Of a DNA stretch of 64,000 nt, positions 1 to 64,000 are shown in pieces. The position numbers and the translations under genes are program-made. Positions within the stretch are counted from its first letter, which is position 1, and the number at the start of each line of letters is the position of its first letter. Source of the DNA: Rhabdothermincola salaria (GTDB taxonomy: Bacteria; Actinomycetota; Acidimicrobiia; Acidimicrobiales; Acidimicrobilacustridaceae); assembly GCF_021246445.1 (NCBI RefSeq), contig NZ_JAJQXW010000002.1, forward strand, positions 744,001-808,000, read 5' to 3'. A model generated the notes under the pieces. That model made no database searches. It was not told the DNA's origin and saw only the letters and a list, made by a program, of their open reading frames with translations.

Positions 1-1
1 G

Positions 2-1978
2 GACCTCCTCGAACAACGCCTGGGCGATGCCCTGGGCCAGCCCGCCGTGCACCTGCCCGTCGACGATGAGGGGGTTGAGGATGCGGCCGGCGTCGTCGCA
101 GGCGACCATGCGGACCAGGTCGACCTGGCCGGTGTCGCGGTCGACCTCGACCACGGCGACGTGGGCGCCGAAGGGGAACGACGGCCCCCCGGACGAGAAG
201 TCCGAGACGGCCAGCAGCTCGTGGGTGTCGGCGGTGTCGGCCACCGCGGCCCAGTCGACGCTGATGGCCGGGGTGCCCACCACGTGGAACGCGCCGGTCT
301 CGGCATCGAGGACCACGTCGTCGACGGCGGCCTCGAGCAGGTCGGCGGCCCGGTCGCGGGCGAGGGCGACCAGCTTGCCGGCGGCGTCGTCGACCGACGA
401 GCCCGCCACCTGCGCCGAGCGGGACCCGCCCGTCACCTCGCCGTGCGGGACCACGTCGGTGTCGCCGTAGACCACCTCGATGCGGTCGAGGGGTAGGCCG
501 GTGCGCTCGGCGACGAGCATGGCCCAGGAGGTCACGTGCCCCTGGCCGTAGGGGTTGGAACCGGTGACCACCAGCGCGGTGCCGTCGGGGCGCAGCTGGA
601 CCGAGGCGAACTCCTCGCCCCCGGTCATGGCGGTGATCTCCACGTAGCAGCCCAGCCCGATGCCCAGGAGGCGGGAGTCGTCGGCCGCTCGGCGCCGGGC
701 CTGCTCGGCCCGCAGGTCGTCGTAGCCGGCGGCGGCCAGCACCCGGTCGAGGGCGCCCTCGTAGTCGCCGCTGTCGTAGGTGGTGCCCATGGGGGTCTGG
801 AAGGGGAAGGCATCGGGGGCCACGAAGTTGCGCCGGCGCACGTCGGCGGGGTCGAGGCCGGCTTCGGCGGCGAAGAGGTCGACGGCCCGTTCGAGGGCGG
901 CGGCCGCCTCGGGCCGACCGGCGCCGCGGTAGGCGCCGGTGGGCGTGGTGGTGGTGGCCACCGAGCGCGAGCGGTACTCGACCTCGGCGATGTCGTAGAC
1001 GCCGCTGGCCATGATGCGGGTGGCGAAGGGCAGGATGGCGCCCATCGTGGGGTAGCCGCCGGCGTCCTGGACGACCTCGAGGCGGTAGGTCGTGAGGTGG
1101 CCGTCGGCGGTGCCGCCCAGGGTGACGGTCTGGACCTGGCCTCGGCCGTGGTTCATGCCCACGAGGTTCTCCGAGCGGGTCTCGCTCCAGCGGACGGGCC
1201 GGTCGATGCGCCGGGCCAGCTCGCCGAGCAGCAGGGCCTCGGCAGGGATCTGGGCCTTGGCGCCGAAGCCACCGCCCACGTCGGGGCAGACCACCCGGAT
1301 CTGCTCGGGGTCGAGCCCATAGGCCTCGGCCAGGGCGGTGCGCACCGGGTGGGGGCCCTGGCAGCCGATCTCGACCACCAGGCGGTCGTCCTCCCACCAG
1401 GCGAGGGCGCTGCGGGCCTCGATGGGGACCGGCGCCACCCGCTGGTTCACGGTGCGGGTGGTGACGACGACGTCGCAGTCGTCGAACGAGACCGGGTCGC
1501 CGTGGTGGTCGATGACCATGGCGGCGTTGGTGCCCGCCGCGGGGAAGAGCAGCGGTGCGTCCGGCTCGAGCGCGGCCTCGGGGTCGACGAGGGCGGGCCG
1601 CGGTTCGATGTCGACGATCACGGCCTCGGCGGCGTCGACCGCCTGGTTGCGGGTCTCGGCGACCACGGCGACGACGGGCTCGCCGACGAAGCGGACGGTG
1701 TCGGTGGCCAGCACCGGCCGGGTCATGGCCTGGTCGACGATGGCCAGGGGGACGAGGTCGGGCAGGTCGATGTCGGCGGCGGTGACGACGGCCAGCACCC
1801 CGGGCGCGGTGCGGGCCTCGTCGGTGTCGATCGACTCGATGTGGCCGTGGGCGACAGTGGAGCGGACGTACACCACGTGGGCGGCGCCATCGCGAACGAT
1901 GTCGTCGACGTAGGTGCCGCCGTCGGTGAGCAGCGCCGGATCTTCGCGACGCAGGACACGGTGACCGAGGATGCTCAT
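2..1978 (-). CDS. Xanthine dehydrogenase family molybdopterin-binding large subunit (form II CoxL-like), 3' end truncated by window edge
   Basis: Manual translation from ATG 1978: MSILGHRVLRREDPALLTDGGTYVDD; DVGGGFGAK motif; TGAYRGAGRPEAA loop at 940-902. Not in ORF track because it runs off the window. Confidence 0.9.
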   Translation of the reverse strand, partial: MSILGHRVLRREDPALLTDGGTYVDDIVRDGAAHVVYVRSTVAHGHIESIDTDEARTAPGVLAVVTAADIDLPDLVPLAIVDQAMTRPVLATDTVRFVGEPVVAVVAETRNQAVDAAEAVIVDIEPRPALVDPEAALEPDAPLLFPAAGTNAAMVIDHHGDPVSFDDCDVVVTTRTVNQRVAPVPIEARSALAWWEDDRLVVEIGCQGPHPVRTALAEAYGLDPEQIRVVCPDVGGGFGAKAQIPAEALLLGELARRIDRPVRWSETRSENLVGMNHGRGQVQTVTLGGTADGHLTTYRLEVVQDAGGYPTMGAILPFATRIMASGVYDIAEVEYRSRSVATTTTPTGAYRGAGRPEAAAALERAVDLFAAEAGLDPADVRRRNFVAPDAFPFQTPMGTTYDSGDYEGALDRVLAAAGYDDLRAEQARRRAADDSRLLGIGLGCYVEITAMTGGEEFASVQLRPDGTALVVTGSNPYGQGHVTSWAMLVAERTGLPLDRIEVVYGDTDVVPHGEVTGGSRSAQVAGSSVDDAAGKLVALARDRAADLLEAAVDDVVLDAETGAFHVVGTPAISVDWAAVADTADTHELLAVSDFSSGGPSFPFGAHVAVVEVDRDTGQVDLVRMVACDDAGRILNPLIVDGQVHGGLAQGIAQALFEEV

Positions 1979-2078
1979 GGGCACCGACCGTACCGGGTGA
2001 CGGCCATCACACGAGCCGGTTCATCTCGACGTCCGTCGTCCCAGGACGCACCGCGCCGGGGTGTGGCACGCTGGGCCC

Positions 2079-3059
2079 ATGACGCCGCCGCCGACGACAC
2101 CGAGCCCGCCCGTGGTGCTCGACCCTGCCGTGACCGACGTGGACCTCGTGCGCCGCCTCATCGACGAGCAGGCGCCCTACTGGCCCGTGCAGCGCTACTT
2201 CGCCAACAACGCCGAGTACGCCGCCCTCTCGGGGAACGCCCCCGGTGAGATGGTCGTCGCCCCGGTCTTCCGGGGGAACTGGGCCACCGAGGGCCAGGCC
2301 GTGCCGGGGGTCGATGCGATCCTGCACGACGAGCGGCTCGTCGACGCCGCCCGGCGGGTGTTCGGCGCCGCGGTCGTGCGCCCCCACACCGTCTACGTGA
2401 ACCTCACGTGGCAGCTCCCGTTCGCCCAGGGCGCCGGTCACACCGACGTCCCTGCGTTCCGCGGGTTCGATCGGCGTGACTGGCCCATCTCGTTCCTGTC
2501 GATCATGGGCCTGTCGGGGCTCTTCGAGGACGTGAGGGTGAAGATCGCGACCGGGGTGGGCTGGTTCTACGCCGGAGAGGACGGCGGCTTCGAGTACTGG
2601 CCCGATGGTCCCGACCGCCCGTCGGTCATCCACGAGGGGGCGATCGACAACACCATGATCGTCGCCGACAACGACTTCATGTGGCACCGGGTGCGGCCCA
2701 CTGGGCGCCCCGAGGACGGGATGCCCCGGCTCTCGTTGGAGAGCGAGCTCGTGAGGCGCAGCTCGTCGGAGTGGGCCATCGTCGACGGTACGACGACGGT
2801 GGCCGAGGTGCCCCGCGATCGGCTCCGGGTCAGCCTGTCGTGGAAGGCCGACGTCTTCCTCACCGACGACGACGCCCGCCGCCACGACGACCACAGCGAC
2901 GACATCGACCTGGGTGGGGTCCTCGACCGGTTCGTGACCGACCTCCGCACGCGTGGCGTCGATCCCCGGCTGCCCGACGACCCCGTGCGGGACCCGGCCT
3001 TCATCGCGCTCCTCCAGGAGCACTACGTGCGGTACCCGTCGACGAGCTCCGCGGCCTGA
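2079..3059 (+). CDS. Hypothetical protein, probable 2OG-Fe(II) oxygenase fold
   Basis: H-x-D (GHTDVP), GGFEYW strand and distal His (MWHRVRP), then RVSLSW. Start refined to ATG 2079 (CACGCT 6 nt upstream). Confidence 0.6.
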   Translation: MTPPPTTPSPPVVLDPAVTDVDLVRRLIDEQAPYWPVQRYFANNAEYAALSGNAPGEMVVAPVFRGNWATEGQAVPGVDAILHDERLVDAARRVFGAAVVRPHTVYVNLTWQLPFAQGAGHTDVPAFRGFDRRDWPISFLSIMGLSGLFEDVRVKIATGVGWFYAGEDGGFEYWPDGPDRPSVIHEGAIDNTMIVADNDFMWHRVRPTGRPEDGMPRLSLESELVRRSSSEWAIVDGTTTVAEVPRDRLRVSLSWKADVFLTDDDARRHDDHSDDIDLGGVLDRFVTDLRTRGVDPRLPDDPVRDPAFIALLQEHYVRYPSTSSAA

Positions 3060-3077
3060 CCGGCCCAGCAGCGTGGC

Positions 3078-3965
3078 TTAGAGCGGCTCGAAGGTGCGGG
3101 CGCCGATGAACTCCGGGCGAGGGGCGGGCGCCGCGAAGGGCTCGACCACGGCGTTCTCGACGCTGTTGTAGACGAAGAAGACGTTGGTGCGCGGCAGCGG
3201 GGTGATGTTGCCGTTCGACCCGTGCATGACGTTGCAGTCGAAGTACACCGCCGAACCCGGAGGGCCGGTGATGGTCTCGATGCCGCCCTGGTCGACGAGG
3301 CGGGCGAGCACCTCTTCGCTGGGCACCCCGTACTCCTGGGCCCGCAACGAGCTCCGGTAGTGGTCGGCGGGCGTCTCGCCGGCGCAGCCCACGAACTCGC
3401 GGTGCGATCCGGGGATGACCATCAGCGAGCCGTTCCACGGCTCGTTGCGGGTCAGCGACAGCGAGAGGCTCACGGCCCGCATGCGGGGCATGCCGTCCTC
3501 CGCGTGCCACGTCTCGAAGTCGGAGTGCCAGTAGAACTCCTTGCCCCGGAAGCCCGGCTTGAGGTTCAGACGGCTCTGGTGCAGGTAGATGTCGGAGCCG
3601 AGGATCTGGCGGGCGGGACCGGCCAGGCGCGGGTCGGCCGCGAGGTCGGCGAACACCTTGCTCAGCTTGTGGACCTCGAAGATGGACCGGACGGTGTCGC
3701 CTCCGTGCTCGCGGATGATCCGCTCGTCGTCGCCCGGCACCGTGGCCAACAGCTGGGCGATCTCGTGCTCGATGGTCGCCAGATCGGCCGGCTCGACGAG
3801 GGCGTCGAACGCGAGGAACCCGTCCTTTTCGTAGGCGTCGACCTGAGCGGTCGAGAGGGGCCCGGCGTCGCGGTCACCCCAGACCACCGGCTCCTGGCGG
3901 GGCAGGGTGACCGGATCGGCGCTCGTGCGGGTCGGATAGAGCGACGGGGGCGCAGTGGTGCTCAC
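3078..3965 (-). CDS. ectD: Ectoine hydroxylase
   Basis: Signature [35 protein letters not shown] start overlaps ectC stop (GTGA). Confidence 0.96.
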
Positions 3966-4375
3966 GACACGACCTCCTCGGGCTCGTCGTCGACGGTCAA
4001 CAGCGGGTACACACCGTCCTCGTCGTGGACTTCCTGCCCGGTGACGGGCGGGTTGAAGACGCACACGGCGCGGAACGTCTCGTGGATGGTCAGACGGTGC
4101 TTCTCGTGGCCGTTCAGGAGGTACATCGAGCCGGGCTCGATGCGATGCGACTCACCGGTCGCGATGTCGTCGAGGGTGGCCAGACCCTCGATGCAGTACA
4201 CCGCTTCGATGTGGTTGGCGTACCACATCTCCGTGACGGTGCCGGCGTGCAGCACGGTGTCGTGCAGCGAGAACCCGACTCGGTCGCCGGCGAGCACGAA
4301 GCGTCGCGAGCTCCAGGTGGGCGCGTGGACGTCGCGGTCGGTGCCGACGATGTCGTCGAGGCGGCGGACGATCAC
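3962..4375 (-). CDS. ectC: Ectoine synthase
   Basis: [16 protein letters not shown]...GFSLHDTVL...[11 protein letters not shown]...[24 protein letters not shown] overlap with ectB stop. Confidence 0.96.
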
Positions 4376-5658
4376 GACGTCACCGCCTCGTCGGTCGGCA
4401 CATCGACGTCGGCGCCGGTGCCCATGACCTCGGCCACCGAGGCGGCCAGGATGTCGAGGCCCTCGTTGAGCTCGGCCTCGGTGATGGTGAGCGCCGGCAT
4501 GGCCTTGACCACCTCGCTCTCGGGCCCGGACGTCTCGAGCAGCAGGTGCCGCTCGAAGCAGGCCTTCACCACGGCGGAGGCCTTGTCGGGGTCCTCGAAC
4601 ACGAGGCCCTGGGCGAAGCCGCGGCCCCGGGTGTCGGTGCCCGGTGTGGTGCTCACGATGCTGAGCATGGCGCCCTCGATGAGCTTGGTCTTGGCCTCGA
4701 CCTCGGTGGTGAGGACGTCGTCGGACCAGTACTTGCGCAGGCCGGCGGCGCCGGTGATGAAGGCCGGGTTGTGGCCTCGGAACGTGCCGTTGTGCTCGCC
4801 GGGCTCCCAGACGTCGAGCTCGGGGCGCAGGAGGGTGAGCGCCATGGGGAAGCCGTAGCCGCTGATCGACTTCGACAAGGTGACGATGTCGGGGGTGATG
4901 CCGGCCGGCTCGAAGCTGAAGAAGGGGCCGGTGCGCCCGCAGCCCATCTGGATGTCGTCGATGATCAACAAGATGTCGTTGTCGCGGCACAGCTCGCTGA
5001 GGCGACGCAGCCACTCGTAGCTGGCCACGTTGATGCCACCCTCGCCCTGCACCGTCTCGACGATGACCGCGGCGGGGAGGTCGAGGCCCGAGCCGGAGTC
5101 GGCCAGCAGGCTCTCGAAGTAGGTGAGGCCGCTGCCCTCTTCCATGTAGTTGCAGAACGGCATCGGCGTGGTGTGGGCCAGGGGGATGCCGGCGCCGCCG
5201 CGCTTCATCGAGTTGCCGGTGACGGCGAGCGAGCCGAGGGTCATGCCGTGGAAGGCGTTGGTGAAGCTGACGATCTGCTCGCGGCCCTTCACCTTGCGGG
5301 CCAGCTTGAGGGCGGCCTCCACGGCGTTGGTGCCGGTGGGGCCGGGGAACTGCACCTTGTAGTCGAGCCCGCGAGGGGTCAGGACGACCTCGTCGAACGT
5401 GCGCAGGAAGTCGGCCTTGGCCTTGGTGAACATGTCGAGGCTGTGCACGACCCCGTCACCGGCCAGGTAGTCCATCAGGGCCTTCTTGAGGTCCGGGTCG
5501 TTGTGGCCGTAGTTGAGTGCGCCCGCACCGGCGAAGAAGTCGATGTAGCGCTCCCCGTCGGTGTTCCACATGACCGAGCCCACGGCCCGGTCGAAGGTGG
5601 TGGGCCAGGATCGGCAGTAGCTGCGGACCTCGGACTCGTGCTCCTCGATGACGTTCAT
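4372..5658 (-). CDS. ectB: Diaminobutyrate-2-oxoglutarate transaminase
   Basis: [35 protein letters not shown], class III PLP lysine (LSKS); RBS AAGGAGG. Confidence 0.97.
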
Positions 5659-5758
5659 GAAACTGCTCTGCCTCCTTGTCCGGCGGGGTGTTCCCGCCGG
5701 TGCAGCACGCTGATGGGTACCTACCCGTCGGAGCGTCCGACAGCCACCATCGACAACG

Positions 5759-5780
5759 GTCGGTGACCTATGTCACCGAC
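5759..5780. promoter_or_regulatory. Perfect 9-bp inverted repeat with GTGA-N6-TCAC core (CRP/GlxR-like operator) upstream of ectB
   Basis: GTCGGTGAC-CTAT-GTCACCGAC read directly from the sequence. Confidence 0.5.
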
Positions 5781-5969
5781 GCTCCGAACCTCGGTGCGGC
5801 GATGGCGGTGGAAAGACCCTGCGACCCCCGAGAGCCGACGCCCACCTCGACCCGTCGATCCAGCCGACGGAGAGCAGGCATTCCTCCCAAGAACCACACG
5901 TGGAGCCGCCTGGTGGGCGGACCACGGAGCCGCGTACCCCACGGGTACTGGTTGTGAGTGTGCCTCTTG

Positions 5970-5998
5970 ACGGTACCGGGCGACGACCCTATGGGCAA
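5970..5998 (-). promoter_or_regulatory. Putative sigma70-type promoter in the ectA-ectB spacer
   Basis: Minus strand TTGCCC-N17-TACCGT. Confidence 0.55.
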
Positions 5999-6095
5999 CA
6001 ACCACGTGGCGTGACACTTCCCACGTCGCCGTGCACCCAGGGTGCTCGCCGCGAAAGCGTCGACGCCGACGTCCCCGACCTGCGGCGACGCGTGG

Positions 6096-6599
6096 TCAGG
6101 GGAGGGGGATGTGCAGCAGGTCCTCGGGTTCGTGGTCGTCGCCGAGGTGCTCGGGGCCGAAGAGCGGCGACACCGACACCTCCGATCCCCGCTGGCGGGC
6201 GAAGGTGCCGAACATGGCCAGCGACGCCTCGTTGTCATGGGTGACGGTGGCCTCGAGCGCAGTGAGGTCGCCGTGGCGGTCGACGAGGTGGTGCAGGATC
6301 CGCTGGCCCAGGCCGCGGCGGCGGGCGGCGGGGAGCACGGCGATCTGCCACACGAACAAGGTGGTGGGCACGTCGGGGCGGCGGTAGGCGGTGCAATAGC
6401 CCACGACCTCGCCGTCCATGCGGGCCACCGCAGTGGTGGCGGCGAAGTCCCGGCACCACAGCACATAGGCGTAGAGGGGGTTGACGTCGAGCCCGCCGGC
6501 CGCCTGGGCGGCCCGCCAGAGGGGAGGGCCGTCGGCGAGGGTCGGGGCGTCGATCTCGATGCCGTCGGTGGGAGCGTCGTCGGTGGGAGCGGTGGCCAT
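6096..6599 (-). CDS. ectA: Diaminobutyrate acetyltransferase
   Basis: LDVNPLYAYVLWCRDFAATT, LFVWQIAV, RRRGLG, EATVTHDNEAS, HEPE motifs; adjacent to ectBCD. Confidence 0.93.
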   Translation of the reverse strand: MATAPTDDAPTDGIEIDAPTLADGPPLWRAAQAAGGLDVNPLYAYVLWCRDFAATTAVARMDGEVVGYCTAYRRPDVPTTLFVWQIAVLPAARRRGLGQRILHHLVDRHGDLTALEATVTHDNEASLAMFGTFARQRGSEVSVSPLFGPEHLGDDHEPEDLLHIPLP

Positions 6600-6636
6600 G
6601 GCCTCCAGTCCTACCCGCTGGGGATCCGCCTCGCGT

Positions 6637-7965
6637 TCAGATGCCCAGCACGATCCGGGCGACGGTGAAGTAGATGATCAGGCCGGTGGCGTCGACCAGG
6701 GTGGTGATGAGCGGGGCCGAGACGACCGCCGGGTCGACGCCCGCCCGCCGGGCCAGCAGGGGCAAGGTGGACCCTGCGGCGGTGGCCCAGGTGCAGATGG
6801 CGACCAGGGTGATGGACACGACGAGGGCCAGATCGGGCTCGTAGATGAGGCTCACCGGGACGAAGGCGGCCAGGGCGAGCAGCAACCCGAGGAACAACCC
6901 CGTACGGGTCTCGCGCCACAGCACCCGGGGCAGGTCGGCGAGGCGCACCTCCCCGACGGCCAGGGCACGGATCACCGCGGTGGAGGCCTGGGCCCCGGCG
7001 TTGCCGCCGGTACCGATGAGCAGGGGGATGAACACGGCCAGGGTGACGACCTCGGCGAGGGTCGACTCGAAGATCTGCAGGACGTTGACGGTGAGGAAGG
7101 CGGTGAGGATCAGCACCAGCAGCCACACCGCCCGCACCCGGGCCAGACCCATGGCCGACGACGACAGGTAGGGCCGTCCCAACGGCACGCTGGCGCCCTG
7201 GATGGCGAAGTCCTCGGTCTCTTCGTCCTCGAGCACGCGCATGGCGTCGTCGACGGTGACCACGCCGACGAGACGCTGCTCGGAGTCGACCACCGGGAGG
7301 GCGATGAGGCCCTCCTCGCGCACCAGGCGCGCCGCCACCTCGCGGTCGGTGTCGGTGGTGACGGAGTGCACGTCGGTGGTCATCACGTCGCCGATGCGGG
7401 TGTCGTCGGGCGTGATGATCACCTTGCGCAGGCCGGTGATGCCGATGAGGCGACGGGCGTCGTCGAGCACCGGCAGGGCGTAGATGGTCTCGGCGTCGAC
7501 GCTCTCGCGCCGGATGCGGGCCATGGCCTCGGCCACCGTCATCGAGGCCCGCAGCGACACGTACTCCGGGTTCATCATGCGCCCGGCGGAGTCCTCCGGG
7601 TAGCCCAGGAGCAAGGCGGTGGCGTCGCGCTCGTCGGGGCTGAGCTGGCTGATGAGGCGGGCGGCGACCCCGGCCGGCAGCTCGTCGAGGAGCCGGGCCC
7701 GGTCGTCGGCCTCCATGGCCTCGACCAGGCTGATCACCCGGTCGTCGCGCAGACCGTCGAGGACCTGCTGTTGGTCGTGCGGGTCGAGCACCTCGAAGAC
7801 CTCGAGCGCTCGGTCCCGAGGCAGGAGGCGGAAGACCACGGCGGTCTCGGCCGGGCTGAGGCGGGTGAGCTCGTCGGCGATCTCGCGGGTGCCGGTGGCC
7901 TCGATCCAGTCGTGCAAGGCCTGGCTGTCGTCCGCCCGCAGCAGGTCGAGGTCCAGAGGTGGCAT
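6637..7965 (-). CDS. mgtE: Magnesium transporter MgtE
   Basis: MgtE N-domain, YPEDSAGRMM, CBS pair, FIPLLIGTGGNAGAQ, DPAVVSAPLITTLVD; ATG 7965 with RBS CAGGAG. Confidence 0.95.
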   Translation of the reverse strand: MPPLDLDLLRADDSQALHDWIEATGTREIADELTRLSPAETAVVFRLLPRDRALEVFEVLDPHDQQQVLDGLRDDRVISLVEAMEADDRARLLDELPAGVAARLISQLSPDERDATALLLGYPEDSAGRMMNPEYVSLRASMTVAEAMARIRRESVDAETIYALPVLDDARRLIGITGLRKVIITPDDTRIGDVMTTDVHSVTTDTDREVAARLVREEGLIALPVVDSEQRLVGVVTVDDAMRVLEDEETEDFAIQGASVPLGRPYLSSSAMGLARVRAVWLLVLILTAFLTVNVLQIFESTLAEVVTLAVFIPLLIGTGGNAGAQASTAVIRALAVGEVRLADLPRVLWRETRTGLFLGLLLALAAFVPVSLIYEPDLALVVSITLVAICTWATAAGSTLPLLARRAGVDPAVVSAPLITTLVDATGLIIYFTVARIVLGI

Positions 7966-8163
7966 TGCGGGCTCCTGGAGCGGGCGGGGGCGTCCCGGCC
8001 GGCGCGCCGGCGAGGCCGGATCGGGTCGGCGGGACGCGGTGTGGACGGTGGGGGCGCCTGCTCGGCGCTCGGCGCAGGAGTCGCCAGCGGGCCGCGCAAC
8101 CCTACCGGGCCGGCCCCGACCCTCGCGTCGAGCGGAGCACCCCGGGCGGTCGGCGCCGCGCTG

Positions 8164-8193
8164 GTCAGAAGGGCCGGTCGTCCGGCCCCTGAC
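8164..8193 (-). terminator. GC-rich hairpin downstream of the lipoprotein gene (possible terminator)
   Basis: GTCAG(aa)GGGCCGG-TCGT-CCGGCCC(c)TGAC imperfect stem, about 40 nt after stop at 8235; no U-tract. Confidence 0.4.
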
Positions 8194-8234
8194 GAGGGGG
8201 GGGGAGACCGTTGCGCCGGCATTGCGACGGTGCG

Positions 8235-9143
8235 CTACTCGGCGAAGTAGGACCGCCCGAGGAGATCGACGGGGAGCCAAGCTTCCAACGATCGCGTCCA
8301 GAGCTGTCCGGACTCGGGGTCGTACTCGACCGGAAGCCGGACGCCCTCGGGTACGACGGCATCCAGCCGGAGCGTGTCGGCCACGAGAAGGCTGCCCACG
8401 GCGAGCCGGTCGAAGGTGATGATGCCGGCGCGCCCGGGGTCGACGCCGGCGGCGGCGGCGAGTCGCTGGCCTTCCTGGATGACGCCGGGGGTGCTGAGAT
8501 AGACGGTCTCGCCCTCGGGGGTCGTGATCGGTTCCACGGAGATGACGTCGGGCACGCCGAGACGGTCGAGCTCGCGGGCGACCTCCCACTGGGCGACGAT
8601 CGGCACCGGGTGCCGCTCCACGAAGTCCGCCGCAGCCTCGGCGATGGCCCGGTTGACCGGTCCGGGTCGGAGGGACTCGATCGGCGGCGGGGTGTCGGTG
8701 AGCCCCACGGGTGCGATGCCCGAGGCGGGGTCGATGCGAAAGCCCCACGAGAACAGCCAGAGCGAATCGATCTGCTCGTCGGCGGCACGGTCCGGGGTGT
8801 AGCCGAGGACAGGGCTGTCCTCGAGGTCGCCGTCGGTCGCCTCGATCAGCCTGTCCACGACGCCCTGGTCGAGCTCCGCCGCCACCGTCCGGGCGGCATC
8901 AGGGTCCTGGGTCTCGAGCGCGAGACGGCGCGCGAGCCTCGAGCGCGCATCCATGGCGGTGGGCTCGACGATGGTGGTGGTCGGTGCCTCGGTGGCTGTC
9001 GACACCGGGGTCGAGCCGCGCGTCCCCACGCCGTTGCCAGCGTCGTCCTCCCGGCCGGAGCTGTCGCAGGCGCCGAGGGCCACCACGACGGCGACGACGG
9101 CGGCACCGCTGCGGATCAGCCGGGCATGTGGTCGGCGGCGCAT
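8235..9143 (-). CDS. Hypothetical lipoprotein
   Basis: Basic N-terminus, hydrophobic stretch and lipobox LGAC; Thr-rich linker; globular C-terminal domain (PIVAQWEVA, YLSTPGV). Confidence 0.7.
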   Translation of the reverse strand: MRRRPHARLIRSGAAVVAVVVALGACDSSGREDDAGNGVGTRGSTPVSTATEAPTTTIVEPTAMDARSRLARRLALETQDPDAARTVAAELDQGVVDRLIEATDGDLEDSPVLGYTPDRAADEQIDSLWLFSWGFRIDPASGIAPVGLTDTPPPIESLRPGPVNRAIAEAAADFVERHPVPIVAQWEVARELDRLGVPDVISVEPITTPEGETVYLSTPGVIQEGQRLAAAAGVDPGRAGIITFDRLAVGSLLVADTLRLDAVVPEGVRLPVEYDPESGQLWTRSLEAWLPVDLLGRSYFAE

Positions 9144-9411
9144 ATCGGGCTACGACCTCGACCGCTCGGGTCGCTCGGTGCTGCTGTCGTCCATCCCGCT
9201 CCTCGATCGACCGGCCCGACCCATCGTCGCACCGATGCGCTCGGCGCCCCGGGGCGGGGAGAGCGGCGCATCCCGGACACCGCCGCGAACCGACATGTCG
9301 GGACACCTCGACTGGCTCGGAGCGCGAGCATCGATGTCGAGGCAGGCGGCTAGCGTTCGACCTCGCCCCGGTCGGGACCACACCGTCGTTGCCGGGGCCT
9401 CCGCAGCTCCC

Positions 9412-9485
9412 GCCCGAGTAGCTCAGTTGGTCAGAGCACCTGTCTTGTAAACAGGGGGTCCAGGGTTCGAATCCCTGCTCGGGCT
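9412..9485 (+). tRNA. tRNA-Thr (anticodon UGU), CCA not encoded
   Basis: Acceptor GCCCGAG/CTCGGGC; D-arm GCTC-AGTTGGTCA-GAGC; anticodon arm CCTGT-CTTGTAA-ACAGG; T-arm CAGGG-TTCGAAT-CCCTG. Confidence 0.97.
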
Positions 9486-9528
9486 CCGTGAGATCTTGCT
9501 CCGGTCGGCAAGCAGTGACATCCAGCTC

Positions 9529-9692
9529 CGGTCGGCGAGCCTCCCTTCGCCGCCGTCGGCGAAACCCCTACGTCTGCTGAGCCTCCGTCGCTGCGCTCCT
9601 TCGGCTGTCACTGCGGTCGGCAAGCCTCCTTCGGTCGCCTTCGGCGAAGCGCGCGCGCTGGCTGAGCCTCCTTGCTGCGCAGCGTCGGCTGT
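9529..9692. repeat. REP-like degenerate tandem repeat downstream of tRNA (2 x ~85 bp, i.e. 4 x ~42 bp)
   Basis: RAGCCTCC at 9538, 9579, 9622, 9664, each followed by TCGGC; CGGTCGGCRAGCCTCC at 9529 and 9614. Confidence 0.65.
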
Positions 9693-9844
9693 TGCCAGTC
9701 GGCTGACTCGGGCTGTCAGGTGGCGGCGGGCAGGCGCAGCGTCGCCGCCACACCGTGTCCCGACGAGCCCGCGAGGAGGGCGCCATGGCCTCCGAGCGGC
9801 TAGGCAAGGGGCATTCTCAGATGACGACACGGGGGGATCTACAT

Positions 9845-10600
9845 ATGCGACGGTTCGAGCAGAAGGTCGTGCTGGTGACGGGGGCGGCATCGGGCATCGG
9901 TCGGGCGACCGTCGAGCGCCTGGCGGAGGAGGGCGCCACGCTGGCCTGCCTCGACGTGCAGGCCGACGCCGTCGAGGAGGTGGCCGCCGCCGCTCGCCAG
10001 GCCGGCGTCGAGGCCCGGGCCTGGGTGTGCGACGTGGCCGACCAGTCGGATGTCGCCCGGGTGGTCGGCGAGGTGGTGGAGGCCTTCGGCCGCTTCGACG
10101 TGCTGTGCAACATCGCCGGCATCATGCGGACCAGCCACAGCCACGAGGTCCCCCGCGAGCAGTGGGACCTCGTCATCGGCGTGAACCTCACCGGCACGTT
10201 CCTGGTGACCGAGGCATGCCTACCCCACCTCCTCGAGAGCAGGGGCAACATCGTCATGGCCGCCTCGACCTCGAGCCTGTCGGGCCACCCCTACATGCTC
10301 GCCTACGCCGCCTCCAAGGGCGGGATCCTCTCGATGACCTACACCCTGGCGGTGGAGTACGCCAAGCGAGGTCTGCGGGTCAACGCGGTCGCCCCGGGCG
10401 GGATCGAGACCCCGCTCAGCGCGGCGACCGGCGCCATGCTCCCGCCGGACTCGGACTGGTCGCTCTTCGGTCGGATCTCGCCCGTCGACCAGAACCGGGG
10501 CCCCGACACGGTGGCGAGCACCATCGCCTTCCTCGCCTCCGACGACGCCGCCCACGTCAACGGCGAGTACGTCCGCGTCGACGGCGCCACCCTGGCTTGA
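9845..10600 (+). CDS. SDR family oxidoreductase
   Basis: TGAASGIG, NIAG, YAASK, RVNAVAPG; start refined to ATG 9845. Confidence 0.93.
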   Translation: MRRFEQKVVLVTGAASGIGRATVERLAEEGATLACLDVQADAVEEVAAAARQAGVEARAWVCDVADQSDVARVVGEVVEAFGRFDVLCNIAGIMRTSHSHEVPREQWDLVIGVNLTGTFLVTEACLPHLLESRGNIVMAASTSSLSGHPYMLAYAASKGGILSMTYTLAVEYAKRGLRVNAVAPGGIETPLSAATGAMLPPDSDWSLFGRISPVDQNRGPDTVASTIAFLASDDAAHVNGEYVRVDGATLA

Positions 10601-10654
10601 GCAGGCCGTCCCCGACGTCGGGACGCCCACCCCATCCGCCGCCCACCGGTGTGA

Positions 10655-10702
10655 ACCTGTCGGGGATCTCGCGCCACCTGTGGGCGCACGTCTCCGACAG
10701 GT
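10655..10702. repeat. Imperfect long hairpin (REP-like or terminator)
   Basis: ACCTGTCGG...GCGCC...GGCGC...CCGACAGGT arms in the intergenic region. Confidence 0.45.
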
Positions 10703-10830
10703 ACGCGCGGGGGCGGGTCGGAAGGCGGGGAGCGTCGGCTGGTGAGTGGCGGTGGGGCGGGTCGGGAGGCGGTGCGTGCGACACTGGTGGGGTCCTTGTA
10801 TTCGAACCAACGGCGGGGAAAGCTCGACAC

Positions 10831-11094
10831 ATGGAACTGACCGATCGTGATCGGGCGATCCTGGACTTCGAACGCTCCTGGTGGAACGAGACGGGCCCCA
10901 AGGAGACGTTGATCCAGGAGAAGTTCGAGCTCTCGGCCACCCGCTACTACGAGGTCCTCGGTCAGCTCCTCGAGAGCCCCGAGGCCTACGAGTACGACCC
11001 GCTGGGCGTGCGTCGCCTGCGGCGCATGCGCGACCGCCGGCGCCGGGCCCGCCAGGAGTCTCGGAGCGAGACCACGGAGCAGCAAGGGCTGTGA
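10831..11094 (+). CDS. DUF3263 domain protein
   Basis: MELTDRDRAILDFERSWW...KE..I...F.LSATRYY...YDPL.V.RLRR. Confidence 0.88.
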   Translation: MELTDRDRAILDFERSWWNETGPKETLIQEKFELSATRYYEVLGQLLESPEAYEYDPLGVRRLRRMRDRRRRARQESRSETTEQQGL

Positions 11095-11606
11095 ACCCGC
11101 CGGCCGGCCCGGGCGGCTCCGAGCCGGCGCGCGACAACCTCGTCGGCGCCGTGCTCATCGTCATCGCCGTCGTCATCGGCGTGGTGCTGCTGGTGAAGGG
11201 CTACGACGAGGAGGGCACGCTGGTGTCCACCGGCGACGACACCGAGCAGGCGACCACGACCACCAGCGTCGACCCGGATGCCACCACCACCACGGTCCCG
11301 CCGGCGGTGCGACCGCCGGCCGAGGTGCCGGTGATGGTGGCCAACGGCGCCGGGGTCAGCGGCGCCGCCGGCACCCTGCAGGCCCAGCTCCAAGGCGACG
11401 GTTACACCCAGGTCGAGACCACCAACGCCTCGCCGGTCACCACCACGCTGGTCTACTTCGTGGAGGGGTCCCAGGCCGAGGCCGAGGCCCTGGCCACCAC
11501 CCTCGGCACCGACCCGGCCGCGGTCAGGGTGATGCCGGCCGAGCCGCCCGCCGATCCCGCCGGCGCCTCGCTGCTGGTCGTGCTGGGTCCCGACCTGGCC
11601 GCCTGA
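11091..11606 (+). CDS. LytR C-terminal domain membrane protein
   Basis: N-terminal TM, Thr-rich linker, VMVANGAGVSGAA...TLVYF...VVLGPD; GTGA overlap with DUF3263. Confidence 0.85.
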   Translation: MNPPAGPGGSEPARDNLVGAVLIVIAVVIGVVLLVKGYDEEGTLVSTGDDTEQATTTTSVDPDATTTTVPPAVRPPAEVPVMVANGAGVSGAAGTLQAQLQGDGYTQVETTNASPVTTTLVYFVEGSQAEAEALATTLGTDPAAVRVMPAEPPADPAGASLLVVLGPDLAA

Positions 11607-11609
11607 CGC

Positions 11610-12392
11610 GTGGCCACCGACCCGGCCGAGGCGCTCCTCGCCTTCGACGGTGTCCTGGCCGCGCCCCACCGGGCCGGGGTCTTCACCGACTTCGACGGCA
11701 CGCTGGCCGCCATCGTCGCCGACCCCGACACGTCGCGGCCGCTCCACGGGTCGGTCGAGGTCCTCGACCGGTTGGCCGGCGTGGTGGCCCGGGTGGCGGT
11801 GATCTCGGGACGCCCGGTGGCCTTCCTCGAGCGCTTCTTCCCCAGCTCGGTCACCGTCTCGGGTCTGTACGGCCTGCAGCGGGTGGTGGGCGGCACCCGC
11901 GACGACCATCCCGAGGCCGCCGCGTGGGCCCCCGTGGTCGACGAGGTGGTGACCGCCGCACGCGACGGCGGGCCCGACGGCATGCGCGTCGAGCACAAAG
12001 AGCTGTCGGTCACCCTCCACTACCGAGAGCACCCCGAGCTCGCCGGTGAGGTGGAGGCCTGGGCGGCGGCCGAGGCGGTGCGCACCGGGCTCGAGAAGAA
12101 CTCGGCGCGCATGTCGGTGGAGCTGCACCCACCGGTGCCCGCCGACAAGGGCACGGCCCTGCTCGACCTGGCCGACGGCTTGGCGGCGGTGTGCTTCCTG
12201 GGCGACGACGTGGGCGACCTGCCGGCGTTCGCCGCGCTCGACGTGCTGGCCGAGCGGGGCGTGGCCACGGTCAAGGTGGCCGTGTCCTCCGACGAGCAGG
12301 ACCAGCGCCTGGCCGACACCGCCGACGTGCACGTCGACGGGCCCGAGGGCGCCCTCGAGCTCCTCGGGGCCCTCGCCGACCGACTGACCTGA
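11610..12392 (+). CDS. otsB: Trehalose-6-phosphate phosphatase
   Basis: HAD motifs DFDGTL, VISGR, LHYR, DKG, GDDVGD. Confidence 0.93.
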   Translation: MATDPAEALLAFDGVLAAPHRAGVFTDFDGTLAAIVADPDTSRPLHGSVEVLDRLAGVVARVAVISGRPVAFLERFFPSSVTVSGLYGLQRVVGGTRDDHPEAAAWAPVVDEVVTAARDGGPDGMRVEHKELSVTLHYREHPELAGEVEAWAAAEAVRTGLEKNSARMSVELHPPVPADKGTALLDLADGLAAVCFLGDDVGDLPAFAALDVLAERGVATVKVAVSSDEQDQRLADTADVHVDGPEGALELLGALADRLT

Positions 12393-12436
12393 GCGCCGGG
12401 CGCTGAACGCCGGGCCCTGGATCTGGTCTGACGCCG

Positions 12437-13438
12437 TCAGCGGCGGAGGTCGGCGGCCACTTTGCGGAACGGGTACACCAGCTGGCGGCCGTAGGTGGCC
12501 AGCACCGCGGCGGGGCGGGTCGAGTGCTCCAGGGGGAAGTCCTGGTCGTCGATCCCCACCCCCGGGTACTCGTCGGCGGGGTGGTACTGGGTGCGGAACA
12601 GGCGGTCCCAGATGCTGCAGATGGCCCCGAAGTTCTTGTCCCAGTGCGGCTCCTGGGTGGAGTGGTGGATCCGGTGGGACTGAGGGGTGACGACGACGTA
12701 GCGCAGCGGCCCGAGGTTGGTGCGCAGGTTGGCGTGGGTGAAGCCCGTGAAGTACACGGTGCCCAGCGCCAACAGCAGGGCCGCCTCGTCGCCCAGCCCG
12801 AGCAGGCGGGCGGGCACGTAGGCGAGCGTGGCCGACACGATCGACTCGAAGAAGTGCACCCGGTTGTCGGTCAGCGCGCTCATGGCCCGCTGGGAGTGGT
12901 GCACCTGGTGGAAGCGCCACAGGGGCGGCACCTTGTGGCGCACCCAGTGGCTGAACCACATGAAGAAGTCGGCGAGGAGGAAGGCCAGCACGAAGGCGAC
13001 GGCGGTGCCCAGCGTGCCCTCGACGTCGAGGGCGGTGCCGCCGAGGGGACCGTCGTAGAGGGCGTCGAGCACGTGCACGTACCCGGCCACCAGGGTGAGG
13101 GTGAAGAAGGGGGCCAGCAGCAACCAGGCCAGGTCCTGGGCGCCGCCGGTGCTGAGCAGGCCCTCCCCCCGTCGTGCCGGCCAGCGCCACTCGAGCAGGG
13201 CGAGCACCGCCAGGAACACCCAGTAGGCAGGGTGCAGCACGGTGTGGGACCAGCCCTTGGCGACATCGCTCAGCAGCACGCCCCCGTTGGCCGACTGGAA
13301 GCGGTCGGCCAGGGCCGGGACGACGAGGGCCAGCGCGACGACGGCGGCGGCGAGGGCGGCGAACACGGCGACGCCCCGCCCGGTCAGGCGGATGCCGGTC
13401 TCGGTACCGGACGGCTCGGTGGGCTCGGCGGTGGTCAC
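12437..13438 (-). CDS. Sterol desaturase / fatty acid hydroxylase family membrane protein
   Basis: His boxes HWVRH, HQVHHS, THAN, HRIHHS; KNFG..SIWDRLF. Confidence 0.88.
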   Translation of the reverse strand: MTTAEPTEPSGTETGIRLTGRGVAVFAALAAAVVALALVVPALADRFQSANGGVLLSDVAKGWSHTVLHPAYWVFLAVLALLEWRWPARRGEGLLSTGGAQDLAWLLLAPFFTLTLVAGYVHVLDALYDGPLGGTALDVEGTLGTAVAFVLAFLLADFFMWFSHWVRHKVPPLWRFHQVHHSQRAMSALTDNRVHFFESIVSATLAYVPARLLGLGDEAALLLALGTVYFTGFTHANLRTNLGPLRYVVVTPQSHRIHHSTQEPHWDKNFGAICSIWDRLFRTQYHPADEYPGVGIDDQDFPLEHSTRPAAVLATYGRQLVYPFRKVAADLRR

Positions 13439-13445
13439 GAGCGGC

Positions 13446-14819
13446 TCACCCGGCGGCGTCGAGCTGCTCGTCGAGCCAGTCGGCGGGGCGCCGGGCGCCG
13501 GCCCTCGCCTTGAGCGCCCGACCCTCGTCGGCCCGCGCGGCCCGTCCGACGGCCAGGGCGTCGGCGAGGGCGTCGGCGGTGCCGCTCACGTCGTAGGGGT
13601 GCACGGCGCGGGCCACGTCGCCGAGGGAGTCCCAGATGCCGGCTTCGGGGCTGAGCAGCAGCAGCGCATCGCGGTCGTTGACCAGCGGCCCCTCGCTGGC
13701 GACGAGGTTCAGCCCGTCGCGGATGGGGTTGACGAGGAAGACGTCGGCCCGGCGCAGGGCGGCGACCGACCGGGGGAAGTCGTCGGTGGGGTCGAGGACG
13801 ATGGGCTCCCACCCGGGTGTCCCCCACCGCTCGTTGATGCGGCGCACGACCGTCTCGACCTCCTGGCGGTAGGCCAGGTACTCCGGCAGCCCCTCTCGTG
13901 AGGGGTAGACGAACGCCCCGAACACGACCCGCTCGCGCCACTGCGGATACCGCTCGAGCAGGTCCTCGTAGGCGGCGAAGCCGCGCAGGATGTTCTTCGA
14001 CAGCTCGATGCGGTCGACCCGGACCACGAAGGCGCGGTCGCCGACGAGGTGGTCGAGCTCGTCGAGGGCGGTGGCGCAGGCCGGTGACGCGGCCACCGCC
14101 CCGATGTCGTCGGGATCCGACGCGAGGGCGGACACGAAGGTGGTGGGGGTGCGGCCCAGCTGCTCGGCGCAGCAGGCGGCGAAGGCGTCGGCCCAACGGC
14201 GGCTGTGGAAGCCGCAGGCGTGGTGCCCGGCCATGCCCTCGAGCAGCTCGGCCCCGAGGTCGGTGGGCAGGACGCGCCACGTGTCGGGGTTGGCGAACGG
14301 GGTGTGGCTGAAGTGCACGGTGCGCAGGTCCGGCCGGCGCTGGGCGAGGATCCCGCCCACCAGGGCCAGGTGGTAGTCCTGCACCAGCACCGCCGCCCCG
14401 TCGGGTGCGTCGTCGGCCACCACCTCGGCGAAGGCGGCGTTGACGTCGCGGTAGGCCTGCCACGCCTCGCGGAAGCGGGTGTCGAAGCGGGGCCGGCGAG
14501 CCAGGTCGTAGAGGCCGTGGTGCAGGAACCACAAGGTGGCGTTGCACACCACGTCGTAGGCCATCCGGTACTGATCGGGGTCGATGGCGAGGCTGCGGAC
14601 GCGGAAGCCCTCGGCCTCCACCACCCCCTGTTCGGAGGCTCGCCGGTCCCCGTCGCTCATCGCGGCTGCCACCCAGGTGGCGTCGGTCCCGGCCACGAGC
14701 GGGCCGATGCCCGACACCAGCCCTCCGGCGCCACGCTTGGCGACCAGGTCCCCGCTGTCGGCGACCTGGAAGGTCACGGGACCTCGGTTGGACACGATCA
14801 CCACGGGTCGCTGGGCCAT
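13446..14819 (-). CDS. otsA: Trehalose-6-phosphate synthase
   Basis: VSNRGP, AGGL, VQDYH, HFSHTPF, RVDRIELSKN, RDGLNLVASE (GT20). Confidence 0.93.
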   Translation of the reverse strand: MAQRPVVIVSNRGPVTFQVADSGDLVAKRGAGGLVSGIGPLVAGTDATWVAAAMSDGDRRASEQGVVEAEGFRVRSLAIDPDQYRMAYDVVCNATLWFLHHGLYDLARRPRFDTRFREAWQAYRDVNAAFAEVVADDAPDGAAVLVQDYHLALVGGILAQRRPDLRTVHFSHTPFANPDTWRVLPTDLGAELLEGMAGHHACGFHSRRWADAFAACCAEQLGRTPTTFVSALASDPDDIGAVAASPACATALDELDHLVGDRAFVVRVDRIELSKNILRGFAAYEDLLERYPQWRERVVFGAFVYPSREGLPEYLAYRQEVETVVRRINERWGTPGWEPIVLDPTDDFPRSVAALRRADVFLVNPIRDGLNLVASEGPLVNDRDALLLLSPEAGIWDSLGDVARAVHPYDVSGTADALADALAVGRAARADEGRALKARAGARRPADWLDEQLDAAG

Positions 14820-14909
14820 GGGTGCGTTTTACCTGCTCTGAGCCCTCGGCTCGTCCCGACCGGCTGTCCGGCCGGGCCCGGTCGCCCCGAGCTGGGCCAG
14901 GATGGGGAC

Positions 14910-15914
14910 GTGCGCGTGCTGGTGGCCCCGGACAAGTTCAAGTCGACGGCCACCGCCGTCGAGGTGACGGAGGCGCTGGTGGCCGCCCTCGCCCGAGACG
15001 GTCACGAGGCGACCGGGGTGCCGATGGCCGACGGCGGGGAGGGCTTCCTCGACGCACTCGGTGGCCCCAACCGGGTGGCCACCGTGCGCGGGCCCCTCGG
15101 CGAGCCGGTGGAGGCGGCCTGGCGCCTGCACCGCCGGGCGGCCGTCATCGAGATGGCCCGGGCGTCGGGCCTGGCCCTGGTGGGGGGCCCGGAGGCCAAC
15201 GACCCGATCGGGGCCTCCACGGCCGGCACCGGTGAGCTGATCGCCCTGGCCGTCGAGTCGGGCGCCACCCGGGTCCTCGTGGGCGTGGGCGGTTCGGCCA
15301 CCACCGACGGCGGGTTGGGGGCGCTGGAGGCCCTGCACCCACCCCAACGGCTCCGGGGCGTCGAGCTCGTCGTGGCCTGCGACGTGACCACCTCGTTCGT
15401 CGACGCCGCCGCCGTCTTCGGTCCCCAGAAGGGGGCGTCGCCGGCCCAGGTGGAGCTGCTCTCCCGTCGCCTGGCTCGCCTCGCTCAGGTCTACGAGCGG
15501 GAGTCGGGCATCGACGTCACCGCCCTGGTCGGGGCCGGGGCCGCCGGAGGGCTGGCCGGGGGCCTGGCCACGGTGGGGGCCGACCTGGTCTCGGGCTTCG
15601 AGGTCGTCGCCGAGGAGGTGGGTCTCGACGAGCTCATGGAGGACGTCGACCTCGTCGTGACCGGTGAGGGCTTCCTCGACCAGGAGTCATTCGCCGGCAA
15701 AGTGGTGGGCGGCGTGACCGAGCTGGCGGCCGAGGTGGGCGTGCCCGTGCTGGCCGTGGTCGGCGAGGTGGTCGACCCCCTGCCCGCCCTGCCCGACCAC
15801 CTCACCGTGGTGTCGCTCAGCGAGCTCGTGGGCGCCGACGCCTCGCGGGCCGACCCCTGCGCCGCGGCGGTGCGAGCCGTGCTCGCCCACTGCGGCCCGA
15901 GCGACCGCCGCTGA
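14910..15914 (+). CDS. glxK: Glycerate kinase (GlxK family)
   Basis: VAPDKFK, PMADGGEG, GVGGSATTDGG, VFGPQKGA, GAGAAGG, TGEG. Confidence 0.9.
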   Translation: MRVLVAPDKFKSTATAVEVTEALVAALARDGHEATGVPMADGGEGFLDALGGPNRVATVRGPLGEPVEAAWRLHRRAAVIEMARASGLALVGGPEANDPIGASTAGTGELIALAVESGATRVLVGVGGSATTDGGLGALEALHPPQRLRGVELVVACDVTTSFVDAAAVFGPQKGASPAQVELLSRRLARLAQVYERESGIDVTALVGAGAAGGLAGGLATVGADLVSGFEVVAEEVGLDELMEDVDLVVTGEGFLDQESFAGKVVGGVTELAAEVGVPVLAVVGEVVDPLPALPDHLTVVSLSELVGADASRADPCAAAVRAVLAHCGPSDRR

Positions 15915-15921
15915 GGCGGGA

Positions 15922-16743
15922 TCAGTCGTCGCCCGCGGTGGCGAGGACGGCTCGGGCCCGGGCCGCGACGACCTCGTCGACCATGAGGCCCTCGAAGGCG
16001 ATGGTGGCGCCTCCCGCGTCGGCGAAGGCGGCGAGGAGGCGTCGGGCCCAGTCGAGCTCCTCGGCCGAGGGGAGGAACGCCTCGTTGGCCAGGCCGACCT
16101 GGGCCGGGTGGATGCACAGCTTCCCGGAGTAGCCGAGGGCCCGGGCCTGGCGGGCCTCGAGCACGAAGCGCTCGGCGTCGCCGAAGTCGAGGGTCACCAT
16201 GTCGAGGGCGGGCACGCCTCCCAGCCGGGCGGCCATGGCCACCGAGGCGCGGGCGTGGGCCACCTCGGCGTTGTCGGGGGTGCGCACCCCGCCGAGGTCG
16301 GCGACGTAGTCCTCGGCGCCGAAGTAGCAACCGACCACCGGGCCCTGCAGCAGGAGGCGGGCGTCGACCACGCCCCGCACCGTCTCCAGGCCCGCGACCA
16401 CCGGGCGGTCGCCGAGGAGGTGCTCGAGGCGATCCAGCTGCCCCACGGTCTCGACCTTGGGGACCACGACGGCGGCCAGATCGGCGGGCAGGGCGGCCAC
16501 GTCGGCCTCGAACCACTCGGTGCCGGGTGGGTTGACCCGCACGCACACGGAGAGCCCCGACGGCAGCTCGGCCCGCACGGCGGTGAGGCCGGCCCGGGCC
16601 TCGTCCTTGGCATGGGCGGGGACGGCGTCCTCGAGGTCGAGCACCACGGCGTCGGGCTCCGAGCGGGGTGCCTTGGCGGCCAGGTCCGGTCGGCTCGCGG
16701 GCACGAACAGCAGGCTGCGCCAGCGCCGGTCGACCGCGCTCAT
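15922..16743 (-). CDS. CitE/HpcH-family CoA ester lyase
   Basis: [42 protein letters not shown] 16743 overlaps MaoC stop. Confidence 0.9.
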
Positions 16744-17210
16744 GCCGGGCGGCGCCGCATGAGCGCCGAACGCCGGCAACGGGCCACCAGGTCGTCGTGC
16801 TGGTTGAACGCCTGGTGCTCGAACTCGACGACGCCCTGGGTGGGCCGTGACGACGACGGTCGAGCGGAGAGGACCTCGGTGCGGGCGCGTATCGAGTCCC
16901 CGTGGAACACCGGTGCGGGGAAGGCGATCTCGCCGAACCCCAGGTTGGCCACGGTGGTGCCGTGGGTGGTCTCGTACACGGTGAGGCCGATGAGCAGCGA
17001 GAGCGTGTAGAGGCTGTTGACGACCCGCTGGCCGAACTCGGTCGTCTCCGCGAACGACTGGTCGAGGTGCAGGGGCTGGGGGTTCATGGTCATCACCGAG
17101 AACTGGGTGTTGTCCCACTCGGTCACGGTGCGGGTCACGGCGTGGTCGATCACCATGCCCGGGGTGAGATCCTCGAACCATCGGCCCATCGCCGGTCGCT
17201 CGGTCGCCAT
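16740..17210 (-). CDS. MaoC family dehydratase
   Basis: [15 protein letters not shown]...[20 protein letters not shown]. Confidence 0.9.
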
Positions 17211-17294
17211 CGAGGTCCTCCGCGGTCGTCGGTGGGCGCGGCCGCCCGGCGGTCACGGTCAGCGTAGGGAGTGGCCGCCGGCCCTGCCGGATGG

Positions 17295-18257
17295 TCAGAG
17301 GGGGAGCAGGGGCGGGAGGCGGCGGCTGCCGGCCAGCTCCGCGCCCAGAGCCGCGGTCAGGGCCTTGGACGTGCCGAAGAGCGCATCGAGCACCAGCACC
17401 CGCCGCACGTGGCGGTGCAGCTCGTGCTCGGCGGTGAAGCCGATGCCGGCGAGCACCTGCTGGCAGTGCTTGGACGCCACCCTGGCCTCCCGTCCGGCGA
17501 CCGCCTTGGCCATGGCCGCGGTCCGGGCGGTGCCGTCGAGCCAGGCCGCGTCGACGAGGGCGTCGGCGGTCTCGATGGCCACGAGGGTGTCGGCCAGGCG
17601 GTGGCGCACCGCCTGGAAGGTGGCGATGGGCCGACCGAACTGCTCGCGCTCGAGGGCGTGCTCTCGGGCCAGCTCGAGCATGCGACGGCTCGCGCCGACC
17701 AGCTCGTGGGCCAGGGCCAGCTGGGCCCGGGCGACCGCAGCCGGCCACCCCTCGGCGACCGGCTGCGGCACGGCGGTGGCCTCGAGGCCCCGGGCGTCGA
17801 TCTCCTGAAGGCCCATCCAGGGGTCGATCCCCTCCACCGGTCGCCGCGGCAGCGACGCCGTGGGCACGGTCACCGCCACCACGTCGTCGCCGGCCGTGGC
17901 CACGACGAGCGCCTCGCTCCTGGAGGCGAAGGCGGCCAGGGCCGCCCCGTGCACGTGCAGGGTCCGACCCTCGAGGCGACCGGGAGCCGCCCATCGGCCC
18001 GCCGCCGGCAACACGATGCCGGTGTCGAGGTCGCAGTCGATCCCCAGCGCGTCGGCCACCACGCCGGTGAGGGCGTCGGAGGTGGCGTGCGCCCGACCCT
18101 GCAGGGCGAACAGCGACGACACGGCCGCTTGCGGATCGCTGCGCAGCGCGTCGGGCCACCCCAGGTCGTCGAGCGCGTGGTCGAGCTCGGCGCTGGAGCG
18201 CCGCTCGACCGCGGCGCGCAGGCTGCGTTCGAACAGGGCGAGGTCGTCGCCGTCCAT
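17295..18257 (-). CDS. Acyl-CoA dehydrogenase family protein (short partner subunit)
   Basis: REQFGRPIATFQAVRHRLAD, QVLAGIGFTAEH; divergent N-terminus; TGATG coupling with the upstream ACAD. Confidence 0.85.
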   Translation of the reverse strand: MDGDDLALFERSLRAAVERRSSAELDHALDDLGWPDALRSDPQAAVSSLFALQGRAHATSDALTGVVADALGIDCDLDTGIVLPAAGRWAAPGRLEGRTLHVHGAALAAFASRSEALVVATAGDDVVAVTVPTASLPRRPVEGIDPWMGLQEIDARGLEATAVPQPVAEGWPAAVARAQLALAHELVGASRRMLELAREHALEREQFGRPIATFQAVRHRLADTLVAIETADALVDAAWLDGTARTAAMAKAVAGREARVASKHCQQVLAGIGFTAEHELHRHVRRVLVLDALFGTSKALTAALGAELAGSRRLPPLLPL

Positions 18258-19387
18258 CAGCGGTCGCTCCCGAGGTCGAGGAGGCGGCGAGCGATGATGT
18301 TGCGCTGGATCTCCGAACTCCCGCCGTAGATCGAGGCGGCCCGCGAGTAGAGGAACTCGGCCCGCCATTGGCTGCTGGCCGGGTCGTCGCCGGTGGTGAG
18401 CTCGGCGGCGAGGGCGTCGGCGAAGAGGTCGAACACGGCCTGCTCGGTGGTGGCCAACAGCACCTTGTCGATCGAGGTCTCCGGCCCGAGGGTGCCCCCG
18501 TCGGCCATGCGGTGCTGGGTGGCGCGAGAACGGGCACGGAAGGCGTAGAGGGTCTGGGTGACCTCGCCCAGCCGCACCGGGTCGAGGCTGTCGGCCGGGG
18601 CCAGCTCGAGCAGTTGCTGGAGACGGCGGTGCAGGAAGGCGGCGCGCTGCCACAGGGCGGTGCTGCGCTCGTAGGGGAGCAGGTCCATGGCCACGCTCCA
18701 GCCCTGCCCTTCGGCGCCCAGCATGCGCTCGGCGGGCACGACCACGTCGTCGAAGAAGACCTCGGAGAACTCCTCGGAGCCGTGCACGGCTTCGATGGGG
18801 CGCACGGTGATCCCCGGCGAGTCCATGTCGACGAAGAGCCCGGTGATGCCCCGGTGGGCCGACTCCACGGTTCCGGTGCGGGTGAGCAGGACGCACCGCT
18901 CGGCGTACTGGGCCAAGCTCGTCCAGACCTTCTGGCCGGTCACCCGCCAGGTGTCGCCGTCGCGGACGGCCCGGCACGCCAGCGAGGCGAGGTTGGATCC
19001 GGTGCCCGGTTCCGAGAAGCCCTGGCACCACGTCTCGTCGCCCCGCAGCAGGCGGGGGACCATGATGGCCCCGAGCTCGGGCGAGGCGAAGTCGATCATG
19101 GTGGGGGCGAGCACCTCCTGCATCGAGAAGAGGCCGGGCTCGACCAGGTCGCGGGCCGTCACGGCCTCCTGGAGGTAAGCCCGCAGGAGGGTGGATCCAC
19201 CCAGGCCCCCGACCCGCTCGGGCCACCCGTGGCGCATCCACCCCGCGTCGAAGGCGAGCCGCTTCACCTTCTCGATCTGGGCCAGCTGCTCGTCCAGCGT
19301 GCCCTTGCCCTCGTGGGCGGGGGCCAACGCCTCGGCGTGGTGCTCGAGCCAGGCGTCGAGACCCGCTCGGTACTCGTCGAGGTCCAT
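18257..19387 (-). CDS. Acyl-CoA dehydrogenase family protein
   Basis: WCQGFSEPGTGSNLASL, GQKVWTS, EVFFDDV, SIYGGSSEIQRNIIA. Confidence 0.92.
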   Translation of the reverse strand: MDLDEYRAGLDAWLEHHAEALAPAHEGKGTLDEQLAQIEKVKRLAFDAGWMRHGWPERVGGLGGSTLLRAYLQEAVTARDLVEPGLFSMQEVLAPTMIDFASPELGAIMVPRLLRGDETWCQGFSEPGTGSNLASLACRAVRDGDTWRVTGQKVWTSLAQYAERCVLLTRTGTVESAHRGITGLFVDMDSPGITVRPIEAVHGSEEFSEVFFDDVVVPAERMLGAEGQGWSVAMDLLPYERSTALWQRAAFLHRRLQQLLELAPADSLDPVRLGEVTQTLYAFRARSRATQHRMADGGTLGPETSIDKVLLATTEQAVFDLFADALAAELTTGDDPASSQWRAEFLYSRAASIYGGSSEIQRNIIARRLLDLGSDR

Positions 19388-19596
19388 GAGGTGAGGTCGT
19401 CTCCGTCAGCTCGGGATCGCTTGGGGAGCGAGGCCGGTCGGGTCGGTCGCGTCGGCGGCCATTGTGGTCGCCGGGCCCGGTGGGCGCCGAGTTCGCAGCA
19501 CCGCCGGCCGGTGCTCGCGACCCTCGGTAGGGTCGATGCCGACGAGGGGGCGGGCGACGGCACGGCCGGACCCGACGACGACCGAGAGGGACCACC

Positions 19597-20466
19597 TTGC
19601 AGTTCAACCTGTTCCTGCCCCAGATGCGCATGTCCTTCGACCAGCTGGTCGAGCGGGCCCGGGCGGCCGAGGCCGCCGGCTTCGTCGGCATCACCGGCAT
19701 GGACCACCTCGCCCCTCCGATGGCCGACGACCAGCCGATGTACGAGGCCATGGTCACCACGACCTGGCTGGCCGCCCACACCGAACGGTTGGCGGTCGGC
19801 TCGCTGGTGCTGTGCGACGCCTTCCGACACCCCGCCGTGCTGGCCCGCCAGGCCGTGTCCATCGACCACGCGTCGGGGGGCCGCTTCGAGCTGGGCATCG
19901 GCTGGGGTTCGGTGCCCACCGAGCTGGAGACCTTCGGGGTCGGGTCCAGCCGGCCGCGTGAGCGGGTCGAGCGCCTGCGCGAGACGCTCGAGGTGGTGCG
20001 GGCCCTGTGGGCCGGTGAGAGCGTCACCTACGACGGTGAGTTCCACCACCTCGACGCGGCCGTGCAACAGCCGACGCCGCAGGGTCGGATCCCGATCGTG
20101 ATCGGCGGGGCCGGGCCCAAGACGCTGGCGCTGGTCCGAGAGCACGCCGACTGGTGGAACCTCCACGTCGGGCTGTTGGACAAGGTCCACGAGCTGCGCG
20201 ACCAGGTGGGCGACGCCCGGGTGTCGATCCAGCAGATGGTGGCCTACGTGCCCGACGAGGCCAGCCGCGAGGAGGTCACCGAGGCGGCCCGACGCCGGTT
20301 CGGGCGCTCCAGCCCCGTCATCGGGACCGGTCCCGAGCTGGTGGAGCACTTCGGCCGCCTGGCCGACGACGGCATCGAGCGGGTCTACCCGTGGTTCTGC
20401 GACTTCGCCCCGGCCCGCACCCTCGCCGCGTTCGGCGACGAGGTCATCGCCCAGCTCGGCGACTGA
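19597..20466 (+). CDS. LLM class flavin/F420-dependent oxidoreductase
   Basis: MDHL, FRHPAVLA, DHASGGRFELGIGWG, PIVIGG; TTG start. Confidence 0.88.
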   Translation: MQFNLFLPQMRMSFDQLVERARAAEAAGFVGITGMDHLAPPMADDQPMYEAMVTTTWLAAHTERLAVGSLVLCDAFRHPAVLARQAVSIDHASGGRFELGIGWGSVPTELETFGVGSSRPRERVERLRETLEVVRALWAGESVTYDGEFHHLDAAVQQPTPQGRIPIVIGGAGPKTLALVREHADWWNLHVGLLDKVHELRDQVGDARVSIQQMVAYVPDEASREEVTEAARRRFGRSSPVIGTGPELVEHFGRLADDGIERVYPWFCDFAPARTLAAFGDEVIAQLGD

Positions 20467-20497
20467 GGCCGCCTCGGGCGGGTGCTCGGATCGGCGT

Positions 20498-21424
20498 TCA
20501 GCCCGTCGGGCTCGCGCCGGTTCGCCGCCCGTACGCCGGCACCGACGCCAGCGGCGGACGCTCCCGGTAGGAGATCTCCACGGCCTCGAGCTCGGGCGGC
20601 GTGAGCAGGGCCCGGTCGGGGGCCAGGCCGGGGGCGGCGCGCCGGAGCGCCGCCTGCAGCACCTGGGCGGCCATCGGCGACAGCTCGTGCAGTGGTCGGT
20701 TGCGGTGGACGCGCTGGCCGAGGTCGACCTGCGCCAGCCGGTGCACCCCGAAGCGCTCGGCGATGTCGATGAGCAGCGCGATGTCCACGCCGTAGCCCTC
20801 GACGAAGGGCAGCTGCTCGAGGACCTCTCGGCGACCTCCGTACTCCCCCGAGAGGGGCTGCACGACGCCCGCGAGGTCCGGGAACAACAAGGTGAGCACC
20901 GGTCGGGCCACCAGCTCGGTGACGCGGCCTCCGCCGCGCACCTGCCCGTCGACGGGGCGCTCGTAGAAGCCCTTCACGAAGGCCAGTTCGGGATCGGTGA
21001 GCAGCGGGCCGAGCAGGCCGGTCACGAACCGGGGGCTGAAGTCCTGCACGTCGGCGTCGCACCACACCACCACGTCGCCGGTGGAGGCGAACAGCGACTT
21101 CCAGAGCGCCTCGCCCTTGCCGTGGCCCCGACCGTGGTCGGCGAGCACCTCCTCGGCGGCCACCACCCGGGCGCCGGCGCCCGTGGCCTCGGAGGCGGTG
21201 CGATCGCTCGAGTGGTCGTCGACGACGACGATCTCGTCGACCAGGCCGAGGTCGTCGACCAGCTCGCGATGGATGGTGGCCACGATGGCGCCGACGGTGG
21301 TCTCCTCGTTGCGAGCCGGGATGCACACCGAGACGGTCGTGTCGCCCTTGGCGGCCAGGAGGTCCTCGACGCGGAACTCGGCGGCGTCGTGGGTGCGGAG
21401 CCGGGGGGCGGTCACGGGGGACAT
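20498..21424 (-). CDS. gpgS: Glucosyl-3-phosphoglycerate synthase
   Basis: IPARNEE, GKGEALW, DAD, VKGFYERP, GGRVTELVARP, QPLSGEY, GYGVD, RVHRNR. Confidence 0.92.
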   Translation of the reverse strand: MSPVTAPRLRTHDAAEFRVEDLLAAKGDTTVSVCIPARNEETTVGAIVATIHRELVDDLGLVDEIVVVDDHSSDRTASEATGAGARVVAAEEVLADHGRGHGKGEALWKSLFASTGDVVVWCDADVQDFSPRFVTGLLGPLLTDPELAFVKGFYERPVDGQVRGGGRVTELVARPVLTLLFPDLAGVVQPLSGEYGGRREVLEQLPFVEGYGVDIALLIDIAERFGVHRLAQVDLGQRVHRNRPLHELSPMAAQVLQAALRRAAPGLAPDRALLTPPELEAVEISYRERPPLASVPAYGRRTGASPTG

Positions 21425-21520
21425 GATCCCACGCCCGGTAGCATCGTCGTCCGGTCCCGCAGGGCACGTCTGCCCCGCCGGGTGACCGAGCGTCGATCAC
21501 CAGTGAGAAGGAAGCCACCC

Positions 21521-21796
21521 ATGAGCGTCACCGTCCGCGTGCCCCCCGTCTTTCGCACCATGACCGGCGGGCAGACCCAGGTCCCGGTCGAGGGATCCAC
21601 GGTCCAGGAGGTCCTCACCAACCTCGACGCCGCCCACCAGGGCTTCTCGGCCAAGTTGCTCGACGACGAGGGCAACCTGGTGCGCTACGTCAACGTCTTC
21701 GTCGACGACGACGACGTCCGTTTCCTCGACGGTCTGTCCACGCCGGTGCCCGACGGCGCCACCGTCTCGATCATGCAGGCGGTCGCCGGAGGCTGA
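21521..21796 (+). CDS. MoaD/ThiS/CysO family sulfur carrier protein
   Basis: YVNVFVDDDDVRFLDGL, C-terminal AVAGG; RBS AAGGA. Confidence 0.92.
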   Translation: MSVTVRVPPVFRTMTGGQTQVPVEGSTVQEVLTNLDAAHQGFSAKLLDDEGNLVRYVNVFVDDDDVRFLDGLSTPVPDGATVSIMQAVAGG

Positions 21797-21835
21797 TCGA
21801 CGAGGTTGCGGTCTCGCCGATGGGGTGGTTTGCTG

Positions 21836-21862
21836 TTAGCAGTCTCCGACCGAGAGTGCTAA
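21836..21862. promoter_or_regulatory. CIRCE element (HrcA operator)
   Basis: TTAGCAGTC-N9-GAGTGCTAA, one mismatch to TTAGCACTC-N9-GAGTGCTAA, 24 bp before groEL. Confidence 0.92.
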
Positions 21863-23506
<1,644 letters not shown>

Positions 23507-23544
23507 TCCCCACGGCCCCGGCCTCGCCGGAGCCCATCGCTGGA

Positions 23545-23575
23545 GGAACGGGGCGCCCATCGGGCGCCCCGTTCC
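23545..23575 (+). terminator. Perfect 14-bp hairpin after groEL
   Basis: GGAACGGGGCGCCC-ATC-GGGCGCCCCGTTCC. Confidence 0.7.
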
Positions 23576-23772
23576 GCGTCCGGCGTCGTTCGGAGACGCC
23601 CGGCATCTGCGGCCGCGCCGCTGCCGGTGGGGCCCACCGGGGTGGTCGGGCACGGTGCGACCGTGGCCCGAGGCAGCGCCGGGCGCCCGGTTCCGGATAG
23701 GAAATACGATATACAGTCCCGGTCGAGTGACCTACCGCACACCAGCCGGGTGGGGCGGCGCGAGGGGGACCC

Positions 23773-25155
23773 ATGGGTTGGAAGCGTGTGGCGGCGGTCG
23801 TCGCCGTGCTGGGCCTGGCGGTCGGCGCCTGCGGCGGCGGCCGTGACGACGAGGCCGACGGTGGCGGTGACGACCCGACGACGGAGACCACCGCCGCGTC
23901 CGGCGAGTCCGGCCAGGGGATGTTCGGCGACCTCGCCTCCCCGTGCGGGCCCGGGGACGCCACCGGCGCCACGGACCAGGGCGTGACCGACACGGCGATC
24001 CAGATCGGCTACGGCGACGACGCCGGGTTCCAGAACTCACCCGGCCTCAACCGGGAGCTCTCCGACGCCGTGTCGGCGATGATCGACTGGTGCAACGAGC
24101 AGGGCGGCATCAACGGCCGCTCGATCGAGGGCACCTACTACGACGCCAAGATCACCGAGGTCAACAACGTGATGACCGAGGCCTGCGAGCGGGAGTTCTT
24201 CCTGGTGGGCCAGGGGTGGTCGTTGGACGCATCCCAGGAGAGCGTTCGTCGGGCCTGCGCCATGCCGTCGGTGCCCGGCTTCGCGGTGAGCCCCCAGTTC
24301 GCCAACGGACCGCTGAAGGTCGAGGCGTTCCCGGTGCCCGCCGACTTCACCGTCGGGGCGCCCGCCGCCCAGCTGGCCGAGCTCTACCCGGAGAAGGTCG
24401 ACAAGGCCGCCATCGTCTACGCCAACTACTCGGCCACCATCGACACACGCGACAAGGCCATCTCCGCCTATCCCGAGCTGGGGTGGACCTTCATCGGCTG
24501 CGACCAGGAGTACAACATCCAGGGTGAGGCCGACTGGAAGCCCTTCGCCCAGAAGCTGAAGGACTGCGGGGCGGAGATGGTGTACTTCGTCGGCAGCCCC
24601 AACCCGAACTTCCGCAACATGCTCGAGGCCGCCGACCAGCTCGACTACCGGCCCACGTGGTTGGTGGACACCAACTTCTACGACGAGGCCTTCCGCGACT
24701 GGAACACGTCGGGCTTCGGCGACGACGTCTACATGCGCCTCTCCTACATCCCGTTCGAGGAGGCCGACCTCAACCCGGCCACCGCCCAGTACCTGGAGAT
24801 GATCGAAGCCGCGGGGGGTCGCACCAGCCTCCTCGGCATGCAGTCGACCTCCGCCTTCCTGCTCTGGGCCACCGCGGCCCAGGCCTGCGGATCCGAGCTC
24901 ACCCGCCAATGTGTCTTCGAGGAGCTGTCCGGTGTCACCGAGTGGACCGGCGGCGGGCTCCACGCCTCGGGCAACCCCGCCGAGAACCTCCCGACCGATT
25001 GCGGCATCCTCGTGAAGCTCGAGGGCACCACCTTCGTCCGGGCGGCTCCGTCGGAGGAGGGCGCCTACGAGTGCGACCCGTCGTTCGCCTCGGCGGTGGA
25101 CGGTCCTGTCGTCGAACGGGCCAACCTCGACGCCGACCGGATCTCCCAGCTCTGA
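23773..25155 (+). CDS. ABC-type substrate-binding lipoprotein (LivJ-like / Peripla_BP_6)
   Basis: Lipobox VGAC; GVTDTAIQIG, NEQGGINGR motifs; no adjacent permease. Confidence 0.82.
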   Translation: MGWKRVAAVVAVLGLAVGACGGGRDDEADGGGDDPTTETTAASGESGQGMFGDLASPCGPGDATGATDQGVTDTAIQIGYGDDAGFQNSPGLNRELSDAVSAMIDWCNEQGGINGRSIEGTYYDAKITEVNNVMTEACEREFFLVGQGWSLDASQESVRRACAMPSVPGFAVSPQFANGPLKVEAFPVPADFTVGAPAAQLAELYPEKVDKAAIVYANYSATIDTRDKAISAYPELGWTFIGCDQEYNIQGEADWKPFAQKLKDCGAEMVYFVGSPNPNFRNMLEAADQLDYRPTWLVDTNFYDEAFRDWNTSGFGDDVYMRLSYIPFEEADLNPATAQYLEMIEAAGGRTSLLGMQSTSAFLLWATAAQACGSELTRQCVFEELSGVTEWTGGGLHASGNPAENLPTDCGILVKLEGTTFVRAAPSEEGAYECDPSFASAVDGPVVERANLDADRISQL

Positions 25156-25274
25156 GCGCCTGACTGGGGCCAGCCCGGCACCGCGAGCGCGGCCGTAGGG
25201 GGTCGTCGAGGCCGTGATCGGGGCCGCGCCCATGTCTTCTCCCCGGCACCGTGACCGGCCCCGGCCTGGGTCCC

Positions 25275-25769
25275 CTAGGCCGGGGGCCGGGCGAGTCGTG
25301 AGGCGAGGTGGTGGGTGAGGGGGCGACCCACGGCGGCCATGGCCAGGCGGCCGACCAGTACGCCGTCCTGCAGGCGCAGCTCGCGCTCGACCTCGACGAC
25401 CTCCTTGGCCGTGGGGGTGAGGGCGACCACCGTCGAGTGCAGGCGCAGGGCGTCGTCGACCACCGTGCCCACCAGGACCTCGACGATGCCGGTGGGCTGG
25501 CTCACCACCATCTCCACCCCCGCACCCGGCTGGCCGACGGCCGCCTCGGTGACGCGGAGGTAGCCGGTCTCCACGTGCATCGGTGCGCCGGTGGCCGGGT
25601 CCCAGGAGCGTTGGGCGTAGCTCAGGAAGGGCTTGCCGGCGTGACCGAAGGTGAGGTGCTCGCCGTAGGAGAAGTCGTCGATGGTCGGGTAGCGGCCCTC
25701 ACCGAGGCCTTCCCACTCGCCGAGCAGGAAGGCGATCGGGGCGAGCGACGGGTGCAGGGGCGGGGCCAT
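25275..25769 (-). CDS. Nitrobindin / FABP-like beta-barrel (DUF1794)
   Basis: LLGEWEG.GEG.YPTI, GKPFLSY, PMHVETGYLR, C-terminal HL. Confidence 0.85.
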   Translation of the reverse strand: MAPPLHPSLAPIAFLLGEWEGLGEGRYPTIDDFSYGEHLTFGHAGKPFLSYAQRSWDPATGAPMHVETGYLRVTEAAVGQPGAGVEMVVSQPTGIVEVLVGTVVDDALRLHSTVVALTPTAKEVVEVERELRLQDGVLVGRLAMAAVGRPLTHHLASRLARPPA

Positions 25770-25827
25770 CGCGGGGACAGTAGGCGGAGTCGCTCGGTCG
25801 GGGCGGCGGCAGCGGGAGGTCGCCGCC

Positions 25828-27972
25828 TCAGGTGGCCATCACCTGGAGCTGCTCGTAGAGCTTGGCCGCCACCCAGGAGGCGCCCTCCTCGGAGTAGTGG
25901 GCGCCGTCACGGGGGCGGGGGGCGAGACCCTCGACCTGCTCGGGGCACGGATGCCCGGTGGGGCACACGATGCTGGCCAGGTCGAGCACGCGGGTGTCGA
26001 TGGGGTGGGCGGCTGCGTAGCGCTCGTAGAGCTCGTTGATGTGGGCCATGCGCTCGGCGTTGAGGTCGTCAGGGGGCCCGATCATCTGCGACCAGGCGTT
26101 GGGCGGTTGTTGCACCAGCACCAGCAGCGAGTCGGTGCCCTGCAGGATGCGCTGCTTGGCCTCGTCGATGAGGCGCAGGATCACGTCGTCCGCCTCGGGG
26201 GTCCCGAACTCGTAGAAGGTCCCGTCGACCAGCCGGTCAGATGTCTCCCAGCTCGACATCCACAGGACCGTCGAGGCCTGCTTGGAGGCGGCCAGGCCGC
26301 TCTGCAACCGGATGGTCTCGGTCTCGCAGGGCTGAGCCCACGGGAAGGGCTCCTGGCCGGGACCGGGGGTGGCCAACCCGGTGATCTGGCTGCAACCCGG
26401 CAGGGTGGAGGCGGTGAAGCTCTGGCCGCTGTTGGTGGCGAACTGGGCCATGCCCGGGGCCACCGACGCGGCGATGGAGTCCCCGATCATCAGCACCCGG
26501 CCGATGTCGCGAGGCGGCAGCGTGGTGGTCGACGGCACGGCGTCGGTGGACTCGGTGGACTCCGGGGGCGTGGTCGTCGGTGGGGCGGTGGTGGGGATCG
26601 GCACGTCGGACTCGAAGGTCAGGACCTCTTCGGGGTTGGCCACGAGGAAGTCAGGTGGTGGCTCGGCGTCGCGGGTGCTCACCACGATGACCGAGGCCGC
26701 CAGAGCGAAGCCCACCGGCGCCGCCGCCCAGCCCTTCCATCCGTGCAGCCATCGTCCGTGCCGAATCGGTTGTTCGAGCAAGTAGTAGGACGCGACGGTG
26801 GCCCCGACGGTGACACCGAGGCGAAGGAGGAACAGCGAGAACCCCTCGAGGCGCGTGCTGCCCTCGTTGAGGAAGACCAGCACCGGCCAGTGCCACAGGT
26901 ACAGGCCGTAGGAGACGGCGCCCACCCACCGCAGCGGGCGCCACGACAGCACGGCGGCGAGGGGCGAGGGGCCGGGCGCGTTGATGGCCACGATGACGGC
27001 CACCACGGCCAGCTCGAAGACCACGAAGCCCCACGGGTAGAGCCACGCCGACCGGTCGCCGGCGGTGGCGAACAGCACCCCCATGACGGCCGCGCCCACG
27101 ACGCCGATGCCGAGCGGTCCGTAGCGGGACACCACACCGGGAGGGGCATGGCGGGCACGGAGGCGGCCGAGGGGGTACCGCGCCAGGGCGACGGCCAACA
27201 ACGCGCCGATCAACAGGCCGTGGGCCCGGCTGTCGGTGCCGTAGTAGGCCCGGGAGGGATCGCCCTCGTCGAAGTAGGCGGCCATGGCCCAGATGGAAGC
27301 GACCGTGCCGACCACGCTGAGCCCCACCAACCAGCGGGTGCTGCCCCGCCCGAGGCGCACCAGCCCGATGAAGATGAGGGGCCACACCAGGTAGAACTGC
27401 TCCTCGATGGCCAGCGACCAGGCGTGGCGCAGGGGCGAGGCGGCGCTCACCAGGTCGAAGTAGGACTGCTCGGTGAAGATGAAGTGCCAGTTGGCGCCGT
27501 AGAAGAGCGTCCACAGCGAGTCCGACCGCACCGACCCGAGCCGGTCGGCCGGCCAGGCGATCGCCGCCCAGATGGCCACCACGGCGAGCACGAGGAACAG
27601 GGCGGGCAGGAGGCGCCGGGCCCGCCGGACCCAGAACGCCCCCAGGTCCGTGGTGCCCGACCGCCCCCACTCCACGAGCAGCAGCGAGGTGATGAGGTAG
27701 CCGGAGAGGACGAAGAACGTGTCGACGCCCAGGAAGCCGCCGGGGAGCCAGCCGGCGCCGAAGTGGTAGGCGAGCACGGTGAGCACGGCGACGGCCCGCA
27801 GCCCGTCGAGCGCCGGGATGTGCCCGAAGCGGGTCGGGAGACCGGCCGTCCCCCGCTCGGCCGGCTCGGATCCGTCGACGGGCTGGGTGGTCACCGGGAG
27901 CGGCAAGGGGTCGCCGAGGACCGGGTACTCCCGATCGGGGGGCGAGCTCTCGTGCTCGTTGTCGATGCCCAT
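25828..27972 (-). CDS. Acyltransferase-3 / SGNH fusion (OatA-like O-acyltransferase)
   Basis: LDGLRAVAV, GGFLGVDTFFVLSGYLI, HAWSLAIEEQFY, SYGLYLWHWP; SGNH GDS and DGAH. Confidence 0.92.
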   Translation of the reverse strand: MGIDNEHESSPPDREYPVLGDPLPLPVTTQPVDGSEPAERGTAGLPTRFGHIPALDGLRAVAVLTVLAYHFGAGWLPGGFLGVDTFFVLSGYLITSLLLVEWGRSGTTDLGAFWVRRARRLLPALFLVLAVVAIWAAIAWPADRLGSVRSDSLWTLFYGANWHFIFTEQSYFDLVSAASPLRHAWSLAIEEQFYLVWPLIFIGLVRLGRGSTRWLVGLSVVGTVASIWAMAAYFDEGDPSRAYYGTDSRAHGLLIGALLAVALARYPLGRLRARHAPPGVVSRYGPLGIGVVGAAVMGVLFATAGDRSAWLYPWGFVVFELAVVAVIVAINAPGPSPLAAVLSWRPLRWVGAVSYGLYLWHWPVLVFLNEGSTRLEGFSLFLLRLGVTVGATVASYYLLEQPIRHGRWLHGWKGWAAAPVGFALAASVIVVSTRDAEPPPDFLVANPEEVLTFESDVPIPTTAPPTTTPPESTESTDAVPSTTTLPPRDIGRVLMIGDSIAASVAPGMAQFATNSGQSFTASTLPGCSQITGLATPGPGQEPFPWAQPCETETIRLQSGLAASKQASTVLWMSSWETSDRLVDGTFYEFGTPEADDVILRLIDEAKQRILQGTDSLLVLVQQPPNAWSQMIGPPDDLNAERMAHINELYERYAAAHPIDTRVLDLASIVCPTGHPCPEQVEGLAPRPRDGAHYSEEGASWVAAKLYEQLQVMAT

Positions 27973-28137
27973 CGTCCGTGCGTCCTTGTCGGCCGGCTCC
28001 GTTGCCGGCGTCGCGCCCCAGAGGGCTCAGTGTACGGCCGTGACGTCCGGCACCCGTAGTCGCCCGACCGCGACGAGCGTTCCCCGGCGACCGGCTGCTC
28101 CGGGGGAGCGATGGCCCTGGTCGGTAGCGTGGGGGCC

Positions 28138-28959
28138 ATGTCCCGAGGCCGCAGCGAGACCGTGCTCACCCGACGGTTCGACGGCCGCTCGCTGCGCCGT
28201 GCACCCGACGAGGTCGTGGTCGAGGAGCCCCTCTCGATCCACCTCGACGGCACCCTGGTGGCCACCACGATGCGCACGCCGGGCCACGACTTCGAGCTGG
28301 CGGTGGGGTTCTGCTTCACCGAAGGGCTGCTCGGCGGCGCGGAGGTGCGCACCTGCCGCTACTGCGCCACCGGCTCGGCCGTCGAGACGGCGTTCAACGT
28401 GGTCTCGGTGGACACCGGCGGTCTGGCCCCGCCCCCCACCCCCCGGTTGGGACCGGCCACGTCGTCGTGCGGCCTGTGCGGTTCCCAGACGCTCGACGAG
28501 CTCACCGACCGGCTGGCCCCGCTGCCCCCGGTCCACGGGCCGGCGTTCGAGGTGCTGCTGGCCGCTCCTGATCTCCTCCGCGACGCGCAGGGCCTGTTCG
28601 ACGCCACCGGGTCGGTGCACGCCGCTGCCGCGTTCACCGCCGAGGCCGACCTGGTGGAGGTGCGCGAGGACATCGGGCGACACAACGCCGTCGACAAGGT
28701 GGTGGGGCGGTTGCTCCTCGACGACCACCTCCCGGCCACCGGCATGGGTCTGGTGGTCAGCGGGCGGGCGTCCTTCGAGCTGGTGGCCAAGGCCTGGGCC
28801 GCCGGGTTCGCGTCGATGGTGGCGGTGAGCGGGCCCTCCGCGCTCGCCGTGGACACCGCTCGGAGGGCCGGATTGGTCCTCGTCGGCTTCGCCCGCGACG
28901 GTGGCGGCAACCTCTACGCCCCCGTCGAGGGCGGTCCCGTGCCCTCGACCGGCGTCTGA
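28138..28959 (+). CDS. fdhD: Formate dehydrogenase accessory sulfurtransferase
   Basis: EEPL, TMRTPGHD.ELAVGF, SSCGLCG, REDIGRHNAVDK, SGRASFELV.KA. Confidence 0.93.
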   Translation: MSRGRSETVLTRRFDGRSLRRAPDEVVVEEPLSIHLDGTLVATTMRTPGHDFELAVGFCFTEGLLGGAEVRTCRYCATGSAVETAFNVVSVDTGGLAPPPTPRLGPATSSCGLCGSQTLDELTDRLAPLPPVHGPAFEVLLAAPDLLRDAQGLFDATGSVHAAAAFTAEADLVEVREDIGRHNAVDKVVGRLLLDDHLPATGMGLVVSGRASFELVAKAWAAGFASMVAVSGPSALAVDTARRAGLVLVGFARDGGGNLYAPVEGGPVPSTGV

Positions 28960-28973
28960 TCAGGAGCTCCCCG

Positions 28974-31304
28974 GTGCCCGCCTCGTCCGACCGCCCCCGA
29001 CCCACCGACCGCCCCCGAGCGACGGACCGCCCCCGGCCGGCCGGTCGCGCCCGCCGCGTGGCGGCCCGACTCAGCGACCGCCTCCCGATCACCCCCGAGC
29101 TGTGGGTCGGTCCCCGGCCCAACGGCATCGGGGAGCAGAAGCCCAACCACTTCGGCGACATGGCCCGCATCGCCTGGCTCAACCGCAAGAGCGCCGGGTA
29201 CGCCTGGAAGCTGCTCACCCAGGGGGTGTGCGACGGCTGCGCCCTCGGTGTGGCCGGATTGCACGACTGGACCATCGACGGCGTGCACCTGTGCACCACC
29301 CGACTGCGGCTGCTCGAGGTCAACTGCGCCGATCCGCTCGATCCGTCGGTCCTGGCCGATGCCGAGGCCCTGCGGTCGCGCACCGGAGCCGAGCTGCGCG
29401 ACCTGGGTCGCCTCGGACACCCCATGCGCCGGCGACGGGGTGAGGCCGGGTTCCGGCCGATCACGTGGGACGAGGCCCTCGGCGCGCTGGCCGACGGCCT
29501 GCGCGCCGCCGGCCCCGAACGGTCGGCGCTGTTCCTCACCAGCCGGGGCCTCACCAACGAGAGCTACTACGTGGCCGGCAAGGCGGCGCGGGCGTTGGGC
29601 ATCGCCAACGTCGACTCCGCGGCGCGCGTCTGCCACGCCCCGTCGACCACCGCGCTCAAGGCCACCGTCGGGGTGGCGGCCACCACGTGCTCGTTGCAGG
29701 ACGTGATCGAGAGCGACCTGGTCGTCATCTGGGGGGCCAACCCGGCCAACAACCAGCCCGTGTTCATGAAGTACCTCTTCCTGGCCCGCAAGCGCGGGTG
29801 CCGGGTCGTGGTCGTGAACCCGTACCTCGAACCCGGCCTCGACCGCTACTGGGTGCCGTCCAACGCCGAGTCCGCCCTGTTCGGCACCCAGATGTGCGAC
29901 CTGCACGTGCCGGTGCGCCCCGGTGGCGACGTGGCCTTCGCCAACGCCGCCCTCAAGGTCCTGATCGAGCGCGACGCCGTCGACCGCGACTTCGTCGACG
30001 CCCACACCGAGGGGTGGGACGAGCTCGTCGCCGCCCTCGACGCCCAGCCCATGCACGACCTGTTGCTCGACGCCGGGCTCACCCTCGCCCAGGTCGAGGC
30101 CTTCGTCGACGAGTACCAGGCCGCGTCGTCGGCCATCTTGTTGTGGTCGATGGGCATCACCCAGCACCGCCGCGCCGAGAGCGGGGTGCAGGCCATCGTG
30201 AACCTGGGCCTGGCCCGGGGCAACGTGGGGCGCGACGGGGCCGGCCTCATGCCCCTGCGCGGCCACTCCGGTGTGCAGGGGGGCGCCGAGATGGGGGCCT
30301 ACGCCACCGCGCTGCCGGGTGGGGTGCTCCCCGACGACACCAGCGCGGCGGCGCTCTCCGCCCAGTGGGGCTTCCCCGTGCCCGCCCATGCCGGGCTGAC
30401 CGCCGCCGAGATGCCCGAGGCCGCCGAACGCGGCGAGCTCGACGTGCTGTGGATGTCGGGCGGGAACTTCCTCGACGTGCTCCCCGATCCCGTCCGGATC
30501 GAGGCCGCCCTGGCCACCGTGCCCCTGCGCGTCCACCAGGACATCGTCGTGAGCTCCCAGATGCTGGTGCCCGGCGACGACGTCATCCTCCTTCCCGTCG
30601 CCACCCGCTACGAGCAAGAGGGCGGGGGCACCGAGACCACGACCGAGCGGCGCATCGCCTTCTCGCCCGAGATCCCCCGCCAGGTCGGCCTGGCCCGCAG
30701 CGAGTGGCGCCTCTTCGGCGACGTCGCCCAACGGGTCGACCCCGAGCTCGCACCGTTCTTCGCCTGGCCCGACAACCGGGCCCTGCGCGCCGAGATCGCC
30801 GAGGTCGTGCCCGCCTACGCCGGCATCGAGCACCTCGAGCGGACGGGTGACGCCGTGCAGTGGGGCGGGCGCCACCTCTGCGCCGACGGCGTGTTCCCCA
30901 CGCCGTCGGGCCGCGGCCGCTTCACCCCTCTCTCCCCGCCCACCCACGACCTCGCCCCGGGCACCTTCACCGTGGCCACCCGGCGCGGCAAGCAGTTCAA
31001 CTCCATGGTCTTCGGCGAGATCGACCCCCTCACCGGCGCCGGACGCGACGCGGTGTACATCGACGACGCCGACGCCGCCGCCCTGGGCCTCGACGAGGGC
31101 GACCGGGTGCTGTTGCGCAACGAGGTCGGCGAGTACCTCGGTCGGGTCCACCTGGCCCGGCTGCCGGCGCGCACCCTCCAGGTCCACTGGCCCGAAGGCA
31201 ACGTGGTGATCGGGGCCGGCGCCGACCACCGCGACCCCGTCTCCCGCGTGCCCGACTACAACGCCGTGGTCACCGTCGAGCGGGCGCCCGACGACCCTCG
31301 CTGA
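28974..31304 (+). CDS. FdhF/YdeP family molybdopterin oxidoreductase
   Basis: CDGC, HLC, RVCHAPS (Cys Mo ligand), WSMGITQH, PLRGHSGVQG, TRRGKQFNS. Confidence 0.92.
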   Translation: MPASSDRPRPTDRPRATDRPRPAGRARRVAARLSDRLPITPELWVGPRPNGIGEQKPNHFGDMARIAWLNRKSAGYAWKLLTQGVCDGCALGVAGLHDWTIDGVHLCTTRLRLLEVNCADPLDPSVLADAEALRSRTGAELRDLGRLGHPMRRRRGEAGFRPITWDEALGALADGLRAAGPERSALFLTSRGLTNESYYVAGKAARALGIANVDSAARVCHAPSTTALKATVGVAATTCSLQDVIESDLVVIWGANPANNQPVFMKYLFLARKRGCRVVVVNPYLEPGLDRYWVPSNAESALFGTQMCDLHVPVRPGGDVAFANAALKVLIERDAVDRDFVDAHTEGWDELVAALDAQPMHDLLLDAGLTLAQVEAFVDEYQAASSAILLWSMGITQHRRAESGVQAIVNLGLARGNVGRDGAGLMPLRGHSGVQGGAEMGAYATALPGGVLPDDTSAAALSAQWGFPVPAHAGLTAAEMPEAAERGELDVLWMSGGNFLDVLPDPVRIEAALATVPLRVHQDIVVSSQMLVPGDDVILLPVATRYEQEGGGTETTTERRIAFSPEIPRQVGLARSEWRLFGDVAQRVDPELAPFFAWPDNRALRAEIAEVVPAYAGIEHLERTGDAVQWGGRHLCADGVFPTPSGRGRFTPLSPPTHDLAPGTFTVATRRGKQFNSMVFGEIDPLTGAGRDAVYIDDADAAALGLDEGDRVLLRNEVGEYLGRVHLARLPARTLQVHWPEGNVVIGAGADHRDPVSRVPDYNAVVTVERAPDDPR

Positions 31305-31325
31305 GCGCCCCGTAGAGTGGGGCGT

Positions 31326-32009
31326 GTGAGTGATCCCGTGTCCCCCTCGGTCGGCCTGGGGGTGGTGCACCTGTTCTGCAGGGTGACGCCGCTCACCGAG
31401 GCCGACGCCGTGTCCGCCGCCGTCGAGAAGGCGCAGGGCGACGGCGTGCAGGTCGTCACCGTGGCCGTGCTCGGCCACAAGGCCGACCTCGCCGTCATGG
31501 CCCTCGATGCCGACCTGTGGCGCCTGCGCGAGCTGCAGGCCGCCCTCGCCGACGCCGGGCTCGAGATCTGCGACTCCTACGTCTCGCTCACCGAGCTGTC
31601 CGAGTACGCCCAGGGCGTGCCCGACCAGATGAAGCAGGCCCGCCTACACCCCCAGCTGCCGCCCGAGGGCAAGCCTTCGTGGTGCTTCTACCCGATGTCG
31701 AAGCGACGCGAGGCCGACGCCAACTGGTTCACCCTGCCCTACGACGAGCGCAAGGAGCTCATGTACGAGCACGGCGCGTCGGGTCGCACCTTCGCCGGGC
31801 GGGTGCTGCAGGTCGTCACCGGGTCCGCCGGCCTCGACGACTACGAGTGGGGGGTCACGCTCTTCGCCGTGAACCCCGACGACCTCAAGGAGGTCGTCTA
31901 CACCATGCGCTTCGATCGGGCGTCGGCCGTCTACGCCGACTTCGGTCCCTTCTACACCGGCATGGTGGCGCCGGTCGGCGAGGTCCTCGCCCGCCTCGGT
32001 GTCGACTGA
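31326..32009 (+). CDS. hemQ: Coproheme decarboxylase (chlorite dismutase family)
   Basis: GHKADL, CFYPMSKRR, NWFTLP, LMYEHG, GLDDYEWGVTLFA, MRFD. Confidence 0.88.
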   Translation: MSDPVSPSVGLGVVHLFCRVTPLTEADAVSAAVEKAQGDGVQVVTVAVLGHKADLAVMALDADLWRLRELQAALADAGLEICDSYVSLTELSEYAQGVPDQMKQARLHPQLPPEGKPSWCFYPMSKRREADANWFTLPYDERKELMYEHGASGRTFAGRVLQVVTGSAGLDDYEWGVTLFAVNPDDLKEVVYTMRFDRASAVYADFGPFYTGMVAPVGEVLARLGVD

Positions 32010-32832
32010 CCTGCGTCGCGGCCCCGTCGCCGCCGTCGACCACGCCCTCGATCGTCTGCGACGTGAGCTGGTCCACCTCGAACGGGTGGTGGTGGCCTTC
32101 AGCGGAGGAGCCGACTCGTCCCTGCTGGCGCAGGTCGCCCACACCACGCTCGGGCCCGATCGCTGCCTGGTGGTCACCGCCGTGTCGCCGTCGCTGGCCG
32201 GCGCCGAGCACGACGATTGCCGGGCCCTCGCGGCCGAGTGGGGGCTGCGGTGGCACGAGGTGGCCACCGACGAGATGGCCGACGCCGCCTACCGGGGCAA
32301 CGACGGCGACCGGTGCTTCCACTGCAAGTCCGCCCTGATGGACGCGGTGGCGCCGCTCGCCGCGGAGGAGGAGGCCACCGTGGTGCTCGGGGTCAACCTC
32401 GACGACCTGGGCGACCACCGGCCGGGTCAGCGGGCGGCGGCCGACGCCGGGGCCGTGTTCCCCTTCGTCGAGGCGGGCCTCACCAAGGCCATGGTCCGTG
32501 AGGTGTCACGTCACCTGGGACTGCGCACCTGGGACAAGCCGGCGGCGGCCTGCCTGGCCTCTCGGGTGCCCTACGGCACCGGCGTCACCGTGGCCGTCCT
32601 GGGTCGGGTCGAGCGGGCCGAGGCCGCCGTGCGCGAGCTCGGGTTCGCCGAGCTCCGGGTGCGCCACTACGACGACACCGCCCGCATCGAGGTGCCGGTG
32701 GCCGACCTGCCCCGCCTGCTGGACCAGCGCGAGGCGGTGGTGGCCGCCGTGCGTCGGGCCGGCTACCGCTACGTGACCGTCGACCTCGAGGGCCTCCGCT
32801 CCGGCAACCTCAACGACGCCCTACGACCCTGA
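31999..32832 (+). CDS. larE: LarE-family ATP-dependent sulfur transferase (PP-loop)
   Basis: AFSGGADS, RCFHCK, DDLGDHRPG, DKPAAACLASRVPYG, LRVRH, GLRSGNLN. Confidence 0.88.
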   Translation: MSTDLRRGPVAAVDHALDRLRRELVHLERVVVAFSGGADSSLLAQVAHTTLGPDRCLVVTAVSPSLAGAEHDDCRALAAEWGLRWHEVATDEMADAAYRGNDGDRCFHCKSALMDAVAPLAAEEEATVVLGVNLDDLGDHRPGQRAAADAGAVFPFVEAGLTKAMVREVSRHLGLRTWDKPAAACLASRVPYGTGVTVAVLGRVERAEAAVRELGFAELRVRHYDDTARIEVPVADLPRLLDQREAVVAAVRRAGYRYVTVDLEGLRSGNLNDALRP

Positions 32833-32965
32833 CCGGTCGGTCGTCAGGCACGGCCCACGGTGGGGATGTCCGATTCGGGAGTCGAGTGCGGGCCCCGGTC
32901 GGGCGGCGGATGGGAGCGCCAGCGACCCCGCCGCACCGCGGCGCTCCGCGCCGCCAGAGTCGCGG

Positions 32966-34294
32966 TCACTCGGCTTGGCGGGCGGCGGTGTTGACCGGGT
33001 CCCACACCGGGGAGAACGGCGGGGCATAGGCCAGGTCGAGGTAGACGAGGTCGTCGACGCTCATCTCGGCCCACAGGGCGGTGGCGATGGTGTCGATGCG
33101 CTTGCCGGCACCGGGCGCCCCCACGATCTGGCCGCCGAGGAGGCGCCGGTCGCCCCGATCGTGGACCAGCTTCACGTGCACGGGGCCGTTGCCCGGGAAG
33201 TAGTGGGCTCGGGTGCTGGCCCTGACCGTGGTGGCCACCGGGTCGAACCCGGCGGCGAGGGCCTCGACCTCGGTGAGCCCGGTGCGGGCGATCTCGGTGT
33301 CGAAGAGCCGGGTGATGGCCGTGCCCAGCACCCCTGGGAAGCGGGCGTCGCCGCCGCCGAGGTTGATGCCGGCCACCCGGGCCGCCTTGTTGGCCACCGT
33401 CCCCAGCGCGATCCACGTCGGCTGGCCGGTGACGCGGTGGTGCGACTCGCAGCAGTCGCCGGCGGCGTAGACGCCCTCGGCGGAGGTGCGCTGGTGGTCG
33501 TCGACCGAGATGGCCCCGCGGACACCCGTGGTGAGCCCGGCGGCGCCCGCCAGCTCCCCGTTGGGGGTGACACCGAGGCCGAGGACGATCAGGTCGGCCT
33601 CGTGGCTGTCTTGCTGTCCGATGACGCGTCCGGGCTCCACGTCGACGACCGGCTGACCGAGGCGGAGCTCGATGCCGTGGCCCTCGGCGGCGTCGCCGAC
33701 CAGTGCGGCCATGTCCGGGTCGAGGTTGCGCAGGAGCTGGGGGGCCATGTCGTAGACGGTGACCCGGGCGCCGCGCTGCACGAAGGCCTCGGCCATCTCC
33801 ACGCCGATGTAGCCGCCGCCCACGACCGCCACCCGTCGGCCCTCGACGTCGGTGGCCAGCGCGGCGATGGCCGAGGCATCGGCCAGGGTGTGCACGAGGT
33901 GCACCCCGGGCTGCCCGATCCCGCTCCACGGTGGGGCGATGGGGCGGGCCCCGGTGCCGATCATGAGCTGGTCGAAGCCGAGGGTGACCGTCTCACCGCC
34001 CTCGAGGTCGCGCGCCTCCACGGTGCGGGCGCCGAGGTCGATGGCCATCGCCTCGTGCCGGAGCCGCACGTCGATGTCCTGCTTGGCGCGGAACACCTCC
34101 GGGGCCCGGGCCACCAGCGACTCGACGTCGTCGACCTCGCCGCTCACGTGGTACGGGATGCCACACGCGGCGTAGCTGGTGCGGACCCCCTTCTCGAGGA
34201 CCACGATCTCGAGGTCGGGGCGGGCCCGACGCACTCCGGAGGCCGCGGCCATGCCACCCGCGTCCCCACCGATCACCACCAGGCGTTCTGTCAT
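32966..34294 (-). CDS. CoA-disulfide reductase / NADH oxidase family flavoprotein
   Basis: GGDAGG, SYAACGIPY (single redox Cys), GGGYIG, AAGDC, DLAYAPPFSPVWDP. Confidence 0.9.
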   Translation of the reverse strand: MTERLVVIGGDAGGMAAASGVRRARPDLEIVVLEKGVRTSYAACGIPYHVSGEVDDVESLVARAPEVFRAKQDIDVRLRHEAMAIDLGARTVEARDLEGGETVTLGFDQLMIGTGARPIAPPWSGIGQPGVHLVHTLADASAIAALATDVEGRRVAVVGGGYIGVEMAEAFVQRGARVTVYDMAPQLLRNLDPDMAALVGDAAEGHGIELRLGQPVVDVEPGRVIGQQDSHEADLIVLGLGVTPNGELAGAAGLTTGVRGAISVDDHQRTSAEGVYAAGDCCESHHRVTGQPTWIALGTVANKAARVAGINLGGGDARFPGVLGTAITRLFDTEIARTGLTEVEALAAGFDPVATTVRASTRAHYFPGNGPVHVKLVHDRGDRRLLGGQIVGAPGAGKRIDTIATALWAEMSVDDLVYLDLAYAPPFSPVWDPVNTAARQAE

Positions 34295-34343
34295 ACCCCC
34301 GACCGTACCGGGGTGCCCGCCCGTCCCCCAGGGTCCGAGAGCC

Positions 34344-34691
34344 CTAGTGGATCAGGTCGTCCAGTCGGGCGAAGAAGGCGGAGCGGGCGAAGACCTCGGC
34401 CCCGGCGGCGTGGGCCCGGTCGAGCCGCTCGCGGTCGACGTGGCTCCCGAAGGCCAGCACCCGGTGGGTGCCTGCCGCCCCCGCCGCCGCGGCGATGGCG
34501 TCGAGGGCGTCCGGGGTGGCCAGGTCGACCACGACGGTGTTGCTCGTGGCTCCGGCGGTGCCGAGGACCTCGGCCAGCGCCGTGGCGTCACTGACGAAGC
34601 GCACGTCCACCCCACGCGCCGGCAGACCACCGAACCGTGACCGGTCCATGAGGTCGCGGACCAGGACGACGACGCCGCCGGGATCGCTCAC
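34344..34691 (-). CDS. Small hypothetical protein, receiver-like fold
   Basis: DLMDRSR, VVVDL, AFGSHVD...AGA...RSAF; GTGA overlap with the upstream gene. Confidence 0.65.
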   Translation of the reverse strand: MSDPGGVVVLVRDLMDRSRFGGLPARGVDVRFVSDATALAEVLGTAGATSNTVVVDLATPDALDAIAAAAGAAGTHRVLAFGSHVDRERLDRAHAAGAEVFARSAFFARLDDLIH

Positions 34692-35194
34692 CGTCGGCCC
34701 TCGGCGCGTCGCCGGGCGAGGTGGACGTGGGCCTTGGCGGCACCCCAGCGCAGGCCCGGCTCGTGCAGGGCCGGGTCGAGCTCGGCGAATGAGGCGGGCG
34801 TCAGGTCGTAGACGTCGTCGGGGAACTGCCGACGGGCCATGTCGTCGCGAGGCGCGGGCGGCACCCCTGCCGCCCGCAGCACCTCGGTGGGATGGCGCAC
34901 GGCCGGGCGCACCAGCGACAGCGGGTTGGTCGTCTGGTCGTCGATGTCGGCGGCCAGCAGGGTCCGGATCCGGGGCACGACGTCGTCCGCCGCCGCGGCC
35001 GCCGCCCGTTCGGCCGCCGTGGCCACCTCGTCGGGGGGCCGGCGGAGCATCCGCTCGACGTACACCGTCTCGACGCAGCGCCGCACCCAGGCGGGCACGG
35101 CCTCGGCCAGCCCGTCGGCCAGCTCGCCGGCGTACCGGGCCATGGCGGCCAGGTCGTCGGCCGATGGTCCGCTCGGCTTGGCATCGTCGCCCAT
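34688..35194 (-). CDS. Hypothetical protein
   Basis: Helical ORF with DDQTTNPL, FPDDVYDLTPASF, WGAAKA; codon pattern consistent with a real gene. Confidence 0.7.
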   Translation of the reverse strand: MGDDAKPSGPSADDLAAMARYAGELADGLAEAVPAWVRRCVETVYVERMLRRPPDEVATAAERAAAAAADDVVPRIRTLLAADIDDQTTNPLSLVRPAVRHPTEVLRAAGVPPAPRDDMARRQFPDDVYDLTPASFAELDPALHEPGLRWGAAKAHVHLARRRAEGRR

Positions 35195-35214
35195 CGGCCC
35201 CCATGGTGGTCCAC

Positions 35215-36112
<898 letters not shown>

Positions 36113-36123
36113 TTCCCCCTCCC

Positions 36124-38424
36124 GTGACCCCCCGCCTCGACCGCCAACACCTCCTCGACGACCCCGCTCTGCGGGGCTTCGAGCTCTGCCGCGCCCTGTC
36201 GGAGCGCACCGACGAGTGGCTGGCCGCCCTGTGGGACCACGCCGACGGACCCTCCGAAGGAGCCGCCCTCGTGGCCGTGGGCGGCTACGGCCGGGCCGAG
36301 CTCGCCCCTGGCAGCGACATCGACGTCCTGCTCCTGCACGACCCGAGCCTCGACGTCGCCGACCTGGCCGAGCGCTTCTGGTACCCGATCTGGGACGAGG
36401 GCCTCAAGCTGGGCCACGCCGTGCGCACCGTGAAGGACACCTTGTCGCTGGCCAGCACCGACCTCGACACGGCCACGTCGGTGCTCACCGTGCGTGGCCT
36501 GGCCGGCGACGCCGACCTGGCCGCCGAGCTGGCCGACAAGGGCCTGGCCCTCTGGCAGAAGCGCAGCCGGCGCTGGCTCGAGCAGCTGTCGGCCACGGTG
36601 GTGAGCCGTCACGGGCGGGCGGGCGAGGTGGCCTTCCTCCTGGAACCGGACCTCAAGGACGGGCGGGGCGGCCTCCGCGACGTGCACGCCATCGGGTGGG
36701 CCGAGAAGGCCCAGGCCAACCTGCTGCCCGGCGACGAGGCCGACCTCGACACCGCCTACCGCACCCTCCTCGCCACCCGGGTCGAGCTGCACCGCCGCAC
36801 GGGCCGCCCCGGCGACCGGTTGTCGCTCGAGGAGCAAGACGGGGTGGCCGACGCGTTGGGGTACCTCGATGCCGACGACCTCATGCGCGACGTCTCCACC
36901 GCGGCGCGCGCCATCGCCTGGGTCAGCGACGACCTCTGGGCCCGGGTCGACTCCTCGCTCGAGGGCCCGTTCCGGCGCCGGTTGTTCCGTGACCGCGACG
37001 TGGCCCCCGGGGTCCTGCTGCGGGAGGGCACCGTGCAGCTGGCCCTGGGCGCCGATCCGGAGTCGGAGCCCTTGCTGCCGTTGCGGGTGGCGGTGGCCGC
37101 GGCCCGCCACGAGGCCCGCATCGAGCGCGACACCTTGCGCCGCCTGGCCGCCTGCCCGCCGCTCCCGGTGCCCTGGCCCGAAGCGGCCCGCCGGCTGTTC
37201 GTCGAGCTGTTCCTGGCCGGCCGGCCCGCGGTCGACGTGGTGGAGACCCTCGACCAGCGCGCCCTGTGGGAACCGATCGTTCCCGAGTGGGCTGCCGTGC
37301 GCTGCAAGCCGCAGCGCAACGCCTACCACCGCTTCACCGTCGACCGGCACCTGTGCGAGGCGGCGGCCAACGCCGCCGCGCTGGTGGACCGCGTCGACCG
37401 GGCCGACCTGTTGGTGGTGGGCACGCTGCTGCACGACATCGGCAAGGGCTTCCCCGGCGACCACACCGAGGTGGGCATCGACATCGTCGGGGAGATGGCG
37501 CCCCGCATGGGCTTCACCGCCACCGACACCGCCCTGCTCCAGCAGATGGTGCGCCATCACCTGCTCCTCCCCGACGTGGCCACCCGGCGCGACCTCTCCG
37601 ACGACGGCACCATCGACCACGTGGCCGAGGCGGTGGGCGACCTCGTCACCCTGCGCCTCCTGCACGGGCTGACCGAAGCCGACTCGCTGGCCACGGGCCC
37701 GGCCGCCTGGGGCTCCTGGAAGGAAGAGCTGGTCGGGGTCCTGGTCGCGCGCGTCTCCCACGTGCTCGACGGCGGCCAGCTGGCGGACGTCGCCGACGCC
37801 GCCTTCCCCAACCCTCACCACCTGGCGCTGCTGGCCCAACGTCGGCGCATCATCGAAGGGGTCGACGACCGCCTCACCGTCGTCTCCCCCGATCGGCCGG
37901 GCCTGTTCGCCCGGGTGGCCGGCGTGCTCTCCCTGCACGGGCTCACGGTGCTCGAGGCCGCCGCCACCACCGACGAGGACGACATGGCCCTCGAGGCCTT
38001 CCGGGTGGAGCCGAACTACGGCTCGACCGTGCCGTGGGACCGCGTGGTGCGCGACCTCGAACGAGCCCTCGACGGGCGCCTGGCCCTGGAGGCCCGCCTG
38101 GCCGAACGGGCCCGCGTGTACGCCCGACCCCGGCGGCTGCCCGGCCTGGTCACCCACCCCGAGGTGATCGTCGACAACGATCTGTCCCACGCGGCCACCG
38201 TGCTCGAGGTCCACGCCCCCGACGCCATGGGCGTGCTGTGGCGCATCACCCGGGCCCTGCACGAGCTCGACCTCGACCTCACATCGGCCAAGATCCAGAC
38301 GCTCGGCACCGACGCGGTCGACTCCTTCTACGTGCTCGACAACGAGGGTCGCAAGGTCACCGACGCCACCTACCTCGCCGAGATCGAGCGGGCCCTGCTC
38401 TTCGCCCTCGGCGAGGCCCCCTGA
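36124..38424 (+). CDS. glnD: [protein-PII] uridylyl/adenylyltransferase
   Basis: AVGGYGR.EL.P.SDID, EPDLKDGRGGLRD, HD domain (LLHDIGK), two ACT domains. Confidence 0.95.
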   Translation: MTPRLDRQHLLDDPALRGFELCRALSERTDEWLAALWDHADGPSEGAALVAVGGYGRAELAPGSDIDVLLLHDPSLDVADLAERFWYPIWDEGLKLGHAVRTVKDTLSLASTDLDTATSVLTVRGLAGDADLAAELADKGLALWQKRSRRWLEQLSATVVSRHGRAGEVAFLLEPDLKDGRGGLRDVHAIGWAEKAQANLLPGDEADLDTAYRTLLATRVELHRRTGRPGDRLSLEEQDGVADALGYLDADDLMRDVSTAARAIAWVSDDLWARVDSSLEGPFRRRLFRDRDVAPGVLLREGTVQLALGADPESEPLLPLRVAVAAARHEARIERDTLRRLAACPPLPVPWPEAARRLFVELFLAGRPAVDVVETLDQRALWEPIVPEWAAVRCKPQRNAYHRFTVDRHLCEAAANAAALVDRVDRADLLVVGTLLHDIGKGFPGDHTEVGIDIVGEMAPRMGFTATDTALLQQMVRHHLLLPDVATRRDLSDDGTIDHVAEAVGDLVTLRLLHGLTEADSLATGPAAWGSWKEELVGVLVARVSHVLDGGQLADVADAAFPNPHHLALLAQRRRIIEGVDDRLTVVSPDRPGLFARVAGVLSLHGLTVLEAAATTDEDDMALEAFRVEPNYGSTVPWDRVVRDLERALDGRLALEARLAERARVYARPRRLPGLVTHPEVIVDNDLSHAATVLEVHAPDAMGVLWRITRALHELDLDLTSAKIQTLGTDAVDSFYVLDNEGRKVTDATYLAEIERALLFALGEAP

Positions 38425-38449
38425 GGGCTGCCCCGGTAGCGTTCGGAGG

Positions 38450-39151
38450 ATGAGCGACGCGGCCCCCGGCGAGCAGCCGGTCACCCCGCAGGACCTGGTG
38501 CGGTGGAGCGAGGCCCTCGCCGGCATCGCCCGCACCGGTCTGGGCTTCACCCAGAGCCTCTACGAGCAGGAGCGCTTCGAGGAGGTGCTGTCCGTGGCCG
38601 CCGACATGCGGGTGGCCGCCGGCAGCCCGTACGACGCGGCGTCGTTGGTGCACGAGTGGATGCGGTCCGTGGGCGAGGGGGTGCCCGGCTACCAGACCCC
38701 CAAGGTGGCCGTGGGCGCGGTGGTGGGCAACGACGCCGGCGAGATCCTCCTGGTGCAGCGGTCCGATTCCGGCGTGTGGCTCTACCCGACCGGGTGGGCC
38801 GACATCGGGTACTCGGCGTCGGAGGTGGCGGTCAAGGAGGTGGCCGAGGAGACCGGCATCGACTGCGAGGTGGTGCAGCTCGTCGCCGTGCTCGACGGGC
38901 TGCGGCAGGGCTTCACCCGCATCCCGCTCTACTCGCTCGTGTTCCACTGCCGGGCCACGGGCGGTGAGCTGGCGGCTCACCCGCTGGAGTGCCGCGACGT
39001 GGGGTGGTTCTCCCTCGACGCCCTTCCCGAGCACACGGTCGGCGTGGACCAGTGGGGCGAGATCGCCCGTCAGGCGCTCAGCGGCGAGCCCGTCGACGTG
39101 CACTACGACCGGCCCCGCCGGCCCACCTGGCGCGGCATGCACGACATCTGA
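38450..39151 (+). CDS. NUDIX hydrolase with N-terminal domain
   Basis: IARTGL, GYQTPKV, GWADIGYSASEVAVKEVAEETG. Confidence 0.9.
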   Translation: MSDAAPGEQPVTPQDLVRWSEALAGIARTGLGFTQSLYEQERFEEVLSVAADMRVAAGSPYDAASLVHEWMRSVGEGVPGYQTPKVAVGAVVGNDAGEILLVQRSDSGVWLYPTGWADIGYSASEVAVKEVAEETGIDCEVVQLVAVLDGLRQGFTRIPLYSLVFHCRATGGELAAHPLECRDVGWFSLDALPEHTVGVDQWGEIARQALSGEPVDVHYDRPRRPTWRGMHDI

Positions 39152-39208
39152 CCGGCGACCGGCGACCGGGTGCCGGCCCCGGCCCTGCGGCCAGGACCGG
39201 GGCCACCG

Positions 39209-40087
39209 TCAGTCCTGGTCGCGCAGGAAGCGCTCGACCTCGTCGACCAGGCTCACGCCGTCGTTGATGGCGTCGGGCTCGCTGTCGTAGCGCTCCTCGA
39301 GCTGGGCGACGTACTCGATGGTCTCGACGTCCTCGTCGACCAGCTCGGAGACCTGGCGTTCGTAGGCGGCCGTGGCCAGCTGGAGCTCGGTGGTGGTGAC
39401 GCCGACCTGCAACAGCTGGGCGGTGCGCTCGACGAGGGCCATCGCCGCCTTGGGGGAGGGGGCCGACGGCACGTAGGCGGGGACGGCGGCCCAGAGGCCG
39501 GCGGAGCGCAGGCCGGCTTCGTGGCAGGCGGTGTGCAGCACGCCGGTCATCCCGGTGGGGCCCTCGTAGCGGGAGGGGACGAGGTCGAGCTCGGTGACCA
39601 GGTCGTCGTCGTAGGCGGTACCGAACACCGACACGGGCCGGGAGTGGGGCACGTCGGCCAGTAGGGCGCCGAGGGTGACGACCATGCGGGCCCCGTAGGC
39701 CTCGGCGACGGCGATCACGTGGTCGCAGAAGGTCCGCCAGCGCAGCTGGGGCTCGACCCCCGACAGGGTGATCACGTCGAGATCGGCACCCGGGACGGTG
39801 CCCGCCGAGAAGACGTTCTCGGGCCAGTCGATCTGGCGGGCCCCGTGCTCGTCGAAGCGGACCATGGGCCGCGAGCTGGTGAAGTCGTAGAAGACCTCGG
39901 GGTCGATGGAGGCGAAGGAGCGGGTGCTCCACTGGTCGGCGAGGAACTCGACGGCGGTGGACGCCGCGTCCCCGGCATCGCTCCAGCCGCCGAAGGCCAC
40001 CACCAGCACCGGCTCTCGTAGCGCCGGGCGGTCGGTCCAGAGCAGATGTTCGACGTGGCGGGGGTGGCCGCCGGGATCACCAGCCAT
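39209..40087 (-). CDS. PAC2 family (proteasome assembly chaperone-like) protein
   Basis: AFGGWSDAG, FYDF...RP, GVEPQLRW, LLADVPHSRP, YEGPTG, WAAVP.Y. Confidence 0.9.
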   Translation of the reverse strand: MAGDPGGHPRHVEHLLWTDRPALREPVLVVAFGGWSDAGDAASTAVEFLADQWSTRSFASIDPEVFYDFTSSRPMVRFDEHGARQIDWPENVFSAGTVPGADLDVITLSGVEPQLRWRTFCDHVIAVAEAYGARMVVTLGALLADVPHSRPVSVFGTAYDDDLVTELDLVPSRYEGPTGMTGVLHTACHEAGLRSAGLWAAVPAYVPSAPSPKAAMALVERTAQLLQVGVTTTELQLATAAYERQVSELVDEDVETIEYVAQLEERYDSEPDAINDGVSLVDEVERFLRDQD

Positions 40088-40207
40088 CGCGTCGAGGGTA
40101 TCGGAGGGGTCGGCCCAGCCCGATCCGGCCGCCCCCCGCAACCCTCGGAGCCGGGGGTGGGCACCCACCCGCCGGTCGGGTCGGTCGCGGCGGGTACCGT
40201 CGACGGC

Positions 40208-40657
40208 GTGGCACAGATCGAGATCATCGAAGCGACCGAGGTCACCGACGATCTGGTGGAGGCGTTCCAGCGGCTCGTCCCCCAGCTGTCCTCGTCGAAC
40301 CCGCCCCCGTCGGGGGCCGAGCTGCAGGCCATCGTGTCGTCCGAGGCCAGCGTGCTGCTCCTGGCCGTGGATCGCGAGGCCGGCGATCGCATCCTCGGCA
40401 GCCTGACGCTGGCGTGGTTCCGCATCCCCACGGGGGTGCGGGCCTGGATCGAGGACGTCGTCGTCGACGGCGAGGCCCGGGGTCAGGGGGTCGGCGAGCA
40501 CCTCAACCGGCACGCGCTCGACGTGGCCCGCGCCCGTGGCGCCCGCACGGTCGACCTCACCTCACGGCCCAGCCGGGAGGCCGCCAACCGCCTGTACCAG
40601 CGCATCGGCTTCGTCCCTCGCGACACCAACGTCTACCGCTACTCCCTCGACACGTAG
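40208..40657 (+). CDS. GNAT family N-acetyltransferase
   Basis: WIEDVVVD..ARGQGVG, LTSRPSREAANRLY..GF. Confidence 0.9.
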   Translation: MAQIEIIEATEVTDDLVEAFQRLVPQLSSSNPPPSGAELQAIVSSEASVLLLAVDREAGDRILGSLTLAWFRIPTGVRAWIEDVVVDGEARGQGVGEHLNRHALDVARARGARTVDLTSRPSREAANRLYQRIGFVPRDTNVYRYSLDT

Positions 40658-40751
40658 CGCTCCGCTGGTCAGGCGGTGCCGTCCGCGACGGTGACGTCCG
40701 ACCCTTGGCCGCCGGGCCGGGTCGGTGGTCGAGTAGGACCTGGAGGAGGTC

Positions 40752-41393
40752 GTGATGGCGTTCCGAGACCGAACCGATGCCGGACAGCAGCTGGCCGACG
40801 CCCTCCGCCCGCGCCTGGGTGACGACGTCGTGGTGCTGGGGCTCCCCCGAGGAGGGGTGCCGGTGGCCTCCGAGGTGGCCCGTGCCCTGGGCGCCCCGCT
40901 CGACGTGATCCTCGTGCGCAAGCTGGGGGTGCCCTTCCAGCCGGAGCTGGCGATGGGCGCGATCGGTGAGGACGGGGTGCGGTTCCTCAACGACGAGGTC
41001 CTCGGGGTGGCGAAGGTCTCCGAGGCCGAGCTGGCGCAGGTCGAGTCCGCCCAACGGGCGGAGCTGGAGCGGCGGGCGGCCCGCTACCGCCGGGGTCGGT
41101 CGCGCCTCGACGTCTCTGGTCGAACCGTCCTCGTGGTCGACGACGGGGTGGCGACGGGCGCCACGGCGCGCGTCGGATGTCGGGTGGCTCGGGCCCACGG
41201 TGCGGACCGGGTCGTGCTGGCCGTCCCGGTGGCCCCGGTCGACGTGCACCTGCGCTTCGCCGAGGACGCCGACGAGGTGGTGGTCCTCCAGACCCCCGAG
41301 CCCTTCGGCGCGGTGGGCCAGTTCTACGACCGCTTCGACCAGGTGAGCGACGACGCCGTGGTGGAGCTCCTCGACGAGGCGGGTGGTCGCTGA
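40752..41393 (+). CDS. Phosphoribosyltransferase family protein
   Basis: FRDRTDAG, GLPRGG, RKLG.P...ELAMGA, VVDDGVATGAT. Confidence 0.9.
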   Translation: MMAFRDRTDAGQQLADALRPRLGDDVVVLGLPRGGVPVASEVARALGAPLDVILVRKLGVPFQPELAMGAIGEDGVRFLNDEVLGVAKVSEAELAQVESAQRAELERRAARYRRGRSRLDVSGRTVLVVDDGVATGATARVGCRVARAHGADRVVLAVPVAPVDVHLRFAEDADEVVVLQTPEPFGAVGQFYDRFDQVSDDAVVELLDEAGGR

Positions 41394-41493
41394 CCGGCCG
41401 GTCTGCGGGTCCGACCCGACGCCGTTGCTCCTGCCCGCCTAGCTTCTCCACCGGCCCGGACGAGGGGCTTGACCTCGTCCCGGTCGCCTGTTC

Positions 41494-41508
41494 TAATGCT
41501 CGACATTA
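41494..41508. promoter_or_regulatory. AT-rich inverted repeat / promoter region upstream of BVMO
   Basis: TAATG-CTCGA-CATTA; TTGACC at 41469-41474. Confidence 0.45.
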
Positions 41509-41538
41509 TATTGCTCGGCCGAGGGGTCACGACCGCAC

Positions 41539-43326
41539 ATGAGCCACGACGACGTCACCACGGGAACCGCCACGCTCGAGCAGGTGCGTGAGAAGTACCG
41601 GATCGAGCGCGACAAGCGCCTCAAGGCCGAAGGGCTCGACCAGTACGCCGACCTGCGAGAGATCGACGAGAAGTACGACCGCGACCCCTACGTCGAGCCG
41701 GGGTTCACCCGTGATCCCGTCGTCGAGGAGACCGAGGCGGTCATCGTCGGCGGTGGCTTCGGCGGCATGCTCGCCGGGATCAACCTCACCAAGGCCGGCA
41801 TCACCGACTTCCGGATCGTCGAGAAGGCCGGCGACTTCGGCGGCACCTGGTACTGGAACCGGTACCCGGGGGCAGCCTGCGACGTCGAGTCCTACGTCTA
41901 CCTCCCGTTGTTGGAGGAGACGGGCTACATGCCCACCGAGAAGTACGCCAAGGCCCCCGAGATCTTCGCCTACTGCCAGCTGCTCGGACGCACCTTCGAC
42001 CTGTACCGCGGGGCGCTCTTCCAGACCGAGATCACCGACGCCGAATGGGACGACGAGGCCCAGCGTTGGCAGGTCCGCACCACCCGGGGCGACCAGCTGT
42101 CGGCCAAGTTCCTGGTCATCGCCGGCGGCGTCCTCCACAAGGCCAAGCTGCCCCGCATCGCGGGCATCGAGACCTACGAGGGCAAGGCCTTCCACACCAG
42201 CCGGTGGGACTACGCCTACACGGGCGGCAGCGCCTTCGAACCGATGGTGAACCTCGCCGACAAGCGGGTCGGCATCATCGGCACCGGCGCCACCTCCGTG
42301 CAGGTCGTGCCCAAGCTCGCCGAGTCGGCCAAGGAGGTGTACGTCTTCCAGCGCACGCCGTCCACCGTCGGCTGGCGGGGCAACAAGCCCACCGACGAGG
42401 AGTGGTTCAAGAGCCTCGAACCAGGTTGGCAGTGGGAGCGCATCGAGAACTTCACCCGTTGCGTCACCGGCGCCCAACCCGACGAGAACATGGTCCAGGA
42501 CGCGTGGACAGAGATGATGTGGGTGGACACCAAGACCTTCCCCCAGACCGAGGAGGAGGCCGCCGAGCTCGAGCGCATCGACTTCGAGAACATGGAGGGC
42601 ATCCGCCGCCGGATCGAGGAGATCGTCGACGACCCGGAGACGGCGGAGAAGCTCAAGCCCTGGTACGGGCAGAACTGCAAGCGCCCGTGCTTCCACGACG
42701 AGTACCTGCCCTCGTTCAACCGTCCCAACGTGCACCTCGTCGACACCGACGGGCGCGGCGTCGAGCGCATCACGCCGCAGGGCCCGGTGGTCGACGGCGT
42801 CGAGTACCCGGTCGACCTGTTGATCTACGCCTCCGGCTTCGAGGTCACCACCGACTACAACCATCGCCTCGGCTTCGACCCCAAGGGCCGCGACGGCCTG
42901 CCCATGAGCGAGGCCTGGGCCGATGGGCCCCACACCCTCCACGGCGTGCTGGCCCACGGGTTCCCCAACCTCATGATGATCAGCACCGTGCAGGGTGGGT
43001 TCGGCACCAACTTCGTGCACTACCTCTGGGAGACGTCGGCCCACGTGGCCGAGCTCATCTCACAGTGCGAGAAGGAGGGCATCGCCACCGTCGAGGCCAC
43101 CAGGGAGGCCGAGGAGGAGTGGCTCCAGGTGCTCTACGGCACGGTGGCCGGCGTGGCTCGGTACAACGCCACCTGCACGCCCGGCTACCTCAACTCCGAA
43201 CAGTCGATGAACGAGAAGTCGGCCCGCAACCTCGCCTACCTGGGCAGCATCATCGACTACGCCGCCCACCTGAAGGCGTGGCGCAACCAGGGTGATCTCG
43301 AAGGGGTCGAGGTCACCCGACCCTGA
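41539..43326 (+). CDS. Baeyer-Villiger monooxygenase (type I)
   Basis: [17 protein letters not shown], fingerprint variant [27 protein letters not shown]. Confidence 0.93.
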
Positions 43327-43386
43327 CCCGGCCGGAGCCGGCCCGGGCACGACCGACGTCGTGCCCCGGCCGGGTGCCGGTGGCGA

Positions 43387-45120
43387 TCAGTGGCTGGCGC
43401 GCACCAGACGGCCGGGGCGGGCGCCCGTGTCGTGGCCGTCGCGGCGGGTGATCACACCGAGGACGATGGTGGCCACGTAGCCGGTGGCGTCCTGGAGGAT
43501 GCGGCGACCGCCAGCCGGGAGGTCGTCGACCGAACGGGGCGGGTGCAGCGTGAGGTGCTCGAAGTCGATGACGTTGAGGTCGGCGCGCTTGCCCACCTCG
43601 ATGGTGCCCCGGTCGGTGAGGCCCACCACGGCGGCGGTGCCGGCCGCCTGCTTGTTGACCACGGTCTCGAGCGAGAGGGTGCGGCCACGCGAACGGTCTC
43701 GGGCCCAGTGGGTGAGCAGGTAGGTGGGCGCCGAGGCGTCGCAGATCATCTTCACGTGGGCGCCACCGTCGGACAGCCCGATGACCGTGTCGGGGTGCTC
43801 GATCATGGCCTCGAGCGGGTCCTGGGTCTGCTGGGCGTAGTTGGTGAACGCGCCGAGGAGCAGCTCGCCGGCGGCGAGGTGGTCGTAGAGGACGTCCCAC
43901 GGGTCGCGGCCGGTGGCCTCGGCGATGCCCGCGATCGACTGCTCGTGGGTGGGCTCGTACTCGGGCGGATCGCCCAACGGGAACATGAGCCCGAACATGA
44001 ACGGGGCGCTCTCGGTGAGGCTCTCGAACTGGCGGTGGGGATCGGCCGGGAGGTCGGTCTCGGAGAGGATGGTGGCCTTCACCTCGGGCTTGCGCATCTC
44101 GGCGAGGAGCTCGTCCAAGGTGAGCTCCTCCTCGAGGCGGCGGAAGGTGGGCCGGCGCATGAGGGCGTGGTAGCTGGCCACGCCGAGCAGCATGCCGCCG
44201 GGCCGGGCCGCCACCTGGGGGATGAGGCGGGCGCCGTCGGCCACGGCCTTCTCGACGGCCTCCAGCTGCTCGCGCCACAGCTCCGGAGCGCCCATCGACT
44301 GGATCATCAGGAACGACACCGGAAGACCGGTGGCCTTGGAGACCTGGGCCAGCAGCTCGATCTCGCCGAGGGTGACGCCCGCGTCGTCGCCCGTCTCGCC
44401 GGTGGGAACCACCTCGAACAGGCCGCCGCCGGCGTCGACCACGGCCTGGGCCAGCCCGATGAGCTCGTCGGCCACCGCGAACGTGCCGGGCACCAGATCC
44501 CCGTCGAGGGTGGTGTGGTTGAGCGAGCGCGAGGTCGAGAAGCCGACCGCCCCGGCCTCGATGGCGCGGCGCACGTGGCCCGCCATCTCGGCGATGTCGT
44601 CCGCGGTCGCCGGCTCGTTGGCGGCGCCCCGTTCGCCCATCACGTACACCCGCAGCGGGGCGTGGGGGATGAAGGCGGCGATGTCGAGGGCGTACTCGCG
44701 CCGATCGAGGGCGTCGAGGTACTGCTCGAAGGTCTCCCACTCCCACTGGATGCCCTCGTGCAGGGCCGTGCCGGGGATGTCCTCGACACCTTCCATGAGC
44801 TCGACCAGCCAGTTCTCCTGGCCCGGGCGCACGGGGGCGAAGCCCACGCCGCAGTTGCCGGCCACGACGGTGGTGACCCCGTGGCTGGCCGACGGGTCGA
44901 GCACCGGGTCCCAGGTGGCCTGGCCGTCGTAGTGGGTGTGGATGTCGACGAACCCGGGGGTGACGAGCAGCCCGGTGGCGTCCATCGTCTCGGTGGCCTC
45001 GCCCTCGAGATCGGGACCGACCGCGGCGATGAGCCCGTCGGTGATGCCCACATCGCCGACGAAGCGGGGCTGGCCCGTACCGTCGACGATCGTTCCCCCG
45101 CTGATCTTCAGATCGAACAT
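43387..45120 (-). CDS. N-acyl-D-amino-acid deacylase family amidohydrolase
   Basis: PGFVDIHTHYD, GNCGVGFAP, SDGGAH, DRG...G.RAD. Confidence 0.92.
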   Translation of the reverse strand: MFDLKISGGTIVDGTGQPRFVGDVGITDGLIAAVGPDLEGEATETMDATGLLVTPGFVDIHTHYDGQATWDPVLDPSASHGVTTVVAGNCGVGFAPVRPGQENWLVELMEGVEDIPGTALHEGIQWEWETFEQYLDALDRREYALDIAAFIPHAPLRVYVMGERGAANEPATADDIAEMAGHVRRAIEAGAVGFSTSRSLNHTTLDGDLVPGTFAVADELIGLAQAVVDAGGGLFEVVPTGETGDDAGVTLGEIELLAQVSKATGLPVSFLMIQSMGAPELWREQLEAVEKAVADGARLIPQVAARPGGMLLGVASYHALMRRPTFRRLEEELTLDELLAEMRKPEVKATILSETDLPADPHRQFESLTESAPFMFGLMFPLGDPPEYEPTHEQSIAGIAEATGRDPWDVLYDHLAAGELLLGAFTNYAQQTQDPLEAMIEHPDTVIGLSDGGAHVKMICDASAPTYLLTHWARDRSRGRTLSLETVVNKQAAGTAAVVGLTDRGTIEVGKRADLNVIDFEHLTLHPPRSVDDLPAGGRRILQDATGYVATIVLGVITRRDGHDTGARPGRLVRASH

Positions 45121-45204
45121 GTCACAACGTTACAGGGGTCGGTCTCTCCCCGCCCGGGCGCGGTCGGCGCGCCGATGACGACGGTGGGCCACCATGGTCG
45201 GGTC

Positions 45205-46641
45205 ATGCGTCGAATCCACTGGGTGCCCATTCTCCGACCCTTCCTCCTCGTCGTGCTCGGGTCGGCCGTGCTGGCGGGGTGCACCTCCGGTGGGGACGGT
45301 GTGGCGGCGGACCGGGCCGACGACGCCGGCGCGCCGCTCACCTTCGCCGGTGACGTGGGCCTCCTGCACCACACCGACGACGGCCGGGTCGTGCTGCACC
45401 TGCGCACCGGGCCGGAGGTCGCGATGGCCCCGGCGACCAGCGGCGACGCCGACGAGGCGAGCCCGGTACGCCCCCAGGACCTGGTGGGGCGGTGGGCCGA
45501 GACCGAGAACGACATGGGCGCCCCCGACGCCGTCGTCACCCTGCGCGCCGCCGAGGTGGCCTTCGAGCTGGACGACGCCGAGCTCGAGGCTCACGACGAG
45601 GGCTCGGTGTGGGTGTCGGGCGAGCCCGTCGGCGAGCCTCCGCCCGCCACCTTCGACGACTGGTCGCTCTCGGTGGTGCCCGAGGACGAGGGCGCCGTGG
45701 CCGTGCCGGCCGCTCGCGACCTCGGCGGGCCGGTGCTCGACCGCGAGGACGACGAGGTGGCGTCGGCCTTGCGAGCGGCGCCGCCGACGCCCTCGATCCT
45801 GGGCGTGGGCCTCGCCGGCGAGCCCGAGCCCCCGTCGCGGTTCGTGGCCGACCTCGAGGTCCTCCTTCCGTCCGATGGCCGCTACGAGGTCGACGTCAAC
45901 ACCCCCGGTGTCGCCGACGCCCGCCCGCTCGTCGTGGTGGCCGAGGCGTCCGCCGGCGGGGCTCGGCTGGTCGACGCCGACCCAGCCGAGGCCGTGCGGC
46001 TGGTCGACCAGCAGCCGGAGGGCGAAGGGGTGCGCGTCACCGTCGCCGCCGGCCCGTTCGACATCGGCTCGGTGACCCGGGTCTCCGCCCAGGTCCGCCG
46101 CCTCGAGGGTGAGGGCGTCGAACGTCGGTGGGAGACCGAGCTCGGCTGCGTGCCCCCGGGCGGTGAGGTCAGGTGGCGCGGCTCCGGGACCGACGAGGTG
46201 AAGGCGGCACCCTGTCCGGATCCGTACGGCTGGGTCGTGTCCGTCCCGGTGCTGCCCTCGCTGCGCCCCGACCCGGCGTCCGTCGTCGCCGCCGCCGGGT
46301 TCGACGAGCCCGCGCCGTTGGTCACCCGCATCGAGCGTCTCGCCGCCGTCACGGGCGCGGGTCCCGAGTCCACCGTGCCCCGGCGGATCCGCATCAGCGT
46401 CCAGGCCGAGTTCGACATCGTCCGTGACGCTCCGGGGGTGCCACCGGTGACGGTGCCGGTGGTGCTGATCGACGCCGACGCCGGTGACCTCGACCCCGGG
46501 GCCGTCGCCGCGGCGATCGAGGCCTGGGTCGACCGCAGCGGCGTCGACGTGGCGCGCCTGCGCCTCGACGTGACGGTCAGCTCCACCGATCCGCTGGCCA
46601 CCCTGCTGGTCGTGCGCGGCGTCGAGCTCCCCTGGGGCTGA
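45205..46641 (+). CDS. Hypothetical lipoprotein
   Basis: Signal peptide with lipobox LAGC; beta-rich acidic sequence; no family recognised. Confidence 0.7.
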   Translation: MRRIHWVPILRPFLLVVLGSAVLAGCTSGGDGVAADRADDAGAPLTFAGDVGLLHHTDDGRVVLHLRTGPEVAMAPATSGDADEASPVRPQDLVGRWAETENDMGAPDAVVTLRAAEVAFELDDAELEAHDEGSVWVSGEPVGEPPPATFDDWSLSVVPEDEGAVAVPAARDLGGPVLDREDDEVASALRAAPPTPSILGVGLAGEPEPPSRFVADLEVLLPSDGRYEVDVNTPGVADARPLVVVAEASAGGARLVDADPAEAVRLVDQQPEGEGVRVTVAAGPFDIGSVTRVSAQVRRLEGEGVERRWETELGCVPPGGEVRWRGSGTDEVKAAPCPDPYGWVVSVPVLPSLRPDPASVVAAAGFDEPAPLVTRIERLAAVTGAGPESTVPRRIRISVQAEFDIVRDAPGVPPVTVPVVLIDADAGDLDPGAVAAAIEAWVDRSGVDVARLRLDVTVSSTDPLATLLVVRGVELPWG

Positions 46642-46802
46642 CCGTCCGGGCCCGGTGGCCGCCGTCGCGTTCCGAGCCGGCCCCGTCGCCGACCCGTGGC
46701 CGCAGCCGTGAGCACAGGCGTGTGGGGCACGGCAGACTACGGCGCGGGCGCCCCCGATCACCGGGGACCGACGACCGCCACGACGAGAGGACGACCGCTG
46801 CG

Positions 46803-47087
46803 ATGATCCGCCTGAGCGTGCTGTACCCCAAGACCGACGGGGCCACCTTCGACCACGACTACTACCGCGACAGCCACGTGCCGCTGGCCCTGGCCAAGTG
46901 GGGGCTCGAGTCCGCCGACATCGACAAGGGCATCGACGGTCCCTACGAAGCCGCCGTCCACTTCACGTTCGAGTCGATGGAGGCCATGGGGGCCGCTCTG
47001 GGTGGTGAAGGCACCGCCGAGGTCCAGGGCGACGTGCCCAACTACACGACGATCGCCCCGGTGATGCAGATCAGCGAGATCGTCTGA
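46803..47087 (+). CDS. EthD family protein
   Basis: MIRLSVLYP, FDHDYY...HVPL, DVPNYT...P..QISE. Confidence 0.88.
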   Translation: MIRLSVLYPKTDGATFDHDYYRDSHVPLALAKWGLESADIDKGIDGPYEAAVHFTFESMEAMGAALGGEGTAEVQGDVPNYTTIAPVMQISEIV

Positions 47088-47097
47088 TCGGGTCCCG

Positions 47098-47559
47098 GTG
47101 AGCCGACTCCAGGAGGTCGCCGAGCGCGACGGTTGGCGGTGCTGGCTCTGCGACGAGCCCGTCGACCCCGACATGTCGGTCAACGACCCACGCGGTCCGA
47201 GCATCGACAGCCTCACCACCCGGGCCAAGAGCAAGGCCAAGGCCAAGAACCGGGCCGAGGGCGGCGAGGAGCGGCTGGCTCACCGGGGCTGCAACACCCG
47301 CAAGGGGGCGGTGGCGGCGGTCGTGCCCTGGTCCGTCGCGCTCTTCCTCGTGGAGCCGGCGCCGATCCTCGCCGCCGTGGAGCGCCTCGAGCGCAAGGGC
47401 GGCCGCGAGGTCGTGGCCCGCTGCCCCAGCCAGGCCGACGGCGCCGCCGCCGCGGCCTGGCTGGTGGACCGGCTCTCCCGGCTGCGTCCGGGCTGGCCGG
47501 TCATCGCCGAGGTGCAGCCCGGAGGCGGTCAGTTCCTCCTCGTGCTGAGGACGCCGTAG
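47098..47559 (+). CDS. HNH/McrA-like Zn-finger protein, probably catalytically degenerate
   Basis: RDGWRCWLC...SIDS (DH expected)...LAHRGCNTRKG, plus an extra C-terminal domain. Confidence 0.7.
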   Translation: MSRLQEVAERDGWRCWLCDEPVDPDMSVNDPRGPSIDSLTTRAKSKAKAKNRAEGGEERLAHRGCNTRKGAVAAVVPWSVALFLVEPAPILAAVERLERKGGREVVARCPSQADGAAAAAWLVDRLSRLRPGWPVIAEVQPGGGQFLLVLRTP

Positions 47560-47583
47560 GTCGCGCCGATACCGTCGACGCCC

Positions 47584-49227
47584 ATGACCGTCGCCGCGTC
47601 CAACGACGAGACGGCCGCAGGTGGGACCATCACCGACCTCGACCGCCTCGGCTTCGACAACCGCTTCGTGCGCGAGCTCCCCGCCGACCCGGACCCCGAG
47701 AACCGGCGGCGCCAGGTGTACGGCGCGGCCTACTCCCTGGTCACCCCCACGCCCGTCGCCGCGCCCCACACCCTGGTCTGGTCCCCCGAGGTCGCCGCCC
47801 AGCTCGGGCTGGCGCCCGAGCTGTGCGAGTCCCAGGACTTCGCCGAGGTGTTCTCCGGCAACCGGGTGCCGGCAGGGGCGGAGCCCTTCGCCCAGGCCTA
47901 CGCCGGGCACCAGTTCGGCAGCTGGGCCGGTCAGCTCGGTGACGGTCGGGCCATCGGTCTCGGTGAGGTGGTCGACATCAGCGGTCGTCACCAGACCCTG
48001 CAGCTGAAGGGTGCCGGGCCCACCCCGTACTCGCGCACGGCCGACGGCCGGGCCGTGCTGCGCTCGTCGCTGCGCGAGTACGTGTGCAGCGAGGCCATGG
48101 CCCACCTCGGCATCCCCACCACCCGAGCGCTCTCCCTCGTCGTCACGGGTGAGACGGTGGTGCGCGACATGCTCTACGACGGGAACCCCCGCCCGGAGCC
48201 GGGCGCGGTGGTCTGCCGGGTGGCGCCGTCGTTCGCCCGGTTCGGCACGTTCCAGCTGGCGGCGTCGCGCAACGAGATCGATCTGCTGCGCCAGCTGGTC
48301 GAGTTCACGGTGCGCAACGACTTCCCCGAGCTCGCCGAGGACTGGGGCGCCACCCCGGAGCAGTACGTGCCGGCGTTGCTGGCCGAGGTGTGCGACCGCA
48401 CCGCGTCGTTGGTCGTCGACTGGATGCGGGTCGGCTTCGTCCACGGCGTGCTGAACACCGACAACATGTCGATCCTGGGGTTGACCATCGACTACGGCCC
48501 TTACGGCTGGCTCGAGGACTTCGACCCCGGCTGGACCCCCAACACCACCGATGCCGGCATGCGCCGGTACCGGTTCGGGGCCCAGCCCCAGGTGGTGCAC
48601 TGGAACCTGCTGCAGCTGGCCAACGCCCTGGCCAACCTGGTCGACGACCCCGGGTCGCTCCAGGATGCCATCGACGGCTACGCCCGGTCCTACAACGATC
48701 GCTTCCGCACCATGACCGTGGCTCGCCTCGGGTGGGGTGAGCCGACCGACGGCGACGACGCCCTGCTCGACGGCCTGTGGTCGGTGCTGGTCAGTGCCGA
48801 GATCGATCAGGTCCGCTTCCACCGCGACCTGGCCGATGTGCCCGTCGACCCCGCCGTCACCGACGACGAGCTCCTCGCGCCGCTCGCCGCCGCCTGGTAC
48901 CAACCCGAGCAGCTGACCGGTGACGTCCGCTCGGCGCTGGTCACCTGGCTCCGCGACTGGGCGGGTCGCGCCGCGGCGAGCGGCCTCGGGGAGGGGGAGC
49001 GGCGGGCCGCCATGGACCGGCTCAACCCCCTCTACGTGCCTCGCAACTACCTGGCCCAGCAGGCGATCGATGCCGCCGAGCAGGGCGACCTGGCCGAGCT
49101 GCACGAGCTGCTCGAGGTGCTGCGCCGCCCCTACGACGACCAGCCCGGCAAGGAGCGCTTCGCCGAGCGTCGGCCGGACTGGGCCCGGACCCGGGTCGGG
49201 TGCTCCCAGCTCTCCTGCAGCAGCTGA
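47584..49227 (+). CDS. selO: Protein adenylyltransferase SelO/YdiU
   Basis: YAGHQFG, GQLGDGRA, LKGAGPTPYSR, GFVHGVLNTDN, IDYGPYG, C-terminal CSQLSCSS. Confidence 0.95.
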   Translation: MTVAASNDETAAGGTITDLDRLGFDNRFVRELPADPDPENRRRQVYGAAYSLVTPTPVAAPHTLVWSPEVAAQLGLAPELCESQDFAEVFSGNRVPAGAEPFAQAYAGHQFGSWAGQLGDGRAIGLGEVVDISGRHQTLQLKGAGPTPYSRTADGRAVLRSSLREYVCSEAMAHLGIPTTRALSLVVTGETVVRDMLYDGNPRPEPGAVVCRVAPSFARFGTFQLAASRNEIDLLRQLVEFTVRNDFPELAEDWGATPEQYVPALLAEVCDRTASLVVDWMRVGFVHGVLNTDNMSILGLTIDYGPYGWLEDFDPGWTPNTTDAGMRRYRFGAQPQVVHWNLLQLANALANLVDDPGSLQDAIDGYARSYNDRFRTMTVARLGWGEPTDGDDALLDGLWSVLVSAEIDQVRFHRDLADVPVDPAVTDDELLAPLAAAWYQPEQLTGDVRSALVTWLRDWAGRAAASGLGEGERRAAMDRLNPLYVPRNYLAQQAIDAAEQGDLAELHELLEVLRRPYDDQPGKERFAERRPDWARTRVGCSQLSCSS

Positions 49228-49265
49228 CCCCGGGTCGCCGTCCGGCGGAGCGCCGTGCCGACCTG

Positions 49266-49673
49266 TCAGGCGAGGGGACGGGCCACGCTGAGCTCGTGCC
49301 CCGCCGGGTCGAGGACGTGGAAGTAGCGCTCCCCCCAGGGGGCATCGGCGGGGGTCGTCGACGGCCGATAGCCGGCGGCCACCGCTCGGTCGTGGATGGC
49401 ATCGACATCGTCGACCCACACGATGGTGCGCCCCCAGACCCGGGCCGGAGGGGCCCACTCGGGGTCGAGCTGGAGGTTGAGATAGGAGGTCGCCCCGACG
49501 TGGTAGCTGGTGAAGTCGGTGTCGGGACCTCCGTAGGCCCTCACGAAGCCCAGAGCGTCGTAGAAGGCCACCGACGAGGCCATGTCGGCCGTGGCCAGCG
49601 TGACCGCCGACAGCGATCGCACCGGGCCCGCGCCGCCGCCGGTGTCGTCCTCGCCGCTGCCCGTGCTCGCCAT
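49266..49673 (-). CDS. VOC / glyoxalase family protein
   Basis: VTLATADM..SVAFY, DAPWGERYFHVLDPAGHE. Confidence 0.88.
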   Translation of the reverse strand: MASTGSGEDDTGGGAGPVRSLSAVTLATADMASSVAFYDALGFVRAYGGPDTDFTSYHVGATSYLNLQLDPEWAPPARVWGRTIVWVDDVDAIHDRAVAAGYRPSTTPADAPWGERYFHVLDPAGHELSVARPLA

Positions 49674-49808
49674 GGCTCCACCCTGGCACACCCGGCGCGG
49701 CCGGGAGGTCCTCCCCGATGCCGTGCGGCCCTGGGTCTCGACGCCGACCGCGCCGCCGACCCGGCCGCCGGCTTTCGGGGGTGGTGGCCCCTTCGGTAGC
49801 GTCGCCGG

Positions 49809-50513
49809 GTGCCCCTCGCCGACCCCTTGCGCCATGCCGTGGATCGAGTGGCTTCGGCAGCGGTCCAGGGTGGGTGGCGCGTCGCCCGTCGGTTCGGCAA
49901 GACCAAGGCCGGCTCCCCCGGGGCGCGGCGTTTCGGCGCGTTCGGCGACGGCAGCTCGTTGGCGTTCCCGCCCGGCGAGGTGATCGGCCCGCAGGCCATC
50001 CGCATCGGGGCCCGATGCGCCATCGGGGCCGAGGTCACGTTGGCGGCCGGCTTCCCGGACCAGGTCTTCCCTCCGGTCTGCGACCCGGTCATCACGTTGG
50101 GGGACCGGGTGACGATCGGTCGGGGCGGCTTCGTGGTCGGGTTGGCGTCGATCCACCTCGAGGACGACGTGACCATCGCGCCCAACGTCTACATCACCGA
50201 CCACAACCACACCTACACCGACCTGTGGCTGCCCATCGGCGAGCAGTGGCCCGAGCAGGCCGATGTCCGCATCGGCGCCGGCAGCTGGCTGGGCACCGGT
50301 GTCATCGTGCTGCCCGGGGCGCAGATCGGTCGCCACGTCACCGTGGCCGGGGGAGCCGTCGTGCGCGGGGTGGTCCCCGACCACTGCGTGGTCGCCGGAG
50401 CCCCGGCCCGGGTGGTGCGGCGCTGGACCGAGGCGGACGGGTGGGTGCCCCCGCTCGCCCGAGAGGTCGAGGTGCCGCCGGGCTGGCCGGTGGGCGTGCC
50501 GCCCGAGCGCTGA
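49809..50513 (+). CDS. Hexapeptide-repeat (LbH) acyltransferase
   Basis: YITDHNH, VRIGAGSWLG, AGGAVV, AGAPARV. Confidence 0.88.
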   Translation: MPLADPLRHAVDRVASAAVQGGWRVARRFGKTKAGSPGARRFGAFGDGSSLAFPPGEVIGPQAIRIGARCAIGAEVTLAAGFPDQVFPPVCDPVITLGDRVTIGRGGFVVGLASIHLEDDVTIAPNVYITDHNHTYTDLWLPIGEQWPEQADVRIGAGSWLGTGVIVLPGAQIGRHVTVAGGAVVRGVVPDHCVVAGAPARVVRRWTEADGWVPPLAREVEVPPGWPVGVPPER

Positions 50514-50552
50514 GCCCTCCCGGCGACCGGGCCCGACCCGGCACGCGGGCCG

Positions 50553-50596
50553 ACCCAGATGAGAGTGTTCTCATCTGGGTCTCATCACCCCTTCCC
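50553..50596. promoter_or_regulatory. 12-bp inverted repeat plus 11-bp-phased TCTCAT direct repeats (OmpR/MprA-type boxes), site 1
   Basis: ACCCAGATGAGA-GTGT-TCTCATCTGGGT; TCTCAT at 50569 and 50580; CAGGAT 7 nt before ATG 50620. Confidence 0.65.
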
Positions 50597-50619
50597 ACCC
50601 GGCCGCCAGGATCGCCCAG

Positions 50620-50952
50620 ATGTCCCGTCTCGCTGCCGTCGCCGTCGCGTTGGTCGTGGCCCTCGTGGTCGGCGCGCTCACCATCGTCGCCGGACGGGCC
50701 CTCGTGGGGGATCCGGCCCCGGCCGTGGAGCCCATCCACCTGAGCACCACGACCACGGCCCCGCCTCCCCCCGAGGCTGAGGCCGCGCCGCCGCCCACCG
50801 AGCCACCTGCGCCCGTGGCGCCGCCGGCCCCGGCCCCCGCTCCCGCCCCTGCGCCGCTACCGCTGCCGGCCTTCCCCAGCGGCGACGACGACGACTTCGA
50901 CGACGACTTCGACGACGACTTCGACGACGACGGGGATGACGGCGATGACTGA
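50620..50952 (+). CDS. Small exported or membrane-anchored Pro-rich protein with poly-Asp/Phe tail
   Basis: N-terminal hydrophobic helix, Pro/Ala stalk, tail DDDDFDDDFDDDFDDDGDDGDD; stop overlaps kinase start. Confidence 0.75.
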   Translation: MSRLAAVAVALVVALVVGALTIVAGRALVGDPAPAVEPIHLSTTTTAPPPPEAEAAPPPTEPPAPVAPPAPAPAPAPAPLPLPAFPSGDDDDFDDDFDDDFDDDGDDGDD

Positions 50953-52468
50953 GTGGTGGCGCGCTCAGGTGCGCGCCTTTCGGGGCATCCGCGGACGGGT
51001 GCTCATCTGGTTCGTGGGCCTCTTCGCCGTGCTGCTGGTCGTCGGTCTCGTCACCGTTCGCCAGGTCCTGCTGGTCCGTCTCGACGACGAGGTCGAGACG
51101 GCGCTGACCCAGGAGGTCGAGGAGCTCCGTCTGCTGTCCCCGGGGGTGAACCCGACGACCGGGGAACCGTTCGGCGACGACGTCACCTCGCTGTTCCAGG
51201 TGTTCGTGGAGCGCAACATCCCGGGCCAGGGCGAGATCCTGTTCGGCCTCACCGACGGCCAGGTGGTCGCCGCCAACCCCCTCACCTTGGCCCGCAGCGT
51301 CGCCGATGCCGAGCTCTTGTCCACCTGGGAGACGGTGCCCCGGCCCACGTGGGGGGAGACCGCGACCGACCAGGGGACGATGCGCTGGTTGGCCGTGCCC
51401 GTCGTGACGGGTGAGCAGGACCGCGGCGTGTTCGCCGTGGCCCAACTGATCGGGCCCCAGCGCGACGACATCAACCAGGAGATCCAGGTCCTGGCGGTGG
51501 TGTTGTTCATCGTCTTGGTGCTGGCCTCCGTCCTGGGGTGGTTGGCCGCCGGCCGCGTGCTCGAACCCCTGCGTCGGGTGACGTCCACGGCGAGGGAGAT
51601 CTCCGACGAAGACCTCTCGGCGCGCATCCCCGTCGAGAGCGACGACGAGGTGGGCGAGCTCACCCGCACGTTCAACGACATGCTCGAACGTCTCGACGAG
51701 GCCTTCTCGGGGCAGCGGACCTTCTTCAACGACCTCGGCCACGAGCTGCGCACCCCCATCACCATCGTGCGGGGCCATCTCGAGCTGCTCCCGGACGATC
51801 CTGCCGAACGTGCCGACGTGGTCGCCGTGTGCCTCGACGAGCTCGACCGCATGGCGCGCTACGTGGCCGACCTCGTGCTGTTGGCGAAGTCCCAACGTCC
51901 CGACTTCCTCGAGGTCCGGCCCGTCGACATCGCCGAGCTGACCGACGGCCTCGAAGCCCGGGCCGTGGCCATCGAACCCGACCGGCGGTGGCGCATCGCC
52001 CGGGTGGCTCCGGTCGTCGTCGACGCCGACCCCGACCGCCTCACCCAGGCCATGGTGAACCTCCTGGCCAACGCCGCTCAGCACACGGGCCCGGGCGGGG
52101 AGATCCGCTTCGGCTCCGAGGTGGGCGACGGAGAGGTCCACCTCTTCGTGACCGACGACGGCCCCGGAGTGGCGCCCGAGGACCGTCGGACCATCTTCGA
52201 GCGCTTCGGCCGAGGATCGGACACCGCCACGCACCGACGCGAGGGGTCGGGCCTCGGCCTGGCGATCGTGGCGGCCATCGCCGAGGCCCACCGTGGCGAG
52301 GTGCGCCTCGACAGCCCCCCGGGCCAAGGCGCCACCTTCAGCATCGTCGTGCCCTTCGAGTACGGGGCCGACGACGACGTCGGACCCCAGGTGGTCACGA
52401 CGAACAGCGTCGTCCTCGACACCCCCCACCAGGTCGACGACGAGACCGAGGAGATCCCCCTGCCATGA
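50945..52468 (+). CDS. HAMP sensor histidine kinase
   Basis: Two TM helices, HAMP, HELRTP, NLLANA, DDGPG, GSGLGL. Confidence 0.95.
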   Translation: MTEWWRAQVRAFRGIRGRVLIWFVGLFAVLLVVGLVTVRQVLLVRLDDEVETALTQEVEELRLLSPGVNPTTGEPFGDDVTSLFQVFVERNIPGQGEILFGLTDGQVVAANPLTLARSVADAELLSTWETVPRPTWGETATDQGTMRWLAVPVVTGEQDRGVFAVAQLIGPQRDDINQEIQVLAVVLFIVLVLASVLGWLAAGRVLEPLRRVTSTAREISDEDLSARIPVESDDEVGELTRTFNDMLERLDEAFSGQRTFFNDLGHELRTPITIVRGHLELLPDDPAERADVVAVCLDELDRMARYVADLVLLAKSQRPDFLEVRPVDIAELTDGLEARAVAIEPDRRWRIARVAPVVVDADPDRLTQAMVNLLANAAQHTGPGGEIRFGSEVGDGEVHLFVTDDGPGVAPEDRRTIFERFGRGSDTATHRREGSGLGLAIVAAIAEAHRGEVRLDSPPGQGATFSIVVPFEYGADDDVGPQVVTTNSVVLDTPHQVDDETEEIPLP

Positions 52469-53136
52469 CCCGCATACTCATCGCCGAGGACGAGGAGCGC
52501 ATCACCACCTTCCTCGAGCGCGGTCTGAAGACCAACGGCTACTCGACCATGGCCGTCCACACCGGGTTCGAAGCGGTCGAGATGGCTCGTGACGGCGAGT
52601 TCGAGCTCCTGATCCTCGACCTCGGCCTGCCCGGGATCGACGGTCAGCAGGTGCTGCGGGCCATGCGGGCCCGGGGCGAGACCATGCCCGTCATCGTCCT
52701 CACCGCGCGCGACGCGGTGGAGGACACCGTCGCCGGCTTCGAGGGCGGAGCCGACGACTACGTGACCAAGCCGTTCCGGTTCGAGGAGCTCCTGGCCCGC
52801 ATCCGGGTCCGCCTCCGTGACGAGACCACGGCCGAGACCACCGTGCTGCGCGTGGGGGACGTGGCGCTCGACATGCTCACCCGGCGGGCCCACGTGGGCG
52901 ACCGTGTGGTCGAGCTCACCGCCCGGGAGTACGCGCTGGCCGAGACGTTCCTGCGCCATCCCGACCAGGTCCTGAGCCGGGAACAGCTCCTCAGCCACGT
53001 GTGGGGGTACGACTTCGCCCCGGAATCGAACGTGGTGGACGTCTACGTGCGCTACCTGCGTCGCAAGCTCGGCGACGGGGTCATCGAGACGGTCAGGGGC
53101 ATGGGCTATCGGCTCTCGCCGGATCATCGCGCCTGA
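52465..53136 (+). CDS. OmpR-family response regulator
   Basis: AEDE, LDLGLP, TKPF, winged helix SNVVDVYVRYLRRK, ETVRGMGY; ATGA overlap. Confidence 0.96.
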   Translation: MTRILIAEDEERITTFLERGLKTNGYSTMAVHTGFEAVEMARDGEFELLILDLGLPGIDGQQVLRAMRARGETMPVIVLTARDAVEDTVAGFEGGADDYVTKPFRFEELLARIRVRLRDETTAETTVLRVGDVALDMLTRRAHVGDRVVELTAREYALAETFLRHPDQVLSREQLLSHVWGYDFAPESNVVDVYVRYLRRKLGDGVIETVRGMGYRLSPDHRA

Positions 53137-53155
53137 TCCCGAGCGGGGCCCGACC

Positions 53156-53197
53156 CACGATGAGAGCCTTCTCATCGTGTCCCAATGAAGCTCTCAG
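53156..53197. promoter_or_regulatory. 10-bp inverted repeat plus phased boxes, site 2
   Basis: CACGATGAGA-GCCT-TCTCATCGTG; TCTCAT 53170, CCCAAT 53181, TCTCAG 53192 (11-bp period). Confidence 0.6.
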
Positions 53198-54453
53198 CGC
53201 TCGCCGCTCGACTGGGGGTCGTGGAGAACAGTGCCCCCCGGCTGCCCGCGGCCGACACCCTGCTCGGTCCCGGCGCCGACGAGATGGTGGCCGTCGCCGT
53301 CGAGGCGGGCGGCGGCCGCCTCCTCTCGTTGGCCCGCAACCAGGTCCTGCACCGTCCCGGGCGCGCCCTGACCGTTCGCTTCTCGGCGGAGGTGGCCTGG
53401 GCCGGTGACGTGCGCACCCGCGAGACCGTCGTGGCCATGGCCGGAGTCGACGGCCCACCCGAGGGGACCCTCGTGCTGGAGGCGGGTGATGAACGAGTCG
53501 GGCTGTTCCGCTACCCCCACGATCCGCTGCTTCCCGGTCTGGTGGCGGCCACCTCGCCCGACGCGGTCGCCGAGCGCATCGGCCACCGGGTGGCCGAGGG
53601 CGGCCTCACCGTGGTGGCCTACCGCCCGGCCCGACGAGCCGTCGTGCGAGTGGACCTGGCCGGCGGCGGGCAGCGCTACCTGAAGGTGGTGCCCCCCTCG
53701 GAGGCACCGGCCCTGGTCGCCCGCCTCGACCGGCTGGCCGGGGTGGTCCCCGCCCCCCGAGTGCTGTCCCGACACGTCGCCGAGGGGTTGGTGGAGCTCG
53801 AGGCCATCCCTGGTCGCACGCTGCGCGATGCCCTCCGGGCCGACCGAGTGGGTCGGGTCACCGCCACCGGCCCGGCCCGTCCTCCCGAGCCGGGCCGTGT
53901 GCTCGAGGTGCTCGAGCGACTCGACACCGTCGACGTCACCGATCTGGCCCCTCACTGGACGGTGCCCGAGATGGCGCGCGGCCTCGGCGCCATGCTGAGC
54001 GCCGTGTTGCCCACCGAGGCAGAACGCCTGGCCGCGCTCGGCCACGAGCTGGGCCGGGAGGTGCCTCAACGCCAGGTCGCCGTCCACGGAGATCTGCACC
54101 CGGCCCAGTTCCTCGTGCAGCGCAGCACCATCACCGGCGTGCTCGACCTCGACGACCTGGGCCCCGGCGCTCGGGTGGACGACCTGGCGACCTTCCTCGG
54201 CCACGTCGTGGCCTTCGGCGTCGAGGGGGATCAGCCTCCGGCTCGACGCTACGCCGCCCGCCTGCTCCCGGTCTTCGGAGAGGCGACCGACCCCGACGAG
54301 CTGCGACGGCGCACCGCGGCGGTCCTCCTGGGCCTGGCCACCGGCCCGTACCGGGTCCAGCAACCCGACTGGCCCGAAGCGTGCCGTCGCCGCATCGCCC
54401 TGGCCGAGCGCTGGGCCCTCGGAGATGTGAGGAGTCTCAGAGAAGCCTCATGA
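53185..54453 (+). CDS. Aminoglycoside phosphotransferase (APH)-fold kinase; true start may be GTG 53221
   Basis: YLKVV lysine, VHGDLHPAQ catalytic loop, VLDLDD metal-binding motif; long N-terminal extension (FRYPHDPLLPGL). Confidence 0.85.
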   Translation: MKLSALAARLGVVENSAPRLPAADTLLGPGADEMVAVAVEAGGGRLLSLARNQVLHRPGRALTVRFSAEVAWAGDVRTRETVVAMAGVDGPPEGTLVLEAGDERVGLFRYPHDPLLPGLVAATSPDAVAERIGHRVAEGGLTVVAYRPARRAVVRVDLAGGGQRYLKVVPPSEAPALVARLDRLAGVVPAPRVLSRHVAEGLVELEAIPGRTLRDALRADRVGRVTATGPARPPEPGRVLEVLERLDTVDVTDLAPHWTVPEMARGLGAMLSAVLPTEAERLAALGHELGREVPQRQVAVHGDLHPAQFLVQRSTITGVLDLDDLGPGARVDDLATFLGHVVAFGVEGDQPPARRYAARLLPVFGEATDPDELRRRTAAVLLGLATGPYRVQQPDWPEACRRRIALAERWALGDVRSLREAS

Positions 54454-54462
54454 CGCCTTCAC
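54428..54462. promoter_or_regulatory. Phased boxes, site 3, upstream of the DS-repeat protein
   Basis: TGAG-GAGT-CTCA; TCTCAG 54435, CCTCAT 54446, CTTCAC 54457 (11-bp period). Confidence 0.55.
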
Positions 54463-54526
54463 CCCGGCGAGAGAGAACAGACACCAGAGGCGGACGAGCC
54501 GTCTCCCCCCACCACAGGAGCACCCC

Positions 54527-54952
54527 ATGAACAAGAACTGGAAGATCGCCATCGCCAGCGGTGCCGTCGCCGGACTCGCCATCGGCGGGTTCTCGGTCGC
54601 CTCGGCCGACGACGGGCCGAGCCTGCCCGACCCCGTCGTGGTCGACACCTCGCCCGTGTCGACCACGGCCACCACTCTCATGGGCGACGATGCCAGCAAC
54701 TCGGTGTCGGTCCCACCGGTCGAGGTGCCCGCTCCGGCGCCCGCGCCTGCCCCGCCCGCGCCTGCCCCGGCCCCGGCCCCGGCCCCGGCCCCGGCCCCCC
54801 AGTGGGACTCGTTCGACTCCCCGGCCCCGGGCCCCGCTCCGGCCCCCGCTCCGGCTCCCGCCCCGTCCTTCGACAGCTGGGACTCGCCCGATGTGGAGTC
54901 CTTCGACTCGCCGGCCTCGTTCGACTCGTTCGACTCGTTCGACTCCCCCTGA
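54527..54952 (+). CDS. Small secreted Pro/Ala-rich protein with eight [F/W]DS repeats
   Basis: RBS CAGGAG; Sec-type signal MNKNWKIAI...VASA; (PA)n stalk; WDSFDSP...SFDSWDSP...SFDSFDSFDSP. Confidence 0.82.
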   Translation: MNKNWKIAIASGAVAGLAIGGFSVASADDGPSLPDPVVVDTSPVSTTATTLMGDDASNSVSVPPVEVPAPAPAPAPPAPAPAPAPAPAPAPQWDSFDSPAPGPAPAPAPAPAPSFDSWDSPDVESFDSPASFDSFDSFDSP

Positions 54953-54971
54953 CCCATCCGCCCAGCCGCAG

Positions 54972-55004
54972 CCGGCCCGTCACCCGCCTCGGGTGGCGGG
55001 CCGG
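54972..55004. terminator. 15-bp hairpin between convergent genes
   Basis: CCGGCCCGTCACCCG-CCT-CGGGTGGCGGGCCGG. Confidence 0.65.
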
Positions 55005-55031
55005 GTCGCGTCCGGGCGCCCCCGACGGCGG

Positions 55032-56288
55032 TCAGCGTCGGAGGCGGACCACCATGCGGCGAATGCCGGTGTGGCGGTTGCTGCGGGTCCACTCGACCGG
55101 CTCCACGAGCTCGAGCGCGGAGAAGCGGGGGAGCAGCTCCTCGAACAGCACGCGGATCTCGAGGCGGGCCAGGTTGGCCCCCAGGCAGTAGTGGATGCCG
55201 TGCCCGAAGCCCACGTGGGGGTTCGGTGACCGGGTGATGTCGAACGTGTCGGGACGGTCGAAGGCGAGCTCGTCGCGGTTGGCCGAGCCCTCCCAGACCA
55301 CCACCTTCTCGCCGGGCGCGATCTCGTGGCCCCCCAGCACCGCGGGGCGGGTGGCGGTGCGGCGCTTGGCCGGCGACGGCGTGGTCCAGCGCACGATCTC
55401 CTCGACGGCGGTGGGCAGCAGGGCCGGGTCCTCGCGGAGGGCGGTCATCTGGTCGGGGTGGTCGAGCAGGGCCAGCAGCCCGCCGGCGATGGCGTTGCGG
55501 GTCGTCTCGGCGCCGGCGCTGAACAACAGCGAGAAGAAGGCGTAGAGCTCCATGTCGCTGAGCCGTGGTGCCTCGGGGTCGTCGAGCTCGGCGTGGACGA
55601 CGACGGAGAGCAGGTCGTCGCCGGGCTGCGCGCGCTTGGCGGCGATGAGCTCGTTGCCGTAGCGGAACATCTGGGCGCGGGCCTCGTCGGCTCCGACCGG
55701 CGCGGTGTCGGAGCGGCGGGCCGATCCCATGTCGAAGGTCGGCTCCACCGCCTCGAACAGCCAGTGCCGGTCCTCTTCGGGCATGCCCAGCAACACGCAG
55801 ATCATCTGCATGGGGAGCTCGGCCGCCACGTCGGACAGGACGTCGAAGGCCTCGCCGTCGACCACGTCGTCGAGCAGTCCCCGGGTGCGGGCCCGCAGGT
55901 CGTCCTCGACACGGCGGATCATGCGTGGCGTCAACCCCGACGTGACCAGTCGCCTGATCCGGGCGTGGCGCGGATCGTCCATCATGTTCAGGACCTGTCC
56001 GGCGATGGGCAGATCCTGGATCAGGGTCCCGCCGTAGGGGCGATCGCCGCCGGTCTCCGAGGAGTACGTCACGGGGTCGTGGAGGACCTCCATGGTCTCG
56101 GCGTGGGTGGCCACCGACCAGAACCCCTCGTCGTCGGGTGTGTGCTCGGTCGGCGGGTGCCACCAGACCGGGGCGACGCGCCGGTGCCCGGCGAACAGCT
56201 CGTGGGGGAAGCCGTCGGCGAAGTTGTCGAGGTCGGTGAGGTCGATGCCGACGAGCTCGCCCGGCACGTCCGAAGCGCGAACGGTCAT
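55032..56288 (-). CDS. Cytochrome P450
   Basis: AGAETT I-helix, [15 protein letters not shown] heme motif. Confidence 0.96.
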
Positions 56289-56343
56289 GGCCCCATCATG
56301 GACCAGGGTCCGGTCCGTCGCCGGAGGAGACGGGACGCGCGGG

Positions 56344-56976
56344 TCAGGCCGTGGGTTGGTGGCGCATCGAACCGACCAGGAGGTCGGCGATGGCCTCGGT
56401 GAGGCCGTCGAGGCGTTCCGCAGTGCGGCGGTACACGTCGAGCGGCTCGCCCACGGGGTCGGCCACCTCGTCGGCCAGGCGTCCGGGGGGCCGACCCGGT
56501 TCGCGTCGGGCCGCCAGCTCGGTGGTCCAGTCGCGCAGCGGCCGTCCCGGCTCGGGAGGGCCGACCCGCTCGGCCAGGCGGACCACTTCGCCGATGATGA
56601 ACGCCCGGTCGACGGCGGTGGGGTCGTGGATGAGCGAGCCGCCGACGTGGTCGCGGGTCATGCCCAGCACCAGATCGGCTCCGACGACCATGCCGGCGTC
56701 GATGCGGCGGCTCATGTGGTGGTCGAGCGCGATGCCCCGTTCGGCCAGGACGGTCACCGAGTTGGCGGTGGCCGGCCCGCCCCAGCCCAAGGTGCCGGCC
56801 GAGTGCACGCGGGCGAGCACGCCGCGCCGGCGCAGGTGGTGGTCGAGCAACGCCATCGCCATGGGCGAGCGGCAGGTGTTGCCCGAGCAGACCATCAAGA
56901 CGTCGAGGTCGGTGACCTCCAGACCGGCCGCAGGGTCGGAGGGGGTCGGTGACGGGTCGTGGCTGCCGGGGGTCAC
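56344..56976 (-). CDS. Low-molecular-weight protein phosphatase / ArsC family
   Basis: P-loop [23 protein letters not shown] overlap with the upstream gene. Confidence 0.88.
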
Positions 56977-57608
56977 GGGGTGGCCGTGTGCTCCAGCTCG
57001 TAGAGGCCCCAGGCCTCGTCGGGGGTGGCTGCTCCGGGGCGGGGGAGCTCGGTGGGGTCGATCGCCTCGGTGTCGGCGACTTCGGCCACCATCACGTGGT
57101 CGCCGTTGGCGGTGCTGATGCGGCGCACGAGGGTGATGCCGTCGAGGGCGGCCACGGCGGCGGCCACGTCGTCGAGGTCGTCGAGCAGGGCCTGGGACTG
57201 GCCGGCGGGTCGTTCGGCGGAGAGGAACAGGGTGAGCACGGCCGGCCCGCTCTCGACCAGGGTGTCGTCGACGTCGACTCGGCCAACGGGTCCGAAGCGG
57301 CCCACCTCGGTGCCCTCGGAGCGGGCGAAGCGGAGCTCGGGTGCCAGGTCGGCCGGCAGCCCGCTGGAGCTCTGGCGGTAGGCCTCGTAGTCGTCGCTGT
57401 GGAGCACGCCGACGTCGTCGAGGTCGTAGACGGTGAGGAAGCGCGGGGGGTCGGTGGCCTCGCTGGCGACCAGCTTGCCGCGACGCACTCGCCGGAAGCC
57501 GGGGACGGCGAGGTGCTCGGCGTGGTGCGTGTTGCACCATGACGAGAAGCGCTCGTCGACCTCGGGCTCGAGCCAGGTGTGCAGGTAGAGCAGGCCGGGT
57601 TCGGTCAC
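56973..57608 (-). CDS. Hypothetical protein, dimeric alpha+beta barrel (EthD/DUF4286-like)
   Basis: F..W...H....LAVPGF, FLTVYDL, SDDY; RBS AAGGAG. Confidence 0.65.
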   Translation of the reverse strand: MTEPGLLYLHTWLEPEVDERFSSWCNTHHAEHLAVPGFRRVRRGKLVASEATDPPRFLTVYDLDDVGVLHSDDYEAYRQSSSGLPADLAPELRFARSEGTEVGRFGPVGRVDVDDTLVESGPAVLTLFLSAERPAGQSQALLDDLDDVAAAVAALDGITLVRRISTANGDHVMVAEVADTEAIDPTELPRPGAATPDEAWGLYELEHTATP

Positions 57609-57621
57609 GGGGGGTGCTCCT

Positions 57622-59037
57622 TCAGCCCTCGAAGGCGGGCATGGTGGTGAGGGCGGACTCGGTCTCGACCTTCTCCTCCGCCGTGGCGCGCTCGGCGTCG
57701 GTGGCGGGATGGCGTTGGGAGATGATGAAGGTCGTGGCCACCACGGCGGTCGCGGCGACGCCGATGCCGACGACGTAGAAGGCACCGAAGCCTCCGAGGC
57801 TACGCGCCGTGACCGCGACGCTGATGCCGACGGCGCCGCCCAGCTGCGAGGTCATGCGCATGGTGGCCATTCCCACGCCGAAGAACTCCGGGGCCAGGGC
57901 GTTCCCGGCGGCCGACGCGGTGGCCGGGCGGAGCATGCCGTGCGACAGACCCATGACGACCAGTCCACCGACGAAGACGCCCAGCAGCTCGAAGCTGTAG
58001 CCGACGAGGAACAAGGCCATGGCGGCGGTCATGGCGGCCGCCCCGAGGATGGCCCCGGCCCGTTCGCCGAACCGGACGGCGAAGCGGCCACCGACGGGTG
58101 AGCCGGCGGCCATGCCGAGGGGGAGGGGGAGCATCAACATGGCCGTGCGGGCCACGGTCGTGTCGAACACCTCGGTCAGCAGCAGGGGCGCGATGAAGAA
58201 GGCGCCGTTGCCGGCGACCTGGGCGAACAGCTCGGCGATCAGGGGGGCGGTGTAGCGGCGCGAGCGGAGCAGGTCGAGCGGGAGCAGGGGGTCGGTGGTG
58301 CGCCGTTCGGCCCGGATGAAGAGGACGGTGGCGACGGGGAAGACGAGCCCGGTGATGAGCAGCGAGGGGTGCCCCCACCCCCACTCGGAGGCCCGGTCGA
58401 AGAAGAACAGCACCGACCCGCTGGCGATCATCAACGACACCCCGCCGGCGACGTCGAAGCGGACCCGCTTGGCGAGCGCGGTCTCCTCGAGCCAGCTGCG
58501 GCAGATCGGGAAGAACGCGGCGGCCGCCACGAACTGCAGCACGAACACGCCACGCCACCCCACCGCGGCGATGAGGGGACCGCCGAACAGCAGGCCGAGC
58601 GCCGGTGACCCGGCGGTCACGAACGACCAGAGGCCCAGCGCCCGGGGACGGTCGGTCGGCTGGAAGGCCGCCATGATGAGCGCGATCGCGGTCGGCATGG
58701 TGGCCACACCGGCGGTCTGGCTGAGGGTGCGGAAGAAGATCAGCGACCAGGCGTCCCAGGCGACGGCGGTCAGCCCGGCGGTGATGATGCTGAGCCCGAG
58801 GCCCCACAGGAAGACCTTGCGGTGGCCGTGCAGGTCGCCGAGGCGGCCGAAGGTGGGCAGCAGCACCGACGAGATGAGCAGCGGCAGGGTGATGACCCAG
58901 GCCAGGGTGGATGCGCTGGTGTCGAGGTCGTCGGCGATGGCCGGCAGGGCGGCGATGAGGATGACCGACGGCCAGGCGGTGACGAAGACACCCATGAGCG
59001 TCGAGCGCAGGGTGCGTCGTTGCTGGCGGGCGTCCAC
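57622..59037 (-). CDS. MFS transporter (DHA2-like)
   Basis: ALPAIA, GRLGDLHGHRK, GWRGVF; many TM segments. Confidence 0.92.
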   Translation of the reverse strand: MDARQQRRTLRSTLMGVFVTAWPSVILIAALPAIADDLDTSASTLAWVITLPLLISSVLLPTFGRLGDLHGHRKVFLWGLGLSIITAGLTAVAWDAWSLIFFRTLSQTAGVATMPTAIALIMAAFQPTDRPRALGLWSFVTAGSPALGLLFGGPLIAAVGWRGVFVLQFVAAAAFFPICRSWLEETALAKRVRFDVAGGVSLMIASGSVLFFFDRASEWGWGHPSLLITGLVFPVATVLFIRAERRTTDPLLPLDLLRSRRYTAPLIAELFAQVAGNGAFFIAPLLLTEVFDTTVARTAMLMLPLPLGMAAGSPVGGRFAVRFGERAGAILGAAAMTAAMALFLVGYSFELLGVFVGGLVVMGLSHGMLRPATASAAGNALAPEFFGVGMATMRMTSQLGGAVGISVAVTARSLGGFGAFYVVGIGVAATAVVATTFIISQRHPATDAERATAEEKVETESALTTMPAFEG

Positions 59038-59060
59038 CGGGTCATCCTAGGGCAGTTGCC

Positions 59061-59076
59061 CCTAACGCCCATTTGG
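59061..59076. promoter_or_regulatory. Putative TetR operator A
   Basis: CCTAACGCCCATTTGG in the divergent MFS/SDR region; 13 of 16 positions match the site at 60663. Confidence 0.5.
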
Positions 59077-59156
59077 GCTCGGGGCGGCTCGGGCCCGTCG
59101 CCCGCGCCAGACTGCGAGGATGGAATCGATGGGGGCACACACCGGAGGGTCGACTC

Positions 59157-59825
59157 GTGGCGGCTGACGAGAGGGGACCGACCATCGTCGTCGGATCGAC
59201 CGCCGCTGCCGAGGGCCTGGCCGAACGCCTCACCTCGAGAGGCGAGACGGTGGGGCGCATCGATCCCTGCGCGGCGATGAGCCCGGGCGCCGCCTTCGAT
59301 GTGGTCGTCGACGAGCTCGGGGCCCCGGCTTCGGTGGTGCTGGCCCACCTCGATCCGGCCGCGGCCGTGGCCCGCCCGCTCGTCGAGCACTCCGACGAGC
59401 AATGGGACGGCGCCGGTGAGCGATCGGTGCGAGTGGCGTTGCAGGTGCTCCAGCACGCCCACCACCACCTGCCCGACGGGGGGACCGTCGTGGTCGTCCT
59501 GCCCTCCGTGGCCGCCATCGGCGTGCCCGGCCTGGTGCCCATGTGCACCGCGGTCGAGTCCATCCGGCTCATGGCCAAGGTGGCCGCCCGCCGCTGGGGC
59601 GCCCGCGGCATCACGGTGAACGTGGTGCTCGTGCCCCTCGACGCCTTCCTCGGCGATCTCGCCCCCGAAGGAGCCCACGTGCCGTCGCTCGGCCCCGCCT
59701 CGCTGTCGGGCCACGATCCCCTCGACGACGCCGCCGCCCTGGCGGCCATGCTCGGCGGCCCGGACGGGCGAGCCCTCACCGGCGCCACCCTGGGGGCCGA
59801 CGCCGGGACGGTGATGCAGCCATGA
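59157..59825 (+). CDS. Atypical (degenerate) SDR-fold protein
   Basis: WGARGITVN and LTGATL..D.G present; TGxxxGxG absent and YxxxK replaced by MCTAV; RBS GGAGG. Confidence 0.72.
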   Translation: MAADERGPTIVVGSTAAAEGLAERLTSRGETVGRIDPCAAMSPGAAFDVVVDELGAPASVVLAHLDPAAAVARPLVEHSDEQWDGAGERSVRVALQVLQHAHHHLPDGGTVVVVLPSVAAIGVPGLVPMCTAVESIRLMAKVAARRWGARGITVNVVLVPLDAFLGDLAPEGAHVPSLGPASLSGHDPLDDAAALAAMLGGPDGRALTGATLGADAGTVMQP

Positions 59826-60661
59826 GCCCCGACGAGGTCGCCCCCGTCGACCCCGACTCCGGCGCCGCCCCCAGCCCCACCGAGCTCGGCATCGACGGCC
59901 TGCTCGACGGCCGGGTGGTGCTCGTCACCGGCGCGGCGGCCGGCGTGGGCCGAGGGGTGGCCCTGGCCGCCGCCGCGGCCGGGGCCACGGTCGGTCTCGG
60001 CGTGCGCCGGCCCGAGGGCGGCGAGGCGGTCGCGGCCGAGATCGCCACCCTCGGGGGACCCCCGGCGATGGTCCTGCGCGGCGACGTCACCGACCCCGAC
60101 CAGGTGCGAGGCTCGGTCGAGGACCTGGTCGCGGCCCACGGCCGCCTCGACGCCGTGGTCCACAACGCCACCAGCAACCGCTCGAGCGAGCCGGTCGAGC
60201 TCGAGACGGCCTCGCTCGACCTCTGGCAGGAGCACGCCTCGGTGGCGCTCACCGCCGCCTTCCGCCTGGCTCGGGTCGCCCACCCCCATCTGGCCCGCTC
60301 CCGCGGTGCCTACCTGTTGATGGTCTCGCCGGCCGGCATCGACGGCTCGGGTCCGCTCGGCTTCTACAGCATGGTGAAGGCCGGCCAGCGGGGGTTCGTG
60401 AAGGCCCTGGCCCGCGAGTGGGGCCCCGACGGCATCCGGGTCAACGGCGTGGCCCCACTGGCCGTCACCCCGGCGCTCGAGAACCGCTTCACCGTCGACC
60501 CGTCCATGCACGAGCGCCTCCGGGCCCTGATCCCCCTGGGCTGGTTCGGCGATCCCGCCGCCGACATCGGGCCTCCGTCGGTGTTCCTGTGCAGCGACGC
60601 CGCGCGCTACGTCACCGGACAGACCCTCGTGGTCAGCGGCGGCCGCTTCACCGGCCTGTGA
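59822..60661 (+). CDS. SDR family oxidoreductase
   Basis: TGAAAGVG, HNA, YSMVK, WGPDGIRVN; ATGA overlap. Confidence 0.92.
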   Translation: MSPDEVAPVDPDSGAAPSPTELGIDGLLDGRVVLVTGAAAGVGRGVALAAAAAGATVGLGVRRPEGGEAVAAEIATLGGPPAMVLRGDVTDPDQVRGSVEDLVAAHGRLDAVVHNATSNRSSEPVELETASLDLWQEHASVALTAAFRLARVAHPHLARSRGAYLLMVSPAGIDGSGPLGFYSMVKAGQRGFVKALAREWGPDGIRVNGVAPLAVTPALENRFTVDPSMHERLRALIPLGWFGDPAADIGPPSVFLCSDAARYVTGQTLVVSGGRFTGL

Positions 60662-60662
60662 A

Positions 60663-60678
60663 CCTGACGCCCGTTAGG
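60663..60678. promoter_or_regulatory. Putative TetR operator B overlapping the tetR -10
   Basis: CCTGAC-GCCC-GTTAGG near-palindrome overlapping TAGGCT (60675-60680). Confidence 0.55.
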
Positions 60679-60686
60679 CTGCGGTG

Positions 60687-61328
60687 GTGAGCGCCGCTTC
60701 GACCACGTCCGGTGCCCGGGGTCGGGGACGCAGCGGCGCGGCGGGGGCCAACGTCTCGGACCGGCGGGCCGAGATCCTGGCCACCGCGGCCGAGATCTTC
60801 GCTCGCAAGGGCTACGTCAACGCCACGGTCCGAGAGATCGCCGACGCCTCCGGCATCCTCGCCGGCAGCTTGTACCACCACTTCGAGTCCAAGGAGGCCA
60901 TGGTCGACGAGATCCTGTCGACCTTCCTCACCACGCTCGTGGGCCGGTACGAGGCGGTCATCGCCGCCGGCGACGACGTCGAGTCGACGCTTCGCACCCT
61001 CGTGCACGTCCAGTTCGAAGGCCTCATCGAGAACCGGGCGGCCATCACCCTGGCCAACAACGACAGCTACTACCTCCAGCAGATCCCCCGGTTCGCCTAT
61101 CTGCAGGAGACCGGTGCCCACATCGCCCGGTTGTGGGTCGGGGTGCTGCAGCGCGGTGTCGACGAGGGCGTGTTCCGGGCCGACGTCGATCCCGAGATGG
61201 TCTGGGTGTTCATCAAGGGCGCCATCTGGGCCACGGTGCAGTACCTGAGCGACGGTGGCCCCACGGCCAGCCAGACGATCGCGGACTCGTACCTGGCGGT
61301 CCTCTTCGACGGCGTGAAGGCGACCTGA
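60687..61328 (+). CDS. TetR family regulator, KstR2-like
   Basis: TVREIADASGILAGSLYHHFESKEAMVDEIL and C-terminal PRFAY...WVGVLQRG..EG.FR, resembling KstR2 as recalled; start may be 60684. Confidence 0.88.
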   Translation: MSAASTTSGARGRGRSGAAGANVSDRRAEILATAAEIFARKGYVNATVREIADASGILAGSLYHHFESKEAMVDEILSTFLTTLVGRYEAVIAAGDDVESTLRTLVHVQFEGLIENRAAITLANNDSYYLQQIPRFAYLQETGAHIARLWVGVLQRGVDEGVFRADVDPEMVWVFIKGAIWATVQYLSDGGPTASQTIADSYLAVLFDGVKAT

Positions 61329-61353
61329 GCCCGCCGCTCGGGCGGACCCTGTC

Positions 61354-62202
61354 TCAGCTCCGCCCGGTGAGGCGGTCCCGCAGCTCCTGGTTGTGCACGA
61401 ACACGGGAAGCTCGTCGGCGTCGTTGACCGCCGGGCGCACCGACGTGCCGCCGTCGACGGCGAGGCACTGGCCGGTGACGTAGCCGGCCTGCTCCGAGAG
61501 CAGGAAGAGGGTGGAAGCGGCGATGTCGTCGGCCGTGCCTCGGCGGCGCATGGGGATGACCAGCAGGTCGTCGCCGTCGGTGTCGCCGGGTGCGCGGGTG
61601 GAGGCGCTCTTGGGGGTGGCGATCGATCCGGGGGCGACCGCGTTGACCCGGATGTCGTGGCGGCCCCACTCGACGGCCAGCGTGCGGGTCAGCGACAGCA
61701 CGGCGGCCTTGGCGGCGGCGTAGGCCCCGGCGTAGGGCATGGCGTTGAGGGCGGCGACCGTGGCGATGTGCACGATGGCGCCACCCTCGCCCTGCTCGAC
61801 GAGCCGGGTGCCGATGGCCCGCGTGGCGTTGACGGTGACCCCGAAGTTGAGGGCCATGACGTCGTCGAAGGCGGGGTCGTCGCTGGCGAACGGCGCCCAC
61901 TGCGGTGGCCACATGCCGCCGGCCACCTGGACCCCGCCGTGGAGCGGGCCGAGGGCGCCGGCTCGGGCCACGACGTCGGCCACGGCGTCGCGGTCACGTC
62001 CGTCGGCCACGATGCCCAGGTGCTCGGAGCCGTCGGCGGCCAGCGCGTCGGTGGCCAGCCGCAGCTTGTCGGCGTCGACGTCGACGGCCACGACGGTGGC
62101 CCCGGCTCGACCGACGTGACGGGCGATGGCGGTGCCGATGCCCCCGCCGCCGGCGCCGACCACGACCACGACCTTGCCCGAGATCCCCCAGATGTCGTCC
62201 AT
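61354..62202 (-). CDS. SDR family oxidoreductase
   Basis: GAGGGGIG, YAAAK, IRVNAVAPG, VDGG. Confidence 0.9.
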   Translation of the reverse strand: MDDIWGISGKVVVVVGAGGGGIGTAIARHVGRAGATVVAVDVDADKLRLATDALAADGSEHLGIVADGRDRDAVADVVARAGALGPLHGGVQVAGGMWPPQWAPFASDDPAFDDVMALNFGVTVNATRAIGTRLVEQGEGGAIVHIATVAALNAMPYAGAYAAAKAAVLSLTRTLAVEWGRHDIRVNAVAPGSIATPKSASTRAPGDTDGDDLLVIPMRRRGTADDIAASTLFLLSEQAGYVTGQCLAVDGGTSVRPAVNDADELPVFVHNQELRDRLTGRS

Positions 62203-62286
62203 GGGCGCCGAACCTACCGTGGGTCGGGCTCGGGGGCGGCCGGCGGGGGACGATCGGCCCGGCGGTCGAGGCCGGTCAGCTCGTGG

Positions 62287-63117
62287 CTACAGGGAGTCGC
62301 GGACGTCGGCGGTGGTGTCGTCGGGGCGGTGCCATCCGCCCGCGGCCCAGTTGCCCCCGTCGACGTGGATGGTGGTCCCCGTGATCAACCTCGACAGCGG
62401 GCTGGCGAGGAACAGCGCGGCGGCCGCCGAGTCCTCGGGGGTGCCGAAGAACCCCAGCGGTGGCACGTAGGCGGGGAGGAACTCGGGCTCGCTGGCGAGC
62501 ATGGCGTCGCGCGCCCCTTTCTCGCCGCCGCTCGGCTGGGCGTCGGACGCGATGTTGTTGACGCGGATCCGACGACTCCCGAACTCGAGGGCCAGGGACT
62601 TCGAGAGGCTCGACACGGCCGTCTTCATGGCGGCGTACACGGCGAAGCCGGGCCCGGCCTGGTGGGCCTCGATCGAGGTGAGGTTGATGATCGAGCCGCC
62701 GTCGGTCATGTGGGGCACGACGGCGCGGATGAAGTGGGTGACCTGCCCGAAGTTCTCGGCCACGAGGGACGCCTCACCCTTGGCCGACACGTCGAGGAAG
62801 GAGCTCACGAAGGTGCCCCCGGCGTTGTTGACCAGCACGTCGACGTGGCCGAAGCGCTCGACGGTGGCGGCCACGTGGGCGTCGACCGCCTCGCTGTCGC
62901 GCACGTCGAGCACGTCGGCGTGCACGTCGGCCCCCAGCTCCCGGAGCCCGGCGACGGTGTCGGCCAGTCCGTCGGCGTCGCGGTCGCACACCGACAGCGA
63001 TGCCCCGCACCGGGCGAAGAGGCGGGCGGTCGCCTCACCGATGCCCTGGGCCGCGCCGGTGACGACGGCGACCTTGTCGGTGAGCAGGATCGAGTTCGCG
63101 TCGAAGAGGTCCCCCAT
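62287..63117 (-). CDS. SDR family oxidoreductase
   Basis: TGAAQGIG, NNAGG, YAAMK, VDGG; start ATG 63117. Confidence 0.92.
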   Translation of the reverse strand: MGDLFDANSILLTDKVAVVTGAAQGIGEATARLFARCGASLSVCDRDADGLADTVAGLRELGADVHADVLDVRDSEAVDAHVAATVERFGHVDVLVNNAGGTFVSSFLDVSAKGEASLVAENFGQVTHFIRAVVPHMTDGGSIINLTSIEAHQAGPGFAVYAAMKTAVSSLSKSLALEFGSRRIRVNNIASDAQPSGGEKGARDAMLASEPEFLPAYVPPLGFFGTPEDSAAAALFLASPLSRLITGTTIHVDGGNWAAGGWHRPDDTTADVRDSL

Positions 63118-63135
63118 GGCGGTCAGACTACGCAC

Positions 63136-64000
63136 ATGCGCCTGTGCATCTGGCCCCTCGCCCAGCAGCCCTGGTCGTCGGTCCTCGAGACCGCCGCCCA
63201 CGCCGACGTCACCGGCTGGGACGGCGTCTACGTCGCCGACCACTTCATGGGCGACGGGGTGCAGTTCGGCGCCGAGGACGGCCCCACCTGGGAGGCCACC
63301 GCCACCGTGGCCGCGCTGGCCGCCGTCACCGAGCGGGTACGGGTCGGCACGCTCGTGCTGTCGGCCACCTACCGCCACCCCGCGGTCGTCGCCAAGTGGG
63401 CCGGCACGGTCGACCACCTCAGCTCGGGCCGCCTCACGCTGGGTCTCGGAGCCGGCTGGCAGCGCAACGAGCACGAGCAGTACGGCATCGAGCTCCCGTC
63501 GCCGGGAGACCGGGTGCGCCTGCTCGACGAGACCTGCGCCGCCATCACGGGTCTGCTCCGCGACGAGCGCACGTCCGTGACCGGCCGCTTCGTGACCCTC
63601 ACCGACGCGGTGGCCGAGCCCAAGCCCGTCCAACCCCGCCTGCCTCTGCTCGTCGGCGCCAAGGGCGACCGCATGCTGGGAGTGGTGGCGCGCCACGCCG
63701 ACGTGTGGAACACGTGGGCCCTGCCCGACGCCCTGCGGGCCCGGTCGACGGTCCTCGACGAGCGGTGCGAGGCCCTCGGCCGTGACCCGGCCGGGGTGCA
63801 ACGCAGCGTTCAGGCGCTGGTGAAGCTCACCGACGACCGGTCCGAGGCTCGGGCCTTCGTGGAGCGGTCCGCCCCCCGGGCCGCGTTCGCCGGTCCGGCG
63901 ACGGCCTTCGCCGACCTGGTGGGGGACTGGGGTGCCGCCGGCGTCGCCGAGGTCGTCGTCCCCGACCTCCACCTCGGAGCGGGTCCGGCCCGCCGCCAGG
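63136..64000 (+). CDS. LLM class (F420-dependent-like) oxidoreductase, truncated by window edge
   Basis: Manual translation MRLCIWPLAQQPW...VADHFM...YRHPAVVAKW...DHLSSGRLTLGLGAGW; no stop before the window end. Confidence 0.88.
   Translation, partial: MRLCIWPLAQQPWSSVLETAAHADVTGWDGVYVADHFMGDGVQFGAEDGPTWEATATVAALAAVTERVRVGTLVLSATYRHPAVVAKWAGTVDHLSSGRLTLGLGAGWQRNEHEQYGIELPSPGDRVRLLDETCAAITGLLRDERTSVTGRFVTLTDAVAEPKPVQPRLPLLVGAKGDRMLGVVARHADVWNTWALPDALRARSTVLDERCEALGRDPAGVQRSVQALVKLTDDRSEARAFVERSAPRAAFAGPATAFADLVGDWGAAGVAEVVVPDLHLGAGPARRQ

Follow-up and report, generated by a model that had tools for sequence, protein, structure and literature searches.

Why should a kinase of the APH fold be encoded between a two-component pair and a small Ser-rich protein with an export-type N-terminus? 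The question is raised by a locus of Rhabdothermincola salaria (positions 50553-55004 of the window, i.e. the whole stretch of 64,000 nucleotides that was analysed), and the answer that we favour is leader-directed phosphorylation of its small neighbour, protein B, before export; that the kinase acts on B at all has, in our view, a probability of about 0.7. Much of the layout given in the original prediction, which was made from the letters alone, was recovered: all five ORFs lie on the + strand, stop and start codons overlap between the genes of protein A and the histidine kinase (ATGACTGA) and between the latter and the response regulator gene (ATGA), and the locus is closed by a hairpin (54972-55004, no strand assigned) with a 15-bp stem, a 3-nt loop and no U-tract, which sits between B and a convergent P450 gene, folds at -39.1 kcal/mol over 45 nt and is a probable terminator. 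The locus is composed of two modules, a sensor cassette (protein A, the histidine kinase and the OmpR regulator) and a cargo pair (the APH-fold kinase and protein B).

Protein A (110 aa, 50620-50952, + strand) comprises an N-terminal transmembrane segment, a P-x-I-x-L motif, a Pro/Ala stalk and an Asp-rich tail. From its sequence it looks membrane-anchored, and it is the more hydrophobic of the two small proteins, the best 19-residue hydropathy averaging 2.45 for A and 1.82 for B. A and B had been regarded as twin exported repeat substrates, a view that found no support: A goes with the histidine kinase and its tail is nearly devoid of Ser and Thr, with one Ser in the last 24 residues, which makes it an unlikely substrate of the APH-fold kinase. 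An A-like gene is found immediately 5′ of the histidine kinase gene in 51 of 96 histidine kinase loci, and also in such loci with no APH kinase nearby; A is, as judged from such data, an accessory of the sensor cassette. The histidine kinase (50945-52468, with an alternative start at 50936; + strand) carries two transmembrane segments and the Pfam domains HAMP, HisKA and HATPase_c, and the response regulator (223 aa, 52465-53136, + strand) the domains Response_reg and Trans_reg_C; a HisKA and HATPase_c sensor with a receiver and Trans_reg_C regulator is the make-up of an OmpR-family two-component system. Among the best 25 matches listed for each protein, no cut-off of a named family (CusS/CopR, MtrAB, WalK, PhoR/PhoB and others) was passed, the best curated-family scores being 217 against a cut-off of 292.55 for the kinase and 212 against 279.2 for the regulator. 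The pair also occurs at three loci (L278, L281 and L282) whose 1.5-kb flanks contain neither the APH-fold kinase nor B nor the palindrome. At L278 and L282 the gene order is rhomboid, 93-aa Lrp ligand-binding protein, A-like protein, histidine kinase, regulator and SLC13 transporter, and it matches what we take to be the gene order around SCO2142/SCO2143 of Streptomyces coelicolor; on gene order only, this pair is the likely counterpart of the cassette in a model organism. In the table of a review, SCO2142/2143 is an unnamed kinase-regulator pair of the OmpR family; SCO2140 is described elsewhere as an AsnC protein without its DNA-binding domain. Identity with RapA1/A2 (SCO5403/5404) was considered and dropped, the order of that pair in a review table being regulator-kinase versus kinase-regulator here.

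The modules had been thought to be tied together by three related upstream motifs, and these proved to be far above chance. Box 1 (50558..50597, + strand), a TGAGA-N4-TCTCA inverted repeat followed by CTCA repeats with an 11-bp period, is located 62 nt 5′ of the ATG of A; box 2 (53159..53198, + strand) is located 62 nt 5′ of the likely kinase start; and box 3 (54424..54463, + strand) overlaps the 3′ end of the kinase gene, ahead of B. When the genome was scored with a matrix trained on 191 sites, all from other loci, the three boxes came first (40.1 bits), second (37.4 bits) and third (31.6 bits), and the only two copies of the pattern ATGAGA-N3..6-TCTCAT in 3.9 Mb are those of this locus. The CTCA elements with 11-bp spacing in the matrix look like OmpR-type direct repeats, with a period of ~11 bp, at putative target promoters. 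These genome-top scores and the neighbourhood counts given below agree with the earlier proposal that the genes form a conserved unit, which would be co-regulated: the cassette would turn on itself, the kinase and B via three boxes that appear to overlap the promoter -35 regions. If true, a two-component system that is widespread in actinobacteria and has no name yet would gain a predicted binding motif and a set of targets. Of 9 loci, 1 has a c-di-GMP riboswitch ahead of B, and of 20 further ones none, so that this is not a general feature.

The original prediction had staked itself on the co-occurrence of the kinase with such proteins. The claim survived. Of 300 genomes drawn at random from the phylum, 19 have the kinase family; cultured, non-pathogenic carriers are available in Blastococcus, Kribbella, Phytohabitans and Ilumatobacter. 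Among kinase loci drawn at random, B adjoins the kinase under strict criteria in 14 of 19, versus 0 of 9 loci of a sister family. Of the scorable loci, 64 of 78 and 65 of 70 have B at most 500 nt downstream of the kinase (69 of 87 among non-seed loci) and, in the reverse direction, the kinase is present in 10 of the 11 genomes with a repeat-bearing B among the top 30 loci. We relied on counts that require B to be directly downstream or to have repeats because A-type N-termini, too, can reach 25 bits with the HMM of the B N-terminus, so that counts within 3.5 kb may be inflated. The protein downstream at L203, which passed the composition filter and failed the strict test, was not counted. Within 3.5 kb, every gene family other than B is confined to 9 of 161 loci or fewer, and no lyase, decarboxylase, protease, exporter, transporter or pathway gene is recurrent within that distance. 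Against B as the substrate, there are 12 kinase loci without B (one ends at a contig edge), mostly with intact motifs, which remain after subtraction of 4 detector misses from 16 apparent cases; among them are a clade of three members (L147, L157, L212) and a closed genome in which no convincing B match was found (G526).

Protein B (141 aa, 54527-54952, + strand) has a Gly/Ala-rich signal-like segment that contains the W-K-I leader, then a Pro/Ala stalk and Ser repeats with a period of three, which are devoid of Lys and Arg. The eight [F/W]DS units first reported are eight by exact count; as a trait, the ‘acidic-aromatic’ character was not upheld, since at least three [FWY]DS are present in just 12 of 151 B homologues and the aromatic residues are incidental, not conserved. 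What is kept across the family is the N-terminal W-[KR] signal-like segment, in which W5 is the sole invariant column of 109 N-termini, and a Ser or Thr at every third residue: i,i+3 Ser/Thr pairs number 1868 versus 910 ± 19 in shuffled sequences, the hydroxyl residue being retained when other repeat residues vary. The spacing is not universal, as the strict period-3 test is passed by 52 of 70 and 34 of 40 loci. The C-terminal half contains a median of 21 Ser/Thr. B has no Cys, and Cys past residue 30 is found in just 3 of 151 homologues. No Pfam family exceeds its cut-off in 62 members. Crude patterns used without control describe the signal-like segment (hydropathy 1.82, no lipobox, twin Arg in 10 of 156), and an AxA-like site is seen in 145 of 156 by a pattern that is loose and likewise has no control. 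An independent composition filter is passed by 1 of 6061 ORFs of the genome, which is B itself.

The kinase (+ strand) ends at 54453, as first described; its start is most likely not 53185, where the longest ORF begins, but the GTG at 53221, placed by offset, which gives 410 aa (residue numbers below are counted from 53185). It matches the Pfam APH family PF01636 with 50.8 bits (cut-off 23.2, E 2.4e-13). The structure model (pLDDT 92) is a two-lobed protein-kinase-like fold with Z scores of 14-19 against many APH-fold structures, and K167, H301, D303, Q308 and D321 are invariant across 67 homologues. An extra N-terminal domain partly duplicates the N-lobe (hhalign probability 86); folded alone and without alignment, it reaches a pLDDT of 49. 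Relatives were found by a contig scan with an alignment, whereas the scan with a single protein gave none. Atlas look-alikes of the kinase are unnamed APH clusters only, and those of B are ‘hypothetical’ clusters under 0.9. One could suppose that such an enzyme phosphorylates a small molecule (sugar, glycan or antibiotic) and shares with B nothing but its regulation, as a member of an envelope-stress regulon. Sequence and fold searches are headed by APH, macrolide, maltose and methylthioribose kinases: the best PDB sequence matches are aminoglycoside kinases and methylthioribose kinase comes first among the structural matches (Z 18.7, rmsd 5.0, 291 aligned residues). The catalytic-loop Asn of APH enzymes is replaced by the invariant Q308, the sister family adjoins glycosyltransferases and ABC exporters, and these points were counted against an action on B; the search results, the neighbours of the sister family and the persistence of kinases without B favour a small substrate. 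However, the neighbourhood has no recurrent transporter or pathway gene, the scores are far under the NCBIfam cut-offs for resistance APH and Mph families (30.8 bits versus 205 for APH_3p, i.e. APH(3′), 26.1 versus 325 and 15.3 versus 550) and under every named cut-off among the matches listed, and no plasmid copy was found among 72,556 records. Moreover, a small substrate does not account for the Ser period that the B family conserves, for the invariant Trp and the docking predicted for it or for the Hanks-kinase parallel described below, and we regard it as quite improbable. If the kinase indeed acts on B, then a family of genes annotated as ‘aminoglycoside phosphotransferase’, whose members are unlikely to confer resistance, acquires a function.

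How B could be recognized is suggested by a model of the complex, in which W5-K6-I7 of B docks on the extra N-terminal domain of the kinase with a score of 0.65, the best of three controls scoring 0.01. Of solved complexes, 116 of 157 attain the mark used for docking, as do 2 of 215 mismatched pairs; at least 26% of contacts are common to the runs, with a partner pLDDT of at least 35. Confident contacts join residues 2-8 and 18-25 of B to residues 25-43 and 94-114 of the kinase, so that B is predicted to dock on this domain. The repeats and the active site are outside these contacts and the fold of B is of low confidence, which counts against an action of the kinase on B. The same interface lends itself to another explanation: B and the kinase would interact, but B would remain in the cell or in its membrane, where it takes up phosphate as a sink or inhibits the kinase, or else leader binding would gate its export; the pair would then be a signalling loop with feedback to the histidine kinase. 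Both the n- and the h-region of the signal-like segment lie within the predicted interface, and export would be blocked while B is bound. In addition, A and B (hhalign probability 87) have in common a hydrophobic segment and a P-x-I-x-L-like motif (39 of 51 A, 84 of 156 B), so that engagement of the sensor, which A may achieve, is conceivable for B as well. But a median of 21 Ser/Thr is far above the need of a switch, the loosely defined AxA-like site is widespread, and B stays with the kinase at L200, L216 and L217, where neither a two-component system nor a box adjoins. We consider such a loop rather unlikely.

A parallel comes from another lineage, where 13 of 22 loci have the same box, then a Hanks-type protein kinase and, after it, a Thr-repeat pre-protein. 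The N-termini of these pre-proteins are B-like and alignable (hhalign probability 88), and they too possess the hydrophobic segment and the P-x-I-x-L-like motif. Under phosphorylation of B before export, the cytoplasmic kinase would grip the W-K-I leader of nascent B with its extra N-terminal domain and then phosphorylate many Ser/Thr of the disordered repeat tail; the same leader would next serve as signal peptide, and B would leave the cell as a short polyanionic phosphoprotein. A leader that a phosphate-adding enzyme is predicted to grip, on an export-type Ser-repeat protein, points to an undescribed route to a phosphate-studded surface protein. That phosphorylated B is exported seems to us, all steps considered, slightly more probable than the contrary. 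Against it, no precedent was found in the literature for Sec passage of a heavily phosphorylated chain. As for the role of B, our best guess, at about even odds, is cation binding or the building of a surface matrix. If true, this shows how an exported bacterial protein can be stably phosphorylated at many sites, with a signal peptide serving as enzyme-recognition leader, and the leader-kinase pair, if portable, could be used for phosphorylated repeat proteins in materials work. No description of the module was found in the literature searched, most subscription journals being outside the search.

The closest known systems are those in which, as here, an APH-fold enzyme adjoins a Ser/Thr-rich ribosomal peptide, namely class V LanK (CaoK, LxmK) and the thioamitide APH-like proteins. 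In the CaoK report (PMC9486802), this APH-like enzyme phosphorylates Ser/Thr iteratively and leader binding was modelled. B might by analogy be a RiPP precursor that undergoes cleavage, class V lanthipeptide-like or other, with phosphoserine as a dehydration intermediate. LxmK is the third structural match of the kinase (9dk1_A, Z 17.4, rmsd 4.1, 276 aligned), the TvaE-leader complex also matches (8jsu_D of PDB 8jsu, Z 13.3), the predicted docking is of leader type and, among 67 homologues of the kinase, 31 give weak matches to the LxmK model (best E 2.9e-8, well short of the cut-off). Yet the LanK model NF038156 gives 14.8 bits versus a cut-off of 315, and the module, unlike class V lanthipeptide clusters, has no LanY lyase, Cys, tailoring or protease genes: the HopA1-family (LanY-type) lyase PF17914 has 0 matches in the organism's own genome, which is 97.8% complete (the control matched 1 of 14 genomes), lyase, decarboxylase, protease and exporter families do not recur at the loci, and Cys is rare past residue 30 of B, as mentioned. 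LanC-like cyclases gave 0 matches in the genome, as in control genomes. In contrast to LanK systems, the B leader resembles a signal peptide and is predicted to dock on the extra duplicated domain, which is outside the 107-419 range aligned by most fold matches, and in contrast to lanthipeptide cores, that of B is a low-complexity tail with a period of three. A RiPP precursor is, in our view, very improbable.

With aminoglycoside and macrolide phosphotransferases, maltokinase and methylthioribose kinase, the enzyme shares the fold and the catalytic K, HGD and D-x-D; it differs from known APH/PKL enzymes (PF01636) by its ~20% identity, its extra N-terminal domain, the basic YRPxRR loop of its N-lobe and its fixed pairing with B. 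Streptococcal serine-rich repeat proteins offer a precedent for cytoplasmic modification before export, but they are glycosylated, very large and use an accessory Sec route, and genes of the serine-rich repeat glycosylation or accessory Sec type are not recurrent at the kinase loci. Fam20C, an enzyme of the secretory lumen, is unrelated to the kinase; its substrates (dentin phosphophoryn, phosvitin, casein) are secreted low-complexity Ser-rich chains modified at multiple sites. With both groups, B as proposed here would have in common a secreted, low-complexity, Ser-rich chain with many modified sites. Actinobacteria may possess a dedicated two-gene machine for a secreted poly-phosphoserine protein, a counterpart of phosvitin and phosphophoryn, in which a signal peptide doubles as RiPP-style leader for a purpose-built kinase domain and whose design arose twice under the same box, as APH-fold kinase with period-3 Ser and as Hanks-type kinase with period-6 Thr; for this wider picture, we hold the chances to be evenly balanced.

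All five co-oriented genes of the original prediction were found in the window, with the gene overlaps and the 15-bp hairpin that it had described: A (50620-50952), the histidine kinase HK (50945-52468), the OmpR-type regulator RR (52465-53136), the APH-fold kinase (53221-54453) and B (54527-54952). Their GC3 of 0.87-0.92 is typical of real genes. Pfam confirmed the identities of HK (HAMP/HisKA/HATPase_c), RR (Response_reg/Trans_reg_C) and the kinase (APH, E 2.4e-13), and found no family above cut-off for A or B; in the latter, eight [FW]DS repeats were counted, as claimed. The flanking genes, assigned through Pfam to a SelO-family adenylyltransferase (47584-49227), a hexapeptide-repeat acyltransferase (49809-50513) and a convergent cytochrome P450 (55032-56288), do not recur with the module across the compared loci.

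Within 3.5 kb, in 160 loci from homologue searches plus L006, another compared locus, the only recurring clusters were kinase, RR, HK and B-type proteins, every other family being present at nine loci at most. B lies no more than 500 nt downstream of the kinase in 64/78 and 65/70 scorable loci (2 and 10 with short flanks being left out) and in 69/87 loci outside model training; these figures, like the other co-occurrence figures, are counts and not statistical tests, since related genomes are not independent. An unbiased test of the pairing was provided by a random draw of 300 genomes of the phylum: 19 had the kinase at E <1e-60 and 10 had only the sister family of distant APH relatives. When repeats were required, B was near the kinase in 14 of the 19 kinase loci versus none of the nine sister loci fetched, and the predicted co-occurrence was thus upheld. 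In the reverse test on the same draw, the best 30 of 42 B-leader matches yielded repeat-bearing B in 11 genomes. The kinase is present in 10 of these; the eleventh is an assembly of 640 contigs in which B sits on a contig of 540 bp. In one closed genome (G091) no kinase was found and only a truncated B has been retained: this B-like gene (L292:7979-8233), whose repeat tail is short or shifted, has two intact boxes but no HK/RR found next to it, and looks like a remnant.

Twelve kinase loci are without B. Ten of these kinases were included in a tree (quick method, 104 rows, only 3 of them sister family), where they branch from within the B-bearing kinases, as repeated loss of B would lead one to expect; three of the B-less loci (L147, L157, L212) form a supported clade, and this counts against the pairing. 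Chloroflexia copies group with the window kinase on the tree. Some loci (among L207, L208, L210, L211, L010, L014, L026 and L048) have two B-like genes, or B convergent with the kinase.

The two-component pair adjoins the kinase in only 10 of the 19 drawn loci. HK is present in 28 of the 300 genomes (a tally including the unpublished G158), 17 of them without APH kinase, and is thus more widely spread than the kinase; an A-like gene precedes HK in 51/96 loci and is also seen in kinase-free ones. Because of these counts we assign A to a sensor cassette, A-HK-RR, and B to the kinase as its partner. A and B had been proposed to form one system: B does go with the kinase, but A goes with the cassette.

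Relatives of the kinase belong to Actinomycetota, with a few in Chloroflexota; a search of representatives clustered at 50% identity gave 715 of them at E up to 1e-10. The catalytic residues are intact: K167, H301, D303, Q308 and D321 (numbered from 53185) do not vary across 67 sequences. The N-lobe carries the loop YRPxRR, and outside the catalytic set seven Arg are more than 80% conserved as basic. No transmembrane or signal segment was found in the kinase sequence, and the enzyme is therefore cytoplasmic. Several APH-fold structures match the model (pLDDT 92) to much the same degree, among them methylthioribose kinase (Z 18.7), homoserine kinase (17.5) and LxmK (17.4), and therefore the fold does not identify the substrate. 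An extra domain, at residues 16-112 or so, is a partial duplicate of the N-lobe (hhalign probability 86, E 4.6e-6). Genes for glycosyltransferases, ABC exporters and sulfotransferases neighbour the sister family, so the ancestry may be glycan-related. Its clusters (L218-L226, L302) often hold two or more sister enzymes with GT4/GT28-like glycosyltransferases and an ABC exporter, and in some cases several sulfotransferases; in L302 the same HK-RR pair is followed by such glycosyltransferase genes.

Over their C-halves, 162 B-like proteins average 22% Ser, 19% Pro, 17% Ala and 15% Asp, with DSP and ASP as the commonest triplets. There are 1868 i,i+3 pairs of Ser/Thr, compared with 910 ± 19 after shuffling; some members with period 4 fail the strict repeat test. 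The aromatic-DS repeats, present in 12 of 151 B proteins, cannot be kept as a family trait. Crude sequence patterns suggest that B is exported. The sole invariant column in 109 B N-termini is W5, and an invariant Trp is unusual in a plain signal peptide. A complex predicted from kinase 16-415 and full-length B, with alignments for both, scored 0.65 (best control, 0.01); the mark for this score is reached by 116/157 solved complexes and 2/215 mismatched pairs, counts that are only rough for custom alignments. Runs share at least 26% of contacts, with B pLDDT at least 35. In the model's confident contacts, B 4-8 (N-W-K-I-A) runs along strand 96-100 and helix 33-41 of the kinase, both within the extra domain; the B repeats were not placed in the active site. 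Contact between the invariant residue and a domain that most fold matches leave uncovered would explain both features, and the model supports binding of the B leader to this domain.

The three related upstream motifs of the original prediction, the boxes at 50558-50597 (A), 53159-53198 (kinase) and 54424-54463 (B), rank 1, 2 and 3 in the genome by a matrix built from 191 sites of other loci, window sites excluded. ATGAGA-N3..6-TCTCAT has two copies in 3.9 Mb, preceding A and the kinase. TGAG-N5..9-CTCA is found upstream of the kinase in 105/169 related loci (kinase interiors, 0/169) and upstream of B in 106/150; for B, 70/89 loci with a two-component pair have it versus 4/13 without. An in-frame start follows the box by 61-63 nt in 83 of 104 kinase loci, and a -10-like element is marked by A at +50 (88/104) and T at +54 (93/104), the window kinase's own -10 being without the conserved A. 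The box may thus be an activation site at -35, with leaderless transcripts. Since both A's ATG and GTG 53221 are at +62, and the closest kinase homologue (77% identical, 409 aa) begins at the position corresponding to the latter, the kinase is probably 410 aa long and the start at 53185 first proposed is disfavoured.

The same genome has a second HK/RR paralogue (L341, G000:C4:218402-221757), with a 29.3-bit box preceding the gene of a 361-aa protein whose N-terminus is hydrophobic and for which Pfam gave no match; this gene is divergent from a GGDEF-domain gene. A fifth box match (25.2 bits; L342, G000:C1:1706573) precedes a CAP-domain protein gene, a possible regulon member. In one locus, where B is ahead of the kinase and an ECF sigma factor is divergent, a c-di-GMP-I-GGC riboswitch (RF03167, 63 bits; L216:4786-4866, + strand) directly precedes B; it was absent from 28 other loci scanned. 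The riboswitch, and the boxes before the CAP-domain and hydrophobic-N-terminus proteins, hint weakly at a role on the cell surface.

Five loci combine this cassette and box with a cytoplasmic Hanks-type kinase (Pkinase E 1e-32 to 1e-38 in the four scanned), close relatives of which occur in 17/121 genomes of its order. An acidic Thr-repeat protein with signal-like N-terminus, its Thr spacing mostly 6, is encoded within 1.5 kb downstream in 13/22 loci; 3/6426 own-genome ORFs pass the same filter. The box is upstream of the Hanks kinase in 4/22 loci; in 6/22 it separates the kinase from the repeat gene. Several Thr-repeat proteins begin M-W-x-K; their N-termini align with those of B (hhalign probability 88), and the B model gives at least 14 bits to 4/10 of them, against 0/202 own-genome signal-like N-termini. 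The repeat gene adjoins the kinase in only 2/5 cassette-linked loci. Hanks kinase and Thr-repeat gene (L309-L330, L293-L296, L299; partly under the same box and cassette) constitute a second undescribed module. That a recognised protein-kinase fold can fill this slot is the strongest indirect indication that the APH-fold enzyme, too, phosphorylates protein. Both modules are repeatedly accompanied by a protein of ~190 aa that has a signal-like N-terminus and matches nothing in Pfam (L082:2651-3256, L265, L296:10483-11058, L297:4091-4654).

The module is real and conserved and, as no description was found in the literature, apparently undescribed. Our verdict is that it would be a leader-directed peptide kinase aimed at a signal-bearing repeat protein: RR would activate at the boxes, the B leader is predicted to dock on the extra domain, and the kinase would phosphorylate B at multiple sites (probability about 0.7). 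That modified B then leaves the cell is, overall, slightly better than an even bet, and cation binding or a matrix role is our guess.

By gene order, the sensor cassette is probably the counterpart of the unnamed pair SCO2142/2143 (PMC9739842, PMC3784963). A DAP-seq preprint gives sites for SCO2143 (10.64898/2026.06.06.730586). A class V lanthipeptide cluster was considered and rejected, because the kinase scores below the LanK cut-off, no HopA1-like lyase was found in the same genome, and B has no Cys core. The likeness to LanK lies in the kinase itself: the APH-like CaoK is described as phosphorylating Ser/Thr iteratively with leader recognition (PMC9486802), and by analogy the module's kinase may act in the same way on a leader-bearing Ser/Thr peptide.
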